From IMG/VR virus record IMGVR_UViG_3300007540_000013, positions 35,006 to 99,005 of that record: DNA of 64,000 bases; one strand, given 5' to 3'. How positions within the stretch are numbered: the stretch's first letter is position 1; every line of letters begins with the position of its first letter. The DNA comes from a virus. Shown here piece after piece: positions 1 through 64,000 of the stretch. The translations under genes were made by a program, and so were the position numbers. The notes under the pieces were generated by a model. It saw only the letters and a list, made by a program, of their open reading frames with translations. It was not told the origin of the DNA and searched no databases.

Positions 1-48
1 CGTATTGATTTAGTTCTTATATTTACATTGTAATAAAAAATAAAGGTT

Positions 49-330
49 ATGTTAGTAGATCACACATCATTCAGTCGTAAAGACGCACAAGCAGTACAAA
101 TGTTATTAAGCGTATACGCAGAACACTTCGCTGGAGAGTATTTTCATATTGCAAAGAACGAACGTTCCGGAAATGTATATATGAGTTTCGATCATACAGC
201 GGTATGTCCATTTGTAACTTCGGATGGGGAGCTGTTTTTTGAAGTGTTCAATTTCGAAACAAATGAAACGTTTGAAACAGATTCGATTAAAGAAGCAGAA
301 TATGCTAATGAAAATATTTTTACAGCATAA
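49..330 (+). CDS. Hypothetical early protein (93 aa)
   Basis: ORF starts at the ATG of the repeated cassette. Confidence 0.85.
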   Translation: MLVDHTSFSRKDAQAVQMLLSVYAEHFAGEYFHIAKNERSGNVYMSFDHTAVCPFVTSDGELFFEVFNFETNETFETDSIKEAEYANENIFTA

Positions 331-362
331 GTTGGTTACTAAGTATTTAGTTCTTATATTTA
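331..362 (+). promoter_or_regulatory. Early promoter, Bacteroidota-type -33/-7
   Basis: GTTG 331-334, 20-bp spacer, TATATTTA 355-362. Confidence 0.85.
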
Positions 363-385
363 CATTGTAATAAAAAATAAAGGTT

Positions 386-589
386 ATGTTAGTTAGATGT
401 GTTAAGGGTTTTAAGTTAGATGGCGGTTCATTAGGTATTCTCAGAGGAGAGGTATTTAAGCAAATGGATTTTGGAGATGATATTGATGGTTGTGATTTTG
501 AAGCAACAGATTTATCTCGCTTTCCTGGATCAGTTATTTTCTTTCCGGAAGATGTATTGGTAGAATATTTTGAAATAGTCAGCGAATAA
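386..589 (+). CDS. Hypothetical early protein (67 aa)
   Basis: Cassette-preceded ORF. Confidence 0.85.
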   Translation: MLVRCVKGFKLDGGSLGILRGEVFKQMDFGDDIDGCDFEATDLSRFPGSVIFFPEDVLVEYFEIVSE

Positions 590-621
590 GTTGGCTATTC
601 AAGATTTTATTCTTATATTTA
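590..621 (+). promoter_or_regulatory. Early promoter
   Basis: GTTG 590-593, N20, TATATTTA 614-621. Confidence 0.85.
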
Positions 622-645
622 CATTGTAATAAAAAGATAAGGGTT

Positions 646-810
646 ATGAATAATTTGTACAGCTTAGATTGTGTTTTCTACAGAGAGAGTTTTGGATCGA
701 TTAATGAATTGATCGATGATGTTGTGTCTTCCGGAATGGATCCTAATTATGAAATTACCAAGAATGGTGTAAAGACAGGTGAATGTATTATTGATTTAAT
801 TCAATTTTAA
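646..810 (+). CDS. Hypothetical early protein (54 aa, MNNLYSLDCVFYRESFGSINELIDDVV...); not in ORF track
   Basis: Hand-translated; fills the space between two cassettes exactly. Confidence 0.85.
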   Translation: MNNLYSLDCVFYRESFGSINELIDDVVSSGMDPNYEITKNGVKTGECIIDLIQF

Positions 811-842
811 GTTGGATCGTATTGATCTAGTTCGTATATTTA
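811..842 (+). promoter_or_regulatory. Early promoter
   Basis: GTTG 811-814, N20, TATATTTA 835-842. Confidence 0.85.
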
Positions 843-865
843 CATTGTAATAAAAAATAAAGGTT

Positions 866-1207
866 ATGGTAAAGGTTTTGAAAGCTGAAGAAGCGAGAAT
901 TAACGGAACGTATTTGGTGGGATATCTAGAAGATGTCAATTTCATGGACCTGGTAACGGGTTTAGGTGAACCTACTTTTGATGATCCTTCCGGAGATGAT
1001 AAGGTTCAAGTTGAATGGGTTTGTAAATTCAATGGTAAAATATTTACGATTTACGATTGGAAAACTTATGATCGTGAATTTACTGAGCATAGTTTGACGA
1101 AATTCAATGTCGGAGGTAAGGATGTTTCCGGTTTGGAAGTTCAGGAATTTATCGAATTTGTCAAAGGGCAGATTGAGTACGCATACGATAATTTTGATTT
1201 AGCATGA
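866..1207 (+). CDS. Hypothetical early protein (113 aa)
   Basis: Cassette-preceded ORF; LGEPT..DKVQVEW..TIYDWK pattern of a phage small-protein family. Confidence 0.85.
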   Translation: MVKVLKAEEARINGTYLVGYLEDVNFMDLVTGLGEPTFDDPSGDDKVQVEWVCKFNGKIFTIYDWKTYDREFTEHSLTKFNVGGKDVSGLEVQEFIEFVKGQIEYAYDNFDLA

Positions 1208-1356
1208 TATATAAAGTAAAATTACTAGGCAAAGTTCTAGCTCAGTTCAAGGATGACTTTGAACGGGCTAGGGATTATGCCGATAGGTTTCCGGCAAAGG
1301 ATAATGTCGAGGTCTATGAGAATCAGAATTTAGTTTTCATAAAGTTTAACAAATAG
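1204..1356 (+). CDS. Hypothetical protein (50 aa, MIYKVKLLGKVLAQF...); not in ORF track
   Basis: ATGA overlap with upstream stop; its TAG overlaps the next promoter's GTTG. Confidence 0.7.
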   Translation: MIYKVKLLGKVLAQFKDDFERARDYADRFPAKDNVEVYENQNLVFIKFNK

Positions 1357-1387
1357 TTGCTTAACCGAATATTAGTTCGTATATTTA
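1356..1387 (+). promoter_or_regulatory. Early promoter
   Basis: GTTG 1356-1359, N20, TATATTTA 1380-1387. Confidence 0.85.
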
Positions 1388-1415
1388 CGAAGTAATAAAC
1401 AAACAAATAAAGGTT

Positions 1416-2240
1416 ATGAAAAAAGAAATGGAATTAGAATTGCAGCTTCAAGAAGCTCAGACCGCTTACGGAATGTTATTCGATCAGAAAGTAAGTGCTC
1501 GTACGACTGTTATCGCTAATGCATTTAGTGAATTTATTGCTCCGGAAAATACTCGTTTGAGTGCTCGTGAGAAGAGTGTTGAATTTGATCTTATGGAAGA
1601 TCGCTACGCTAATACTTTGGCTCGTCTAGAGATTAGAGATGCTTACGATGATGATTACCGCAAGACGGGGTACGAAGGTGCTTACCGATTCAATAGCGGA
1701 GGTGATAAGGAGATCAAGTTCCTTCCGGCAATGGCTGAGTTCATCAAGATTGCTTCTGATAAGGTTGATAAGATATGTAAATTGTTTGTTGATATCGATC
1801 AGTCTTTTGGTCCTAAGATGCTAGAAGCTAGAAAGGTACGTGATGGTATTCAGAGTGAATTGAATGAGATCGATTACGCTCGTCAGCAAGCTAAGAAGGA
1901 TGCTATCTTAGATCTTATGAAGTCGGAAGAAGGATTTGTACCTCTATCTGCTAAACCTAATAAGGAGTACGGATGGAATCAGACTACGAGTCTTCAGATG
2001 AAGTTCAACTGGGAAGTTAGAAGCCCAGCTCTTATCAAAGTTATAGGTCAGTCTGCTTCCGGAAAGAGTGTTAAGGTTCTAGTTAGTATCAATCGTTACG
2101 ATAATAGTATGTTTACTTACGAGCCAGAGACTATTCGAATGGAGAATCTTCAGAGCTTTATCAACCGAGAGGTTAACTTCAGAGATCGAGTTGAATCAGA
2201 GTTAGAGGGATTCGAGATCGTACAAGGGTTGTTACTCTAA
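1416..2240 (+). CDS. Hypothetical early protein (274 aa, partly coiled-coil)
   Basis: Long cassette-preceded ORF. Confidence 0.85.
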   Translation: MKKEMELELQLQEAQTAYGMLFDQKVSARTTVIANAFSEFIAPENTRLSAREKSVEFDLMEDRYANTLARLEIRDAYDDDYRKTGYEGAYRFNSGGDKEIKFLPAMAEFIKIASDKVDKICKLFVDIDQSFGPKMLEARKVRDGIQSELNEIDYARQQAKKDAILDLMKSEEGFVPLSAKPNKEYGWNQTTSLQMKFNWEVRSPALIKVIGQSASGKSVKVLVSINRYDNSMFTYEPETIRMENLQSFINREVNFRDRVESELEGFEIVQGLLL

Positions 2241-2263
2241 GAGATAGAATATAGAAATGCCTT

Positions 2264-2286
2264 AGGCCGCCTTAGTGCGGCTTTTG
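2264..2286 (+). terminator. Intrinsic terminator-like hairpin
   Basis: GGCCGC-cttagt-GCGGCT followed by TTT. Confidence 0.55.
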
Positions 2287-2356
2287 GTGGTGCCGGAGGT
2301 CGCAGTCGACCTGATTCTTGGTCCTCCCTCTGGCGCCTTTATTTTTATTACCGAAG

Positions 2357-2383
2357 GAAGAGCTGGCTTATGCCGGCTTTTCT
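2357..2383 (+). terminator. Intrinsic terminator-like hairpin
   Basis: GAAGAGCTGGC-ttat-GCCGGCTTTTC. Confidence 0.6.
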
Positions 2384-2392
2384 GGGTTAAGA

Positions 2393-2424
2393 GTTGCTAG
2401 TCTGAATTATATTTCGTATATTTA
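2393..2424 (+). promoter_or_regulatory. Early promoter
   Basis: GTTG 2393-2396, N20, TATATTTA 2417-2424. Confidence 0.85.
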
Positions 2425-2447
2425 CGTAGTAATAAAAAGAAAGAGAT

Positions 2448-2585
2448 ATGTTTAAGTTAACGCAGTACAGAAGATTAGAGATGGATAGTTTGTTTAAAGG
2501 CTATGCAAATGGATTTATCACTGATGATGAATTAGATTTCATGCTCGATATTACACTTGGTGAGGTAAGTAATGTTCAATTTTAA
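2448..2585 (+). CDS. Hypothetical protein (45 aa, MFKLTQYRRLEMDSLF...); not in ORF track
   Basis: Hand-translated; directly after cassette. Confidence 0.75.
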   Translation: MFKLTQYRRLEMDSLFKGYANGFITDDELDFMLDITLGEVSNVQF

Positions 2586-2597
2586 GGAATAAGAGTT

Positions 2598-2759
2598 ATG
2601 AAGTTAGTTAGAGAATTTACTTGTACACTTACTGGGGATGAATGTGTAGTTGTCCTGAATGCTTTTAATCAGGAGGTCTGTCTTCTTAAGTCAGAGTACT
2701 TAGAGATAAAGTCTAATGTTGCTCATGATAAGCGAGAGCTTGAAATGGAAATAGGTTAA
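2598..2759 (+). CDS. Hypothetical protein (53 aa, MKLVREFTCTLTGDECVVV...); not in ORF track
   Basis: Hand-translated; AAGAGTTATG start context like its neighbours. Confidence 0.7.
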   Translation: MKLVREFTCTLTGDECVVVLNAFNQEVCLLKSEYLEIKSNVAHDKRELEMEIG

Positions 2760-2776
2760 AATCTTTTTCCGGAATA

Positions 2777-2808
2777 GTTGCCTCCCTGAGGCATAGTTCG
2801 TATATTTA
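2777..2808 (+). promoter_or_regulatory. Early promoter
   Basis: GTTG 2777-2780, N20, TATATTTA 2801-2808. Confidence 0.85.
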
Positions 2809-2831
2809 CAGAGTAATAAAAAGAAAAGGTT

Positions 2832-3062
2832 ATGACTTACGAGCAAATTGAAAAGATGAGCAAAGACGATCTAGTCTATGCATTCAAAAGACTAACTGAG
2901 ATCGCAGAAGATGCTTCTAGCCAGTTCAAAGAGATGGAAGCTAAGTACGATACCATAGACGAGGACTACTGCGCTCATAGCCACATCGGTTACTGTGAAG
3001 CAAGCTTTAGCATCCTGCTAGGACGTCTAGAGAGTGTTGTGGATGTGCTAACAAAGAAGTAA
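2832..3062 (+). CDS. Hypothetical early protein (76 aa)
   Basis: Cassette-preceded ORF. Confidence 0.85.
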   Translation: MTYEQIEKMSKDDLVYAFKRLTEIAEDASSQFKEMEAKYDTIDEDYCAHSHIGYCEASFSILLGRLESVVDVLTKK

Positions 3063-3081
3063 CATTCCGGAAAAAAAGTTA

Positions 3082-3121
3082 GGGAGGTAGTTGCCTCCCC
3101 GGCTTTACTTTCGTATATTTA
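3082..3121 (+). promoter_or_regulatory. Early promoter whose -33 box lies in a hairpin loop
   Basis: GGGAGG-tagttg-CCTCCC; GTTG 3090-3093, N20, TATATTTA 3114-3121. Confidence 0.8.
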
Positions 3122-3144
3122 CTATGTAATAAAAAATAAAGGTT

Positions 3145-3660
3145 ATGTCAAAGGTTTTAGATTATGTTTACGCTTCAGAAGTAATTAACAACTACAAAGA
3201 GTCTATCAAAGCTCGCAATGAGAAGAACGATTGCTTTGTAAGAGCGGTAGCTAGTGCTTCTGGAAGTTCATACGATGCTGCTCACAGCTATGTTAAGGAT
3301 ACTTTCGGCCGTCAAGAGCGCCAAGGTACAATGTTCGTTGACTCTACTATGCTACAGATAGAAGGTAAGCTCCAAGAGTTCGGTCAAGTAAAGGTTAAGT
3401 TCGAGAAGCTAGAGAAGAAGCTAGTAAGAAATACTTATAAGCTTCATGGTGAACTGATCGATAGAAAGAAGACAGTTAAGTCTTTTATCAAAACGAACCC
3501 TAAAGGTACTTTCATCGTACTAGTAGCTGGTCATGCTTTCACAATCAAAGATGGAGTGCTGGTAGATAATCAAGGTGAGGAGTTCAGACCTACTAGAAAG
3601 GTTCAGAGTGCCTATAAGGTCATAGAGGAGACAATAGATCCTCAGCTTAAACTCTTCTAA
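3145..3660 (+). CDS. Hypothetical protein, possible papain-like Cys-His-Asp peptidase fold
   Basis: NDCFVRAVA (Cys at helix start) ... AGHAFTIKDG..VD. Confidence 0.45.
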   Translation: MSKVLDYVYASEVINNYKESIKARNEKNDCFVRAVASASGSSYDAAHSYVKDTFGRQERQGTMFVDSTMLQIEGKLQEFGQVKVKFEKLEKKLVRNTYKLHGELIDRKKTVKSFIKTNPKGTFIVLVAGHAFTIKDGVLVDNQGEEFRPTRKVQSAYKVIEETIDPQLKLF

Positions 3661-3677
3661 GATAGAGATATAGAGAT

Positions 3678-3699
3678 AGGGCCTTAGGGCCCTTTTCTT
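3678..3699 (+). terminator. Intrinsic terminator closing the early array
   Basis: AGGGCC-ttag-GGCCCT-TTTCTT. Confidence 0.85.
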
Positions 3700-3918
3700 A
3701 TGTATATAGATTGATGGTCTCTGGAGTGCATCTAGATAGCAAGGTGACGTCAAGGTGATAGCACTGTGACAGAAAACTGCCAGTAAATTTCACTAGACGG
3801 TTTTCTCAACGGTTATCTGAGCCATACTAGGTTGCATATTTCTGATGAGATTTTGAATATAGGGGATATATATTGATATATTTAAAGAGAAATTGGTACC
3901 TACTAACTCTTTAGTTAA

Positions 3919-4296
3919 TTAATAGTTGATCTTTTCTTTATATCCTGTTTCTACTCTGTTAATCTCTCGACTAAGAGCTTGAGTCTCTAACAGAAGTAAT
4001 CTCTGCTCATCCATAAACTTATTATCCAGTTTATCAATCCTACTATCGATGGTACGGTGTATACCTTCGTAGTGTTTAAGAAAGTCTTCATCGAGTTTGT
4101 TAGTCTCTCTAATGATTCTACTTTCTAAATTGCTTGTCTTATTCAGAACATCCATATAGATATTCTCTTGTTCTCTTTGGAGGTTATCAAGATCCTTTCT
4201 TAGAATTTTGATTGCCATATAATTCACAGACGTACCCGCAACCATCAATAGAATGATGACAGCACATACACCTAAAATAAATGATGTAATTTCCAT
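3919..4296 (-). CDS. Membrane-anchored coiled-coil protein (125 aa)
   Basis: N-terminal hydrophobic helix; has its own early-type promoter on the - strand. Confidence 0.8.
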   Translation of the reverse strand: MEITSFILGVCAVIILLMVAGTSVNYMAIKILRKDLDNLQREQENIYMDVLNKTSNLESRIIRETNKLDEDFLKHYEGIHRTIDSRIDKLDNKFMDEQRLLLLETQALSREINRVETGYKEKINY

Positions 4297-4349
4297 AGTT
4301 TTAATTTTTTAATGTCAAAGAACGTTCGGTACCAAATCCCGTTATTAGT

Positions 4350-4381
4350 TTAATATACGAACTTTTTGAGTAAGAAACAAG
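4350..4381 (-). promoter_or_regulatory. Early-type promoter on - strand
   Basis: Reverse complement reads CTTG-N20-TATATTAA. Confidence 0.75.
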
Positions 4382-4479
4382 AAAACCTAAGAAAAAAATT
4401 TTGATAGATTTTTCTATATAGGAAAGTATATAGGTATATATTTATATATAGATAATAGAGTTATTCTCTATTTATAGTT

Positions 4480-4920
4480 ATGAAGCCATTAGATCCTTCC
4501 TTCTTTGATATGTTTGATTACTCCGATGGAGAGGATCTTGAGAGAGCAGGCATGATTGATTCTCTAAGCGATTACTTAGAGCATCCTTATTTGCTATTCG
4601 GCTCAGTGATACGAGGTGTAGAGAATTTCTATATAGTAAGAGAGATGTATACCCGTACCTATAAGGAGGAATTTGAGAGAGTAGAGGAGAACGTTAAGAG
4701 TAAGTACTTTAATAGATTGTATACGTTCTTAGAAAGATTCGATGAGAGCGATGATGATTTCATAGCCGAAGCCAAGAGATTTGAAGTACCCGAATCATCC
4801 TACGCTCTTATATCTCTACGCTCTTACTTTGAAACTAAAGAGGAGTATGAGAAGTGTGCTAAGATCCAGTCTATATTCACAAAACTTTCTCTAGATGAGA
4901 GTTGCGTATATGATTTTTAA
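4480..4920 (+). CDS. Hypothetical protein with C-terminal UVR-like helical motif
   Basis: YFETKEEYEKCAKIQ resembles the UvrB/C motif; TATTTATA upstream. Confidence 0.6.
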   Translation: MKPLDPSFFDMFDYSDGEDLERAGMIDSLSDYLEHPYLLFGSVIRGVENFYIVREMYTRTYKEEFERVEENVKSKYFNRLYTFLERFDESDDDFIAEAKRFEVPESSYALISLRSYFETKEEYEKCAKIQSIFTKLSLDESCVYDF

Positions 4921-4932
4921 TTCGTATATTTA
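4901..4932 (+). promoter_or_regulatory. Early promoter
   Basis: GTTG 4901-4904, N20, TATATTTA 4925-4932. Confidence 0.8.
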
Positions 4933-4952
4933 AGTAATTAAATAAAACGGTT

Positions 4953-5144
4953 ATGATTAATGGAATCCTTACTTACATCTTCATTGGTGTTATTTGTAAT
5001 TTTGTATTTGACTTACTAGTCAATCAATTAGAGATAGAAGAGCAGCGCTTTACTATCACCGAGCGCATCGTTACTACGGCTTTATGGCCTATAGCGTTAG
5101 CAGTATTTATATATAATTTTCTTAAAGGATTATTTAAATCATGA
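4953..5144 (+). CDS. Small membrane protein with two TM segments
   Basis: Two hydrophobic segments, LWP motif. Confidence 0.75.
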   Translation: MINGILTYIFIGVICNFVFDLLVNQLEIEEQRFTITERIVTTALWPIALAVFIYNFLKGLFKS

Positions 5145-5767
5145 TAAGAGATATAATTACCTTAGAGAAGGCTATTAAGTTAGAATCTGAGTCTCTCTTG
5201 ACTCTATACTACCCCAGTACCTCCTATGATAACCTCCCAGATGTTCTTTCTATAGAGAAATATACTGATAACTTCATCTCTTACGCTAAAGAGCACTCTA
5301 GAAAGCCAATAGACTCTCTCATACACCTTTTATCACCAGAGTACGAGGTAGAGGTTCAAATGCCATTCGATGAGAAGACCGGAACCTTTCATTGGGTACG
5401 GCTCTTTGGTAAGATACAGCAAGTATCCTCTATTGTATCCGAGGAGAAGCACCGTGGGTGGGTCTACCTCTTAACTAACCCTGCTCATCCCGAACTTATC
5501 AAGATCGGTAAAGCTGTTACGCCTTCATCCCGCATCAAAGGCATTAACGGGGCAGGTACCGTAGATGAATGGTCTTTAAGAGCAGCTATGCCTGTCTCGG
5601 AAGACTATACCGTTGAGAATCTCGTACATACACAATTGGCACAATATAGAAGAGACTCTAACCAAGGATCTTCAAGAGAATTTTTTGAAGTTCCGCTATC
5701 GTTAGCAATGAGCACTTTATTAGAAGTATCCGAACCATTTAAAGCAGGAGATCTTGTATTATATTAA
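5141..5767 (+). CDS. GIY-YIG superfamily (T5orf172-like) domain protein
   Basis: GWVYLLTNP..LIKIG..R..IN, E..VH..L, REFF motifs. Confidence 0.8.
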   Translation: MIRDIITLEKAIKLESESLLTLYYPSTSYDNLPDVLSIEKYTDNFISYAKEHSRKPIDSLIHLLSPEYEVEVQMPFDEKTGTFHWVRLFGKIQQVSSIVSEEKHRGWVYLLTNPAHPELIKIGKAVTPSSRIKGINGAGTVDEWSLRAAMPVSEDYTVENLVHTQLAQYRRDSNQGSSREFFEVPLSLAMSTLLEVSEPFKAGDLVLY

Positions 5768-5826
5768 AATTTGCGTGTCAACTTTTTTCGCGCTCGCGGC
5801 GCGTGGTAAAACTTTTTTATAAAACG

Positions 5827-5858
5827 CTTGCTTCCCCGAGATATTTTTATTAACTTAA
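5827..5858 (+). promoter_or_regulatory. Early/middle-type promoter variant
   Basis: CTTG 5827-5830, N20, TAACTTAA 5851-5858. Confidence 0.55.
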
Positions 5859-5936
5859 AGGTATATAAGATATTATATAGTATAATATAAATTATATATT
5901 AATATTAATATAAAGAATAATACTTAGTAAAGAAAT

Positions 5937-6116
5937 ATGAGAAACAAAGAATTATTTCAACAAAAAGTTACTCGTCTTGAATCTATGATGAATAATATAG
6001 GTAGAGCAGTATCTTTAAATGAGCAACAACAAGCTTTCGATGGTATCGAAAGAGCTAAAGTTATGCTCAATGACCTACAAACTATGTTAAACCGAGAATC
6101 AACTACATTTGAGTAA
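5937..6116 (+). CDS. Hypothetical helical protein (59 aa, MRNKELFQQKVTRLES...); not in ORF track
   Basis: Hand-translated; stop is 1 nt before the ATG at 6118. Confidence 0.75.
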   Translation: MRNKELFQQKVTRLESMMNNIGRAVSLNEQQQAFDGIERAKVMLNDLQTMLNRESTTFE

Positions 6117-6117
6117 T

Positions 6118-6852
6118 ATGCTTACTGCTGAACAGATTTTAGAGAATTATAATAAGCATCTTGCTATTATTAACTCATCTATCACCGGTGATCGACGTGA
6201 TTTAGTGCTTTCTATGATAGAAACCGTTGGAGAAACCTATGTTATGTCACCTGCTAGTGGGAAATCGTGGTATCATAATGCTTTTGCCGGTGGTTACGTT
6301 GATCATGTCAATAGAGTCGTTGAAACTGCGGTGAAAATGATGAAATTCTGGGAATCGATGGGTGGAACTATCGATTTTACCCAAGAGGAACTCGTTTTTG
6401 CTGCTCTTTTCCATGATTTAGGTAAAATAGGTGATGGAAACAGTGCTGGATACATTGAACAGACTGATAACTGGCGTAGAGATAAGCTAAATGAGATGTA
6501 CAAACCTAATCCTGAGTTAGATTTCATGATGATCCCTGATAGATCTCTATACATACTCCAGAAGTTCGGTATTCAAGTATCTCACAAAGAGTATTTAGGT
6601 ATCAAACTACACGATGGTGTCTTTGATGACGGGAATAAGCCATACTTCTTTAGTTACAACCCAGACTCTCGTATGAGAACTAACATAGTCAACGTTCTAC
6701 ACATGGCAGACTACATGGCTTCTAAGGTAGAATACGATATGTGGAAGAGAGATGGTGGAAAAACCACTCCATCTACTCAGAAAACTAAATCTTCCACAGG
6801 TAAGACTATTAAATCATCAGAAGGACTTAGTAATTTTATAAAAAATATTTAG
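6118..6852 (+). CDS. HD-domain phosphohydrolase (YhaM-like HD domain)
   Basis: PAS...YHNAFAGGYVDH, ALFHDLGK, LHDG, HMAD motifs; ATG at 6118 preferred to TTG at 6109. Confidence 0.85.
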   Translation: MLTAEQILENYNKHLAIINSSITGDRRDLVLSMIETVGETYVMSPASGKSWYHNAFAGGYVDHVNRVVETAVKMMKFWESMGGTIDFTQEELVFAALFHDLGKIGDGNSAGYIEQTDNWRRDKLNEMYKPNPELDFMMIPDRSLYILQKFGIQVSHKEYLGIKLHDGVFDDGNKPYFFSYNPDSRMRTNIVNVLHMADYMASKVEYDMWKRDGGKTTPSTQKTKSSTGKTIKSSEGLSNFIKNI

Positions 6853-6854
6853 AA

Positions 6855-7154
6855 ATGTTGGTTTTATCAATTATTTTAGCTATATTACTGATTATACTTG
6901 GATACTTTACTTGGAATTTACTAAGAAAAGTAGAAAAGTACGAAGATATAGCACAGTATCAACAAAATTATATCGAGAATGTATCCACCGTTATTGGTGA
7001 ATCCTCAAAAAGGTTACGTGAAGTTGATGAAAAAGGAACTTTTGAGTCGGATGACGAAATTGGATTTTTCTTCAAAGGGGTAAAAGAGATACAAAGTATA
7101 CTTGATGAGTTTAACCTTAACGTAACCGATGGGCAGAAAAAAGAGCAAAGCTAA
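6855..7154 (+). CDS. Membrane-anchored protein (99 aa)
   Basis: N-terminal TM helix then coiled coil. Confidence 0.75.
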   Translation: MLVLSIILAILLIILGYFTWNLLRKVEKYEDIAQYQQNYIENVSTVIGESSKRLREVDEKGTFESDDEIGFFFKGVKEIQSILDEFNLNVTDGQKKEQS

Positions 7155-7833
7155 TTACTTTACCCAAGAAACCGAAGATGCAATCGTAGCTTATAATAAT
7201 TCAAAAGATTTTGAGTTTAGGAATAAGATTTTTAGTGATAGGATTTATTACCCTCTATACAAGCTAGCAGAAAACATAATTCATACTTTTAAATTTTACT
7301 ATACCGATGTAGACGATCTCGAGGATTTAAAACTTGAGGTCGTTTCCCTGTTAGTAGAAGAGAAGTTACATATGTTCGATCCTACTAGAGGAGCAAAAGC
7401 ATACTCGTACTTTGGAACTATTGTTAAGCGTCACTTAATTAATTATAATAATAAGAATTATAAGAGAGTTAAGCAGCAGACAACTATGGATGTATGGGAA
7501 GGAAGTTACGATTTCAACACTCCTGAGATTCACCCCTACGCATTATCTTTAAAACAGGTATTTGATATGTACATCGATGAAATGTATGATAAGTTAGATG
7601 ACCTGTTCACTAAAGATGCTGATAGACAGATAGCAGACGCCGTCTTAACGTTATTTAAAAAACGTTACGACTTAGATATTTTCAAAAAGAAAGCTCTCTA
7701 TATTTACATTCGAGAAATAACCGGTACCGAAACACCGTACCTCACCAGAGTCATAAACGTACTAAAAGAAGAGTTCTATATAATCTACAACGAACTTAAC
7801 GAAAAAGGGTTAATTGACTTAAATAAGTACTGA
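7129..7833 (+). CDS. Phage late-transcription sigma factor (T4 gp55-like)
   Basis: NYFT..E.AI..YN, KLAENII, FDPTRGAKAYSYFGTIVKR (sigma region-2-like); precedes the late module. Confidence 0.7.
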   Translation: MGRKKSKANYFTQETEDAIVAYNNSKDFEFRNKIFSDRIYYPLYKLAENIIHTFKFYYTDVDDLEDLKLEVVSLLVEEKLHMFDPTRGAKAYSYFGTIVKRHLINYNNKNYKRVKQQTTMDVWEGSYDFNTPEIHPYALSLKQVFDMYIDEMYDKLDDLFTKDADRQIADAVLTLFKKRYDLDIFKKKALYIYIREITGTETPYLTRVINVLKEEFYIIYNELNEKGLIDLNKY

Positions 7834-7836
7834 TTC

Positions 7837-7844
7837 TATTTATA
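7837..7844 (+). promoter_or_regulatory. Late promoter motif TATTTATA (one of ~16 copies)
   Basis: Same octamer at 4439, 4469, 5104, 7837, 11073, 19684, 29672, 31678, 34507, 36669, 38581, 41656, 44622, 45351, 57974 and 60578, each shortly upstream of a start codon. Confidence 0.8.
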
Positions 7845-7855
7845 AAAGAAAAGGT

Positions 7856-8206
7856 ATGGGGTTAGATAAAACACTCTTTAAAGAAAAATCTTTTTCCGAC
7901 GTACTAGAAGAGATCTACACTAATTCTAAGAAGAAAGAAAAGCAGATCAATACTCTCATCGGAGAACTTAAACCTCTTATTGAAAACATAGGAGACGCTA
8001 CTCTTGTTGTTCCTATGATTGCTAACTACTTAGAGATAGGTGTTAAGAATGATAAACACTTAATTGATATGCTTGCTGTTGTACAACGTATGGAGAATGC
8101 ATCTAAAAACGGTGATGCAGCAGGATTTGAACTAGGCGCTGATGAGCTTGCTCAAATCTTAGAGCAGATGGAAGAGGAAGCAGAAGAGCCTAAGCAAGGA
8201 GAATAA
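7856..8206 (+). CDS. Hypothetical helical late protein (possible terminase small subunit)
   Basis: Late promoter upstream; helical-hairpin character; function is inference only. Confidence 0.4.
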   Translation: MGLDKTLFKEKSFSDVLEEIYTNSKKKEKQINTLIGELKPLIENIGDATLVVPMIANYLEIGVKNDKHLIDMLAVVQRMENASKNGDAAGFELGADELAQILEQMEEEAEEPKQGE

Positions 8207-9318
8207 TGTCAACAGAAACTAGATACGGATCAACAGGTACAGGTAATATATTTGAAGTACCGGCAACTTCAACATCCCAAGGTAGCTTAACTAACAACTG
8301 GGCGCAGGTTACAGGTACCTCTTTTACCGATTCCACATTAGATACTAATGGCGTTCGGTATCGATCTATTGGATCAAGTGTAGGTCGAGAAGATGGTACT
8401 GCTTACCCATTCTACCAGAGTCTAAAAAATGTACCTGTAATTGGAGAAGTTATATTAGTAATTCCCGGACCTAAAGCTGGAGGTGATTCAAGAAGCGCTT
8501 CTGGTGATTATTATTTACCTGCATTAAATATATGGAATAACCCTCAAGCAGGTCGTTCCAGCGCAGGTAACTACCTCCCCGAAATTAAAGATGGCTGGCA
8601 AGAAACAATAGACAACAACCCTCTGTATCCATTCCCAGGAGATGTAATATTAGAAGGCCGAAAAGGACAGAGTATAAGATTATCTGAAAGTTTATCAAAG
8701 ACTCCCTGGCAAGGTGCAAGAGCTGATCTTTCTACTATTGCTATAGTAAGCGGGATCAACACAACAGGTCGTCCTGAAGAATTTGTAGTCGAAGATATAA
8801 ATAGAGATGCGTCTTCTATATACCTTTTACAAGGTCAGAGAATCCCCTTAGAGACTACACATCAATGGAAGCGTGGAGAAATTACAAGTTATGGAACTCA
8901 GACCTTACCTCTAGATGCTAAAAGTTACACAGGTAACCAAGTAGTGCTTAACAGCGGCAGGGTATACCTTAATGCCTCTTCCGAACACGTATTGATATCC
9001 GCTCAACAACATGTAGGGTTATTAGGAGATCAAGTTCATATTGACGGAGTGAATAGTATAAATCTTGCTGCGCCCATCGTATCACTAACAACAGCAGCTA
9101 GAAACCCAGCTGTTAAAGGTAATGAGCTATTATTAGAAATTGAAAATTTATACAGTAGGTTACTAAGCTTAACCGAAACATTATCTGATACTTTAAGCGA
9201 GATTAATAAAAACACTGATACCGCAGAAGAATTAAAAGACTTCCTAATAGGTCGATTAGATAATGATAACCAAAAGCTAGTAGAATCACTACTATCTAAA
9301 ACCGTACTTTTAAGTTAA
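8206..9318 (+). CDS. Baseplate hub/spike protein (gp5/gpV-like)
   Basis: OB-fold signature PVIGEVILV, GDVILEGRKGQSIRL, beta-repeat QVVLNSGRVYLNA, PAVKGNEL; upstream of gp25/gp6-like genes. Confidence 0.65.
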   Translation: MSTETRYGSTGTGNIFEVPATSTSQGSLTNNWAQVTGTSFTDSTLDTNGVRYRSIGSSVGREDGTAYPFYQSLKNVPVIGEVILVIPGPKAGGDSRSASGDYYLPALNIWNNPQAGRSSAGNYLPEIKDGWQETIDNNPLYPFPGDVILEGRKGQSIRLSESLSKTPWQGARADLSTIAIVSGINTTGRPEEFVVEDINRDASSIYLLQGQRIPLETTHQWKRGEITSYGTQTLPLDAKSYTGNQVVLNSGRVYLNASSEHVLISAQQHVGLLGDQVHIDGVNSINLAAPIVSLTTAARNPAVKGNELLLEIENLYSRLLSLTETLSDTLSEINKNTDTAEELKDFLIGRLDNDNQKLVESLLSKTVLLS

Positions 9319-9320
9319 CC

Positions 9321-11069
9321 ATGGCAACACTATTAGAAGAATTACAGAAAGTACAGCCCTGTGATGGTAGAAGTTTAATTCAATTAATAACTCAACGCGT
9401 CATCCAAGAGATTACTCGTCTAAAAAGACAGGCGTGTGAAGAGGTAGCAAATACATTCTCAACTTACGGATTAGAGAATATTTACCCCTGTGATTACTTA
9501 ACAGAGGAGTTCTTAGAGAAACTACTAACTACAGAACCTACAGAAGCTATCTCATCTGTATTACTAAGAGCAGGTTACCCTCCTCATCTCCTAAAAGCAT
9601 TTGTACAGGGGTTTGATGAGTTATCTGATGAAGAACTTCAAGAGATGTTAGAGTGGACTCAACCTCGTACCGGTATTCGTATTCATCCTAAAACAAGTAA
9701 ATATTTTAGAACAGAAACAACCACTACTCTTTCTACCAGTATAACAGAACTAGTCGTAACTAGAACTCAACAAGTCACTAGAGATTTAACTCCTACTGAA
9801 CTTGCAAATCTACGAGAAGAACGTAAAACCGAGCAAGCAAAGAAACAGGAATTAGAACTTGAAAAACAAAAGCAGGAATTTTTCGAAACTGTACGTAAAG
9901 AGAGTCCTAGAGCATTAGAGTTAATTTTAGGAGAAGGACCTAGAATAACCCGAGAAGAATACCAAGGTACAGGATTTAGCTCCCTCGCATTAACCCTAGT
10001 ACAGGAAGCTCAGAACAACAAGTACATGTCTGAAGAAGTATTTAATAGTTATGCTAGTTTAAAGAAACCGGTTAATGAAGGAGGGTTTAATCAATCAAGT
10101 AGTTACTGGGGATACGGTACGTATGGTTTTGGAATCGGAGGTGAAATTGAAGAAGTAACCGTAACTGCTTCAGCACTTCCACAAGAAACTCTTACCGTCA
10201 CTGAGACAGAAACATTTACCGAAACTGAAGAAATAGTTACCACAGAAGAGATCACAACAACAACCGTGGTATTATCTGAAAACGAAGTTAAAGAAGTTCG
10301 TGAATTTTATTTAAATCAAGGAATAGGTAACATAGTAAACTTTTTAGCTGAAAGTCTAGGAACTGAAGTAAACAGCCAACTACAATGTCCAACTCCGGAT
10401 ACGACTTCAAGACTAATAACCCGTGTCACTAACCTAGCAAGAGTAGTAAATGACGTTAAACAGACAATCACTACATTACAGCAAATAGTAAATGCTACAT
10501 CTGCAATATTTAACTTATTAAGTAGGATTGTAGATATCTTAAAAAAAGTGATTATCGCTGCTCAACCAGCTATTATCGCTGCAGCTTCAGCGCTATTTAC
10601 AGCTGGTATTGCTGCTATACTCAATAAAATTACAGGAGCTGCTCGAAGTATCATCACTAAGTACGAACCGCAGATTGAGAAATTAGATAAGCAGATTTGT
10701 GCTGCTGCTGGTTCATTAACTTTTGTAGTAGCTAATATAAACGTAGTTGATGCTTTTATTAGAGTTATTGATGAACTATTAAGAAACTGTATACAGGAAC
10801 TATCTAATTCTAATGATGCACTATCAACCGCAGTAGCATCCGCATTAACCCCTATCACAGGGAATCCTCGCGGATCTGGAGATATTGAGTATAGAGGATA
10901 TAAAATTGAAGTAAGAACTAAAGCAAGCGATAATACATTAAAACAACGTTACGCTGTAGGATTAGATTCGAATAATGTAGCAGCTATCGAAGGTCCGTTA
11001 TCATATAGTGCTGACGCAGAAATACTTATCGAAGAATTAAAATATAGAATTGACACATATTTAGGCTAA
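9321..11069 (+). CDS. Baseplate-associated hypothetical protein with hydrophobic helical hairpin
   Basis: Position in baseplate cluster; AIIAAASALFTAGIAAIL segment. Confidence 0.6.
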   Translation: MATLLEELQKVQPCDGRSLIQLITQRVIQEITRLKRQACEEVANTFSTYGLENIYPCDYLTEEFLEKLLTTEPTEAISSVLLRAGYPPHLLKAFVQGFDELSDEELQEMLEWTQPRTGIRIHPKTSKYFRTETTTTLSTSITELVVTRTQQVTRDLTPTELANLREERKTEQAKKQELELEKQKQEFFETVRKESPRALELILGEGPRITREEYQGTGFSSLALTLVQEAQNNKYMSEEVFNSYASLKKPVNEGGFNQSSSYWGYGTYGFGIGGEIEEVTVTASALPQETLTVTETETFTETEEIVTTEEITTTTVVLSENEVKEVREFYLNQGIGNIVNFLAESLGTEVNSQLQCPTPDTTSRLITRVTNLARVVNDVKQTITTLQQIVNATSAIFNLLSRIVDILKKVIIAAQPAIIAAASALFTAGIAAILNKITGAARSIITKYEPQIEKLDKQICAAAGSLTFVVANINVVDAFIRVIDELLRNCIQELSNSNDALSTAVASALTPITGNPRGSGDIEYRGYKIEVRTKASDNTLKQRYAVGLDSNNVAAIEGPLSYSADAEILIEELKYRIDTYLG

Positions 11070-11083
11070 ATCTATTTATAATT

Positions 11084-11500
11084 ATGAAAGCATCCGATTT
11101 TAAAAAAATTATTAAAGAAGCAGTAAGAGAAGCTATTAGAGAAGAACTCTCTGAAATGCAGCAACCGGTACAAGAGCAAGTTCAAAAACAGCCGCTCAAA
11201 TCTACCGGGAACTCTATCTTAGACGCCCTCAACGAGACTAAAAGTAGTATGACCTCAGAAGACTACAGAAACATTGGAGGAGATTTTAGAGCTGATATGG
11301 CTCAAAGTTTTAATAAAGCAGCATTCACTCCTAAAGGTAGAGCTGTAAAACCAGCCTCTGATGACCCTAGAGCAGTTAAAGCAGCAGTAGCTTCTGCACC
11401 TAAAATAGGTTTAGACTTATCTCAGTTAGGATTTGTGAATAAAGCAGCCGCTATTGTTAACGAGGTAGATAGAAAACAAAAAGAAAAGTTTAACGTATAA
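11084..11500 (+). CDS. Hypothetical late protein
   Basis: TATTTATA upstream; N-terminal KKIIKEAVREAIREELSE. Confidence 0.8.
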   Translation: MKASDFKKIIKEAVREAIREELSEMQQPVQEQVQKQPLKSTGNSILDALNETKSSMTSEDYRNIGGDFRADMAQSFNKAAFTPKGRAVKPASDDPRAVKAAVASAPKIGLDLSQLGFVNKAAAIVNEVDRKQKEKFNV

Positions 11501-11910
11501 TGGCATATAAGGTTCAAAGAATTAATCCTCTAGACTTACAGCCCAGGAAAGCTGTAGGAGTAGCTTTACCTTTTTCAGGTAGAGCTGTTTTTAATTCTAC
11601 ATATACCTCTAAAGAAGCTGTTAGATCTAATTTAATTAACTTTTTCTTAACAGGAAAGAACGAAAGAGTTTTTAATCTTGATTTTGGCGCTGGACTACGT
11701 AATATGTTATTTGAAGGGATAACTCAAGAAAAAATTGAAGAACTAAAATTAAATATAATAAAGTCTCTAGAACTATATTTCCCACGAGTACAGGTTTCTA
11801 GCTTAAATCTCAAAGCATATCCCGATCAAAACTTAATAAACTTTGAACTTAAGTACTCTGTAGTACAGACAAATATACAAGACGAGATATCAATTAATTT
11901 TGAACAATAA
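11500..11910 (+). CDS. gp25: Baseplate wedge subunit, gp25-like
   Basis: NLINFFLTGKNERVFNLDFGAGLRNMLFE ... YFPRV. Confidence 0.9.
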   Translation: MAYKVQRINPLDLQPRKAVGVALPFSGRAVFNSTYTSKEAVRSNLINFFLTGKNERVFNLDFGAGLRNMLFEGITQEKIEELKLNIIKSLELYFPRVQVSSLNLKAYPDQNLINFELKYSVVQTNIQDEISINFEQ

Positions 11911-13736
11911 TGGCGCAACAGAGAGAAATACAGTATTCAAATAAGACTTTTAGTGATTTCCGTAAACAGTTAATTGATTACGCTAAAAACTATTTCCCTG
12001 ACTCTTATAACGACTTCTCACCAACATCACCCGGTATGATGTTTATGGAGATGGCAGCTTATGTAGGAGATGTACTTTCTTTCTATCAAGATATACAGCT
12101 ACAAGAGACCTTCTTGCAATACGCTCAAGAACCAGGTAACCTTTATAACTTAGCGTATATGATGGGTTACCGTCCAAAAGTTACATCTGCAGCAACTGTA
12201 ATGCTAGACTTATACCAGCAAGTACCATCCAAAAACGCAGGTACAAACGCAGTACCGGATTACGACTACGCTATTACTCTTGATAATAATGCTGTAGTTC
12301 AAAGCACCACTAATCCTGCAGTACAGTTCTTAATTCAAGATAAAGTTAGTTTTAACTACTCCTCATCTTACGATCCTACAACTGTATCAATTTACGAAAC
12401 AGCAGGAGGTAATATTACTAAATTCTTATTAAAAAAGCAAGTAAAAGCAATATCTGGAGAAATAAAAACAGCCACAGAAAATATATCCTCAGTAGAGAGA
12501 TTCAAAACTATAACTATAAACGATACGGATATTATCGGTATATTAGATGTTACTGATGGAGATGGTAATGTTTGGACAGAAGTACCCTACTTAGCTCAAG
12601 ACACTGTTTTTGAAGAAAATACTAATACTGCAACCGACAGCAACTTAGTACCATATTCAGTAACACTCCAAAAAACACCTCGTAGATTTGTAACCAGGTA
12701 TACCTCAACAGGTGCTATTCAATTACAATTTGGTGCAGGTCAAACCGGAGAAGATGACACTGTAATCACACCAGACCCAACTAACGTAGGACTACCATCT
12801 CAAACTATCGGAGTAACTAAGATTGATGTAGCTTACGATCCATCAAACTTTATGTTTACAGGAGCTTACGGTTTAGCACCTAGCTCTGATTTAACTATTA
12901 GGTACATTGTTGGTGGCGGCGTTGCCGCTAACGTACCCTTAGATACTATTACAACAGTAGTATCTTCTACTAAAACTGCAATACAGACCGGATATGAAGA
13001 TACCTTTACAGTTAATAACCCAGAACCTGCTACAGGAGGTAAAGATGGCGACACTGTAGATGAATTAAGACAGAATTCATTAAAATCCTACAACGAACAG
13101 TTAAGAGCAGTTACTGCTCAAGACTATACAGTTAGAGCACAATCACTACCTCCAAGATTTGGATCTGTAGCTAAAGTATTCGTTACTCAAGATCAACTAA
13201 CAAGCACTAAGAGTGTTACTGATAATATTATAGATAGTAACCCATTAGCTATCTCATTGTATATCTTAGCTTATAATCAAGATAAACAATTAAGAACTGC
13301 AACATCAACACTCAAGACAAATCTTAAAAACTACTTATCGCAATATAAACTTTTAACAGATGCTATTAATATTAAAGATGCATTTGTAGTTAATATAGGA
13401 GTGAAGTACGAGATTGTGTTAAGACCCTCAGCTACTGCAAAAGACGTACTTACTAAATGTACTGAAACATTACAAGATTATTTTAATATAACAAAATGGA
13501 GTATTAACGAACCCATTAATATCTCGAAACTCTACACACTACTAGACAGAATTAAAGGCGTACAAACAGTTCAGCATGTTGAATTAGTTAATAAAGCGGG
13601 TGGGAATTATTCTCAATACGGATATGATATCGCAGGAGCAACAAGGAACAACATAGTATATCCTTCTTATGATCCTTGTATATTTGAAATAAAATATCCA
13701 AATACAGATATTGAAGGAAGGATTATAACTTTATAA
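11910..13736 (+). CDS. gp6: Baseplate wedge protein, gp6-like
   Basis: DFSPTSPGMMFMEMAAYVGDVLSFY, LAYMMGYRP, GGKDGDTVDELR, RAVTAQDY. Confidence 0.9.
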   Translation: MAQQREIQYSNKTFSDFRKQLIDYAKNYFPDSYNDFSPTSPGMMFMEMAAYVGDVLSFYQDIQLQETFLQYAQEPGNLYNLAYMMGYRPKVTSAATVMLDLYQQVPSKNAGTNAVPDYDYAITLDNNAVVQSTTNPAVQFLIQDKVSFNYSSSYDPTTVSIYETAGGNITKFLLKKQVKAISGEIKTATENISSVERFKTITINDTDIIGILDVTDGDGNVWTEVPYLAQDTVFEENTNTATDSNLVPYSVTLQKTPRRFVTRYTSTGAIQLQFGAGQTGEDDTVITPDPTNVGLPSQTIGVTKIDVAYDPSNFMFTGAYGLAPSSDLTIRYIVGGGVAANVPLDTITTVVSSTKTAIQTGYEDTFTVNNPEPATGGKDGDTVDELRQNSLKSYNEQLRAVTAQDYTVRAQSLPPRFGSVAKVFVTQDQLTSTKSVTDNIIDSNPLAISLYILAYNQDKQLRTATSTLKTNLKNYLSQYKLLTDAINIKDAFVVNIGVKYEIVLRPSATAKDVLTKCTETLQDYFNITKWSINEPINISKLYTLLDRIKGVQTVQHVELVNKAGGNYSQYGYDIAGATRNNIVYPSYDPCIFEIKYPNTDIEGRIITL

Positions 13737-13748
13737 TAAGAATAAACG

Positions 13749-14870
13749 ATGGCTGTATTTAAAGTATTTGCTGAAAAAGACGCAACAATATATTCACAAC
13801 TACCAATTACTAATACTGGATTAGATGAAATTTTAGAAGTAGCTACGTACTATAAAGGTACTAACGAGTATGTTGCTCGTAGCCTAATTCAATTTGACTC
13901 TACAGAAATCAATAACGTATTAAATAACTACGTATCCTCATCTACTAGAGCTGCAACAGATATGAGCGCATCAATTAGACTCTATCTAGCATCTGCCGAT
14001 GAACTGCCAACCGATTACGTAGTTGAAGGTTACCCGGTATATGTAGGTAGTGGTAATACCTGGAATCAAGGGACAGGACAGTATAACGATGCACCTGTAA
14101 CTACAGATGGAGTAGCATGGTCCCACACTCAATCCTCCGGATCTGGTGTATGGGGAGTAACTACATACGTAACTCAATCATACTCTGGGAGTAACACAGG
14201 CGGTGGTTCTTGGTATACAGGTTCTACAGGGTATACATTTGATTTCACGCAACGTCACACGGTAGCTTCTACGCATGATCTTAATTTAGATATAAGCGAT
14301 GGTGTAAAAGCACAATACGACGGAACAATATCTAACGCAGGATTCTTACTTAAATTAACTAGTAGCTTAGAATTTAAAGAAGATACTCAAGTATTCTTAA
14401 GATATTTCTCTACAGATACTCATACAATATATCCTCCTTGTTTAGAGATTAAATGGGATGATTTTGAAAACAATTCAACGTTAGCCGAGGTATCTGAAAT
14501 TAATCCTGTTATAAAAATAAAAAATAACAGAGGCAGGTTTACTGACGAAGGATTTCAGAAATTTAATTTACATGTTAGACCTAAATACCCTACTAGGACG
14601 TTCTCAACATCATCAGCGTACTTAACAAATCACTACTTACCTACAGCTTCATACTGGGGTATTAGAGATGAGAATACTGAAGAGATGGTAATTGATTTCG
14701 ACACTAAGTTTACAAAAATTAGTAGAGACGCTAACGGAAACCATTTTACAGTACATATGGGAGGATTGCAACCCGAAAGGTATTATAGAGCTCTAATTAA
14801 AACTTCTATTGACGGATCAACAACTGTGTTAGACGAAAATTTAGTTTTTAAAGTAGTGAGAAATGGGTGA
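13749..14870 (+). CDS. Virion structural protein (DNRLRE-like beta-sandwich)
   Basis: KDATIYS..P..NTG.DEILEV...RSLIQFD; baseplate cluster. Confidence 0.6.
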   Translation: MAVFKVFAEKDATIYSQLPITNTGLDEILEVATYYKGTNEYVARSLIQFDSTEINNVLNNYVSSSTRAATDMSASIRLYLASADELPTDYVVEGYPVYVGSGNTWNQGTGQYNDAPVTTDGVAWSHTQSSGSGVWGVTTYVTQSYSGSNTGGGSWYTGSTGYTFDFTQRHTVASTHDLNLDISDGVKAQYDGTISNAGFLLKLTSSLEFKEDTQVFLRYFSTDTHTIYPPCLEIKWDDFENNSTLAEVSEINPVIKIKNNRGRFTDEGFQKFNLHVRPKYPTRTFSTSSAYLTNHYLPTASYWGIRDENTEEMVIDFDTKFTKISRDANGNHFTVHMGGLQPERYYRALIKTSIDGSTTVLDENLVFKVVRNG

Positions 14871-15222
14871 TAAAGTTGATTTAAAAAACAGTACAGTTAG
14901 GTTATCCGAATTTAATCGAAGGATTGATAACTCATTTAAGTACTTTGCAGAACAGGAAACTTCTGTAGATACTGATACAGTACAGGAATTATTTAGACTA
15001 TACGATAAGTTATTTTTAGAAATACCTTCAACTGGTAATAGTTCCCATGAGACTTTAGTAAGAAGAAGTTCTCAAATTTACAAGATACCAGATGATCCAA
15101 ATATAAGTTTACTTCAAAACGAGATCACTGATTTAAGGAGACAGCTATTAGAAGCAAATGAAACTATAGCTGATCTATCTGATATTAATACGAATATTGC
15201 AGGATTAACAACAAATGGCTAG
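14863..15222 (+). CDS. Hypothetical structural protein with C-terminal coiled coil
   Basis: Overlapping-start ORF in baseplate operon. Confidence 0.7.
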   Translation: MGDKVDLKNSTVRLSEFNRRIDNSFKYFAEQETSVDTDTVQELFRLYDKLFLEIPSTGNSSHETLVRRSSQIYKIPDDPNISLLQNEITDLRRQLLEANETIADLSDINTNIAGLTTNG

Positions 15223-18200
15223 CACTACATATTACATTTCAGGTACAGGTGACCAACTGCAGCTAACCGCTGCAGATCAACAAAAAGTGAATACCGTAAA
15301 GTTATCCGCTCAGTTCGACCCATCTCAAGATATTGCTGAAGCTTCTATCTACAATAATCGAGGACAGTTTGTTAACACTACTTTAGTTAATGTCGGATTA
15401 AATACACCTTCTACCTCACAAGACCCGGCTCAATCTAATGAAGATAGAGATTTAACTTCAAGCACTATTTTCATAGATGCAGAACCTCTAATCTTAAGTC
15501 TATCTGATTTTGAAAAAAATGGTGCAACTGCTAAATATTGTTTTTACCGCCCTACCCTTTCTAATTTAGAAGTAGATGAAATCTCTTACGATAGAACAGA
15601 GGTAAAAGTAAAATACATAAGCTTCAGCAGACCTCAAGCACAGATTGATAGATTAATTGAATTAATCAATAACGCTGCATACTACGGTAAAATAGGAATC
15701 AGTCATCCAGAAGGAGCGTATACTCCTATTATTAACGTTATAGATGATGGGGAGTACGTATATTTAAAGCTCTATAGATCCTTACCAGATTTAGTTAATC
15801 TAGGCGATCCTATTAATATAAATCAAGAAGTAGCAGATCCTATTACAGTTACGTTTAACTATACCCCCGATGCGCCTGTAGTTGAACCGTTACCATCGTT
15901 AAGAAGTCCTAATTTTAATATAGATCTTGATGATAGAGCAACAGTAACTACTGAATACCTAGATTATAACACATTATATAGTCTACCTGTAACTAATTCA
16001 TATAATCGAGTATTCTCTGAATTAGAAGGATTAGGAGTAGGTATTAGTGTTGATTATACTAATTACGAAAACTTCGTACACTTCTCTTCTGCAAAAGAGA
16101 GGTTAGCAAATTTCAAATATAAGGTAGATTTATATGATCGATATAGGAACGAACGAGCAGAAGCAGTAGCATTATCCAACGCAACAAATGCAATTACTTC
16201 TAGTAATTTATATTACGATAACTTAATTAAAGGTATTCTAACTAAGTTTGATGGCTACGAAAGGTACCTATTCTATGAAAGCTCAAGCAAGGCATGGCCT
16301 AAAGCTAGTAGTAATTTACCTTATATTAATATCTCGAGCAGCTTACCTGAAGCAGTTACATGGTACGAGAGAGAGTACGCAAGTGCGTCTCTTTACGATG
16401 AACTTAACGAAAGTAACTTAGAATATACTATACCAGAATTTATCCGTCAAGACAGCAATAACGCTCCATATAGCTTATTCCTTAACATGATCGGTCAACA
16501 TTTTGATGAGTTATGGTTATCCGCTAAAGGTATTACAGATCGTTACGATGCTGACAACAGGTTAGATTTCGGTATATCTAAAGACTTAATCGCAAAAACT
16601 TTACAGAGTTTCGGCGTTAAATTGTACTCTTCTAATTTTTCTACTTCTAACCTAACTAATTTATTCTTAGGAGAATGGATGGATACTGGTTCTGAGCAGA
16701 TAAATACTTTTGTTACTGCTTCAAACGATCCTACACCGGATAAAGATATCCTATCTGAAACCTATAAAAGAATCTATCACAACCTTCCATACTTAATTAA
16801 GACTAAAGGTACTGAGAGAGGTTTAAGAGCATTGATTAACTGTTTCGGTATACCTAGCGGATCATTATCAATTGAAGTATTTGGAGGTTTAGAGCGAAAT
16901 GATTCAAGTTACTTTGGGTACGAACAGCCATCCACTACTAAGATAAAATTAGATAACACAGGTTCAATCATACCCGGGGATACTCTATCCCAATATACTT
17001 CTATTATCAAACCATACGAAAAGTATAATCAAGATCTACATGTAGTAGAGGTAGGTTTTACTCCTACTAAGTATATGGACGAGTACATAAAGACTTTATT
17101 CCCAGGTAAATTCATGTTACCTCTAGATTACGCTTTCCCGTACTTGAATCAAGAAGCATACGTAATTGAAGGAGATTTCAATCTAGACGAATACATAGGA
17201 GATCCTAGATATAGAGGACAAAGTAACTATAAGACTATAAAGAACGCTAGCTTACTTCAAGAAGCAAACTCAGTAGTACCCAACTCAGGATCTTACGACG
17301 TCAATGACTTTATAAGGTTAGTTAAGTTTTTCGATAATCAATTATTTAAGATGGTTAAAGATTTTGTACCGGCTAGAGATACAGTATCTGCTGGTATTAT
17401 AATAAAGCCAACTATCTTAGATAGAGCAAAAGTTCCCACACCGGTATTTAGTTTTACTCAACCAGAATATTCAGGATCTATTGATACAGCATTTATCACA
17501 GGATCAGCAGCAGGTATTATCAATCAACATTCTACTGCTTATACCGCAAGTGTATTTACACCATCAGGATCTATAAATAAGATTTATGATGATGAAGCAG
17601 CACAAATAAACGGAGAGTTAGGAGGTACAGTCTTAGATATGTACAGCGGAAGCTTAAACGAAGCTAACGAATTAAAGAAACCTTCTACAATACTGCCAAT
17701 TTACGAAGCATCTGGATCAAACGGTACAGCACCAGTACCTGGGCAGTTTACTTGGCAGTCCGGAACTATAAACAGACAGCAAGGAGGACTCACACTAGCA
17801 GCTGGTTACGGAGTTGCATCTATCTATATTAACGAGGTAGATAGTAATAATGTAGACTTAGAGAATGTTCTAGAAAACCTCACCACTGGAGATGAATTAA
17901 CCTTTACTGTAGATTATAGATATTACGATCTCGATTTTTTTAGCCCTGGTCCAACCGGACCAATCCGCACAAAAACTGTAACTCAGACTGTAGAGAATAT
18001 TTCAAGTAACTCAGCAAATACATGGTATATTACATTTAAGAATAGTAGTATAGGTGCATTAGTAGGTGAAGCACAAGCCGCACAGTATAATGTACATCCG
18101 CTAACTAGAACATCAACCTCAGTAATATTTAGTCCATTTATTAATGTACAGAATATAGACTACCATCCTTACAACGCTACATTAAATAACGCAACTAAGA

Positions 18201-19678
18201 TAAGTAATGCTGCCCACTTACAAGAAGTAGATTACAGCACCGGTACTATCTCTCCCACCAATCTACCTCAGATACTTAATAATGAAGCAGTAACAGCTGA
18301 AGTTAGTGAGTATATACATAACTCCGCCGGTATGGTGAGAGGCAAGTACACAGGTAAGCAACTAACAGCAGCAGAATTAAGCAAGTATACTGACGGAGAT
18401 ATCTCATACGGTAAAACTCCTGTAATTAACTATACGGGTAAGTATTTTGCTTACGCACCAGATCTAGAACGCACTGACCCTCTAGTAGTCGGTAAAACTC
18501 AATATTCAGTAAGGTACTTAATTGATGATAATAGAGAGGTACTAGACCTAACAGCTATTGAAGAAACACGTAAGCATCTTTCTCAAAACTATAGAGAGAA
18601 AGAAGGCGTCTCGGTAAGATTGCAAAATCCCCGTATTACTGCTTTAGGAGCAGGATCTAATTATTATTTAGTAGGTGGGGCAAAAGTATATAAAGCAGGA
18701 AAACGTCCTGAATATATATTAGGAACTGAAATTACTCTAGGAGATTTTGCAACAGGAGATCTTACATTCGAAGGTACATCAATATCAGATTATAGCTTCT
18801 TAGCAACGAAGACCTCTGGTCAACTTGTATTCCCTACATACACAACTATAGTATTTAATAATGAAATATATGACGACGGATCCGATTACAATCCTTCAAC
18901 CGGTATATACACTTTTGGTGAAGATTCAGAAGCTAGAGTTAGCTTTGTTGCAAGTGGTGTTTTAACAAATATCAAATCTCAAGCAGAAAACGCTACTATT
19001 AGAATTATTCAAGATAGAGGAGGTACCGATACTGTTATTAAGTCTGAAACTTTTACAATACCTTCTGCCACCATCTCCCTAAATTCTGGAACTAAAAATT
19101 TCAGTATTCAATCCGGATTGCGTTATTTTGAGAATGGTGATAAGGTTCGAGTAGAAGTACAAGGAGCAGCAGGAATAAATGTAAGTTCAGGATCAGAGTT
19201 CTTTAATATACAAGCACCTCAAGCATCTGCAAACGTTACCGCTTCTAATGTATGGACAACCGGATCTTCTACTGGATTTACTTTAACTAGTTCAGCAGCA
19301 TTAGCAAATCAATACGGCACTAATATACAAGAGCCATTCTCAGGATCCTCTTTCCCTTCTGCTTCTTTATTATTTACTTTAGAAAGAGGAGATGAGTTTA
19401 GATTTGGAGGAAGTGAAGATAATGTGTATGTTGTACTAGAAGCAGAACGTCAAGGTTTAATATACGTAACATTAAACAAACCATTAAATCCTTCCTTAAA
19501 CATTAATCAGTTTACCGTACGTAGGTTTGTAGACGATACCACCTCGTTGATAACTAATCAAAAGAAACTTGCAGGAGATACTTCCCCTGCGTTTATTCTA
19601 CCTGAATACACAGCACCAGATCTCAATGATAACTTAGACGCTATTATAAAAGATCTAGTAGGACGGAATCTTATTTAA
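15215..19678 (+). CDS. Large baseplate wedge protein (gp7/tail protein I-like core plus beta domains)
   Basis: YKRIYHNLPYLIKTKGTERGLRALINCFG motif; 1487 aa. Confidence 0.7.
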   Translation: MASTTYYISGTGDQLQLTAADQQKVNTVKLSAQFDPSQDIAEASIYNNRGQFVNTTLVNVGLNTPSTSQDPAQSNEDRDLTSSTIFIDAEPLILSLSDFEKNGATAKYCFYRPTLSNLEVDEISYDRTEVKVKYISFSRPQAQIDRLIELINNAAYYGKIGISHPEGAYTPIINVIDDGEYVYLKLYRSLPDLVNLGDPININQEVADPITVTFNYTPDAPVVEPLPSLRSPNFNIDLDDRATVTTEYLDYNTLYSLPVTNSYNRVFSELEGLGVGISVDYTNYENFVHFSSAKERLANFKYKVDLYDRYRNERAEAVALSNATNAITSSNLYYDNLIKGILTKFDGYERYLFYESSSKAWPKASSNLPYINISSSLPEAVTWYEREYASASLYDELNESNLEYTIPEFIRQDSNNAPYSLFLNMIGQHFDELWLSAKGITDRYDADNRLDFGISKDLIAKTLQSFGVKLYSSNFSTSNLTNLFLGEWMDTGSEQINTFVTASNDPTPDKDILSETYKRIYHNLPYLIKTKGTERGLRALINCFGIPSGSLSIEVFGGLERNDSSYFGYEQPSTTKIKLDNTGSIIPGDTLSQYTSIIKPYEKYNQDLHVVEVGFTPTKYMDEYIKTLFPGKFMLPLDYAFPYLNQEAYVIEGDFNLDEYIGDPRYRGQSNYKTIKNASLLQEANSVVPNSGSYDVNDFIRLVKFFDNQLFKMVKDFVPARDTVSAGIIIKPTILDRAKVPTPVFSFTQPEYSGSIDTAFITGSAAGIINQHSTAYTASVFTPSGSINKIYDDEAAQINGELGGTVLDMYSGSLNEANELKKPSTILPIYEASGSNGTAPVPGQFTWQSGTINRQQGGLTLAAGYGVASIYINEVDSNNVDLENVLENLTTGDELTFTVDYRYYDLDFFSPGPTGPIRTKTVTQTVENISSNSANTWYITFKNSSIGALVGEAQAAQYNVHPLTRTSTSVIFSPFINVQNIDYHPYNATLNNATKISNAAHLQEVDYSTGTISPTNLPQILNNEAVTAEVSEYIHNSAGMVRGKYTGKQLTAAELSKYTDGDISYGKTPVINYTGKYFAYAPDLERTDPLVVGKTQYSVRYLIDDNREVLDLTAIEETRKHLSQNYREKEGVSVRLQNPRITALGAGSNYYLVGGAKVYKAGKRPEYILGTEITLGDFATGDLTFEGTSISDYSFLATKTSGQLVFPTYTTIVFNNEIYDDGSDYNPSTGIYTFGEDSEARVSFVASGVLTNIKSQAENATIRIIQDRGGTDTVIKSETFTIPSATISLNSGTKNFSIQSGLRYFENGDKVRVEVQGAAGINVSSGSEFFNIQAPQASANVTASNVWTTGSSTGFTLTSSAALANQYGTNIQEPFSGSSFPSASLLFTLERGDEFRFGGSEDNVYVVLEAERQGLIYVTLNKPLNPSLNINQFTVRRFVDDTTSLITNQKKLAGDTSPAFILPEYTAPDLNDNLDAIIKDLVGRNLI

Positions 19679-19711
19679 CTTCATATTTATACTATATAAA
19701 CTTTACAAACA

Positions 19712-20368
19712 ATGGGATATTTAGACAATTCAGTAGTAACAGTTGATGCTATCTTAACAAAGAAAGGTAGAGAGCTCATGGCTAGAGGAGATGGCTCTTT
19801 CAGAATCACGCAATTTGCATTGTCTGATGATGAAATCGACTATACACTTTACAACACCACTCACCCATCTGGTTCTAATTATTACGGAGAAGCGATTGAA
19901 GGCATGCCTTTATTAGAAGCCTTCCCAGATGAGACTCAAATCATGAAATACAAGCTTGTAACTCTTCCAAGAGGTACAGCAAGACTTCCAATCTTAGATT
20001 TAGGTTACGCTGCTATTACATTGAAGCAAGGAGCATCTTTAGCTATCACTCCACAAACTTTAAATTACTTAGGAGCTAATCAAACTTTTGAAACAAACGG
20101 ATATACTGCAACAATTGCTGATGCAAGAGTATTAAGTACATTTAACGGTACAGGTATTAACACACCTGAAGCTGCTACATTAAACAGCACAACTACATTA
20201 GGTACTAATGTATCTAAGACTGTTATTGGATCTTCGATTACACTTACTGCAACTAACGTTAATACGTTATTCGGATCTAACACATCACTTCAGACTACAG
20301 TAACTGTAGTAGGTAGAGATTCCGGAGCACGTTTAACTATTCCGGTAACTATTAATAAAATAAACTAA
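19712..20368 (+). CDS. Baseplate/tail-collar structural protein
   Basis: DAILTKKGRE..ITQFALSDDEIDY resembles collar-fibre N-termini; late promoter at 19684. Confidence 0.6.
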   Translation: MGYLDNSVVTVDAILTKKGRELMARGDGSFRITQFALSDDEIDYTLYNTTHPSGSNYYGEAIEGMPLLEAFPDETQIMKYKLVTLPRGTARLPILDLGYAAITLKQGASLAITPQTLNYLGANQTFETNGYTATIADARVLSTFNGTGINTPEAATLNSTTTLGTNVSKTVIGSSITLTATNVNTLFGSNTSLQTTVTVVGRDSGARLTIPVTINKIN

Positions 20369-20374
20369 TAGCAT

Positions 20375-21388
20375 ATGTCTTATAAAAGATTTGAAGCCGA
20401 CGATTTAGTAGTAAGTGCTGAACCAGTTACATCTCCAATATGGAGTACTGGAGTACCTATTTTAACAGAATTTTACACTGGATCAGGGCAAGCTAATGGA
20501 GTAACAGGTAATTACTACCTAAACGTATATCAAACAGGATCTGGTCAATCAACAGCTGCAGTTCAATTTGCCGTTACATACGGCGATATCGAAGGATCAG
20601 GTTCTACTGCTTACAACTCTGCAGTACCAGAAAAAACATACAGTAGAACAATTTACGGTCAGTTAAGAACTCTTATAACAGGTGATGAAAATACGAACTT
20701 AAGGTTTGGTGAATACGAACCTAAAAATGTGTATGGAATTGCTATAGATAGAGATAGATACAGAGAGAGCTTACTACAAGGATCTTTCAACTTACATCTA
20801 TCCAGTAGCTCGCCAAGTATTGGGACCCTACACTTAACAGATAATAGCAAGGATGTTAGTACAGTAACCTATAACGATGCTGGTAGAGTTTTCCAAGTAG
20901 TATCCGGTTCTAATGGATCTTCTTACTCAAGTACTGGGTATACAACTAACTCTGGATCCTACGGTATATTTCTACCTGATGTAGGGTTAATATTATTAAA
21001 CGCAGATGCATTAGATGATAATTCTGGCGAAGGTATTAACTTAGGAACTCAGAGATCTTCAAACACGAATAACGATAATGAAGCTAAACTTTATAACGCA
21101 ATCGTAGGAGCAGCAAATTTCCAATTGAACTACCAGGAGACCATATCTTCGCAGTTTGTATTTACAAGAGTACGTAATAGTGAATTCAACTATTCAACTA
21201 ACCCTTCGTACATTACAGGATCTGGCGACTTACGTATTAATAATTTCATTAACGCTCCACAAACATATATTACAACTGTAGGGATGTATAATGATAATAA
21301 CGAGTTATTAGCTGTAGCTAAATTATCTAAACCTTTATTAAAAGACTTCACTAAAGAAGCGTTAATTCGCATCAAGTTAGACTTCTAA
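20375..21388 (+). CDS. Baseplate/tail-collar structural protein
   Basis: C-terminal YITTVGMYNDNNELLAVAKLSKP. Confidence 0.65.
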   Translation: MSYKRFEADDLVVSAEPVTSPIWSTGVPILTEFYTGSGQANGVTGNYYLNVYQTGSGQSTAAVQFAVTYGDIEGSGSTAYNSAVPEKTYSRTIYGQLRTLITGDENTNLRFGEYEPKNVYGIAIDRDRYRESLLQGSFNLHLSSSSPSIGTLHLTDNSKDVSTVTYNDAGRVFQVVSGSNGSSYSSTGYTTNSGSYGIFLPDVGLILLNADALDDNSGEGINLGTQRSSNTNNDNEAKLYNAIVGAANFQLNYQETISSQFVFTRVRNSEFNYSTNPSYITGSGDLRINNFINAPQTYITTVGMYNDNNELLAVAKLSKPLLKDFTKEALIRIKLDF

Positions 21389-21391
21389 TGA

Positions 21392-22588
21392 ATGAGTACT
21401 TATATAAAACTCAACAAGCAAGATACCTACGTAACTACCTATACTGCGCATAAACCATGGGTGCTTACCAACCATTTGACTAGCTCTTATGGTATAAGGA
21501 AATATACTGCGTTATCAAGTTCCGGTATTGTCTCTATGGACAATATAACTCTAACAGAAGACAGTCAAAGCGCTGAACTTCTTTATAGGAGTCTTCACCA
21601 TTTGTATTATTCTGGATTTTCTACCGGAAGTAGTATTTCAAGCTCTGCAGAAAACTATCATCAGACAACTCTATATGATAGTTCTTCCCGTGAGATCTTT
21701 TCAACAGCATCCTTGTATTCTATTCCTACGGATATATACGGACATGGGTTAGTACCTGGAACAATTCATATAAAATCTCAACCTACAGGAAGTTTCTACA
21801 TAGTCGACGACGGAGAAGGTAAACTAAGATCATCAGGATCTTTCGATTACAGTGCAGTAACCTCTTCACAAACTACTACTCATATATCTTCTAGTACTTT
21901 TGACTCAGCACCAAGTAGTACTGAATTAGATATAACACCGGGTATTGCTATCGGTCCATCTTCTGAATGGAACTTAACTAGGATTACCTGGTCAGGGGGT
22001 ACGGGAGACTCCCCAATCACTGAGAATGGGGTAAAAGTAAGTATAGTAACAGATCAAGCATCTTTAGATGTAATTTCTTTTACCAGCGCAACTACTTTAG
22101 AAACTAGTGATCTGAGTATAATTAGATTCCTATCGACTCCAGATAATGTAAATACTTTAAATTTCACTTTCGAATCCTCTAGTTTTACTACCACTAGGCC
22201 TTCAAGCAGTATTGTTGATAATCAAGTTCTAGGTGACGTAATTTATACTCACGGTAATTTAATATTAACTGAAGATAGTACAATCTACCACGTTGAAAAC
22301 CAACCATCCTACTCCTTAGCATTTAAAGGATCTTACTTAGTATACACTCATAATTTTAGATGTAAAGCAAGTGAGACGCAGTTAAACTATTCTCAAAATC
22401 CTACTATAAAATCTGGTAGTTTAGGTGATATTAAAGAGTTTGCAACAGGAAGTTACTTTAGACCTTATGTTACAACAGTAGGATTGTATAATGACTCAGA
22501 CGAACTCATCGCCATAGGAAAGATGGGACAACCCATCCCAAAGTCTAGATACATGGATATGACGTTTGTCGTAAAATTTGACATATAA
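21392..22588 (+). CDS. Baseplate structural protein, paralogue of the preceding gene
   Basis: C-terminal NYSQNP...YVTTVGLYNDSDELIAIGKMGQP. Confidence 0.65.
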   Translation: MSTYIKLNKQDTYVTTYTAHKPWVLTNHLTSSYGIRKYTALSSSGIVSMDNITLTEDSQSAELLYRSLHHLYYSGFSTGSSISSSAENYHQTTLYDSSSREIFSTASLYSIPTDIYGHGLVPGTIHIKSQPTGSFYIVDDGEGKLRSSGSFDYSAVTSSQTTTHISSSTFDSAPSSTELDITPGIAIGPSSEWNLTRITWSGGTGDSPITENGVKVSIVTDQASLDVISFTSATTLETSDLSIIRFLSTPDNVNTLNFTFESSSFTTTRPSSSIVDNQVLGDVIYTHGNLILTEDSTIYHVENQPSYSLAFKGSYLVYTHNFRCKASETQLNYSQNPTIKSGSLGDIKEFATGSYFRPYVTTVGLYNDSDELIAIGKMGQPIPKSRYMDMTFVVKFDI

Positions 22589-23076
22589 TGACACTCACTC
22601 CAGTATCTTGGAGATTTAGAGATAAACTTATAACTGAAATAGACGATATGCCCGAAGGTACTTTCGGCTTCATTTATAGAGTTACTCATCTCCCGACTAA
22701 GAAAAAGTACATAGGAAAGAAAGTTTTATTCTTTGAACGTAACGTTAAGTTAGGTAAGAGAGAATTAGAAGCTTTAAAAGAAGAGAGAAAAGCTGCCGGC
22801 ATAGGTGGTAGAGTACCTGCTAAAAAGAAAGTAGTTAAGGAATCTGATTGGAAAGAATACTACGGTTCACAAGAAGAAATCAAGAAACTAGCTAGATCTT
22901 CTAAACCAGAAGATTGGACTAGAGAGATATTAGATTTCGTTCCAACAAAAAAATTGTTGACTTATTACGAAATAAAGCATATCTTTATTAATGATGCTTT
23001 AGAAGATCCCGACTTTCTAAATGATAACATCTTAGGTAAGTTCTACCAGAAAGACTTTATCAAAGTTGGTTCTTAG
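22588..23076 (+). CDS. GIY-YIG family nuclease
   Basis: GFIYRVT...KKYIGKK, ESDWKEYYGS, E, N motifs. Confidence 0.8.
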   Translation: MTLTPVSWRFRDKLITEIDDMPEGTFGFIYRVTHLPTKKKYIGKKVLFFERNVKLGKRELEALKEERKAAGIGGRVPAKKKVVKESDWKEYYGSQEEIKKLARSSKPEDWTREILDFVPTKKLLTYYEIKHIFINDALEDPDFLNDNILGKFYQKDFIKVGS

Positions 23077-23096
23077 TATATAATTTCTTATATTAA
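23065..23096 (+). promoter_or_regulatory. Early-type promoter for primase/exonuclease
   Basis: GTTG 23065-23068, N20, TATATTAA 23089-23096. Confidence 0.75.
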
Positions 23097-23119
23097 GGTA
23101 ATAACTAGTTATACTCTCT

Positions 23120-24046
23120 ATGGAGAACGGATTACTGCTAAACGCAGTTGAAGGAGTTTTAGGCAAAAGTCATAAACGAGCAAGAGACAATTACGCGTTT
23201 CATTGCCCGTTCTGTAATCACCGTAAACCTAAGTTAGAAGTTAAGATGACTTCTGATGAAAAAGGACACAACCCATGGGAATGCTGGGTATGTAATACTC
23301 GAGGACGTACTATAAAGTCTCTTCTCCGTCAGATGAAGATTGGCAAGGAAGAAGCTATTGAAGTTCTTAAGTACGTTAAGAAAGGTGATAAGATTACCTA
23401 CCACGACTTAGAGGTAGTTGAATTACCGAAAGAATTCCAACCGTTACACTTAGCCTCTACTACTTCCATTATTGCTAATAAGATCAGAAAGTATCTCTAT
23501 AGAAGAGGGTTGACTGATAATGATTTTATTAAGTATAATATCGGCTACTGTATGACCGGTGAATACGGAGGTAGAATTATCATTCCATCGTATAATGAAA
23601 ATAATCAATTAAACTTTTTTGTAGGTAGAACGTTTGAAGATGCTTTTATGAAGTATAAGAATCCGTCTGCCTCTAAAGATATAGTCGTATTTGAAAATAT
23701 GATTAATTGGAATCAGCCAATCGTACTCGTTGAAGGAGTGTTCGATGCTATGGCTGTTAAGCGTAATGCTGTTCCAATCTTGGGTAAAACTTTATCTAAG
23801 AGCTTAATGAAGAAATTAGTTTCTAGTAAGGTTCAAGACATTTATATAGCATTAGATAAGGATGCATTAAAGAAAGCGCTAAGCTATTCTGAGCAGTTCT
23901 TATCAATGGGTAAACGTGTCTTCTTAGTAGATATGGTAGACAAAGATCCTAGCGAGATGGGTTTCTCTAATTTTACTCATCACGTCCAATCCGCTCAAGA
24001 GCTAACCTTCAGCGACCTCTTGAAGCACAAACTACAACTAGCATGA
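23120..24046 (+). CDS. DNA primase (DnaG/gp61-like)
   Basis: Zn finger CPFC..CWVC, RIIIP, KYKNP, TOPRIM VEGVFD and LDKD. Confidence 0.92.
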   Translation: MENGLLLNAVEGVLGKSHKRARDNYAFHCPFCNHRKPKLEVKMTSDEKGHNPWECWVCNTRGRTIKSLLRQMKIGKEEAIEVLKYVKKGDKITYHDLEVVELPKEFQPLHLASTTSIIANKIRKYLYRRGLTDNDFIKYNIGYCMTGEYGGRIIIPSYNENNQLNFFVGRTFEDAFMKYKNPSASKDIVVFENMINWNQPIVLVEGVFDAMAVKRNAVPILGKTLSKSLMKKLVSSKVQDIYIALDKDALKKALSYSEQFLSMGKRVFLVDMVDKDPSEMGFSNFTHHVQSAQELTFSDLLKHKLQLA

Positions 24047-24825
24047 TATATAAAGGTGCTAATGTTCTGAATGAGCATAAGAAGAAGAAGTTAATGTATG
24101 ATGGTCAATTAGAACAGATTACGTTCTTAGACCGTCGAGTTTACAAAAAGGAAGAAGGAGTTTACTACCCTTCTGTTACTACCGTTTTACAGTATATGCC
24201 TAAGAATAAGTTCTTCGATAACTGGTTAAAAGACGTCGGACATAATGCTGATCTTATTATGAGAAAAGCAGCAAACGAAGGTAATGCAGTCCATGAAGCA
24301 GTAGAAGATTTGATTGCAGGTAAAGAGATTACTTGGATGGATGATTTTGGTAATGCAAAATATAACCTTGTAGTATGGAATATGATCTTGAAAGCAGCAG
24401 AGTTTTTCAAGAAGCATAAACCAACTGTAATTGCAGCAGAAGAATTTACATTCTCAGATAAGTTTAAATATGCAGGGACTGCTGATTTAATTGTAGAGAT
24501 GGACGGCGAAAGATGGTTACTAGATGTTAAAACTTCGAACAATCTCCACCGTTCCTATGACTTACAGCTAGCAGCATATGCTAAAGCTTGGGAAGAGATG
24601 TTTGGACAGAAGATTGATAGAACCGGTATTTTATGGTTGAAATCCTCTAAGAGATCTGAATCTAAGAAAGAAGGAGTATACCAAGGAAAAGGTTGGGAGA
24701 TTAAGCAGATTGATAAGATTGATGAGAACTTTGAACTCTTTAAGACTATCTACAGTCTATATAAGCTCGATAACCCGACTACGGAACCTATTTATAATAG
24801 TTATCCAACTAAAGTAAAACTATGA
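24043..24825 (+). CDS. PD-(D/E)XK exonuclease
   Basis: YPSVTTVL, G..VH, YAGTADL, LDVKTS, LQLAAY. Confidence 0.88.
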   Translation: MIYKGANVLNEHKKKKLMYDGQLEQITFLDRRVYKKEEGVYYPSVTTVLQYMPKNKFFDNWLKDVGHNADLIMRKAANEGNAVHEAVEDLIAGKEITWMDDFGNAKYNLVVWNMILKAAEFFKKHKPTVIAAEEFTFSDKFKYAGTADLIVEMDGERWLLDVKTSNNLHRSYDLQLAAYAKAWEEMFGQKIDRTGILWLKSSKRSESKKEGVYQGKGWEIKQIDKIDENFELFKTIYSLYKLDNPTTEPIYNSYPTKVKL

Positions 24826-25658
24826 AACTAGCTGAAGCTCTTCTTTACGAAGCTCCTGAAAGCGCAAAAGCCATTATTATGGCCGGCGCTGCTGGTGCTG
24901 GTAAAACGTATCTTGCTAAGTCTGCTGTTATTCCAAACGCTCCCGGATTTAAGTACATGAATCCAGACACTTACATTGAACGTGAACAAGAGCCGATGAA
25001 CCTAACTCAAGCTTCTGCCCAGGTTGATAATAAAGATGTTCCCGCTGCAGTAGACAGCGCTGAAAACTTTATCTGGGATACTACAGCATCTAGTGCCGCT
25101 AAGATGGTAGGCGGGTTGTTCCGTAAGAAACAAGTACCGGGATTACTTAATAATGAGACTTATGATTTCATGATGATAATGGTGTATGCTGACCCGATGG
25201 TATCTTTCTTAAGAAACTTCCAAAGAGAAAGAAGAGTACCTAAGGTAGCAGTTTTATCTACTTGGAATAAAGTTTACGGTAATATTGGAGCATACAGTTC
25301 AAAATTAGGTAATAACTTTATGATGTATCAAGCACCTGTTCAAGATGCTGAAATCAAAAAAGAAGTAGAAGCTTTCGAAGCTGCTCATAAAGCAGGTAAG
25401 TTAGAAGAGTACTTCACAAACCTACTAGAAAAAGGTGGAGATAAATTCTCATCAAGTTTTAAGAGTGAAGTTCCTGACGAAGAACTATCACCAGAAGAAC
25501 TAGAAAAAAGACAGAAGAGTAGAGCTAAAACCCAAGAGCTATTTGAAGCTCAGATTAGAGAGTTAGCTAAACAATTCGGAGCAGTGAAAGGAGAGGTTGA
25601 CAAGTATCTAAAATCTGAAGAAGAGATTGCTTCAAGAGTTAAACAGTTTGCAGGGTAA
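24822..25658 (+). CDS. P-loop kinase (zeta-toxin/AAA_33-like)
   Basis: IIMAGAAGAGKT Walker A, NPD, IWDTT, RN..RER lid. Confidence 0.8.
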   Translation: MKLAEALLYEAPESAKAIIMAGAAGAGKTYLAKSAVIPNAPGFKYMNPDTYIEREQEPMNLTQASAQVDNKDVPAAVDSAENFIWDTTASSAAKMVGGLFRKKQVPGLLNNETYDFMMIMVYADPMVSFLRNFQRERRVPKVAVLSTWNKVYGNIGAYSSKLGNNFMMYQAPVQDAEIKKEVEAFEAAHKAGKLEEYFTNLLEKGGDKFSSSFKSEVPDEELSPEELEKRQKSRAKTQELFEAQIRELAKQFGAVKGEVDKYLKSEEEIASRVKQFAG

Positions 25659-27832
25659 TGAAAGTAGGAGTAATAGGAGGAGGATTTAAACCACCACACA
25701 AAGGTCATTACGAGTTAGCAAAACAAGCTTTAGCTCAAGTACCTGATTTAGATAAGATGATTATTTATGTCGGTAAGAACGTTAGAGACGGTATTGATCA
25801 ATCTCAATCTGTAGCTATCTGGAATCTATATAAAGATAGCTTAGGTAGCAATGTAGAGATTGTACCTGCTTCAAAAGCACCAATTGGACATATTTACTCC
25901 TATGCTTCAAATAACCCAGAAGATGAAGTACACTGGTTCTTAGGAGCCAGAGATGAAGAGGATAGAGCTGATATCGCTGATAGAACTTCTTACTTAGAGA
26001 AGAATAGAGAAAAGTATCCTAACTTAAATGTAGAAGTTGTTGAATCAACAGGTACAGATGTAAGCGGTACTGCAGCAAGAAAAGCATTAAGAGCAGGAGA
26101 CAAAGAATCGTTCTTTGATTTTATTCCTGATGTAGTAGATAAAGATAAAGTATACGATATTGTGAAGACACCAGAAACTAAAATGGCAGATGCTATCGAT
26201 GAGTTATTTGCTAACTTCATGTATGAAGAACAAGGAGAGGTAGAAGAAATAACAAAAGGATCTCCTGTAGCACCTATTGCAGTACTGCCTTCAGAACAAA
26301 GACAGAAGCTTCAAAACTATACAAAGATCTTACAAGACGCTCTACCGGATGAATTCGATGTAGAGTATAGACAAGATCATATTAGAGTATCGGTACCTTA
26401 TTTTGATAAAAATAAAAATCATCAAGACGACTGGACTCCTCATCAAACTCAATTACCAGAAGAGGTAGCAGAAGAGACTATCGGGCAATTTAATTTTGCC
26501 CCTTATATTGCTTCAATCTTAGAATACTGTATGACTAAAGGAATGAAAGTTACTCCTATTCCAGAGGTTAAGATTAGACGCGATGAAGAGAACGCTGCTA
26601 ACTTATTCGGTAAAACAGGTTACTACCAACCAGATACTCAAGAGATCGTTTTGTATGTAACCGGACGTCATCCTAAGGATGTATTGAGGAGCTTCTGTCA
26701 CGAACTTATTCATCACATGCAAAACCTAGAAGGTAGAGCTTTAACTTTCTACACAACTGATGTTCATGCTGATGAAAACCTAAAAGAGATTGAGCAAGAA
26801 GCTCACGCTAAAGGTAGCTTTTTATTTAGAGATTGGGAGAACTCAAACAAAGAACAGGCACCTATTGATGAATCTAATATTGTAGAATCTTTATCTAGAA
26901 CACAGAAAGAAGATTTAATAAGACAGGTAATTCGCTTGCAGAGAGATTACGGTGATAATATTGAAAAGATTGCAGCAAGACTAAAACTACCAGCCAGCCT
27001 CAGTAATAAGTTAAGAGCAACCGGAGTAGAGTTCGGTAAAAGATTTGTAGAAGCAGTTTTAGAAGAACAAAAAAAAAGTCTAGAGGAAGGTACTAAGTAC
27101 CGTTCTATCGTTGTAGATGTTAGAAAAGCAGTTAACGATGCTTTAAATACTCTTATTAAAGGAGAAAAGCTAGGAGGTTACAACTTACCGGTTAAGAGAG
27201 AGCCTACTGAAGAACATAGAGAATTAGCTAAGCAATACGGGTTTACTCCTCTAGGTCTTATGTTAAACGCTGAATATCAATCTGCATATTTGGGTACATT
27301 TAAAAGTAAGAGTGAAAAAGGAACACCAACAGAAGTAGGAGTATCGTTAAAGTTTGCCTTATCAGATGAAGTAGAAAAAGGAAAATACCACATAGACGGT
27401 GAAGCATCAAGTGATGAAGCTGAATTAGACATTATATTAGCATTTAACCCAGAAGACGGGACTAATATGCTACAGCAAATACAGCCTACGTTAACCGATC
27501 TCATTCGTCACGAGACTGAACATCTAACTCAATCCGGAGAACAGGTTAAGCCTGATAAATGGATGAGAGGTGATCAAGCTAGAAGACAGAAGATCAGGCA
27601 AAACCCAGAATTGTATTATAAGTATTTCTTACTACCTAAAGAAATAGATGCTAACATTCAAGGTTTATATGCTAAGTCTAAATACGAAAAGAATAGTTTT
27701 CAGGATACTGTAGATGCTTACTTAACAGATTTAGTAGGCGATGGGGTTATTACTCAAGCCAACAGTAAGCAGATTTACAATAAATGGAAAACTAGAGCAG
27801 CAGAAATAGGAGGAATCCCAGAGTTAAAATAA
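25658..27832 (+). CDS. HIGH-family nucleotidyltransferase fused to two HExxH zincin-like domains
   Basis: GGFKPPHKGH and VSGTAAR; RSFCHELIHHMQ..EQEA; LIRHETEHLTQ..EIDA. Confidence 0.8.
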   Translation: MKVGVIGGGFKPPHKGHYELAKQALAQVPDLDKMIIYVGKNVRDGIDQSQSVAIWNLYKDSLGSNVEIVPASKAPIGHIYSYASNNPEDEVHWFLGARDEEDRADIADRTSYLEKNREKYPNLNVEVVESTGTDVSGTAARKALRAGDKESFFDFIPDVVDKDKVYDIVKTPETKMADAIDELFANFMYEEQGEVEEITKGSPVAPIAVLPSEQRQKLQNYTKILQDALPDEFDVEYRQDHIRVSVPYFDKNKNHQDDWTPHQTQLPEEVAEETIGQFNFAPYIASILEYCMTKGMKVTPIPEVKIRRDEENAANLFGKTGYYQPDTQEIVLYVTGRHPKDVLRSFCHELIHHMQNLEGRALTFYTTDVHADENLKEIEQEAHAKGSFLFRDWENSNKEQAPIDESNIVESLSRTQKEDLIRQVIRLQRDYGDNIEKIAARLKLPASLSNKLRATGVEFGKRFVEAVLEEQKKSLEEGTKYRSIVVDVRKAVNDALNTLIKGEKLGGYNLPVKREPTEEHRELAKQYGFTPLGLMLNAEYQSAYLGTFKSKSEKGTPTEVGVSLKFALSDEVEKGKYHIDGEASSDEAELDIILAFNPEDGTNMLQQIQPTLTDLIRHETEHLTQSGEQVKPDKWMRGDQARRQKIRQNPELYYKYFLLPKEIDANIQGLYAKSKYEKNSFQDTVDAYLTDLVGDGVITQANSKQIYNKWKTRAAEIGGIPELK

Positions 27833-27833
27833 A

Positions 27834-29126
27834 ATGCAGAAAAGTTTATTAGATTTATTTGAAGTTACTAAAGAGGATATGAATCCTGAATTAAAGAAGT
27901 ACCGTCTATATTGCGACATGGACGGAGTACTTTGTGACTTTAAGTATCGTTTCGAATACCTATTTGGTAAAGGTCCTAGAGAGATTGAAGCTGAGAAAGG
28001 AGCACCATACTTCTGGGGAATGATTAGAAGAGTGGGAGCTAAATTCTGGTCAGGTATGCCTTGGACTCCTTCAGGCCGTCAATTATGGTCTGCTATCAAA
28101 GGATATGAGACTAAACTACTTACTGCACCTCCTCGAGCTTACAGAGACTTCAGTAACTTTGACGAATCAGCAGTTCAAGGAAAAACAGAATGGGCACAAC
28201 GTAACTTAGGGTTAAGTGCTAGTGACGTTTTATTTAAAAGATCAAAAGATAAGCAAGAAATTGCAACTAAGGATATATCAGAAGGATTTATTCCTATCTT
28301 GATAGATGATAGAATAGATAATATTAACAACTGGAAAGCAGCAGGAGGTATCGGTATACATCATCCGGAGAACACATCTGATATTTCTCCAGTTTTAGAA
28401 AGATTAAGAAAGTTATACAAAGAAGATCCTGCAGACGATACTGAGAAAGAAGTAATTAAAGAGCAGGTAGAGAAAATAAAATTTAAGCAATCTACTTTAA
28501 ACTACAGTACCGTATCTTTAGAACCTTATATTGATAAGGAGACAATGGAAGAGCATTACGGAAGACACTTTAAAGGATATACTGATAAACTCAACGCAGA
28601 ACTAAAAGAGAAAAATATCATCATTGAAGCTGAAGATCAGATTGAAGCTATTCAAAAGATTTTAAGTAAGTACTCTAGTAACGATAAGATTAGAAATAAC
28701 GGCGGCGGATTTTACAACCACGTACTCTACTTTGATAATATGACTCCTACTTACAAAGCACCTTCAGCAAAGTTTAGGAGGTTATTAGAAGAGCATTTCG
28801 ACTCTTTCTCTGAATTCAAACAGCAATTTAAAGACGCTGGATTGAAGCAGTTTGGCTCCGGATGGGTATTCTTAGTAGAAAAAAGAAATAAGTTAATTAT
28901 TGAATCTTACGCTAATCAAGATAATCCTTATTTGGATAATCGATTTAAAGGTACTATCTTATTAGCAATGGATGTATGGGAACACTCATACTATTTAAAA
29001 CACAGATCTAGAAGAGAAGGTTACATCAACGACTTCCTTAGAGTAGTTGATTATAGCGTTGCTGAAAAAAGATCTAAACTGTTACAAAAAAGAGATGAGC
29101 GAAAGTCAACTGAAGAAGGAATTTGA
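27834..29126 (+). CDS. HAD 5'(3')-deoxyribonucleotidase fused to Mn-type superoxide dismutase
   Basis: YCDMDGVLCDF, LLTAP, LIDDR; LEPYID..TM..H, NNGGGFYNH, FGSGW, NQDNP, DVWEHSYY. Confidence 0.9.
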   Translation: MQKSLLDLFEVTKEDMNPELKKYRLYCDMDGVLCDFKYRFEYLFGKGPREIEAEKGAPYFWGMIRRVGAKFWSGMPWTPSGRQLWSAIKGYETKLLTAPPRAYRDFSNFDESAVQGKTEWAQRNLGLSASDVLFKRSKDKQEIATKDISEGFIPILIDDRIDNINNWKAAGGIGIHHPENTSDISPVLERLRKLYKEDPADDTEKEVIKEQVEKIKFKQSTLNYSTVSLEPYIDKETMEEHYGRHFKGYTDKLNAELKEKNIIIEAEDQIEAIQKILSKYSSNDKIRNNGGGFYNHVLYFDNMTPTYKAPSAKFRRLLEEHFDSFSEFKQQFKDAGLKQFGSGWVFLVEKRNKLIIESYANQDNPYLDNRFKGTILLAMDVWEHSYYLKHRSRREGYINDFLRVVDYSVAEKRSKLLQKRDERKSTEEGI

Positions 29127-29670
29127 TTCAAAAGCAGTCAATCGAGTTAGAAACTTAGTTAAGAAGGATTTCACCAGCCGAACCACAATCGGAACAGGTT
29201 ACTCTAAGAAGAGAGAGAAGCATAGCGAAGGTGCCATCTGGGAAGAAGATGGTAGAACCTGGACTATTAAAAACGGTGTTAAACAAAATATAACTAAGCT
29301 AGACTCCGCAAAAAAAACTCAACAAATACCTCTTACCTGCCCTAAGTGTAGAGGATCCATGAAACATCACCTAGCTAAGAAGATGTATAAAATTCACGGT
29401 TTTTGTTTCGACTGTACCATTGAAATGGAGGCAGACTTGCGAAAAGCTGGATTATACGAGAAGTATGAGAAGACTATGATGAGAGGTAATATGGAAGCTT
29501 GGGCTGATGGATTAGAACAATGGGTACAAGACACCCTTACAGAGTCTATGACTTATGTAACTGAGGAAGGCGACGTAGAAGACTGGAAAAACAATACTCA
29601 GAAGCAAAAACAAGAACTGCTTACCGGTATGAATGAGTACCTTAAGCACCTTAAGAAGCATATGGAGTAA
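29095..29670 (+). CDS. Zinc-finger protein
   Basis: CPKC..CFDC; ATG at 29095 preferred to TTG at 29047. Confidence 0.75.
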   Translation: MSESQLKKEFDSKAVNRVRNLVKKDFTSRTTIGTGYSKKREKHSEGAIWEEDGRTWTIKNGVKQNITKLDSAKKTQQIPLTCPKCRGSMKHHLAKKMYKIHGFCFDCTIEMEADLRKAGLYEKYEKTMMRGNMEAWADGLEQWVQDTLTESMTYVTEEGDVEDWKNNTQKQKQELLTGMNEYLKHLKKHME

Positions 29671-29691
29671 CTATTTATAAAGAAATTCTCT

Positions 29692-30876
29692 ATGCTTTTA
29701 ACAGAATCTAAACTAACAGAAGTATTAACGGAAGGATTGAAGTACCATCTTGATACTAGAACCCCGTTATATGAAAATGTATACCGCCCAGGTTCAGAAG
29801 CATACTTCTCTACTATTAAACAAGCACGTCATTTAATGAATAAAGGCATCCTTACGGAATTATGTTTGGAGGATACAGAACTTTTATTCGAAACTGAGGT
29901 AGGAGAGTATGGAGAGTTTGAAGGTAAGAGAGTACCTCTAGATTTTCCGATGATCACCGAAGCAGTAGTTGTCACTGAACCTCAAACCACAGAATATACT
30001 CAAGCATGGAATACTGCTAAACAAGATGAGTTTATTAGGGGTATCGTTGAAAAAGAAGCTAGAAAGAAAAATATGGAGCCATATAACGCATGGTTAGACA
30101 TGGCTAGCAAAGGTAAAGCAGCAGGCGGAGCTGCATACACAGTAGGAGCTGCATCAATATCACAGTACTTATCAGAAGAAGATATGAACCCAGACGCTGA
30201 CGTTTCTAAAGTAATGCCTATCTTAGCAGAGTTTATGTTAGAAGGTAATAAGAAATACGTTATTTTAGCCGGTCAAGATACTTTTAGAGAGATTCAAACT
30301 GAAAACATAGATGTATGGGTAGTAGATTTAACCATCTATCAGGAAGATTCTAAAGAAACTATTGCAGAAGCTCTTAGTGAATATGTTGATTACGAACCTA
30401 AATATTTTGCTACTTGGTTTAGAGTATTAAAAGATATTGTGAGTAAGACTGAAGAGGATGTACACTATTACATGAAAGACCTATCAGCACCAGCTCACAA
30501 AGCTGCCAAGTACTTTTTAAACTTTTTTGAGAAAAACCCAGGTGTTCGAGAAAAGCTTCGTAATAGCATGGGAATGACTGAAGCAAAATATAAAGGTAAA
30601 GAGGTTAAGCTCAACAAGCCAATGAGAAGCTCTGGTCCTAAAAAGTACAAAGTATACACTAAGAACGATAAAGGAAACGTTGTAGTAGTAAACTTTGGAG
30701 ATGCTAAAGGAGGATTAACAGCTAAGATCAATAACGCTAAAGCTCGCAAAGCATTCTCAGACCGTCACAACTGCCCAGCTAAAAAAGATAAAACTAAAGC
30801 AGGATACTGGTCTTGCCGATTACCAAGATATGCAAGTTTACTCGGACTTAAATCAAGCTTTGGAGGGTACTGGTAG
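29692..30876 (+). CDS. Multidomain late protein with basic C-terminal domain (VNFGD..RHNC..AGYWSC)
   Basis: Late promoter at 29672; C-terminal domain typical of T4-like aquatic phages. Confidence 0.75.
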   Translation: MLLTESKLTEVLTEGLKYHLDTRTPLYENVYRPGSEAYFSTIKQARHLMNKGILTELCLEDTELLFETEVGEYGEFEGKRVPLDFPMITEAVVVTEPQTTEYTQAWNTAKQDEFIRGIVEKEARKKNMEPYNAWLDMASKGKAAGGAAYTVGAASISQYLSEEDMNPDADVSKVMPILAEFMLEGNKKYVILAGQDTFREIQTENIDVWVVDLTIYQEDSKETIAEALSEYVDYEPKYFATWFRVLKDIVSKTEEDVHYYMKDLSAPAHKAAKYFLNFFEKNPGVREKLRNSMGMTEAKYKGKEVKLNKPMRSSGPKKYKVYTKNDKGNVVVVNFGDAKGGLTAKINNAKARKAFSDRHNCPAKKDKTKAGYWSCRLPRYASLLGLKSSFGGYW

Positions 30877-31171
30877 ACCTTACCGGAATCTTTCGGTAAC
30901 TAAGGACTGTATAATAAGGAGCTTTTCTTCCGATGTAGATCCTGAAGAGCTTAAATGGCATCAGGATGATGAAGATAGATGGATAACAGTCTTAGAATGT
31001 GGTAAAGACTGGGGCTTTCAATACGACAATGAGTTACCTCATCGTTTAGAGCCTGGAGATATGCTATTTATAGAAAGGCACGAATGGCACCGAGTTATTA
31101 AAGGAGAAGGTGACTTGGTGATAAAAATAAATTTAGATGACGAAGGATTCTTTCAACAAGAAAAAAACTAA
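30830..31171 (+). CDS. Cupin-fold protein (start uncertain)
   Basis: LKWHQDDEDR ... LEPGD.LFIERHEWHRV. Confidence 0.7.
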   Translation: MQVYSDLNQALEGTGRPYRNLSVTKDCIIRSFSSDVDPEELKWHQDDEDRWITVLECGKDWGFQYDNELPHRLEPGDMLFIERHEWHRVIKGEGDLVIKINLDDEGFFQQEKN

Positions 31172-31349
31172 GAGCGATATATACGCTTTTATGCGAGAGC
31201 TTATCGAAGAAGTTCTTGCTGAAGAGAAGCCTGGATTATGGGCTAATATTAGAGCTAAAAGAGCTAGAGGTGAAAAACCAGCTCACAAAAACTCTAAAGC
31301 TCATAAAGATGCTGTTAAAGCAGGAAAAGAGATCAATAAAAATAGCTGA
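31137..31349 (+). CDS. Small basic protein (GLWANIRAKRARG), putative internal head protein
   Basis: EVLAE motif followed by a basic domain. Confidence 0.7.
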   Translation: MTKDSFNKKKTKSDIYAFMRELIEEVLAEEKPGLWANIRAKRARGEKPAHKNSKAHKDAVKAGKEINKNS

Positions 31350-31444
31350 TGAAATTTCCTACTCCGTTTTTACCGAAGAAGAACTACGTCAGGGGATGTA
31401 GGAAATCAAATATAATGTTTTTGTAGTTTCCATTATACAGCTAT
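31342..31444 (+). ncRNA. Candidate structured cis-acting RNA (three-way junction with loop-loop pairing)
   Basis: P1 ATAGCTG/CAGCTAT, P2 ATTTCCTAC/GTAGGAAAT, P3 TATAATG/CATTATA; loop pairing GAACTACG/TGTAGTTT. Confidence 0.6.
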
Positions 31445-31673
31445 GACTAGAGAAAGACTAACAGAGATTATTAAAGAGGTACTTGCAGAGATGCAAGAAG
31501 CTAAAGATGTTCATAAAGCAATGAACCCAGGCATCTTATCTAAAGACTCTAGTTTAAAAGGAGAAGATGGTAAGATCAAGATATCAAAAGTAAGACAGAA
31601 ACTAAGTAGCATGAAAGACAAAGGTAGTACCAAAGCTAAGGCTTTGCGTAGATTTATTAACTACCACGATTAA
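31443..31673 (+). CDS. Small basic protein, putative internal head protein
   Basis: MTRERLTEIIKEVLAE leader; NPGIL motif. Confidence 0.75.
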   Translation: MTRERLTEIIKEVLAEMQEAKDVHKAMNPGILSKDSSLKGEDGKIKISKVRQKLSSMKDKGSTKAKALRRFINYHD

Positions 31674-31701
31674 TCGCTATTTATAAAGAAACAATATAAT
31701 C

Positions 31702-32679
31702 ATGGCCGTATCTTTCAATAAAGAAGTCATTTCAGAAGCTATTCAAGAAGTATTAGCAGAGAAAACTATTATTGCATCAAAAGCAAAAAAGATGCAACAG
31801 CAGCAAGACGTCGCTAAAGACCCAAGTATCCCGTCATCTGTTAAACCAGCAGTTAAAAAGGCTTTAGATCAGGCTACAGACGGTGAAGAGATCGAAGTTC
31901 CAACAAATGAAACACTCTCAGTAGGTCATGTTGATGATGAACCCGGTATGTTAAAACAGTTTGCTTTTGATACCGCTGAGTATGCTGCTAAACTTTATAA
32001 GTTACTTCATCACTACGAACAAATGGAAGATCATGTAGATTTTCCTAACTGGTGGCAACACAAGGTAATGATGGCTAGAGAGTATATGTCCAAAGCTACT
32101 CATTACTTAGAATTTGAAGCTATGAAGCCACACATTGATGCAGCAGTAGACGGACACTCTGAAGAAGATTTAGACGAAGCTAGAGATTATCAAGCACTAG
32201 TTGGAAAAGAGGTTATGTTCGGCAGTAGACTAGCCGCAGTAGTAGGAGAAGAAGGAGATTACATTAGATTAAAATTTGAAGACGGAAAAGAGAATTTAGT
32301 TACTAAGAAAGACTTCGAAAACAAACAACCTGGCGTAAACGAAGAAGAAGAGATTGATGATTCAAAATTCTCTAAGAAGGATGCTAAGAAAGAAAAAGGC
32401 TTTGTAGCACAATCATCAGCAGATCAAGCAAAAGCAGCTTTTAAGAAAAAATTAGATCCTGTTCTTGCTGCATTAGAGAAGAAAGGTGTTATTTCAAGAG
32501 TAGACGGTAAGAGAAAAATTAACGATGTGGATGCTTATAAAAAAGCAATCGCAGCAATTAGCGAAGTATTAGCTGAAAATAAAGCTACTTGTTGTGGTAA
32601 GTGTGGTAGAACACACGTCAAAGGTACTGAATGCAAAAAACCTTTTTTAACAGGACAAGATCACTGTAGAGTAAGATAA
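31702..32679 (+). CDS. Mosaic late protein, putative internal head protein
   Basis: Late promoter at 31678; EVLAE twice; C-terminal CCGKCG..H..C. Confidence 0.75.
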   Translation: MAVSFNKEVISEAIQEVLAEKTIIASKAKKMQQQQDVAKDPSIPSSVKPAVKKALDQATDGEEIEVPTNETLSVGHVDDEPGMLKQFAFDTAEYAAKLYKLLHHYEQMEDHVDFPNWWQHKVMMAREYMSKATHYLEFEAMKPHIDAAVDGHSEEDLDEARDYQALVGKEVMFGSRLAAVVGEEGDYIRLKFEDGKENLVTKKDFENKQPGVNEEEEIDDSKFSKKDAKKEKGFVAQSSADQAKAAFKKKLDPVLAALEKKGVISRVDGKRKINDVDAYKKAIAAISEVLAENKATCCGKCGRTHVKGTECKKPFLTGQDHCRVR

Positions 32680-32680
32680 G

Positions 32681-33295
32681 ATGAATAAGCAAGAGTTAAA
32701 AGATATTATCGAAGAAGCTTACTACGAAGTATTAGCAACAGGCTTACTCTTTGAAGCTGAAGGCGATGAAGAGGTACCGGAAGAAACTCCTGATACTGAA
32801 TTTGCTGATACTGAAGAAGTAGAAGCAGCAGAAGACGAAGTTACTGATCCAACCCCGGAGATCTTAGCTAAGTTTCCAACATTAAAGAAGACCTTAGTGC
32901 ATTTAATGACTCCTGAATTCGAAGAGTTTGTGGAAAAGATTGGATGGATGTCTCCTAAACCATCTACATTTAAAGTAGAGTTTAAAAACGGCCAAGACTT
33001 CCAATTAAAGTGGATGGGTAAAGGCTTTCAAGCTACTGTAGAAGGTAAACGTTACTACTTAACAAACGTATCAGAATACCAACAATGTTTAGATAAGATC
33101 GGACATATGTTAGCATCAGGACCTATAACAGATCAATTTGCCGATGATACTTCTGGAGAAGATGTATTTGGTGCCGAAGGTGGCGGAGGAGAGTTTCCTG
33201 GAGCAGAAGCAGGTACAGATGTAGGAGCTGATACTGGAGCAGAAACCCCAGCAGCAAGCGGCGAAGAAGATGTATTCGCAGGCGTAGAGTCATAA
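32681..33295 (+). CDS. Acidic late protein
   Basis: MNKQELKDIIEEAYYEVL leader; E/G/A-rich tails. Confidence 0.75.
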   Translation: MNKQELKDIIEEAYYEVLATGLLFEAEGDEEVPEETPDTEFADTEEVEAAEDEVTDPTPEILAKFPTLKKTLVHLMTPEFEEFVEKIGWMSPKPSTFKVEFKNGQDFQLKWMGKGFQATVEGKRYYLTNVSEYQQCLDKIGHMLASGPITDQFADDTSGEDVFGAEGGGGEFPGAEAGTDVGADTGAETPAASGEEDVFAGVES

Positions 33296-33298
33296 CAA

Positions 33299-34498
33299 AT
33301 GGATATACTAGATAAACTCATACAAGAGTGGTCATGGAGAACAGAAAAAGGTTATCCTGATCTCACTAACGAAGATGATCTTAAAATCTTAAGAGAAGTT
33401 TTCGGTATAGATCTAACTGAAGCTTATACCGAATTCCCTACCTCTGTTGAACAGATAAGCAATCCCAAGGTAGCAGAACTATTTAAAATAGTAAAATCCT
33501 TCCCTGGATTAAAGATAGAAGATCCAATAGCACTGGATCCTGTTAAGAAAAATAGCCCTAAAATAACAAGAGCCTTAAAGAATAATAGAGACTTTATAGA
33601 GCATCTAGAAAACGAGCTAGGGATTGAAATAGAGGATCCTAACGAACTTATCAGATGGAACGGTCTTTCCATTAGTTTTGGAGAAGGTTCAAGAGGTGGT
33701 AGAGGCGTTAACAGCAAAGGTTTAAAGTTTGAGGAAGAGATTGCTCAAGACTTAAACAACTATAAAGCAGGAACTGAAGAATACATACATTCTGAACTTA
33801 CTAAATCAATCATAAGAGAATTCTCACTAACTCCTACTAACTTCAGTGTTAAGAGTGAAGGCGGAGAAAATAAGAGAAGGCCCTTAGAGTTTACAGAGAA
33901 AGGTCCGATCGTAGGATTCGCAGAAGAGAATTTAGCTGCAACACTTACTGACTTAACGATTCTCAAAGGATCAGAAACAATATACCTTTCTCTAAAATTC
34001 GGAGGAACTCTAACATTCTTTAACTCCGGAGTTGCTGTGACTGTTTTCCCAAAAGATGATTTCTCCGATGGTAAGATAGACACTCCGAACGGCGTATCCC
34101 TTTTAGATACTTTTGGTATCGACAATGAACTATTTTGTAGAGTATTTAATGAATACAAAGAAGATGGATCCGGTCCTGACTTTTCACAATACCATAAAGT
34201 TACTACTGACTACGACAAAGAGAAACTATTCAGATTAGTAGAAAGCGGTATAGGTACAGGTTACTATATGCTAAAAGGAGGTAGAACGACTGAATTTTTC
34301 TTCGTAGGAGACGAATATAATAAAGCAGCATCACAGCCTACTTCCGGTATAGAAATACAGTATGGAGGTAAAACAGGTAAAGGTAAGAGAATAGATATTG
34401 TATTTGAATCTGAAAAATATAAATTCAAAATCAATATTCGAAACAAACAAGGAAAGCTGTACCCATCACATATTATGTGTGATTACAGGAAAAAATAA
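33299..34498 (+). CDS. Putative PD-(D/E)XK-like nuclease with EWSWR..GYPD leader
   Basis: GLKFEEEI ... LTDLTI ... IYLSLK resembles a restriction-endonuclease-like core. Confidence 0.5.
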   Translation: MDILDKLIQEWSWRTEKGYPDLTNEDDLKILREVFGIDLTEAYTEFPTSVEQISNPKVAELFKIVKSFPGLKIEDPIALDPVKKNSPKITRALKNNRDFIEHLENELGIEIEDPNELIRWNGLSISFGEGSRGGRGVNSKGLKFEEEIAQDLNNYKAGTEEYIHSELTKSIIREFSLTPTNFSVKSEGGENKRRPLEFTEKGPIVGFAEENLAATLTDLTILKGSETIYLSLKFGGTLTFFNSGVAVTVFPKDDFSDGKIDTPNGVSLLDTFGIDNELFCRVFNEYKEDGSGPDFSQYHKVTTDYDKEKLFRLVESGIGTGYYMLKGGRTTEFFFVGDEYNKAASQPTSGIEIQYGGKTGKGKRIDIVFESEKYKFKINIRNKQGKLYPSHIMCDYRKK

Positions 34499-34518
34499 AA
34501 GGTATATATTTATATATA

Positions 34519-35094
34519 ATGAGAGGTTTTAAATTCGAACATATTGTAATCTTAATATTAGGGGTATGTCTCTTATGGCTAACACAATGCCGTAGAACAA
34601 AACCTATTACAGAAGAGATTGTAAAAACAGAGGTTGTAACTAAATGGGATACCGTAGAAGTTGCTAAGACTGAATACATTCCTAAGATCGTAGAAAGGTT
34701 AGTAGTAAATATAGACACCTTTTCAATACCTATCGACACAGTTTCAGTACTAAAGGACTATTATGCAAAATACTTCTATACTGATACTATTCAGATAGAT
34801 ACATTAGGTTCTATAGTGATAAATGATACTATCACTCGTAACTTAATCTCAATGAGAGATGTACAATCCAACATTTTCATCCCAACAACTACAATTACTA
34901 ATACTGTTTACCTCAACAGGAGGGAATTTTACGGCGGTATTTCGTTAACTGGACAACCTACTCAATTAGATTTTATCAACGGAGAGTTACTATACAAAGG
35001 TAAGAAGAGAAACGCTTACGGTATAGGGGTAGGTATCAATCAAGAGCTTGTACCTATCTATACTTTCAAAGTATTTTGGAAGATAGGTAAATGA
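34519..35094 (+). CDS. Membrane protein, possible spanin-like lysis protein
   Basis: N-terminal TM helix, Thr/Val beta stalk, C-terminal amphipathic beta strands ending VFWKIGK. Confidence 0.5.
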   Translation: MRGFKFEHIVILILGVCLLWLTQCRRTKPITEEIVKTEVVTKWDTVEVAKTEYIPKIVERLVVNIDTFSIPIDTVSVLKDYYAKYFYTDTIQIDTLGSIVINDTITRNLISMRDVQSNIFIPTTTITNTVYLNRREFYGGISLTGQPTQLDFINGELLYKGKKRNAYGIGVGINQELVPIYTFKVFWKIGK

Positions 35095-36662
35095 GCCAGC
35101 ACGACGTAAAAAAAATAGTAATACAAGAATACGCTAAGTGTGCAAAGGATCCTGCATATTTTATGCGCAAGTATTGCTACATTCAACATCCTCAGAGAGG
35201 ACGTATCTTATTTAACTTATATCCTTTCCAAGATAAGGTATTACACTTATTTAAAGATCATCAATACTTAATTACTCTTAAATCAAGACAGCTAGGTATA
35301 TCTACTTTAGCAGCTGGATACAGTTTATGGTTGATGATCTTCCACAAAGATAAGAACGTACTCGCATTAGCAACTACTCAAGCTACAGCTAGGAACCTTG
35401 TAACTAAAGTACAATTTATGTACGAACAGTTACCAAGCTGGTTACAGTTAAAGGCAGTAGAAAAGAACAAACTATCGTTAAGATTAAAAAACGGCTCAAG
35501 AATATCAGCCAAATCATCTAACTCAGATGCTGCTCGTTCAGAAGCTGTATCTTTACTTATAATAGATGAAGCTGCATTTATCGACAACATAGACGAAACC
35601 TTCGCATCAGCACAACAGACCCTTGCAACAGGTGGTCAGTGTATGGCTCTATCAACTCCCAACGGAATCGGTAACTGGTTTCATCAGACCTGGGAAAAAG
35701 CCGAAACTGGTGAGAATAGTTTTATCCCGATCAGACTACCGTGGACTGTTCACCCTGAAAGAAATCAAATGTGGAGAGATCTACAAGATGCTGACCTAGG
35801 TCCTAGGATGGCTGCTCAAGAGTGTGACTGTGATTTTCTATCTTCCGGTGATACGGTATTTGAACCTGAAGACTTAATCTTCTACGAAACAACAGCTCAA
35901 AACGATCCTGTTGAAAAACGAGGAGTAAGTGGAGACTACTGGATATGGGAATACCCAGATTACACCAAATCGTATATGGTAGTCGCCGATGTCGCTAGAG
36001 GAGACGGACAAGATTTCTCCGCATTTCATGTATTCGATATTGAATCAGCATCACAAGTTGCTGAATTTAAGAGCAAGGTACCTCCTAAAGAATACGGTAA
36101 CTTACTGGTAGGAGTAGCAACAGAGTACAATAACGCACTACTAGTTGTAGAAAATGCAAATATCGGATGGTCTACTATTGAACAGATTATCGAAAGAGAT
36201 TATCAGAACTTCTACTACTCCTCTAAATCGGATCAAGATACAGTAGAGACGTATATGAATAAAATGGAGAGAGGAAACCTTACTCCCGGTTTTACGATGT
36301 CTATGAGAACCAGGCCACTAGTCATTGCTAAGATGATGGACTATGTTAGAGAAAGATCTGTGACTATAAAATCTCAACGTCTATTAAAAGAGATGAGAGT
36401 ATTTGTATGGAAGAACGGTAAAGCTCAAGCACAGACTAACTACAATGATGACTTGGTAATGGCTTTTGCAACAGGACTTTACGTTAGAGATACAGCACTA
36501 AGACTAAGACAACAAGGTATGGACCTCTCCAGAGCTAGTCTATCAGCTATGTCAAATTTAAATCAAAGACAAGGAGCTGCATATTCAGTTGGTAATATGC
36601 AAAATAATCCTTATATTATGAAAACCCCTAATGGAGAAGAGGACGTATCCTGGTTACTTTAG
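35091..36662 (+). CDS. gp17: Terminase large subunit (T4 gp17-like)
   Basis: LYPFQ, KSRQLGIST, IIDEAAF, STPNG, ADVARGDGQD, DDLVMA. Confidence 0.97.
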   Translation: MSQHDVKKIVIQEYAKCAKDPAYFMRKYCYIQHPQRGRILFNLYPFQDKVLHLFKDHQYLITLKSRQLGISTLAAGYSLWLMIFHKDKNVLALATTQATARNLVTKVQFMYEQLPSWLQLKAVEKNKLSLRLKNGSRISAKSSNSDAARSEAVSLLIIDEAAFIDNIDETFASAQQTLATGGQCMALSTPNGIGNWFHQTWEKAETGENSFIPIRLPWTVHPERNQMWRDLQDADLGPRMAAQECDCDFLSSGDTVFEPEDLIFYETTAQNDPVEKRGVSGDYWIWEYPDYTKSYMVVADVARGDGQDFSAFHVFDIESASQVAEFKSKVPPKEYGNLLVGVATEYNNALLVVENANIGWSTIEQIIERDYQNFYYSSKSDQDTVETYMNKMERGNLTPGFTMSMRTRPLVIAKMMDYVRERSVTIKSQRLLKEMRVFVWKNGKAQAQTNYNDDLVMAFATGLYVRDTALRLRQQGMDLSRASLSAMSNLNQRQGAAYSVGNMQNNPYIMKTPNGEEDVSWLL

Positions 36663-36692
36663 TGGGCCTATTTATAATTAAACTATTTTTAC

Positions 36693-38573
36693 ATGGCTGA
36701 TACTTCCTTATTTGGTAGATTACAGAGATTATTTTCTACCGACGTAGTAATTCGAAACGTCGGCGGAAATCAGCTAAAGGTAGCTGACGTTAATCATATT
36801 CAGAGTACAGGTAGATACGAAACCAACTCTCTGGTAGATAGATTCTCAAGACTATACCTATATAATAATAAGAATATATTTAATCCTAACCTGAATTATC
36901 AGACGTTAAGGATTCAATTATACTCTGATTACGAAGCAATGGATACAGATCCTATTATAGCTTCAGCACTAGACATCTTAGCCGACGAATCATGTCTAAA
37001 GAATGATATGGGGGATATACTTACTATCAAATCTTCTGACGAAAACGTTAAAAAGATCCTTCATAACTTATTTTACGATGTATTAAACCTTGAGTTTAAC
37101 TTATGGTCATGGACTCGTAATATGTGTAAGTACGGTGACTTCTTCTTGAAGTTAGAAGTAGCAGAGGAGTTCGGTGTATACAACGTACTACCGTACACAG
37201 TATATAGTATGGTAAGACATGAGAGTCAAGATCCCGACGAACCGGCTAAGGTGCAGTTTACCATCGACCCAGACGGTATCGCTTCATCAGCAGATCCAAA
37301 CTACCTACCAAGACATAAAGATAAAGTTATTAAATTAGATAACTACGAAGTTGCACACTTCAGGTTATTATCAGATACAAACTACCTACCCTACGGACGT
37401 TCTTATTTAGAGCCTGCTAGAAAGATTTTTAAGCAGTTGACTTTGATGGAAGATGCGATGTTGATTCACCGTATCATGAGAGCTCCTGAGAAGAGAGTAT
37501 TCTATGTTAACGTAGGACAGATCCCACCTAATGAAGTTGAGCAGTTTATGCAAAAAACTATCAACGGGATGAAGAAGACTCCTTATATTGATCAAGAAAC
37601 AGGTCAATATAACTTGAAGTTCAACATGCAGAACATGATGGAGGACTTTTTTATCCCAGTTAGAGGTGGAGATGCTACAACAAGAATCGATACAACTAAA
37701 GGATTAGATTACGACGGCACCAATGACGTTGAGTACTTAAGAGATAAAATGTTTGCTGCATTAAAGGTACCTAAAGCATACTTCGGTTACGAAGGTGACT
37801 TACAAGGTAAAGCTACTTTAGCAGCAGAAGATATTAGATTCGCAAGAACTATCGAACGTATTCAGAGAATCGTCGAATCTGAATTGACTAAGATTGCTTT
37901 AGTACACTTGTACGTTCAAGGGTACAAAGGAGAAGGATTAACAAACTTTGAACTTAAACTTACTACTCCATCTGTTATATACGAACAAGAAAAGGTTGCT
38001 CTATTAAAAGAGAAAATGGACCTAGCTTCACAGATGGTAGAGAGTAAAATGTTCTCTACAGATTATATTTACGAAAACATCTTTAACTTATCTGAAGACC
38101 AGTTTAATGAACAAAGAGACTTAGTTAGAGAGGACAGTAAAAGAGGATTTAGAATCGCTCAGATTGAAAACGAAGGAAACGACCCAGCTAAATCTGGAGT
38201 TACTTACGGTACACCTCACGACCTTGCTTCAATGTACGGTAGAAGAGGAATGGATACACCTAAGATGCCTGTTGGATATGATGAGACAAATCCTGAAGGA
38301 AGACCTCAGATTCACGCCTCTACTTACGGTACTCAAGACAGTCCATTCGGTAGAGATAGACTAGGTACTCATGACATGCACGGCGGCTACGATAATGAAG
38401 AAGACGGTGAAATTACAGTTACCGAAGAATCACAAGTTGACAATTACAATACTAAGTCAGTGTTCTACCAAAACAGGAATCTTTTCGAACCAAAGAAGAA
38501 ATTAATCTTTGAAGAAAAGAAAGAAGAAGAGTCTGGACTGCTTGATGAAAGCAATATTAAAGATTTAGGGTAG
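36693..38573 (+). CDS. gp20: Portal protein (T4 gp20-like)
   Basis: YGRSYLEPARK..KQL.LMEDAMLIHRIMRAPEKRVFY, EDFFIPVRG. Confidence 0.97.
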   Translation: MADTSLFGRLQRLFSTDVVIRNVGGNQLKVADVNHIQSTGRYETNSLVDRFSRLYLYNNKNIFNPNLNYQTLRIQLYSDYEAMDTDPIIASALDILADESCLKNDMGDILTIKSSDENVKKILHNLFYDVLNLEFNLWSWTRNMCKYGDFFLKLEVAEEFGVYNVLPYTVYSMVRHESQDPDEPAKVQFTIDPDGIASSADPNYLPRHKDKVIKLDNYEVAHFRLLSDTNYLPYGRSYLEPARKIFKQLTLMEDAMLIHRIMRAPEKRVFYVNVGQIPPNEVEQFMQKTINGMKKTPYIDQETGQYNLKFNMQNMMEDFFIPVRGGDATTRIDTTKGLDYDGTNDVEYLRDKMFAALKVPKAYFGYEGDLQGKATLAAEDIRFARTIERIQRIVESELTKIALVHLYVQGYKGEGLTNFELKLTTPSVIYEQEKVALLKEKMDLASQMVESKMFSTDYIYENIFNLSEDQFNEQRDLVREDSKRGFRIAQIENEGNDPAKSGVTYGTPHDLASMYGRRGMDTPKMPVGYDETNPEGRPQIHASTYGTQDSPFGRDRLGTHDMHGGYDNEEDGEITVTEESQVDNYNTKSVFYQNRNLFEPKKKLIFEEKKEEESGLLDESNIKDLG

Positions 38574-38607
38574 TAGCATATATTTATATTAGTAGAATAG
38601 TATACTC

Positions 38608-39459
38608 ATGAGAATTAAACATTCAAAGTACAAGAATACTGGATTAATCTTTGAACTGTTAGTAAAGCAGATCGCAGCAGATACCCTATCCCGTCAAGAC
38701 TCACCAGCGGTAAAGGTGTTGAAGAAGTTCTATACCGGTAAATCATCATTAGTTAGAGAATTCAGACTCTACGAATATATCCTAAAAAATAAAGGAGTAT
38801 CCCAAATGAAAGGAGAGACTATTCTCTCTACTATCACCGAGGTATCTCTTAAGATTGATAGAACTGCTATTAAAAAGCAGAAGTATGAACTCATCGCAGA
38901 GATTAAGAATAGTTACGATCTAGATGAGTTCTTCTCTATGAAGGTAAGAGATTATAAGCCATTAGCAGCTCTATACTGTTTAATGGAAGCTCAAAACACC
39001 GATCTAGTAGATCCTCAATTCATCATAGATAATAAGACTACCTTATTAGAGCATTTAACTGATGCTAAGCAAGATGAAGCTGATGTTAAAGGTGCTTTAG
39101 TAGAAGAGTACTCTAAGTATGATAAGGACTTAAGATTACTTACATATAAGATCCTATTAGAGAAATTCAACGGAGCTTATGATAACTTACTACCAGAGCA
39201 AAAAACAATCCTAAGAGAGTTTATAAACGCTTCAGAATCTCAAGTAAAACTTAGAACACTTATTAACGAGGAGTTAGGAAAGATCTCAACTGCTGTTAAT
39301 GAGTTAAAGGAAAAAGTATCTGATGATATCGCTAAGATTAAGTTAGATGAAGTAGCTAAGACTATCACTCCTATCTCAAATAAGACTAAGGTAGTTGATA
39401 ACCATATTATTAACTTGTTACAGTACTACGAATTAGTAGACGAGCTAAGAAACTTATGA
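38608..39459 (+). CDS. Head-module hypothetical protein
   Basis: Between portal and protease; late promoter at 38581. Confidence 0.75.
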   Translation: MRIKHSKYKNTGLIFELLVKQIAADTLSRQDSPAVKVLKKFYTGKSSLVREFRLYEYILKNKGVSQMKGETILSTITEVSLKIDRTAIKKQKYELIAEIKNSYDLDEFFSMKVRDYKPLAALYCLMEAQNTDLVDPQFIIDNKTTLLEHLTDAKQDEADVKGALVEEYSKYDKDLRLLTYKILLEKFNGAYDNLLPEQKTILREFINASESQVKLRTLINEELGKISTAVNELKEKVSDDIAKIKLDEVAKTITPISNKTKVVDNHIINLLQYYELVDELRNL

Positions 39460-39695
39460 AAGAGGAGTTAGCAGAGATTCTAAGAGAGTACATTATAGAG
39501 GTTCTCGCTGAAACTAGTGCAACAGGTACTGGAGCGAGTTTTACCCCCGGCACTGGTGCTCAATACGCCACACCAGCAGCTTTTTCAAAAGACGGAAGAG
39601 ATAATAGAGCAGTCCAATTCTTAAAGAAAATGGGCTTTAAAAAAGTAGAACGACCAAACAGACCATCAAGCACTAAATTAGTAGACTACAGATGA
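39456..39695 (+). CDS. Small head-module protein
   Basis: EVLAE leader; YATPAAF motif. Confidence 0.7.
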   Translation: MKEELAEILREYIIEVLAETSATGTGASFTPGTGAQYATPAAFSKDGRDNRAVQFLKKMGFKKVERPNRPSSTKLVDYR

Positions 39696-40801
39696 GAACA
39701 TTACAAGAAAAATATAACGCAGTATTAGAAGGAAACTTTTCTAAGACTCAATTCAGAAGAGATGCAGCTATTGAGGTGCCTCAATTTGTATCTACTGTAA
39801 ATAGCTTTGACGATACGGTAGCTATCCTTAAGAACAAAGGAGCTATTACTGAAGCTAAAGCACAAGAGCCTAAATACTCAACAGCATCTCCTGAAGATAC
39901 TATTGCTCCTGATGTACTGGATACAGGTATCAAGTTTGAACTTGATAAGAAGTACGGTACGTTAGACGTTACTCCTGAGCAATACGCTAAGTGTAGAGAA
40001 ATGGCTATTAAGAACCTAGCTAAAGACGTTTTATATTACGTTAAGCAAGATAGCGAGCAATTAGAAGCTCCGGGAGAGAAAATGGAGAAAGTTACTTTAA
40101 AAGAAGTAAAAGTAAAAGTAGCTATTCCTGGTCAAGACGAGTTTGAAGCAGAAGAAGGTAAAAACTATTCAGAAGAAGAAGCTGATAAGTATATTGCAAA
40201 TGCTAAAAAATCTGGAGCTACTCCAATGAATACTACGTTTACAAAAGTAAACGAAGAAGAAGTTGAAGAAGCTATTCAGAATATCGAAAACGACGAATAC
40301 ACTGTAAAGAGAATCGCTAAGCTAACCAATCAATTACTTCAAGATGCAGATCCTAGAGATGAAGTAGCTAAAGCATATGCTATCTCAGTTAAGAATGATT
40401 TAGAATCTGGAGATGCTTCAAGATTAAAAAGATATAAAGACCTTTTATCTATAGACGATCTTAAAGCTGATATGGAGCATTACTTATCTCACGATGTAGA
40501 TCAGTTAGACGAAGGTGAAGTTGTAGATTTACCGATGACTGCAGCAGGTTATAGTAGAGGCGAGACTTACGATACTGAAAAGTACGGTAAGGTAAAGATC
40601 ATCGATCAGTTAGACGGTGATGATATCCCAGCAGCTTACGGAAGATTTAGAGTTGAGAAGATCAACGAAGAGGATAAAGATAAGCCATCTTTCTACGATT
40701 ACCCAGAAAACAAACATCTCGACGACAGAGACCCAGAAGAAAAAAGAAAAGCTCTCAAAGAGATGTTTAAAAAGATTATCGTTAACCTTATAAACGAATA
40801 A
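39692..40801 (+). CDS. Acidic head-module protein
   Basis: Several (I/L/V)xE boundaries; C-terminal KKIIVNLINE. Confidence 0.75.
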   Translation: MRTLQEKYNAVLEGNFSKTQFRRDAAIEVPQFVSTVNSFDDTVAILKNKGAITEAKAQEPKYSTASPEDTIAPDVLDTGIKFELDKKYGTLDVTPEQYAKCREMAIKNLAKDVLYYVKQDSEQLEAPGEKMEKVTLKEVKVKVAIPGQDEFEAEEGKNYSEEEADKYIANAKKSGATPMNTTFTKVNEEEVEEAIQNIENDEYTVKRIAKLTNQLLQDADPRDEVAKAYAISVKNDLESGDASRLKRYKDLLSIDDLKADMEHYLSHDVDQLDEGEVVDLPMTAAGYSRGETYDTEKYGKVKIIDQLDGDDIPAAYGRFRVEKINEEDKDKPSFYDYPENKHLDDRDPEEKRKALKEMFKKIIVNLINE

Positions 40802-40803
40802 TT

Positions 40804-41382
40804 ATGAGCAACGTATTAGTAGAATATACTCCATTTAGGCCTACGATCACTGAATCGAAGACTAAGCCTGGTGTATTCGAAGTTACCGGTGTAATGCAAA
40901 GAGCTGGTGCTAAGAATCAAAACGGTAGAGTATACGACAAACAAGTTCTTTTAAGGGAAGTTAATAACTACATGGAAAACTTTGTTAAGCTAGGTAACGC
41001 CTACGGTGAATTAGATCACCCAGAGTCTGCTATCGTTTCTCTTAAAAATGCCTCTCACGTAGTTAAAGACTTGTGGTGGGACGGTGATGATCTTTGCGGC
41101 AGAGTAGAATTACTAAATACCCCTTCAGGTAATATTGTTAAAGAGATTATTAGAGGAGGTCACACAATCGGTATTTCATCCAGAGGTACAGGTTCAGTTA
41201 AACCTACTAATGAAGGTCATTTAGAAGTACAGGATGATTTTGAATTAGTATGCTGGGATTTCGTATCTAATCCATCTACACATGGAGCATTTATGAATCC
41301 AATATCATTAAATGAGAATACTGCCAAGCAAGGTAGGTATGACAAGTTACACAACATCTTAGGAGATATCCTAAGAGCTTAA
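40804..41382 (+). CDS. gp21: Prohead protease (T4 gp21-like)
   Basis: NQNGRVY, GELDHPE, GISSRGTGS, DFVSNPS. Confidence 0.95.
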   Translation: MSNVLVEYTPFRPTITESKTKPGVFEVTGVMQRAGAKNQNGRVYDKQVLLREVNNYMENFVKLGNAYGELDHPESAIVSLKNASHVVKDLWWDGDDLCGRVELLNTPSGNIVKEIIRGGHTIGISSRGTGSVKPTNEGHLEVQDDFELVCWDFVSNPSTHGAFMNPISLNENTAKQGRYDKLHNILGDILRA

Positions 41383-41396
41383 TTAAATTTAGTTTT

Positions 41397-41567
41397 ATGA
41401 ACACACAAGAATTATTTGAACAGATTGAAAATCTTTACGAAGATTTTAAAGCCGGTCACGAAGGATCAACTAAAGCTGCACACGGTAGAGCAAGAAAAGC
41501 TTTAGGAGAGATTAAAAAACTCGTTACCGAATACAGAAAAATATCTGTAGCTGAAGATAAAGCATAA
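41397..41567 (+). CDS. Histone H1-like (Hc1-type) DNA-binding protein (56 aa); not in ORF track
   Basis: MNTQELFEQIENLYEDFKAGHEGSTKAAHGRARKALGEIKKLVTEYRKISVAEDKA; KAA..RARK..L.E.KK...E.RK.S motif. Confidence 0.75.
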   Translation: MNTQELFEQIENLYEDFKAGHEGSTKAAHGRARKALGEIKKLVTEYRKISVAEDKA

Positions 41568-41612
41568 GCAGTAATGCTTTAAAAGCGCCTGCTACCTTAG
41601 GCAACAATAGAG

Positions 41613-41644
41613 AACCCGTAGACAAGAAAGTTTACGGGTTTTTT
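41613..41644 (+). terminator. Intrinsic terminator
   Basis: AACCCGTAGAC-aagaaa-GTTTACGGGTT-TTTT. Confidence 0.85.
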
Positions 41645-41752
41645 ATTTCTATATGTATTTATATATGAATATATCGTTCGATACGATATTCTATCTAAAA
41701 AAATACTATTACGTCATTAATCAATAGACGTACAGAATTACAAGTTAACATT

Positions 41753-42943
41753 ATGGCTAACAAAGATTTATTCAAGCAAGCAATTGCTGATGCAAAATCT
41801 ATCCGTGAAGCTGCTATCGCTAACGCTAAAGCTGCTTTAGAAGAGTCTATTACTCCTGAGTTGAAAGAACTTTTAGCTCAACGTCTCCAGGAAATGGAAG
41901 AAGAGGTTGAGGAAGAGGTAATCGCTGAAGAGGAAGTTTCTGTTGAAGAAATTATCGAAGAGACTATTGAAGAAGCAGAAGAAGTAATTGACGAAGCTGA
42001 CGAAGAGGAAGCAGAGGATGATTCAGAAGAATCTGAAGACGAAGCTGACGAGGAAGAAGATGCAGAAGGTGAAGAGCCTGCTGGTGATGATGAGATCGCA
42101 GACAGTGATATGACTGTAGATGATCTTAAAGACATGATCCGTGACATTTTATCTCAAGAAATGGGAGACCAAGAAGAGGAAGGTGCTATGGAGGATGACA
42201 TGGAAGCTGACATGGAAGCAGATGATATGGCTGGTGCCGATATGACTGCTGCTGACGATGAGGAAATCAACTTAGAAGAGTTGATGGCTGAATTAGCTGA
42301 CATGGCAAAAGAAGAAGTAATCGCTGAAGAAAATCATATGGAAGAAGAAGATCATATGGAAGAAGGAGATTACGGAATGGAAGAAGAAACGATGGATGAA
42401 GGATTCATGGATATGATGAAAAAGATCTACAACGATCCTGAAGTTCTAGGTAAAGTTATCACTGTTGATGGTAAGAAAATGTCTTTGAAAGACTTCTTAG
42501 CAATGGCAGGAGGTGCTACTGCTGGCTCTATGGCTGGTGGCGGTCAACCAAGCTCAACTAAAACTCCTGGTTCAGGTGTTGCAGAAGCTGACTTAAACGA
42601 AGCTTTAGAGACTATCGTAACTCTTCAAAAAGAACTCAACGAGACTAACTTGTTGAACGCGAAATTGTTGTACGTTAATAAGGTATTCAAAGCAAACACT
42701 TTAAGTGAAGCTCAAAAAGCAAACGTAATTGCTGCTTTTGATAAAGCTGAAACTGTAAAAGAAGTTAAGTTAGTATTTGAGACCGTTAGTGAAAACGTTC
42801 CTTCTGGTAATAAGAAAGAAGTAGTTAGAGAGGTAAAAGGATTTGCTTCTTCTGCTGTAGGAAAATCTGACAAACCAGAGGTAATTACTGAAGCTAACGC
42901 GGCTGTTTTACGTATGCAAAAACTTGCAGGAATTATTAAATAA
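41753..42943 (+). CDS. Prohead scaffold protein (gp22-like)
   Basis: Highly acidic coiled coil directly before the capsid gene; ends RMQKLAGII. Confidence 0.85.
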   Translation: MANKDLFKQAIADAKSIREAAIANAKAALEESITPELKELLAQRLQEMEEEVEEEVIAEEEVSVEEIIEETIEEAEEVIDEADEEEAEDDSEESEDEADEEEDAEGEEPAGDDEIADSDMTVDDLKDMIRDILSQEMGDQEEEGAMEDDMEADMEADDMAGADMTAADDEEINLEELMAELADMAKEEVIAEENHMEEEDHMEEGDYGMEEETMDEGFMDMMKKIYNDPEVLGKVITVDGKKMSLKDFLAMAGGATAGSMAGGGQPSSTKTPGSGVAEADLNEALETIVTLQKELNETNLLNAKLLYVNKVFKANTLSEAQKANVIAAFDKAETVKEVKLVFETVSENVPSGNKKEVVREVKGFASSAVGKSDKPEVITEANAAVLRMQKLAGIIK

Positions 42944-42961
42944 CATTTGAAAAAATTAATC

Positions 42962-44563
42962 ATGGATTTAAACAATCTTTTAAACGAATCAGCACAAGGC
43001 TTTAAGTCTTTACAAGCTGATGCTGCTAGATTGGCTGAAAAGTGGACTGCTACTGGTCTATTAGAAGGTCTTTCAAGTGAGCAAGAAACAAACACTATGG
43101 CTATGATTCTTGAGAATCAAGCTAAAGAATTGATCAAAGAAGCTTCTAGTACTGGTACTGGAGGTTCTTTCTCTGCTGGCCAAGGCGAGCAGTGGGCAGG
43201 CGTAGCTTTGCCATTGGTAAGAAAGGTATTCGCTCAGATCGCTGCTAAAGATTTCGTATCTGTACAGCCTATGAACTTGCCTTCTGGTCTAGTATTCTAT
43301 CTAGACTTTAAGTACGGTACTGCTGCAAACGGTAGAGCCGCTTCAGCTAACATGTACGGTAACGTATCTACAGCTAACGATAAGATGGCTGTTGACGAAG
43401 CTGCATCTGGCGGTCTTTACGGCGCAGGTCAGTTCGGTTACTCTATCAACTCTGCTTCTGTAAACTTAGCTACTGATAACGCTGTATACTCTGCAGGTAC
43501 TTCTGCTTCATTGAACTACCAAGACGGTTTAGCACCTTCTAACTACGGTATCTACACTGTAGATTTCACTGGTTATGAATTTGACACTAAAGGTGTAAGA
43601 GCCTTCAGATTATTATCTGGTTCTGTTGACGTTACTTCTAACCCAGAATTAACTACTGTATCAGGTAACAACGTGAAATTCGTAGTATTAGAATCAGGTG
43701 TTGAAGGCGCTGCTGACATCACTGCAGGTTCTGTTCTTTACCACAAGCAACCAGCTGACAACTCAAGAGGTGACTTCGAAGATGTAAGCGGTATTACTAT
43801 CCCAGAAATCAACGTTGAGTTAGCTTCTGAAGCAATTGTTGCTAAGACTAGAAAGTTAAAAGCACAGTGGACTCCAGAATTCGCACAGGATCTTAACGCT
43901 TACCACAGTGTTGATGCTGAAGCTGAATTGACTTCTATCTTATCTGAGTACATCTCTATGGAGATCGATCTTGAGATCTTAGATATGTTGATTCAAGACG
44001 CAGTAACTACTGAAAGATGGTCTGCTGTATCTAACAAGACTTGGACAGGTACTCCTGCTTCAGGTAACTGGACTACTCCTAGCGTATCTGACGGTGGTTT
44101 CTACAACACTCAAGGTCAGTGGTTCCAGACTCTTGGAACTAAGATCCAGAAAGTGTCTAACAAGATTCACCAAAAAACTCTTAGAGGTGGTGCAAACTTC
44201 ATCGTTTGTTCTCCAGAAGTTGCAACTATCTTGGAAAGCATTCCTGGATACGCTGCTCAAACTGACGGTGACAAAATGGACTTCGCAATGGGTGTACAGA
44301 AAGTAGGTAGCTTGGCTAGCCGCTTTAAAGTATACAAAAACCCTTACATGACTGAAAACGTAATGTTAATGGGTTACAGAGGATCTCAGTTCTTGGAAAC
44401 AGGTGCTGTTTATGCTCCTTACGTTCCATTGATGATGACTCCATTAGTATACGATCCAGCAACCTTCACTCCACGTAAAGGTATCATGACTCGTTACGCT
44501 AAGAAGATGATCCGTCCTGAATTCTACGGTAAGATCTTTATCTCTGACTTAGCTACTATCTAA
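42962..44563 (+). CDS. gp23: Major capsid protein (T4 gp23-like)
   Basis: VSVQPMNLPSGLVFYLDF, AKTRKLKAQWTPEFAQDL.AYH, YAPYVPL, TRYA; ATG at 42962 preferred. Confidence 0.97.
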   Translation: MDLNNLLNESAQGFKSLQADAARLAEKWTATGLLEGLSSEQETNTMAMILENQAKELIKEASSTGTGGSFSAGQGEQWAGVALPLVRKVFAQIAAKDFVSVQPMNLPSGLVFYLDFKYGTAANGRAASANMYGNVSTANDKMAVDEAASGGLYGAGQFGYSINSASVNLATDNAVYSAGTSASLNYQDGLAPSNYGIYTVDFTGYEFDTKGVRAFRLLSGSVDVTSNPELTTVSGNNVKFVVLESGVEGAADITAGSVLYHKQPADNSRGDFEDVSGITIPEINVELASEAIVAKTRKLKAQWTPEFAQDLNAYHSVDAEAELTSILSEYISMEIDLEILDMLIQDAVTTERWSAVSNKTWTGTPASGNWTTPSVSDGGFYNTQGQWFQTLGTKIQKVSNKIHQKTLRGGANFIVCSPEVATILESIPGYAAQTDGDKMDFAMGVQKVGSLASRFKVYKNPYMTENVMLMGYRGSQFLETGAVYAPYVPLMMTPLVYDPATFTPRKGIMTRYAKKMIRPEFYGKIFISDLATI

Positions 44564-44590
44564 TCAGAAATCTTACATAGATTTAATTGA

Positions 44591-44617
44591 GAGGGGCCTT
44601 CGGGCCCCTTTCTTTTT
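44591..44617 (+). terminator. Intrinsic terminator with UUCG tetraloop
   Basis: GAGGGGCC-ttcg-GGCCCCTT-TCTTTTT. Confidence 0.9.
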
Positions 44618-44651
44618 GTACTATTTATAGTAAACGTAAAAGTTATCCCAT

Positions 44652-45338
44652 ATGACTTCAAACCACCACGAAGACTTGGTCTTCAAGGCGAAAAGGAGAC
44701 CAAAAGGTCCTATCAAATTTAAGCTTCAGCTTAATGACGAGCAGAAAGAAGCAAAAGCATTAATTTTAGACAATCCTATCACGGTATTAAAAGGCATGGC
44801 CGGTAGCGGTAAGACGCTAGTAGCTACTCAAGTTGCTTTAGATCTTTTATTTAGGAAAGAAGTAGATAAGGTAATTATCACACGTCCTACAGTAGCTAAA
44901 GAAGACATAGGATTTCTACCAGGAGATATTAGAGAGAAGATGGATCCATGGCTAGCTCCGATCTACCACAACCTCTTTATGTTGTATAATCAAGAAAAGG
45001 TAGAGAAAGAGATAGAGCTAGGTAATATAGAGATTGTACCATTCGCATTTATGAGAGGTAGAACATTTGTAGATGCTTTTGTTATCGTAGACGAAGCTCA
45101 AAACGTTACTCATACTCAAATGGAGACTGTCTTAGGTAGACTGGGGAAAGGAAGTAAGATGGTAGTATGTGGAGACATGGCTCAGATCGATTTAAAAGAT
45201 AAGAGACAGACAGGTTTTTCTTTCTTATCTAGAATAGAAGAGAACGTGAACGGATTCAAAGTATACGCTCTTCAGCAAAATCACAGACACGAGATAGTCT
45301 CACCAATTTTAGAAGTTTATCAAACGTTTAGGGATTAA
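44652..45338 (+). CDS. phoH: PhoH-family ATPase
   Basis: GMAGSGKT, ITRP, IGFLPG, FMRGRTF, DEAQN, GD..Q.D, RH. Confidence 0.95.
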   Translation: MTSNHHEDLVFKAKRRPKGPIKFKLQLNDEQKEAKALILDNPITVLKGMAGSGKTLVATQVALDLLFRKEVDKVIITRPTVAKEDIGFLPGDIREKMDPWLAPIYHNLFMLYNQEKVEKEIELGNIEIVPFAFMRGRTFVDAFVIVDEAQNVTHTQMETVLGRLGKGSKMVVCGDMAQIDLKDKRQTGFSFLSRIEENVNGFKVYALQQNHRHEIVSPILEVYQTFRD

Positions 45339-45373
45339 CAGCTGAGTTACTATTTATATAAAAATGTAATTAC

Positions 45374-45775
45374 ATGGCTGCTGGAAGGTACGATTTCACT
45401 ATAGAACAAGGAGCTACAACGAACTTTGAAGTTCAATATCAAGATAGCAACGAAAATCCGATAGATCTAACCGATTATCAAGGTAGAATGCAAATTCGCC
45501 CTTTAGTTGGGTCTTCTACTATACATTTAACTCTGTCTAGTAGTCTAGGAATATGCGGAACAGGAATCAACATGAGTGGATCCAATGGGACAACACCACC
45601 TACTTCCGGTTCAGTAGGCATTTATATCTCTGCAGCAACTTCTTCAATGTTAGATTGGGACGGTAATGCATACTATGACTTAGAAGTATACTCTGGGAGT
45701 AATGATTGTGAATACGTAGTTAGGTTACTCCAAGGCAAAGTGAGATTGAGTAAAGAAATAACCTTAGCAAGATAA
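45374..45775 (+). CDS. Fibre-attachment/adaptor beta-sandwich protein (BppU-like)
   Basis: IEQGAT..PIDLTDY..MQIR..YYDLEV..RLLQGKV. Confidence 0.6.
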   Translation: MAAGRYDFTIEQGATTNFEVQYQDSNENPIDLTDYQGRMQIRPLVGSSTIHLTLSSSLGICGTGINMSGSNGTTPPTSGSVGIYISAATSSMLDWDGNAYYDLEVYSGSNDCEYVVRLLQGKVRLSKEITLAR

Positions 45776-48396
45776 TGAAGAGAGTAGTAATACAACCTAA
45801 CACAACGACAGTTAAGGTATACAGCGTAGGATTACAAGGACCTCCAGGTGCAACAGGCGCCACAGGTCCTTCAGGTTCTGGCGGATCCAGTGATTTAGTA
45901 AATTTAAACACATTTACCGGATCTGCTGATACTAGATTAATTAATTTAGAAGCAGTTACCAGTTCTTATTTAACTGAAGTACCTAGCGGAACTGTAAGTA
46001 GTTGTGCTCAGATTGATTATAACTCTATACTGAATACACCAAGTGGGATCGTATCACAGTCAAGTGGTACTGTGGACCTGCCAGGTACAAAAATACAATA
46101 TTCTAATGTTTATTCAAACATCGAAGATCTTCCAGCAGCAAGTAGTTACCACGGAATGTTTGCCCACGTTCACGGAACTGGTAAAGCATACTACGCACAT
46201 GGTGGTAATTGGATTGAATTAGCAAACGCAAGTAGCAATATATCATCATCTGCTCAAATTGAAGCAGTAATTACTGATACATATATTTCTGCATCCGCCG
46301 CCGCAAGCGGCTTTAGCTCTGTAGGCGGTGGCTCTACTGATATATCTGCTTTAAACACATTTACCGGATCTGCTAGTAGCAGGTTAGATGACTTAGAGGC
46401 AGCAACCGGTTCTTACTTAACTGAAGTACCTAGCGGAACTGTAAGTAGTTCTGCTCAGATTGAAGTAGTAATTACTGATACCTATATTTCTGCATCCGCA
46501 GCAGCAAGTGGGTTTGGATCAGGAGGCGGTGGCTCTACCGACATTTCCGACTTAAATACTTTTACTGGATCTGCTAGTAGCAGGTTAGATGACTTAGAAG
46601 CAGCTACCAGTTCTTTCTTAACAAGTTCAGATACAGGCTCTCTATTAGTTACTGCGTCTGTAGTAAGTAACGTTATTACTTTAGAAAAAGCAGATGGAAC
46701 TTCTTTCGACCTTACAGTAGAGACTGGTTCCGGAGGAGGTGATGCGAGCAATTCAAACCGCAGCGGAGCTTTGTTTGATAATATTCCTGTAAATGAGTTA
46801 ATAAACGATACATGGACATTTAATACTACTAATAGAAAAATTTTACCAAACACATCAGGTAAATTCACTACAGCAACAAATCAAATTACTATTGCTGCCT
46901 CTTCTTCTGCAAATAATTTCTATTATACTGAATTATCAGCTTCAAAAGCAGGAGATGGGCTTGTTATCTCGGATAATGTTGATAAGATGAGATATACTAT
47001 TAATTCTTTTTCAATACTTAGTAATACTTTTGAAAATTTCACTACTACTAGTTTAGCCCCATATTACCCACCCAGCCAATTGCAAAGCGGTGTTTTCCCC
47101 AGTATAGTAGATTTATCAGATATTGAAAAAGTACTAGTGATTACAGGCTCAAGCCCGTCAACTGCTTATACAGTAGTGCATTATACTTCATCTAATCCCG
47201 TAGACCCTGCTGAAGTTGTAAATTCTAATTATGGTTTGGGTATATTTGGGTTTACTACTCACGTATCTGGAGGATATTTCGCTGCTGGTTCAAGTGGTGG
47301 AGGTAAAATGAAGCTAAGAAATAGTCTTGGAACTTCTGTTGATGATTTTTATTCTAGTGCCACATTTGTACAACCGATGGCCGTAGGATTCTCGGGTTCT
47401 GGTGATTACTTATTATTCTCTAGTAAATTTAATAGTTCTCCTAACGCAAATTCCTTTATTACTATAATGGATACAGCATCTGACCCATCTCAGTTCGGTA
47501 ATGCTTACGTATCTGAATGGAACGGTTATAGTGGGATGACTTATGGTCCTAATAATTATGCTATGAGAAATAGTTTAGATGCTATTTGGGATCAATCAAC
47601 AAAATGTTTCTACCACCTACTTTGGTCAGGTGACCGAACTCATGCAAGTATGTCCATAGCTGAGGTTACATCTTCATTTTCTAACCCTAATGGTGATGCA
47701 CCCTTTAAAACTTCCACTGTACGATTCTCAGACCCAGGCCATGGAGAAAATGGTGACCCATGGCAAGGAAAAACTATGGCTGGTTCTTTAAATAAGAAAC
47801 TCTGGGTATATAACAGAGGAGACGAAGGAAGAAGTTATACTTCTTCTATTATAGAATTTGACTATAGTAGTGGTATGTCTACTGGAGTGTATTCTGAGGT
47901 AATTAGTTTATCACAAACTAGTGCTGGAGAGTCAACCTGGGGGTATCCTAATGGTGCTGTTGTTTCAAATTATGTATGGGCAGTTGGTGGGTTAATGTAT
48001 TCTCCTACTAATAATGTGTTAATTGTAGGGGCTTATAATAAAACTGCAGATGCATCTGTAACTTATGTATATGATGCAAGTAGTTACATTCTACTTCAAA
48101 CTATAAATGATGTAATGTTAACTGGTAACAGTACTATGACTGAAACCGGTACTATTATAACTTATGATATAGATGGATTTGTAAAAGTACTTACTCCATC
48201 ATCAGGGGATAGTGAAAAATTTGTATATAATGTTTCATATTATAATAATGACCCTTCTATAGAAATTGACGCTACTAGTGGAGATGTAATATATACTAAG
48301 CTACAACTAAAAGACCCAGTAGCGACATCACCAAATGGTAATAAATGGAGATTAACAATAGATAATAACGGAGTAGTAACAGGCTCAGCAATATAA
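45775..48396 (+). CDS. Fibre/adhesin protein with repeated stalk modules and distal beta domain
   Basis: Short GxxG stretch, three LNTFTGSA..RL..LE repeats, C-terminal SPNGNKWRLTIDNNG. Confidence 0.7.
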   Translation: MKRVVIQPNTTTVKVYSVGLQGPPGATGATGPSGSGGSSDLVNLNTFTGSADTRLINLEAVTSSYLTEVPSGTVSSCAQIDYNSILNTPSGIVSQSSGTVDLPGTKIQYSNVYSNIEDLPAASSYHGMFAHVHGTGKAYYAHGGNWIELANASSNISSSAQIEAVITDTYISASAAASGFSSVGGGSTDISALNTFTGSASSRLDDLEAATGSYLTEVPSGTVSSSAQIEVVITDTYISASAAASGFGSGGGGSTDISDLNTFTGSASSRLDDLEAATSSFLTSSDTGSLLVTASVVSNVITLEKADGTSFDLTVETGSGGGDASNSNRSGALFDNIPVNELINDTWTFNTTNRKILPNTSGKFTTATNQITIAASSSANNFYYTELSASKAGDGLVISDNVDKMRYTINSFSILSNTFENFTTTSLAPYYPPSQLQSGVFPSIVDLSDIEKVLVITGSSPSTAYTVVHYTSSNPVDPAEVVNSNYGLGIFGFTTHVSGGYFAAGSSGGGKMKLRNSLGTSVDDFYSSATFVQPMAVGFSGSGDYLLFSSKFNSSPNANSFITIMDTASDPSQFGNAYVSEWNGYSGMTYGPNNYAMRNSLDAIWDQSTKCFYHLLWSGDRTHASMSIAEVTSSFSNPNGDAPFKTSTVRFSDPGHGENGDPWQGKTMAGSLNKKLWVYNRGDEGRSYTSSIIEFDYSSGMSTGVYSEVISLSQTSAGESTWGYPNGAVVSNYVWAVGGLMYSPTNNVLIVGAYNKTADASVTYVYDASSYILLQTINDVMLTGNSTMTETGTIITYDIDGFVKVLTPSSGDSEKFVYNVSYYNNDPSIEIDATSGDVIYTKLQLKDPVATSPNGNKWRLTIDNNGVVTGSAI
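46250..46610 (+). repeat. Intragenic tandem duplication, period 201 bp (67 aa)
   Basis: SAQIE.VITDTYISASAAASGF..GGGSTDIS.LNTFTGSASSRLDDLEAAT twice, near-identical at DNA level. Confidence 0.9.
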
Positions 48397-48407
48397 AATA
48401 AAGTACT

Positions 48408-49550
48408 ATGGCAGATATAACAATTTGGGAAGGAGCTAGTACGTTTGATATAGGACAGACGCCGTTTGGATTCTACGACGGCGACTTCGACTTTCAAGCT
48501 GATGCTGATAAAGTAGCAACTTTCTGTGCTCAAAGACTTGGATATCCATTGATGGATGTTGAACTCCAATCAGGATCTTTCTATGCTTGTTTTGAAGAAG
48601 CGGTTACTACCTACGGTAACGAAGTATTCCAGTATAAGATTAGAGAGAACTATCTCTCTATGGAAGGAGATTCTTCTTTATCGAGTTATAATAGTAAATT
48701 GATTGAAGGTAGTTTAGGTAGAACTATTCAGATTACTAAAAACTACGGTACTGAAGCAGGTGTTGGAGGAAACGTGACAAAGTACACCGGCTCTCTAACT
48801 GTAACAGGTAACGTACAGAACTACGATTTAGATGCTTGGGCAGCAGATCAAGGAATCGAAGGAGGTATAGAAATCAGAAAAATCTTCTACGAATCCCCAC
48901 CTGCAATCTTACGTTACTTTGACCCTTATGCAGGGACAGGTACTGGTATTCAATCGTTAATGGATGCTTTTGACTTCGGTTCATACTCACCAGGTGTTAA
49001 CTTCTTATTAATGCCTGCTTCATATGATATGTTAAAAGTTCAAGCTATTGAATTTAACGATCAGATTAGAAGATCAGCCTATTCATTTGAAGTTGTTAAT
49101 AATCAGTTGAAATTATTCCCAATTCCTAGACAAACGGGTCTTATTTACTTCGAATATTACAAGGTAACTGAAAAAAACGCCGCCGTATATAACTCAGGAT
49201 CTAACTTAATCACTAACGTTGGAGAGGTACCTTATGAAAACATAGAGTATACTACAATCAACTCAATAGGAAGACAGTGGATTTATAGATACTCTTTAGC
49301 ATTAACTAAAGAACTTTTAGGTTACATTAGAGGAAAGTATCAACAAATCCCAGTACCGGGGTCTAATACAGCTCTTAACCAAGCAGACTTACTTACAGAT
49401 GCCAGAACTGAAAAAATAGCACTGTTAACAGAACTGAGAGAGATGTTAGACCAGACTTCAAGGCAGGCACAGTTAGAAAGAAAAGCAAACGAATCAGATA
49501 ATCTTAAGAGGATTACTACAGAGATTCCAATGACAATATACATAGGATAA
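48408..49550 (+). CDS. Neck protein (gp13-like head-tail adaptor)
   Basis: QRLGYPLMDVEL, WIYRYSLALTKELLGYIRGKY..IP.PG..LN. Confidence 0.85.
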   Translation: MADITIWEGASTFDIGQTPFGFYDGDFDFQADADKVATFCAQRLGYPLMDVELQSGSFYACFEEAVTTYGNEVFQYKIRENYLSMEGDSSLSSYNSKLIEGSLGRTIQITKNYGTEAGVGGNVTKYTGSLTVTGNVQNYDLDAWAADQGIEGGIEIRKIFYESPPAILRYFDPYAGTGTGIQSLMDAFDFGSYSPGVNFLLMPASYDMLKVQAIEFNDQIRRSAYSFEVVNNQLKLFPIPRQTGLIYFEYYKVTEKNAAVYNSGSNLITNVGEVPYENIEYTTINSIGRQWIYRYSLALTKELLGYIRGKYQQIPVPGSNTALNQADLLTDARTEKIALLTELREMLDQTSRQAQLERKANESDNLKRITTEIPMTIYIG

Positions 49551-49864
49551 TGAAGTTACAAGATTTAGTATTAGAGGAGCAGTATAAAATGTTTAAGACA
49601 TTTTTCTATTTCGAATTTGATGAATCGACAATGGATGTATCTACTTTAGCAAATATTGTTAGAGCAGTAGATCTAGTAGCCGTTATTAATAATAAATCAG
49701 ATAAAGAAGATCCTCGCCCAAGAGCATTATTTCAAATTAAAATAGCAACCACCAGACCTCCAAAAGAGTCTTTTGAACAAGTTAAGAACGATTGTATGAC
49801 AAGGATTTCTGAGGTTAAGAAATGCCAGTTCTCTGAAAGACATATTGAAGAGGTAAATTTATAA
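49550..49864 (+). CDS. Hypothetical protein
   Basis: Coupled ORF; MKLQDLVLEE leader. Confidence 0.7.
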   Translation: MKLQDLVLEEQYKMFKTFFYFEFDESTMDVSTLANIVRAVDLVAVINNKSDKEDPRPRALFQIKIATTRPPKESFEQVKNDCMTRISEVKKCQFSERHIEEVNL

Positions 49865-49867
49865 GGT

Positions 49868-50356
49868 ATGAGTTTATTCGGTAGCAAAAAAGACTTCGGT
49901 TTACTAACTAAGATGAACCGAGAGCTCCTTCAAGATATTATTGAACAGGAGATAGCCTTCTATAAGCTCGCTATTAACGAAACTCAAGCTAATATTTATG
50001 GAGAATCTTTAGAGAAGACATTTTTCGATGGAGTTATCATGCAATGTCTTATTACTAGAGGTGATCAGGTGTTTACTGTTGATGATTTCGGTCCTGATGT
50101 AGGTCGAGAGTTAACATTTGCATTCTTAAGAGATGACTTTGTTGACTTAGAAATGGTACCTGAAGTAGGAGATATTATAATGCTATCAGATTCTTATTAC
50201 GAGATTGATGCTGTAGTAGAAAATGAATATTTCTTTGGTAAAGATCCTGCATATAATTATGCAAGAAGCGATAAATACGGTAAGAGCATTTCTCTAAGAT
50301 GTGCTACTCACCTAACAAGAATAGACAGACTAAATATAGCTCAGTTTAGACCTTAA
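49868..50356 (+). CDS. Neck/head-closure protein (gp14-like)
   Basis: NIYGES, PEVGDII....YYEI. Confidence 0.75.
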   Translation: MSLFGSKKDFGLLTKMNRELLQDIIEQEIAFYKLAINETQANIYGESLEKTFFDGVIMQCLITRGDQVFTVDDFGPDVGRELTFAFLRDDFVDLEMVPEVGDIIMLSDSYYEIDAVVENEYFFGKDPAYNYARSDKYGKSISLRCATHLTRIDRLNIAQFRP

Positions 50357-50362
50357 TAGAAG

Positions 50363-51628
50363 ATGGCAAATAAAAGAAGAAAACCAGTACCGAAGACACA
50401 ATCTCAACTCACTAGAGAGCAGATTGAAGGATACGATGTTACTCGCGGAGTAGTGCCGGCTTCTTCTAAAAATAAGAGAGAGAATCAAATATCATTAAAA
50501 GACGATACAGTAAAACTTCCTACAGTATCTTTAAAAGATATTGATGAAGCTATTTTATTTTATTTTAAAAATATAATTAAACCAACTGTTCAACAGAACG
50601 GTGAATCTATAGACGTACCAATACTATACGGAAACCCAGAAAGATGGTCAGCAGTACAGAAAGACGGGTACTATAGAGATGGAAACGGAAGATTACAGGT
50701 ACCGTTAATTATGTTTAAAAAGAGTAATATTGAGAAAAATAGATCTTTAGGTAACAAATTAGACGGTAATGAAGTAAATAATTTCATGATTTATCGTAAG
50801 CCATACTCAAAAAGAAATATTTATGATAAATTCTCGGTGTTAACTAACAGGAAGCCCCAAGAAGAACTCTACGGAGTAGTTATACCTGATTACGTAACTG
50901 TTACCTATCAGTGTGTTATATTTACTAACTACGTAGAGCAGTGTGATAAGTTAATCGAAGCACTTAATTTTGCCTCAGATTCTTATTGGGGCGACCAAGA
51001 GCGTTATAGATTTAGAGCAATGATCGACTCTTATACTCCAACAATAGAAGTCGCTCAAGGTCAAGATCGTAACGTTAAAGCTACGTTTAATATTAGGTTA
51101 AACGGGTATATTATCACCAATAGTTATAATAGAGATAAAGCAAACTTAAAAAAGTTCTATTCAAAATCCGAAGTTTTGTTTGGATTAGAAACTGAAGTAG
51201 AGACTGTAGATAACGTGCCAATGAGAAGAATTAAACCTAAAGCTGGAGCAAAAGTATCGAATGTTCGATTCTACGATACTGCTTTAACTAGAACAACCAC
51301 AACAACAATAGAATTTGAAGGTATGACAGCTGAAGAAATTACCTACGTATCACTAAGAAATACTGCTGTTGCCGCTTCTGTAAGCGAAACACAAGCTACA
51401 TTTACTGGTGTAACGATTGCAACACCACCAACTGGATTTTCCGCCATCAGTAAAGGCGATTACGAAGTATTTATAAATGGTAGACGTGTGCCTAGCACAC
51501 AATTTGATCTCCCTACTCAATCAGGTAGTGATATTTTAGTAACCGTCGACCTTCCGGCATTCTTTGAAGAAGCAAGCGCCGTCTTCGAATCTGGTGATGA
51601 AGTAATATTAATAGGCAAGTTTAGCTAA
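50363..51628 (+). CDS. Tail terminator/sheath stabiliser (gp15-like) with C-terminal extension
   Basis: VPILYGNPERW, PDYVTVTYQC..Q..KLIE; position after neck genes. Confidence 0.7.
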   Translation: MANKRRKPVPKTQSQLTREQIEGYDVTRGVVPASSKNKRENQISLKDDTVKLPTVSLKDIDEAILFYFKNIIKPTVQQNGESIDVPILYGNPERWSAVQKDGYYRDGNGRLQVPLIMFKKSNIEKNRSLGNKLDGNEVNNFMIYRKPYSKRNIYDKFSVLTNRKPQEELYGVVIPDYVTVTYQCVIFTNYVEQCDKLIEALNFASDSYWGDQERYRFRAMIDSYTPTIEVAQGQDRNVKATFNIRLNGYIITNSYNRDKANLKKFYSKSEVLFGLETEVETVDNVPMRRIKPKAGAKVSNVRFYDTALTRTTTTTIEFEGMTAEEITYVSLRNTAVAASVSETQATFTGVTIATPPTGFSAISKGDYEVFINGRRVPSTQFDLPTQSGSDILVTVDLPAFFEEASAVFESGDEVILIGKFS

Positions 51629-51630
51629 GA

Positions 51631-54600
51631 ATGTCAAGACTAAAACTCAGATCAGTATTCCCCACCGGATCCTTAACAATATCAGGTTCTATCACCGCTA
51701 CTCAGTTTGTTGATAGTGCCGGGAATCCAGTTATTACATCAGCTCAAACTAGCTCTTTCTCCTCAGGCATCAGTACCTTAAGCGCTGAAACAGGATCATA
51801 TTTAGTAACTGGATCTGTTAGCGGAAACGTACTCACTTTTGAGAAGAAAGATGGTACTACTTTTGATCTGACTGTTGATACAGGTTCTGGAGACGTGAGC
51901 GGCGACAGTACTGATATTTCTAGTTTAAACATTTTCACCGGATCTGCAGAATCTAGGTTAGATTCAATAGAATCAGAAACAGGGTCTTATGTAGTTACAG
52001 GTTCAGTAGTCAATAACGTACTGACAATAGAAAAAAGCGACGGTACTTCATTTAACCTTACAGTAGATACTGGTTCCAATGAAGTATACACCGCAGGATT
52101 AGGTATAATTGTATCTGGAAACATAGTAACTTTAGATACAGGTTCAAACCATTTTATAACAGGTGTATCCCAGTCTGCCGCCGCCTCTGGATTTGGAAGT
52201 GCCAACGCAGCATTCGGAGATCCTCCTACAATAGATCAGGATGGCTTTCAAGTCAAGGAGTTTGAAGCTATAGGAACAACAGTAGGTACGTTAACCGTAA
52301 CAGATGTAACACCAGGAGACTCAGCAACATTCGCAACACAAAGCGGTTACTCAGCTGGATTCTTCGGTATAGATTCTGGATCTGGAGTAATAACTAATTT
52401 AGTAAAAACTACTGGAAGTATGAATACTTCTGCAGGTAGCGGTTCAAATTTAGCTCATCCATTTTTAGTAAAAGTAACTGATAGTCAAAATAATATAGTT
52501 AACGGTACTGTCTACATCTACGTTGAGCCAAACACAGCACCTGTATGGAGGCAAACTTCAACAGAAGGAAGCATTGTAACATCGTTTACTCAGTCATTAA
52601 ATGAAAACTCGGTAAGCGGTAGTAATAAAGCTAGAGTGTTTTTTACTGATGCAGAAAGTGATACTATTACTATAAGCACAGGGTCGTTATCTGGAACATT
52701 TACAGACACCTTCTCTCTGACAGTAGAAAGTACATACGTACAGTTAAACCAGATTACTGCATCTCTGGATTTCGAAACAACTCCTACATACGAGTTTGTA
52801 TTAACAGCTAGTGACGAACATTACGAAAATAGCGATGATACTGAATCAATTACTTATTTACCATTCCAAGTAAAGGTAACAGACAACACCGGACCATTAG
52901 TCAACGATCAAACATTAAGCACAATTAATGAAAATTCATCAGATGGAGCATCTGTAGGCAGTATAACTGCATCAGACCCGGAAGGAGATACTATTATATT
53001 CTCTAACTTTAGTTTAGTAAGAGCATATGTTAATGGAGTAGGTACTAATGTTACAGGATCTATGGGCGGTACCGGTTTAAATGATCCAACCGCTAATGCA
53101 TTTACTACTGATATAAACGGAAACGTTACTCGTAGAAACAGTATATACTTAAATGCAGATGTAGCTGATAGGTACGAGTATAGAGTAACAGTAACCGATG
53201 CATTTAATACTACCACGGATACTGGATTAATAACTATTCCTATTGCAGATGATGCTGCTTCTTCTATTACAGACAACTGGACAAATGTATATGTAATTGA
53301 ATCAGCTGTAGATGGTGATTCTTTGTATACTAACTCTGACGGGTTAACCGGTACAGTTGCTCAATGGTCATCAGCAGCATCACAGAGATGGGAAGTCTCA
53401 TCAGATTCAGATTTAATAGAGGTAACAGCGCTAACAGGATCCTCAACTCAACTAAGAGTTAAAAACGACATTAGCGGATCAATTTACTCTTACGACGGTA
53501 CAGACACAATTAATGTCGCTCTGACTGCCTCTGAACATGGATTTGAAACCACTAAGCAGTACGTAGACTTAGCAGTGAATGTCGCTATTAACAACGCTCC
53601 TCAAATGGGACCTACTGACGCGTCCGCTAATCAGAACACCAATGGTGCAAGAAGCGGAAGCCTTTTGACAACTATAACTATTTCAGATCTAGAAAGCGAC
53701 ACTATAGATCACAGCTCATTCACATTTATTAATCCAAGCGGACAGTTAAACGCAGTTAAGAGCGGGGATGATTATTTAGTACAGGCAGTAAACAGCCTAA
53801 GTGCAAGCTTATACCAATTCACTGCAAGTATTAAAGATGAACATAGATTCAGAACAAGAACTCTTGAACATTCTTTTAATATTACTCAAGCAGGAATTGG
53901 AACTTTAGGAGGAGATACTACATCCTATATTATAGAATCTGCTATAAGCGGTGCAGTATTAAGAGATGTAACTGGTTACAACAGCGGTAATCCATCTCAA
54001 CTAACTGTATCATATTCTCCTCAATATAACTCAGCAGCAGTACAGTCATTTACTTCGTCAAATGCAGCAATTGCTGTAGACGATAGTGGTAATTTAACAC
54101 TTAATATAAACCTCAGCGGCTCATTGACAGGTTCAGGAGATACTATATTAAGCGATATAACATTCCAAGACCAATACGGTAACCTAGGAAGCGGATCTCT
54201 AACAGTTAATGTATTTGCAAATCAAGCACCAACCGCCTCATTTACAGATCAAACAGCAAACTTTGAAACAAATCTAGCAATTGCCGGCGCCGCTATGGTA
54301 AGTATGAGTATAGCTGATACAGAATCAGATACACCATTCTCTGCATCCTTAAGTGGATCTGGCATCGCTGATTTAGAGATTGTGTTTGCTAATGCTAACT
54401 CTAGCTCCGCAGCAATTAAGGCTACAGATTCATTAGCTGCAGGTACATATAATTATCACGTAACAGTATTTGATAATTTTGGAAAATCTAGAGTATATAG
54501 TGATAGATCTTTTACTGTTACCCAATCCCCAGATTACGGAAAAGTGTACGTGTATAATGTAGGCTTTAACAACTCTACATACAACACAGCTGTAGGTATT

Positions 54601-55113
54601 CAGAGTGAAGACAGCTCAACACCACCGGTAGCAACACCTTATAGTAATCTTGGATTCGTAGACGCAATTATTAACGATAATAGACTCGGTAGTAGCTCGT
54701 TTGATTACGCTTACGGCTCAACAATAACTGCTACCTTACTAGCATCAGGCAGCGATACCAACGTACACGATGCATTAAGAGGAATGGGCAGTAGCGGTAC
54801 TATTGCACGTAATAGTTCTATTCACACTGTAGTACTGATGCCTAGTGGATCTGATTTAGGAGGATTACCAACATCAGTCACAGATAGTTACGGTGGTAGT
54901 ACAGTAGGAGAATATGTATTAGAGGTAGGTACCGACGGTACTACAATTGATGGTACGAATACGATCGAAGCATCTGAGATAAATCAGTTTGATTTGGCTA
55001 CCGCCCATCTAGGTTACACAACATGGTTTATGGTAGGTGCAAGAAATCAAATAGCTTCGTCTACCAACTTTAACCTAGGCCTGAATCCATCAAGTGGATC
55101 AGGAGGAGCATAA
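51631..55113 (+). CDS. Cadherin-like repeat fibre protein
   Basis: INENSSDGASVGSITASDPEGD, LDFETTPTYEFVLTASD, N.AP repeats; shared stalk modules. Confidence 0.8.
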   Translation: MSRLKLRSVFPTGSLTISGSITATQFVDSAGNPVITSAQTSSFSSGISTLSAETGSYLVTGSVSGNVLTFEKKDGTTFDLTVDTGSGDVSGDSTDISSLNIFTGSAESRLDSIESETGSYVVTGSVVNNVLTIEKSDGTSFNLTVDTGSNEVYTAGLGIIVSGNIVTLDTGSNHFITGVSQSAAASGFGSANAAFGDPPTIDQDGFQVKEFEAIGTTVGTLTVTDVTPGDSATFATQSGYSAGFFGIDSGSGVITNLVKTTGSMNTSAGSGSNLAHPFLVKVTDSQNNIVNGTVYIYVEPNTAPVWRQTSTEGSIVTSFTQSLNENSVSGSNKARVFFTDAESDTITISTGSLSGTFTDTFSLTVESTYVQLNQITASLDFETTPTYEFVLTASDEHYENSDDTESITYLPFQVKVTDNTGPLVNDQTLSTINENSSDGASVGSITASDPEGDTIIFSNFSLVRAYVNGVGTNVTGSMGGTGLNDPTANAFTTDINGNVTRRNSIYLNADVADRYEYRVTVTDAFNTTTDTGLITIPIADDAASSITDNWTNVYVIESAVDGDSLYTNSDGLTGTVAQWSSAASQRWEVSSDSDLIEVTALTGSSTQLRVKNDISGSIYSYDGTDTINVALTASEHGFETTKQYVDLAVNVAINNAPQMGPTDASANQNTNGARSGSLLTTITISDLESDTIDHSSFTFINPSGQLNAVKSGDDYLVQAVNSLSASLYQFTASIKDEHRFRTRTLEHSFNITQAGIGTLGGDTTSYIIESAISGAVLRDVTGYNSGNPSQLTVSYSPQYNSAAVQSFTSSNAAIAVDDSGNLTLNINLSGSLTGSGDTILSDITFQDQYGNLGSGSLTVNVFANQAPTASFTDQTANFETNLAIAGAAMVSMSIADTESDTPFSASLSGSGIADLEIVFANANSSSAAIKATDSLAAGTYNYHVTVFDNFGKSRVYSDRSFTVTQSPDYGKVYVYNVGFNNSTYNTAVGIQSEDSSTPPVATPYSNLGFVDAIINDNRLGSSSFDYAYGSTITATLLASGSDTNVHDALRGMGSSGTIARNSSIHTVVLMPSGSDLGGLPTSVTDSYGGSTVGEYVLEVGTDGTTIDGTNTIEASEINQFDLATAHLGYTTWFMVGARNQIASSTNFNLGLNPSSGSGGA

Positions 55114-55137
55114 TTAATTGAATAAAAGAGAATATAG

Positions 55138-56370
55138 ATGCCATCGTTTAGTTCAAAAGTAGATTTATCAGCAAGCGCAAAGTCATCCAATATAGTATTG
55201 GCTGATGTTGACCTAATTAAAGGTGCGTTTAAGGTATATACATCTTCTGATTTAAGTTCTACAAACGTAAACTACTTTTCAGACGGACAGATTGTGTACG
55301 TATCTGATAGTGGCTCTTTATATAGAGCTAATGTAACGTTAGCAAATCCCGGACTAGGAATATTCTCAGATAGTGTATCTTTTAATAAATTTTCTTTTGA
55401 TAGCGGGTCATTTACTAGTGCATCATTTAACTCAGGTAATTCTACATTAACATTCTTTGGATCTGACTTACCAGGATCTGCACAAATATCCATGTCAGTG
55501 GATCTATCTGATCTATCAGGTGGAGGAAGTACAGATATTTCTGATTTAAACACATTTACTGGATCCGCAGAGACTAGATTAGATGATTTAGAAGCAGCAA
55601 CCGGTTCTTATTTAGTAACAGGTTCTGTTAGTGAAAATATAATTACTTTAGAAAAAGCAGACGGCAGTTCGTTTAGCCTAACTGTAGATACAGGATCCGG
55701 CGGCACCGGAGCAACACAAGATTTACAGTCGGTATTAACAGCAGGAAATAAAGCAAGCGGAGCGGTAATATTAGAAAACGATAACAGCTCTGGAAAATTA
55801 GGTTTATTTCTTCATGCAGATCCATCTTTATCCTATAACTATACTGCTTCTATATCTATACTAAATAACGGCAGTTTAGAAACAGGATTAGGGGGTACAG
55901 TACATGAAAGAATTACACCAAATAGAGGGTCTACTGTTCTTCTTCAATTTACTGCATCCAATTCTGTAGCATTCACAGGTATCGGTAATGAAGAACAGTC
56001 TTACGTTCTAGGTTACGATAGTGTCACTGGTAATGTAACCTACTTTGATACTTCTTCTTTTGGAGGAGGAAGCGGTACTGTGAACACAGGATCAGCTCAC
56101 TTCATCACCGGTGTTTTAAAATCTGGATTATTTAGATTAACAGGATCAGTATATTCTACAGCTAATGATGTAGCAATAACCGGATCCTTAGATGTAAACT
56201 TTACAGAAAGTGATCAAGAATTTAGAATATCCTCCCAGAGTATAACACAGTTTAGTATTAACAATGAAGGAGTAGCAGTCCTAGCTCCACGTAGCGCTGT
56301 TCCAACAGCAGTGTCTGGAGGAATGTATTTCAGTACAGATGGAAATTTCTACTTTGGTATTCAACAGTAA
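55138..56370 (+). CDS. Fibre protein with shared stalk module
   Basis: TDISDLNTFTGSAETRLDDLE module; LQSVLTAGN; C-terminal PTAVSGGMYF. Confidence 0.7.
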   Translation: MPSFSSKVDLSASAKSSNIVLADVDLIKGAFKVYTSSDLSSTNVNYFSDGQIVYVSDSGSLYRANVTLANPGLGIFSDSVSFNKFSFDSGSFTSASFNSGNSTLTFFGSDLPGSAQISMSVDLSDLSGGGSTDISDLNTFTGSAETRLDDLEAATGSYLVTGSVSENIITLEKADGSSFSLTVDTGSGGTGATQDLQSVLTAGNKASGAVILENDNSSGKLGLFLHADPSLSYNYTASISILNNGSLETGLGGTVHERITPNRGSTVLLQFTASNSVAFTGIGNEEQSYVLGYDSVTGNVTYFDTSSFGGGSGTVNTGSAHFITGVLKSGLFRLTGSVYSTANDVAITGSLDVNFTESDQEFRISSQSITQFSINNEGVAVLAPRSAVPTAVSGGMYFSTDGNFYFGIQQ

Positions 56371-56413
56371 CCAATATTTATTAATAACAATTAACCCTTA
56401 AAAATTTGCAATT

Positions 56414-57730
56414 ATGGCAGAATGGAAAAAAGTCATCGTCTCCGGGAGTAATATCTCTCAACTAGCAAACGATGCGAATTATCTGATAGACGGACAAAGT
56501 GGTGCCGTACTAACAGGCTCTTTCTCGGGATCGTTCGCAGGCGATGGTTCCGGGTTAACAGGCGTTGTAGCGCAAAACGCTAACGCTTTAGTAGATGGAA
56601 ACGGTATTGCTAACTTTAGCTATGACGGTTCCGCAAGTGGCGTAGCAGTAGCAGTAGAAGTTTCTGGATCAACGCTGACAGTAACTTCTGCCGGTGTTGC
56701 GGTAGCAGCAGGAGGAATCACAGTTTCTGAATTAGCAGCTGACGCTGTTACAGGGGCTAAGATTGCTGACGATGCAGTAGATAGCGAACACATCGCTGCT
56801 GGTGCTATCGATTTCGAACACTTCGCAGCAGGTTCAGTTAGTGGTAGTGCTATCGCAGATAGTGGTATCCCTAACGCTAAACTTGATAACGCTAGTGTAA
56901 CAGTCGGTACTACAGAAATCGCTTTAGGTGCTTCAGCTACTACAATTGCTGGTTTATCAAGCGTTACTTCTACAGCGTTTGTCGGTGATTTAACCGGTAC
57001 TGCAGATAGCGCTTCTATCGCAGATGCTGTTGCTCCAAACTCAGTTGCTTTAGGTACTGATACTACTGGTAACTACGTTCTGAGTCTAGCAAATGCTACT
57101 AACGGTGGTACTACTATTACTAACGGTGCAACAGAAGGCGGTGCTGCTACTATTGCAGTAAATCTTAATGATCTAGCAGCAGCAGCAGTAGATGTAAGTG
57201 CTGATAGTATCGCTATTGTTGATGCTACTGATGGTTCTACTAAGAAAGAATCAATCGCTGACTTAGTATCAGGTATTGCAGGTACTAACTTATCAGCTAC
57301 TGATGGTCAATTAAGCTTAGGCAGTACGATTACCGGTAACCATGTATTCTCTAATAACATTACTGTTTCTGGTAACTTAACAGTAGAAGGTACTCAAATC
57401 AATGCTAACGTTGCTAACTTAGATGTAGAAGATAGATATATCTTATTGAACTCTGGTTCAGCTACAATTGGCGACTCAGGTATTGTATTTGGTGGATCTA
57501 CTGGTACAGCTCAACAAGGCACAGCACTCGTTTGGGACGCATCTTACAACAGTGATGATGGTCGTTTAGGTGTTGTAGCAGATATGTCCGGTAACGCTAC
57601 TGGCGATCAGACTATCGCTTACCATATTGCTGGTGTTTACGAAGGTACTGCCGTTGACGCTGCAACTGCTCAAGCCGATCACGTCGGTAACATCAGAGTT
57701 GAATCAAGCGACATCTACATCTACGTATAA
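56414..57730 (+). CDS. Fibre/structural protein (MAEWKKVIVSGS family)
   Basis: LAADAVTGAKIAD repeats, ALGTDTTGNY, NLDVEDRYILLNSG. Confidence 0.7.
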   Translation: MAEWKKVIVSGSNISQLANDANYLIDGQSGAVLTGSFSGSFAGDGSGLTGVVAQNANALVDGNGIANFSYDGSASGVAVAVEVSGSTLTVTSAGVAVAAGGITVSELAADAVTGAKIADDAVDSEHIAAGAIDFEHFAAGSVSGSAIADSGIPNAKLDNASVTVGTTEIALGASATTIAGLSSVTSTAFVGDLTGTADSASIADAVAPNSVALGTDTTGNYVLSLANATNGGTTITNGATEGGAATIAVNLNDLAAAAVDVSADSIAIVDATDGSTKKESIADLVSGIAGTNLSATDGQLSLGSTITGNHVFSNNITVSGNLTVEGTQINANVANLDVEDRYILLNSGSATIGDSGIVFGGSTGTAQQGTALVWDASYNSDDGRLGVVADMSGNATGDQTIAYHIAGVYEGTAVDAATAQADHVGNIRVESSDIYIYV

Positions 57731-57764
57731 CCTTAGATGTTAAAAAGTTTTAAAGAAAAGGACT

Positions 57765-57935
57765 ATGGGACTTGCAAAAAAACCTAAAGTTGTAGAGCAA
57801 AAGCCTAGTAGTAAGTTAACTCAAGGAGAAATTGAGTTTATTTTAACAAAGCTTCGAACCGCAGACTACAAAGGTACTGAGTTCGAAATGTTCTTCAACG
57901 TTTTTAATAAACTTTCGCAAGAATTACAGAAATAA
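57765..57935 (+). CDS. Small protein (56 aa, MGLAKKPKV...LTQGEIEFILTKLR), possible fibre chaperone; not in ORF track
   Basis: Hand-translated; lies between a fibre gene and a terminator. Confidence 0.65.
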   Translation: MGLAKKPKVVEQKPSSKLTQGEIEFILTKLRTADYKGTEFEMFFNVFNKLSQELQK

Positions 57936-57939
57936 GATT

Positions 57940-57970
57940 AGGGCCTTCGGGCCCTTTTCTTTTTCTTTTT
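57940..57970 (+). terminator. Intrinsic terminator with UUCG tetraloop
   Basis: AGGGCC-ttcg-GGCCCT-TTTCTTTTT. Confidence 0.9.
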
Positions 57971-57988
57971 ATCTATTTATATAAGAAT

Positions 57989-58042
57989 TTACCGTTGGCC
58001 TTTCGAGGAAGTGGGCTTAAATTAAGTAACCAACCGCAGTAA
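57989..58042 (+). ncRNA. Candidate structured 5' leader (three-way junction)
   Basis: GTTGG/CCAAC, CCT-ttcg-AGG, CTTA-aat-TAAG; lies between late promoter 57974 and ATG 58053. Confidence 0.45.
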
Positions 58043-58052
58043 CAGTATTATT

Positions 58053-60539
58053 ATGCCAAATTGGAAAAAGGTCATTACCTCAGGTAGTGATGCATCTTTA
58101 ACTTCTATTTACAGCGTCGGACCAATCACAGGTTCCGATTTAAAAATCAACGACTGGGGATCAGTATCAGCTTCTTTAGCATCATTAGACGCATCTACTT
58201 ATAACGACTCAGATGTAACTGACCATATTAGTTCACTAGGCGTTGTATCTGGATCATCTCAGATCACAATTTCAGACACCACTGGATATACTACATTCTC
58301 AAGTTCTATTGCATCAGATATTGCTGCAATTGATTTAAGTGTTACTTTGCAGGACGCTACTGATAACGGCGCTATTAATAGAAGAGCTCCAGAACCAACT
58401 GACTCTCTTGCTGATTGGGCAAGCACCGATGTTAATATTATAATCACAGGTAGTTTAGTAGCAGCAGCACCTGGTTACGAGACTCAGTATGCTCATTTAC
58501 AAGGAAATAGTCTAGATCTAGGAAGATCCGGCTCTACTGATACTTATATACAGTTAAATGGGAATAATGGAGGTTTAAGACTCGGCCCAGATGGGAGTAT
58601 AGTGGATATACATTCTGAGCAAATCTTAAATATACATACAGATAAGAACTTCCTTACACTGTATACCTCAGGAAGTAGTACATCGTATATTCGGAGCTTA
58701 AACGAATACGGCCCAGGCGGCAGCACTCAGTATGCTGGTCAAGTTTTAAAATTAGTTAATTCATACGCCGGCGCAGGATCAAATGCAAACTTTAATCTAA
58801 ATCATCAAGCAAAAGGTCAAATCGGACCAAACGGCGGCACTGCACTTAATTACGAATACTTAACAGTTAAAGGAGCGCAACACACTGTAAATGATGATGT
58901 TGAAGTAAACTTATTTGGGGACGTTATCAAAATGTCAACCACAACCGGTAGTTTTGGAGATAATCCGAGAGTTGAGATCAAACAATTAGGTACTGAAGTT
59001 TTCGGTAACCTCACAATCGACGGTACCGGTATTACAGGAATGGACGGAAGTATTAACGCTTCCGGAGCAATCACAGGTTCCGATTTAAAAATCAACAATT
59101 GGGGTTCAGTCTCCGCATCTCTTGCCTCTATCGAAGCTAGTGGCGCATCACAGACACTTCAAGAAGTAACAGATAACGGTAGTACCACTACAAATAGTAT
59201 TACTGTTGATTCTACAGTCCATGTAGGCCGCGGTGGGGGCTCAGTTACTTCAAACACAGCCGTTGGTAATAATGCACTTGGTTCAAATTCTACTGGTACT
59301 AATAACACTGCTTTTGGTAAAGACTCACTTTCATCTATTACAGATGCACACCAAAACGTTGCATTCGGTGATGGTGCCCTCCGTGATTTAACATTATCAG
59401 GAACTGCTGCAAATACCGCAGTAGGGTATCAAGCTCTTAGAGATAGTACTGGAACATCACAAGCAGTCGCAATAGGTAATCAATCAGCCGTGGGTGCTAC
59501 CGGTGATTATTTCACAGCAGTAGGTTACCAATCACTTGTAAGTGCTACAGGAGATGAAAATACTGCACTTGGTTATAGAGCCTTAAAAGACGCTACAAGT
59601 GCTGATCAAAATACTGCAGTAGGTACAAGAGCACTACAGGATCTTACTACGGGTGATAATAATACTGCAATAGGTAAAGATGCGGGTCTATTAAAAGGCA
59701 ATGGAGGATCAAACCTAACCTCAGCTAATGGTGTATTCTTAGGATACAATACTAAACCAGCAACCCAAACTAGCAGCAATGAAATTGTTATTGGGTATAA
59801 TGCCGTTGGTAATGGCAGTAATACAGTTACTATTGGTAACTCATCAATTACAGATAACTACTTCTCAGGTAATATCTCAGGTTCAGACACCCATATAGAT
59901 GAATGGGGCTCAGTCTCAGCTTCACTATCTAGTTTAAACAATACTATAGTCGAATCTGGATTTGTAGATGTAACCGGAACACCAACCAGCAACCAGTTAG
60001 CTATCTACAGCGATTCAAATACAATAAAGAGTGATACATCATTCAAAGTTATTGAAAATCAGCTAGGTAGAGGATCTACGTATAACCAATGGGACGGAGA
60101 TCAAGTAGATCTAATCTTCGCTCCTGGTATGAAAGCGCACGGTATTGAATTAGGAGATTTAAATCCTGCTTCAACACCATTCACTGCGTCTTTAACTATA
60201 CATACAAATCACGGAGCAACTTCAAACTCTGTAGAAAAGACTGCTCACGGACACCAATATGCTGCGGGTACTCATGTAGTATATACTGCTGCATGTTCTT
60301 CAGTGATGATACATTATAACTTATTAGAAGACAGCGCAGTAAGATCAGGTCAACTAGTGGTTGCAGTATACGGTAACGAAGCAACGCTCGTTGAACATAG
60401 TACATCAGATATAGGAACCGGAGACACTACCGGAGCAAGATTTATTGCTACAGCATCTAGTAATACTCTAACGTTATCTATAGTATCTGCAGCAGGAGGT
60501 TCCGTTAGTTTTAGTGCTGAAAGAATGTATAGTGTATAA
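58053..60539 (+). CDS. Tail fibre/adhesin with YadA-head-like beta-roll repeats
   Basis: MPNWKKVITSGS; about ten NTA[VFLI]G..AL-type repeats; WGSVSASL three times; LQ..TDNG. Confidence 0.75.
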   Translation: MPNWKKVITSGSDASLTSIYSVGPITGSDLKINDWGSVSASLASLDASTYNDSDVTDHISSLGVVSGSSQITISDTTGYTTFSSSIASDIAAIDLSVTLQDATDNGAINRRAPEPTDSLADWASTDVNIIITGSLVAAAPGYETQYAHLQGNSLDLGRSGSTDTYIQLNGNNGGLRLGPDGSIVDIHSEQILNIHTDKNFLTLYTSGSSTSYIRSLNEYGPGGSTQYAGQVLKLVNSYAGAGSNANFNLNHQAKGQIGPNGGTALNYEYLTVKGAQHTVNDDVEVNLFGDVIKMSTTTGSFGDNPRVEIKQLGTEVFGNLTIDGTGITGMDGSINASGAITGSDLKINNWGSVSASLASIEASGASQTLQEVTDNGSTTTNSITVDSTVHVGRGGGSVTSNTAVGNNALGSNSTGTNNTAFGKDSLSSITDAHQNVAFGDGALRDLTLSGTAANTAVGYQALRDSTGTSQAVAIGNQSAVGATGDYFTAVGYQSLVSATGDENTALGYRALKDATSADQNTAVGTRALQDLTTGDNNTAIGKDAGLLKGNGGSNLTSANGVFLGYNTKPATQTSSNEIVIGYNAVGNGSNTVTIGNSSITDNYFSGNISGSDTHIDEWGSVSASLSSLNNTIVESGFVDVTGTPTSNQLAIYSDSNTIKSDTSFKVIENQLGRGSTYNQWDGDQVDLIFAPGMKAHGIELGDLNPASTPFTASLTIHTNHGATSNSVEKTAHGHQYAAGTHVVYTAACSSVMIHYNLLEDSAVRSGQLVVAVYGNEATLVEHSTSDIGTGDTTGARFIATASSNTLTLSIVSAAGGSVSFSAERMYSV

Positions 60540-60551
60540 AAGTAATTAGAT

Positions 60552-60585
60552 GTAGTTTATAAGAGATTAGTTTCTTATATTTATA
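60552..60585 (+). promoter_or_regulatory. Overlapping early-type and late promoter
   Basis: GTAG-N20-TATATTTA overlapping TATTTATA (60578-60585). Confidence 0.6.
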
Positions 60586-60633
60586 TAAAACGAAAACAAT
60601 TAATCCTTTGGATAGGGAAAAAGGATCTAGAAT

Positions 60634-63600
60634 ATGGCTAACGAATTTGTAATTAGGAATGGACTTAAAGTCCAAAGCGGTAGTGTAGACTTAGGGAATG
60701 TATCCTTAAATTTAGGTACTACAGGATCTGCAGCACTACCAGCTGGTAATAAACCAGTCGTATTAACATACGATACTGAAACTAATACAGTAACGTATCA
60801 GTTAGCTGCATCTGGATCTTTAGGGGAGTACGGTAATATAGGTATTCAAGGACCCGGAGGTATACAAGGTATAGCCGGTAACCAGGGTGTACAAGGTACC
60901 CAAGGTATAACATCTACTACACAAGGTACTCAAGGTATTAAAGGTACTCAAGCACCAAAAGGTACTCAAGGTACTGCTGGTGTTCAAGGTCTTGTAGGTA
61001 ACCAAGGAACTACAAATACAACTCAAGGTACTCAAGGAAACAAAGGTGTTCAAGGGCCGAAAGGTGAAAAAGGTATCGCCGGTGTTCAAGGTACCGTAGG
61101 TAACCAAGGAACTACTTCTGAAACACAAGGTACTCAAGGTACTAAAGGTGTTCAAGCACCAAAAGGTACTCAAGGTATCGCCGGTGTTCAAGGTCTTGTA
61201 GGTAATCAAGGTACAACATCAACCACTCAAGGTACTCAAGGTGATACTGGTACTCAAGCACCAAAAGGTAAAATCGGACCTGCTGGTGTTCAAGGTACCA
61301 TAGGTAACCAAGGAACTACTTCTGAAACACAAGGTACCCAAGGTAATAAAGGTGTCCAAGGTCCGAAAGGTAAAATCGGAACTGACGGTGTTCAAGGTCT
61401 TGTAGGTAATCAAGGTACTGCTAATACTACTCAAGGAACCCAAGGCGATACTGGTACTCAAGCACCAAAAGGTACTCAAGGTATCGCCGGTTCCCAAGGT
61501 ACAATAGGTAACCAAGGTACTACTTCTGAAACACAAGGTACCCAAGGTGATACTGGTACTCAAGCACCAAAAGGTACTCAAGGTATCGCCGGTGTTCAAG
61601 GTATTTTAGGTAACCAAGGAACTGCTAATACTACCCAAGGTACCCAAGGTAATAAAGGTGTCCAAGGACCGAAAGGTACTATCGGTATTTCCGGTGTTCA
61701 AGGTAACATAGGTAACCAAGGTACTGCTGATACTACTCAAGGAACCCAAGGTACTAAAGGTACTCAAGGACCGAAAGGTGAAGTAGGACCTGCCGGTGTT
61801 CAAGGTATAGTAGGTAACCAAGGTACTACTTCTGAAACACAAGGTACCCAAGGCGATACTGGTACTCAAGCACCAAAAGGTACTCAAGGTACTGCTGGTG
61901 TTCAAGGTATCATAGGTAACCAAGGAACTGCTAATACAACTCAAGGTACACAAGGTAATAAAGGTGTCCAAGGACCGAAAGGTGAAGTAGGAACTGACGG
62001 TGTTCAAGGTCTTGTAGGTAACCAAGGTACTGCTAATACAACTCAAGGTACTCAAGGTACTAAAGGTGTTCAAGCACCAAAAGGTACTCAAGGTATCGCC
62101 GGTGTTCAAGGTACCATAGGTAACCAAGGAACAACATCCACCACTCAAGGTACTCAAGGTGATACTGGTACTCAAGCACCAAAAGGTACTCAAGGTATAG
62201 ATGGACCGCAAGGTATAGTAGGTTCACAAGGTACTACATCTACTACACAAGGTACTCAAGGTTTACAAGGAACACAAGCACCAAAAGGTACTCAAGGTAC
62301 AGATGGACCGCAAGGTATATTAGGATCTCAAGGTACAACAAGTACTACTCAAGGTACTCAAGGTTTACAAGGTACTCAAGCACCGAAAGGTGAAAAAGGT
62401 ATTGCCGGGCCTCAAGGTATAACCGGTAATCAAGGTACTACATCTACTACTCAAGGAACACAAGGAACACAAGGAACACAAGCACCAAAAGGTACTCAAG
62501 GTACAGATGGACCGCAAGGTATAGTAGGTAATCAAGGTACAACATCCACTACTCAAGGAACACAAGGAACACAAGGAACACAAGCACCAAAAGGTGAAAA
62601 AGGTATTGCCGGGCCTCAAGGTATAGTAGGTTCACAAGGTACAACAAGTACTACACAAGGTACTCAAGGTTTACAAGGTACTCAAGCACCAAAAGGTACT
62701 CAAGGTATTGACGGTCCACAGGGTATATTAGGATCTCAAGGTACTACATCTACTACTCAAGGAACACAAGGAACACAAGGAACACAAGCACCGAAAGGTA
62801 CTCAAGGTACCGCTGGTAGTCAAGGTATATTAGGATCTCAAGGTACTGCATCTTCAACTCAAGGTACACAAGGAACTAAAGGAACACAAGCACCGAAAGG
62901 TACTCAAGGTACTGCTGGTGTTCAAGGTATCATAGGTAATCAAGGAACTGCTAATACTACACAAGGAACACAAGGAACTAAAGGTAGTCAAGGTACGAAA
63001 GGGGAAGTAGGTATTAGCGGTTCCCAAGGTACAATAGGTAACCAAGGTACCAATATAACAACACAAGGGACACAAGGAACTAAAGGATCGCAAGGTACTA
63101 AAGGGACTATCGGTATTTCCGGTTCCCAAGGTACAATAGGTAACCAAGGAACAGCTAATACTACACAAGGAAATCAAGGTACTAAAGGTACTCAAGGTCC
63201 GAAAGGTGAAAAAGGTCTCGCCGGTGTTCAAGGTATCGTAGGTAACCAAGGTACAACATCCACCACTCAAGGTACTCAAGGTACTAAAGGTGTTCAAGCA
63301 CCAAAAGGTATTCAAGGTATCGCCGGTGTTCAAGGTATCGTAGGTAACCAAGGCACTGCTAATACAACTCAAGGTACTCAAGGAAACAAAGGTAGCCAAG
63401 GTACTAAAGGGACTATCGGTATTAGCGGTTCCCAAGGTACAATAGGTAACCAAGGTACAAATATAACAACACAAGGGACACAAGGAACTAAAGGTAGCCA
63501 AGGTACTAAAGGGACTATCGGTATTTCCGGTTCCCAAGGTACAATAGGTAACCAAGGTACCAATATAACAACTCAAGGGACACAAGGAAACAAAGGTGTC

Positions 63601-64000
63601 CAAGGTACTAAAGGGACTATCGGTATTTCCGGTTCCCAAGGTACAATAGGTAACCAAGGTACTGCTAATACAACTCAAGGTACTCAAGGTACTAAAGGTG
63701 CTCAAGGTCCAAAAGGTAAAATCGGAACTGACGGTGTTCAAGGTATAGTAGGTAACCAAGGAACAGCTAATACTACCCAAGGTACACAAGGAAACAAAGG
63801 TGTCCAAGGTCCGAAAGGTGAAAAAGGTATCGCCGGTGTTCAAGGTACAGTAGGTACCCAAGGAACAGCTAATACTACACAAGGAACACAAGGTACTAAA
63901 GGTACTCAAGGACCGAAAGGTAAAAAAGGTATCGCCGGTGTTCAAGGTACAGTAGGTACCCAAGGAACTGCTAATACTACCCAAGGTACACAAGGAAACA
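60634..64000 (+). CDS. Giant collagen-like fibre protein (>1120 aa, runs off window end); not in ORF track
   Basis: MANEFVIRNGLKV... then G-X-Y repeats (GTQ, GNQ, GVQ, GIA, GPK/APK); reading frame holds to the window end. Confidence 0.93.
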   Translation, partial: MANEFVIRNGLKVQSGSVDLGNVSLNLGTTGSAALPAGNKPVVLTYDTETNTVTYQLAASGSLGEYGNIGIQGPGGIQGIAGNQGVQGTQGITSTTQGTQGIKGTQAPKGTQGTAGVQGLVGNQGTTNTTQGTQGNKGVQGPKGEKGIAGVQGTVGNQGTTSETQGTQGTKGVQAPKGTQGIAGVQGLVGNQGTTSTTQGTQGDTGTQAPKGKIGPAGVQGTIGNQGTTSETQGTQGNKGVQGPKGKIGTDGVQGLVGNQGTANTTQGTQGDTGTQAPKGTQGIAGSQGTIGNQGTTSETQGTQGDTGTQAPKGTQGIAGVQGILGNQGTANTTQGTQGNKGVQGPKGTIGISGVQGNIGNQGTADTTQGTQGTKGTQGPKGEVGPAGVQGIVGNQGTTSETQGTQGDTGTQAPKGTQGTAGVQGIIGNQGTANTTQGTQGNKGVQGPKGEVGTDGVQGLVGNQGTANTTQGTQGTKGVQAPKGTQGIAGVQGTIGNQGTTSTTQGTQGDTGTQAPKGTQGIDGPQGIVGSQGTTSTTQGTQGLQGTQAPKGTQGTDGPQGILGSQGTTSTTQGTQGLQGTQAPKGEKGIAGPQGITGNQGTTSTTQGTQGTQGTQAPKGTQGTDGPQGIVGNQGTTSTTQGTQGTQGTQAPKGEKGIAGPQGIVGSQGTTSTTQGTQGLQGTQAPKGTQGIDGPQGILGSQGTTSTTQGTQGTQGTQAPKGTQGTAGSQGILGSQGTASSTQGTQGTKGTQAPKGTQGTAGVQGIIGNQGTANTTQGTQGTKGSQGTKGEVGISGSQGTIGNQGTNITTQGTQGTKGSQGTKGTIGISGSQGTIGNQGTANTTQGNQGTKGTQGPKGEKGLAGVQGIVGNQGTTSTTQGTQGTKGVQAPKGIQGIAGVQGIVGNQGTANTTQGTQGNKGSQGTKGTIGISGSQGTIGNQGTNITTQGTQGTKGSQGTKGTIGISGSQGTIGNQGTNITTQGTQGNKGVQGTKGTIGISGSQGTIGNQGTANTTQGTQGTKGAQGPKGKIGTDGVQGIVGNQGTANTTQGTQGNKGVQGPKGEKGIAGVQGTVGTQGTANTTQGTQGTKGTQGPKGKKGIAGVQGTVGTQGTANTTQGTQGN
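60823..64000 (+). repeat. Tandem 102-bp (34-aa) repeat, 31 complete units plus a partial
   Basis: Units start at 60823, 60925, 61027, 61129, 61231 ... 63781, 63883, 63985. Confidence 0.95.

What the first reader, a model, noticed from the sequence alone, without database searches (positions are those of the whole stretch)
31342..31445. Three-way-junction RNA with kissing loops that pairs one gene's stop with the next gene's start
Seen: the 93-nt gap folds almost entirely. P1 ATAGCTG (31342-48, overlapping the TGA stop) pairs with CAGCTAT (31438-44, overlapping the next ATG). P2 is ATTTCCTAC-TCC (31354-65) with GGA-T-GTAGGAAAT (31394-406). P3 is TATAATG (31411-17) with CATTATA (31431-37). The P2 loop GAACTACG (31381-88) is complementary to the P3 loop TGTAGTTT (31422-29). 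The two ORFs are in the same frame. Known: purine riboswitches use this topology, and T4 gene 60 bypasses a structured coding gap. Inference: a new cis-regulatory or recoding RNA (translational coupling, ligand switch or ribosome hop) or a small mobile RNA element.
Basis: partly seen in the sequence, partly recalled or inferred. Interest (0 to 1): 0.72.

Follow-up and report, generated by a model that had tools for sequence, protein, structure and literature searches.

The report
Kissing-loop RNA between two phage genes
The 93-base gap between two small genes of this uncultured aquatic phage encodes a real folded RNA, a built-in copy of a two-hairpin "kissing-loop" module found in over a hundred aquatic phage sequences and loosely related to the catalogued CyVA-1 RNA; what the module does is still unknown.

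Summary
Every stem sits at the stated coordinates and the minimum-energy fold reproduces P1, P2 and P3.

Comparison is the decisive evidence. The core is two hairpins with invariant loops, GAAGAAGAAC-NN-CGNCA and UUUUUG-NN-GUUUC. It recurs in 135 distinct viral and metagenomic sequences. The stems differ completely in sequence but stay paired. The two free NN dinucleotides are complementary in 135 of 135 sequences, so the loop-loop contact is shown by covariation.

P1 is conserved only in the window's own lineage and has no compensatory change.

No Rfam family reaches its threshold. The only link is a weak partial match to CyVA-1, whose consensus hairpin has a nearly identical loop.

Ribosome hopping and readthrough are not supported, because the frame relation varies among relatives and stops lie in the gap. 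Purine-riboswitch and hammerhead membership both fail.

In this lineage the module lies inside a late operon. At least five kinds of upstream ORF end inside P1's 5' arm, in two frames. The downstream ORF always starts 5-8 nt after the last hairpin. Translational coupling is possible, but a simple energy calculation does not support it.

Other agents of this scan found the same family on other DNA.

The parts
31137..31349 (+). Upstream ORF (70 aa, GLWANIRAKRARG-type small phage protein). Its last codons and TGA stop lie in the P1 5' arm.
   Evidence: (311 relatives in IMG/VR).
31342..31348 (+). P1 5' arm, AUAGCUG. It holds UAG (31343-45) and UGA (31347-49) in two frames.
   Evidence: At least five kinds of upstream ORF in relatives stop here, at UGA or at UAG.
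31354..31365 (+). P2 5' strand: lower stem AUUUCCUAC plus UCC.
   Evidence: Compensatory UA<->CG changes and G-U pairs.
31373..31393 (+). HP1, the family core. CC/GG closes the invariant 17-nt loop GAAGAAGAACUACGUCA (31375-31391).
   Evidence: The partial CyVA-1 match covers 31370-31396.
31381..31388 (+). Kissing strand of the HP1 loop, GAACUACG.
   Evidence: the NN positions are complementary to the HP2 loop in 135/135 sequences.
31394..31406 (+). P2 3' strand, GGA-U-GUAGGAAAU. It is purine-rich and reads AGGAGGUGA in close relatives.
31411..31437 (+). Stem UAUAAUG/CAUUAUA closes the invariant 13-nt loop UUUUUGUAGUUUC (31418-31430).
   Evidence: The stem sequence is entirely different in distant members but stays paired.
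31422..31429 (+). Kissing strand of the HP2 loop, UGUAGUUU.
31438..31444 (+). P1 3' arm, CAGCUAU. It overlaps the AUG at 31443-45.
   Evidence: It is kept in L114 even though no AUG follows there.
31443..31673 (+). Downstream ORF (76 aa) with a conserved N-terminal leader, MTRERLTEIIKEVLAE. Relatives carry the same leader on bodies of 71-274 aa.
29671..29680 (+). CTATTTATAA promoter-like motif that probably starts the operon containing the element.
   Evidence: 6 copies, all on the + strand and upstream of genes, against 0.75 expected.
31677..31686 (+). Next CTATTTATAA motif, just after the downstream ORF. It marks the next transcription unit.

Best explanation
The gap encodes a real, compact RNA domain on the + strand.

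Core (shown). The core is two hairpins locked together by an 8-bp loop-loop helix (GAACUACG with UGUAGUUU). Invariant unpaired residues surround this helix: GAAGAA, NCA, UUUU and C. The same module occurs across aquatic phages and is a phage-borne relative of Rfam's CyVA-1.

Local build (shown). In this phage lineage the module is not a free-standing gene. It sits inside a late operon (about 29692-31673) as a portable intergenic cassette. A lineage-specific lower P2 stem and a 7-bp closing helix P1 wrap the core. The P1 5' arm supplies stop codons in two frames for whatever ORF is joined upstream. The P1 3' arm supplies the AUG of a gene that always begins with the same leader peptide.

Function (inferred). 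The family-wide job of the core is most likely to be recognised, as a rigid folded particle, by a conserved partner not yet identified (a protein, the ribosome or RNA polymerase). It could act while in the mRNA or after being cut out. Any coupling of downstream translation to upstream termination would be a secondary, local use.
For: - Structure. HP1, HP2 and the kissing helix are 96.5% paired in 135 distinct sequences. The NN dinucleotides are complementary in 135/135.
- Family: the module is in IMG/VR and in more than 119 metagenome records from many projects. It is in only 5 MAG contigs among 185,579 species genomes.
- Model score: model R2 scores the window copy at 67.6 bits, E = 1.8e-15, as a single copy in the record.
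- Autonomy of the core: it occurs between or just before tRNA genes. It occurs after LAGLIDADG and before CP12 in one set of cyanophage-like contigs with divergent capsid and fibre genes. It occurs followed by a GC hairpin and a U-rich tract. The outer helices differ by lineage: most members pair the G-rich strand before HP2 with a strand after a third hairpin, whereas the window lineage pairs it with an upstream strand.
- Position: outside the window lineage, the module starts within 25 nt of an ORF stop in 58 of 91 members. An ORF starts within 25 nt downstream in only 15 of 91.
- Cassette behaviour: at least five kinds of upstream ORF end at UGA or UAG inside UAGCUGA. One shared leader precedes variable downstream bodies, and homology breakpoints fall at about 31338.
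- Operon context: there is no promoter-like CTATTTATAA motif and no terminator inside 29692-31673.
- RNA libraries: contigs join the element to both neighbouring ORFs. This is weak evidence.
Against: - No partner, ligand or activity is known for this family or for CyVA-1, so 'recognised by a conserved partner' is inference from invariant unpaired loop residues.
- There is no evidence here that the RNA is released from the mRNA. Contigs cannot show RNA ends.
- P1 has no compensatory change.
- The stop-in-P1 and start-in-P1 pattern would also fit a translational-coupling device.
- The module was not found by blastn in 50,697 GenBank phage records, so no cultured system is at hand.
Confidence: 0.5

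Rival explanations
1. Structure-bridged translational coupling. P1 and the kissing core hold the upstream stop and the downstream AUG a few base pairs apart. A ribosome terminating at UGA/UAG melts P1 and lower P2, and it or a fresh subunit initiates at the AUG 93 nt away. The last gene of the operon is then made only when the upstream gene is translated.
For: - The stop falls in the P1 5' arm for at least five kinds of upstream ORF in two frames, and the AUG lies 5-8 nt after HP2 in 19 of 22 relatives.
- The other genes of this operon overlap directly: 30830/30876 and 31137/31171.
- The phage is essentially Shine-Dalgarno-less, with 5 of 42 starts showing even a weak purine motif, so a structured start region would normally be unfavourable.
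Against: - The computed cost of opening the start region (31431-49) is only 2.4 kcal/mol. That is lower than for most other genes of the window and is unchanged when 31335-62 is held single-stranded (the pseudoknot is not modelled).
- P1 shows no covariation.
- L114 keeps P1 without an AUG, and in L232 and L270 the reading frame that ends in P1 is only 16 codons long.
- The core is conserved in contexts with no adjacent start codon.
Confidence: 0.25
2. Ligand-sensing riboswitch aptamer. The pocket would be formed by the kissing helix and the invariant unpaired residues.
For: - Loop residues not needed for pairing are invariant.
- Some members are followed by a terminator-like hairpin or precede an auxiliary metabolic gene, CP12.
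- Glutamine riboswitches occur in the same contigs, so these phages do use riboswitches.
Against: - Downstream genes are unrelated to one another: tRNAs, HNH and GIY-YIG-like nucleases, ferredoxin, CP12, small unknown ORFs.
- The module sits at the 5' edge of intergenic regions, hugging the upstream stop rather than the downstream start.
- There is no conserved alternative pairing in the window copy.
Confidence: 0.08
3. The conservation is mainly at the DNA level. The block would be a recombination or homing hot spot, either a PeSL-like shuffling cassette or a homing-endonuclease target, and the RNA fold would be incidental.
For: - Flanking genes are swapped at the block's edges.
- LAGLIDADG, HNH and GIY-YIG-like genes lie next to the module in other lineages.
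- PeSL motifs play such a role in T4-type phages (PMC4122927).
Against: - Stems keep pairing through complete sequence turnover.
- Frequent G-U pairs work on one strand only.
- The NN covariation between two separate loops cannot be explained by a DNA target site.
- There is no sigma-70-type promoter or terminator on the + strand in the element.
Confidence: 0.05
4. Self-cleaving ribozyme or RNA-processing signal that cuts the operon mRNA next to the AUG.
For: - The architecture is a three-way junction with a loop-loop contact, and a CUGAUGA box lies at 31346-52.
- Two RNA-library contigs of one run end at 31439.
Against: - The hammerhead core fails. J2/3 is CAAA here and varies among relatives (CUAA, CUUC, GAAA, UUGU, UAAU). 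CUGAUGA itself varies (CUGAUAA, CUGAAAU, CUAAUGA).
- No ribozyme family is hit in Rfam.
- The contig ends coincide with the point where related strains diverge, so they are expected from assembly.
Confidence: 0.04
5. Recoding: a ribosome hop or stop-codon readthrough fusing 31137-31349 to 31443-31673.
For: The two ORFs are in the same frame in the window (gap of 93 nt), and a structured gap follows the stop.
Against: - The gap is 0, 1 or 2 mod 3 in 10, 6 and 4 relatives.
- A tandem UGA-UGA plus a further in-frame stop lie in the gap.
- Upstream proteins are unrelated to one another.
- Landing on AGC 31439-41 gives UAU GAC UAG.
Confidence: 0.01

Closest known systems
CyVA-1 RNA motif (Rfam RF02965; Weinberg et al. 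2017, PMC5737381; Rfam type 'Gene; sRNA')
   Same: The Rfam consensus hairpin at positions 41-65, ccccGAAGGAGAaCGACGUCAgggg, is a short stem closing a 17-nt loop. That loop differs from the window's GAAGAAGAACUACGUCA at 2 of 17 positions. Function is unknown in both.
   Different: - Only the hairpin matches: 15.5 bits for the window and 18-21 bits for other members, against a gathering score of 41.4.
- Model positions 1-40 and 66-77 find no counterpart, and the 77-position model has no room after the hairpin for HP2.
- The present family is essentially confined to viral and metagenomic DNA.
- I could not obtain a genuine CyVA-1 sequence to compare architectures.
Purine riboswitch aptamer (RF00167)
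   Same: A three-way junction in which the loops of the two distal hairpins pair, closed by a P1 that meets the expression region.
   Different: There is no Rfam match. In purine riboswitches the junction is conserved and the loops vary. Here the loops are invariant and the junction strands vary among relatives.
PeSL mobile regulatory cassettes of T4-type phages (PMC2839356, PMC4122927)
   Same: A short conserved intergenic block at which otherwise unrelated flanking genes are exchanged among related large phages.
   Different: PeSLs are promoter plus terminator stem-loops. This block has neither. It has a covarying pseudoknotted fold that is also conserved in unrelated phage groups.
Structure-dependent translational coupling and termination-reinitiation (RNA-phage MS2 coat-replicase long-range pairing; calicivirus TURBS). 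Recalled from established knowledge, not tested here.
   Same: The downstream start is paired with sequence that the upstream ribosome must traverse, and the stop and start are brought close together.
   Different: The stop and start are 93 nt apart along the sequence and bridged by a folded domain. No rRNA complementarity or energetic occlusion was demonstrated.

Membership tests
Aquatic-phage kissing-loop module (model R2 built here from alignment A2) | HP1: a short stem closing the loop GAAGAAGAAC-NN-CGNCA | tested here: met
   Window 31373-31393. R2 scores 67.6 bits, E = 1.8e-15.
Aquatic-phage kissing-loop module (model R2 built here from alignment A2) | HP2: a roughly 7-bp stem closing the loop UUUUUG-NN-GUUUC, with NN complementary to the NN of HP1 | tested here: met
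   Window 31411-31437, UA with UA. 135/135 family sequences are complementary.
Aquatic-phage kissing-loop module (model R2 built here from alignment A2) | In most members, a third hairpin after HP2 and a closing helix between the G-rich strand before HP2 and a C/U-rich strand after it | tested here: not met
   This is absent in the window lineage. There the G-rich strand pairs with an upstream strand (P2) and the ORF starts 5 nt after HP2.
CyVA-1 (RF02965) | Score at or above Rfam's gathering threshold (41.4 bits) | tested here: not met
   15.5 bits, model positions 40-66 only. Other family members score 18.2-20.6 bits.
CyVA-1 (RF02965) | Hairpin with a 17-nt GAAGGAGAaCGACGUCA-type loop | tested here: met
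   The alignment to the consensus shows a 25/25 ungapped match apart from 2 loop positions.
CyVA-1 (RF02965) | The remainder of the 77-position consensus structure | tested here: inconclusive
   It is not matched by cmscan. No true CyVA-1 sequence was available: the exact-loop scan of IMG/VR gave one chance hit in a coding region, and the control genomes lack the family.
Purine riboswitch (RF00167) | Conserved junction nucleotides that form the ligand pocket, and an Rfam match | tested here: not met
   No hit even at E <= 10. The junction strands vary among relatives.
Hammerhead ribozyme | Core of CUGAUGA ... GAAA ... with a non-G nucleotide at the cleavage site, around three stems | tested here: not met
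   CUGAUGA is present at 31346-52, but the position of G12 is C (CAAA). Both boxes vary among relatives, and no member has both intact. No Rfam hit.
T4 gene 60-type translational bypass | Matched take-off and landing codons that restore a conserved downstream frame | tested here: not met
   The frame relation is not conserved, there are stops in the gap, and landing on AGC ends after two codons.
PeSL cassette | Early promoter plus terminator stem-loop | tested here: not met
   No + strand promoter-like or terminator-like site lies in 31342-31445.
Start-codon-occluding coupling structure | The start region is energetically closed unless the upstream ORF is translated | tested here: inconclusive
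   The AUG is paired in P1. The opening cost is only 2.4 kcal/mol and is unchanged by a modelled terminating ribosome. Tertiary contacts are not modelled.

The most novel reading that the evidence does not exclude
The kissing-loop core is a new class of functional RNA of aquatic phages that docks on the translation machinery. In this lineage it works as a bacterial counterpart of viral termination-reinitiation or shunt elements. It would hold a terminating ribosome so that it restarts 93 nt downstream at an AUG that the fold places beside the stop codon, in a phage that has no Shine-Dalgarno sequences.
Probability: 0.15. Interest if true: 0.85.

Novelty: new variant of a known kind. Interest (0 to 1): 0.6.

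Why it matters
Few phage RNAs have covariation support this clean. Both stems turn over completely in sequence, and a loop-loop helix co-varies in every one of 135 sequences while 24 loop nucleotides never change. That pattern points to a specific molecular partner or activity, yet none is known for this module or for its only catalogued relative, CyVA-1.

The module is spread over several kinds of aquatic phage. These include cyanophage-like contigs and the window's own Shine-Dalgarno-less large phage. It sits in tRNA clusters, next to homing-endonuclease genes and auxiliary metabolic genes, and inside operons.

The window's build has the stop and start codons in the arms of one helix. This makes it a compact natural construct on which translational coupling, processing and partner binding can all be tested with simple compensatory mutants.

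Tried and rejected
- **Rfam.** All 8 searches, at gathering and at E-value thresholds, on the window and on 30 related loci, gave nothing but tRNAs, glutamine riboswitches and sub-threshold CyVA-1 fragments.
- **GenBank phages.** Blastn against 50,697 records, with the window region and three other family types, gave no match to the element. The only hits were to a neighbouring tRNA-Leu. The named cyanophages S-RIM50 and S-MbCM25 lack the module.
- **CyVA-1 loop scan.** An exact CyVA-1 loop scan of IMG/VR gave one chance hit in GC-rich coding DNA.
- **Coding hypothesis for the gap.** A 25-codon ORF from AUG 31349 and the EEELRQG frame were rejected. The AUG is absent in relatives, a 1-nt indel shifts the frame, and the NN positions change the encoded residue.
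The AUG becomes AUA, with a compensating stem change, in several relatives, and the position is ordinary stem in the wider family.
- **Extra copies.** There are no extra copies of the element in the window or in its 99-kb record.
- **Group I or group II intron reading of the LAGLIDADG-linked members.** Rejected. The strand order does not fit P7/P3/P8, there is no domain V-like hairpin, and only 27-72 nt lie upstream of the endonuclease gene.
- **RNA-library contigs**. They cover the element and join it to both ORFs, but they are assemblies. They cannot show RNA ends, strand or level, and the two contigs ending at 31439 coincide with a strain-divergence point.
- **Genome records behind metagenome loci** could not be searched.

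Full report
**What is in the sequence.** The window is part of a 99-kb linear IMG/VR virus record estimated at about 60% complete. It is AT-rich (35-44% G+C) and nearly all long ORFs are on the + strand. Large terminase, portal and major head genes lie 3.7-13 kb downstream of the finding.

The 93-nt gap lies between a 70-aa ORF (31137-31349) and a 76-aa ORF (31443-31673). RNAfold returns the same three-way junction at -23.8 kcal/mol with z = -1.9. This is suggestive but not decisive for a single AT-rich sequence.

**Close relatives.** The two flanking proteins led to about 25 IMG/VR contigs that keep the element at 79-95% identity. More relatives came from a metagenome scan.

The pattern by helix is:
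- P3 has a G-C to A-U swap in six sequences.
- Lower P2 has U-A to C-G swaps and many G-U pairs, which fit only a + strand RNA.
- P1 never shows a double change and has seven mismatched cells.

**A much larger family.** Two short pattern scans of IMG/VR, followed by a covariance model built from the close relatives, uncovered distant members. Their stems share no sequence with the window, but their loops are identical to it.

A relaxed pattern left the two central kissing positions free.

After removing four chance hits, 135 distinct sequences align cleanly. The family core is:
- HP1: a stem of about 5 bp closing GAAGAAGAAC-NN-CGNCA.
- A variable linker that usually contains AGGAG, AGGGA or a similar G-rich run.
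- HP2: a stem of about 7 bp closing UUUUUG-NN-GUUUC.

All 12 stem pairs show double changes. The structure is 96.5% paired, against 41-50% slid. The two NN pairs are complementary in 135/135 sequences with four pair types each. The four chance hits are not complementary at NN.

**How the window lineage differs from the rest.** In most members the G-rich strand before HP2 pairs with a C/U-rich strand that follows a third hairpin. This gives HP1 plus a three-way junction. In the window lineage that third hairpin is absent. The G-rich strand pairs with an upstream strand (lower P2), and P1 closes the whole element.

**Known families.** No Rfam 15 family reaches its threshold in the window or in 30 related loci. 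The only recurrent signal is a sub-threshold match to CyVA-1 (15.5-20.6 bits against 41.4). That match is confined to the hairpin whose consensus, ccccGAAGGAGAaCGACGUCAgggg, is almost the window's HP1.

The paper that defined CyVA-1 says only that these RNAs average 78 nt (PMC5737381). Rfam types it as a small RNA gene, and no function is on record. I could not obtain a true CyVA-1 sequence to compare the rest of the architecture. I therefore file the window element as a divergent relative of CyVA-1, not as a member.

Membership in three other kinds fails:
- Purine riboswitch: there the junction is conserved and the loops vary, which is the reverse of what is seen here.
- Hammerhead: CUGAUGA is present at 31346-52, but the G12 position is C, and both core boxes drift among relatives.
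- T4 gene-60-type bypass.

**Context in the window lineage.** A motif, CTATTTATAA, occurs six times, always on the + strand just upstream of a gene, against 0.75 expected. Copies lie at 29671 and 31677 and none lies between them. There is no sigma-70-like promoter or terminator on the + strand in the element. The element is thus internal to an operon, 29692-31673, whose other genes overlap one another.

Among relatives, at least five kinds of upstream ORF stop inside UAGCUGA. Most stop at UGA and some stop at UAG in another frame. The downstream ORF starts 5-8 nt after HP2 in 19 of 22 relatives and carries a conserved leader (M-T/K-R-x-x-L-T-E-I-I-R-E-V-L-A-E) in front of bodies of 71-274 aa.

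Homology to relatives with different upstream genes begins at about 31338. The block made of stops, RNA, start and leader therefore behaves as a portable cassette, reminiscent of PeSL-mediated shuffling in T4-type phages (PMC4122927). Unlike a PeSL, it has no promoter or terminator.

- Hop or readthrough. The stop-to-start gap is 0, 1 or 2 mod 3 in 10, 6 and 4 relatives, and the gap contains further in-frame stops. Landing on the only matching codon gives a stop two codons later. Rejected.
- Translational coupling. The stop-in-P1 and start-in-P1 geometry, and the near absence of Shine-Dalgarno sequences in this phage, are consistent with it. However, the nearest-neighbour cost of opening the start region is only 2.4 kcal/mol. 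That is below most other genes of the window, and it does not change when a terminating ribosome is modelled (tertiary contacts are ignored). Also, L114 keeps P1 without an AUG. Coupling remains possible, about one chance in four, but is not supported by what could be computed.

**Context in the wider family.** Outside the window lineage, the module begins within 25 nt of an upstream ORF's stop in 58 of 91 evaluable members (median 19 nt). An ORF starts within 25 nt downstream in only 15 of 91 (median 99 nt). This is the placement of a 3'-side or stand-alone element rather than a classical 5' leader.

The module occurs in several settings:
- Between or directly before tRNA genes.
- Followed by GUAAUUGA, a GC-rich hairpin and a U-rich tract.
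- Directly after a LAGLIDADG endonuclease gene and about 40 nt before a CP12 gene, in contigs that also carry a divergent head gene and a podophage-type fibre gene.
- Next to HNH and GIY-YIG-like genes.

Homing-endonuclease genes typically settle beside highly conserved sequence. That fits the invariant loops. It is one copy per record where that could be checked.

RNA-library contigs contain the element joined to both neighbouring ORFs. This is weak evidence of co-transcription.

**Conclusion.** It is shown that this is a real + strand RNA with HP1, HP2 and a kissing helix, and that it belongs to a large aquatic-phage family whose only catalogued relative is CyVA-1. It is also shown that recoding does not apply and that the block behaves as a cassette.

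It is inferred that the core is an autonomous folded domain recognised by a conserved but unidentified partner, and that P1 and the stop/start overlap are lineage-specific packaging that may or may not couple translation.

Other agents of this scan reached the same 'CyVA-1 relative' reading on four other genomes. I had found the CyVA-1 link independently before reading those notes.

Noticed in passing
window 60739-64000: A tandem array of 30 or more copies of a 102-nt unit, 60-89% alike, lies inside an ORF of more than 1122 aa (60634-63999, open at the window end). This amounts to a 34-residue protein repeat.
   Followed up: no
window 7836, 11072, 24788, 29671, 31677, 36668 (+ strand): CTATTTATAA occurs six times against 0.75 expected. 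Every copy lies just upstream of a gene start, including the portal gene. It is probably this phage's (late) promoter motif.
   Followed up: partly
window 31137, 31443, 31702, 32681 and neighbours: Several adjacent ORFs begin with a similar helix ending in ...EVLAE. Another first-reader note reads these as prohead-protease-type capsid-targeting leaders. I confirmed only the shared motif and its conservation in relatives.
   Followed up: partly
L003/L113 (IMGVR_UViG_3300042731_002066), at the position equivalent to window 31489-31506: In several relatives the downstream ORF is 169-179 aa. It has the same leader and the same C-terminal 53 residues as the window's 76-aa protein, plus an in-frame internal segment of about 103 codons. 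The window gene therefore looks like a shortened version.
   Followed up: partly
L163 3600-6400 (- strand), and likewise L132, L158, L174, L135, L194, L176: A conserved block runs LAGLIDADG endonuclease (PF03161, apparently as two overlapping ORFs), then the kissing-loop RNA, then a CP12-domain ORF (PF02672), then a roughly 265-aa ORF, then a Gp80-type fibre protein (PF23140). The block is divergent from a major head gene.
   Followed up: partly
L240, L269, L274, L278, L294, L302, L317, L333: In these contigs a conserved 75-aa ORF (...EPTEFYSGASGYAGATL...LESHL) is followed, 16-25 nt later, by the RNA module and then by tRNA-Leu. HNH or GIY-YIG-like genes lie nearby.
   Followed up: partly
L156 2809-2871, L177 6997-7049, L221 674-725: Glutamine riboswitch aptamers (RF01739, 48-50 bits) lie in the same contigs as the kissing-loop module.
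   Followed up: no
window 30830-31171: A 113-aa ORF has a sub-threshold Cupin_2 match (25.2 bits against 27.2). It overlaps both of its neighbouring ORFs.
   Followed up: no
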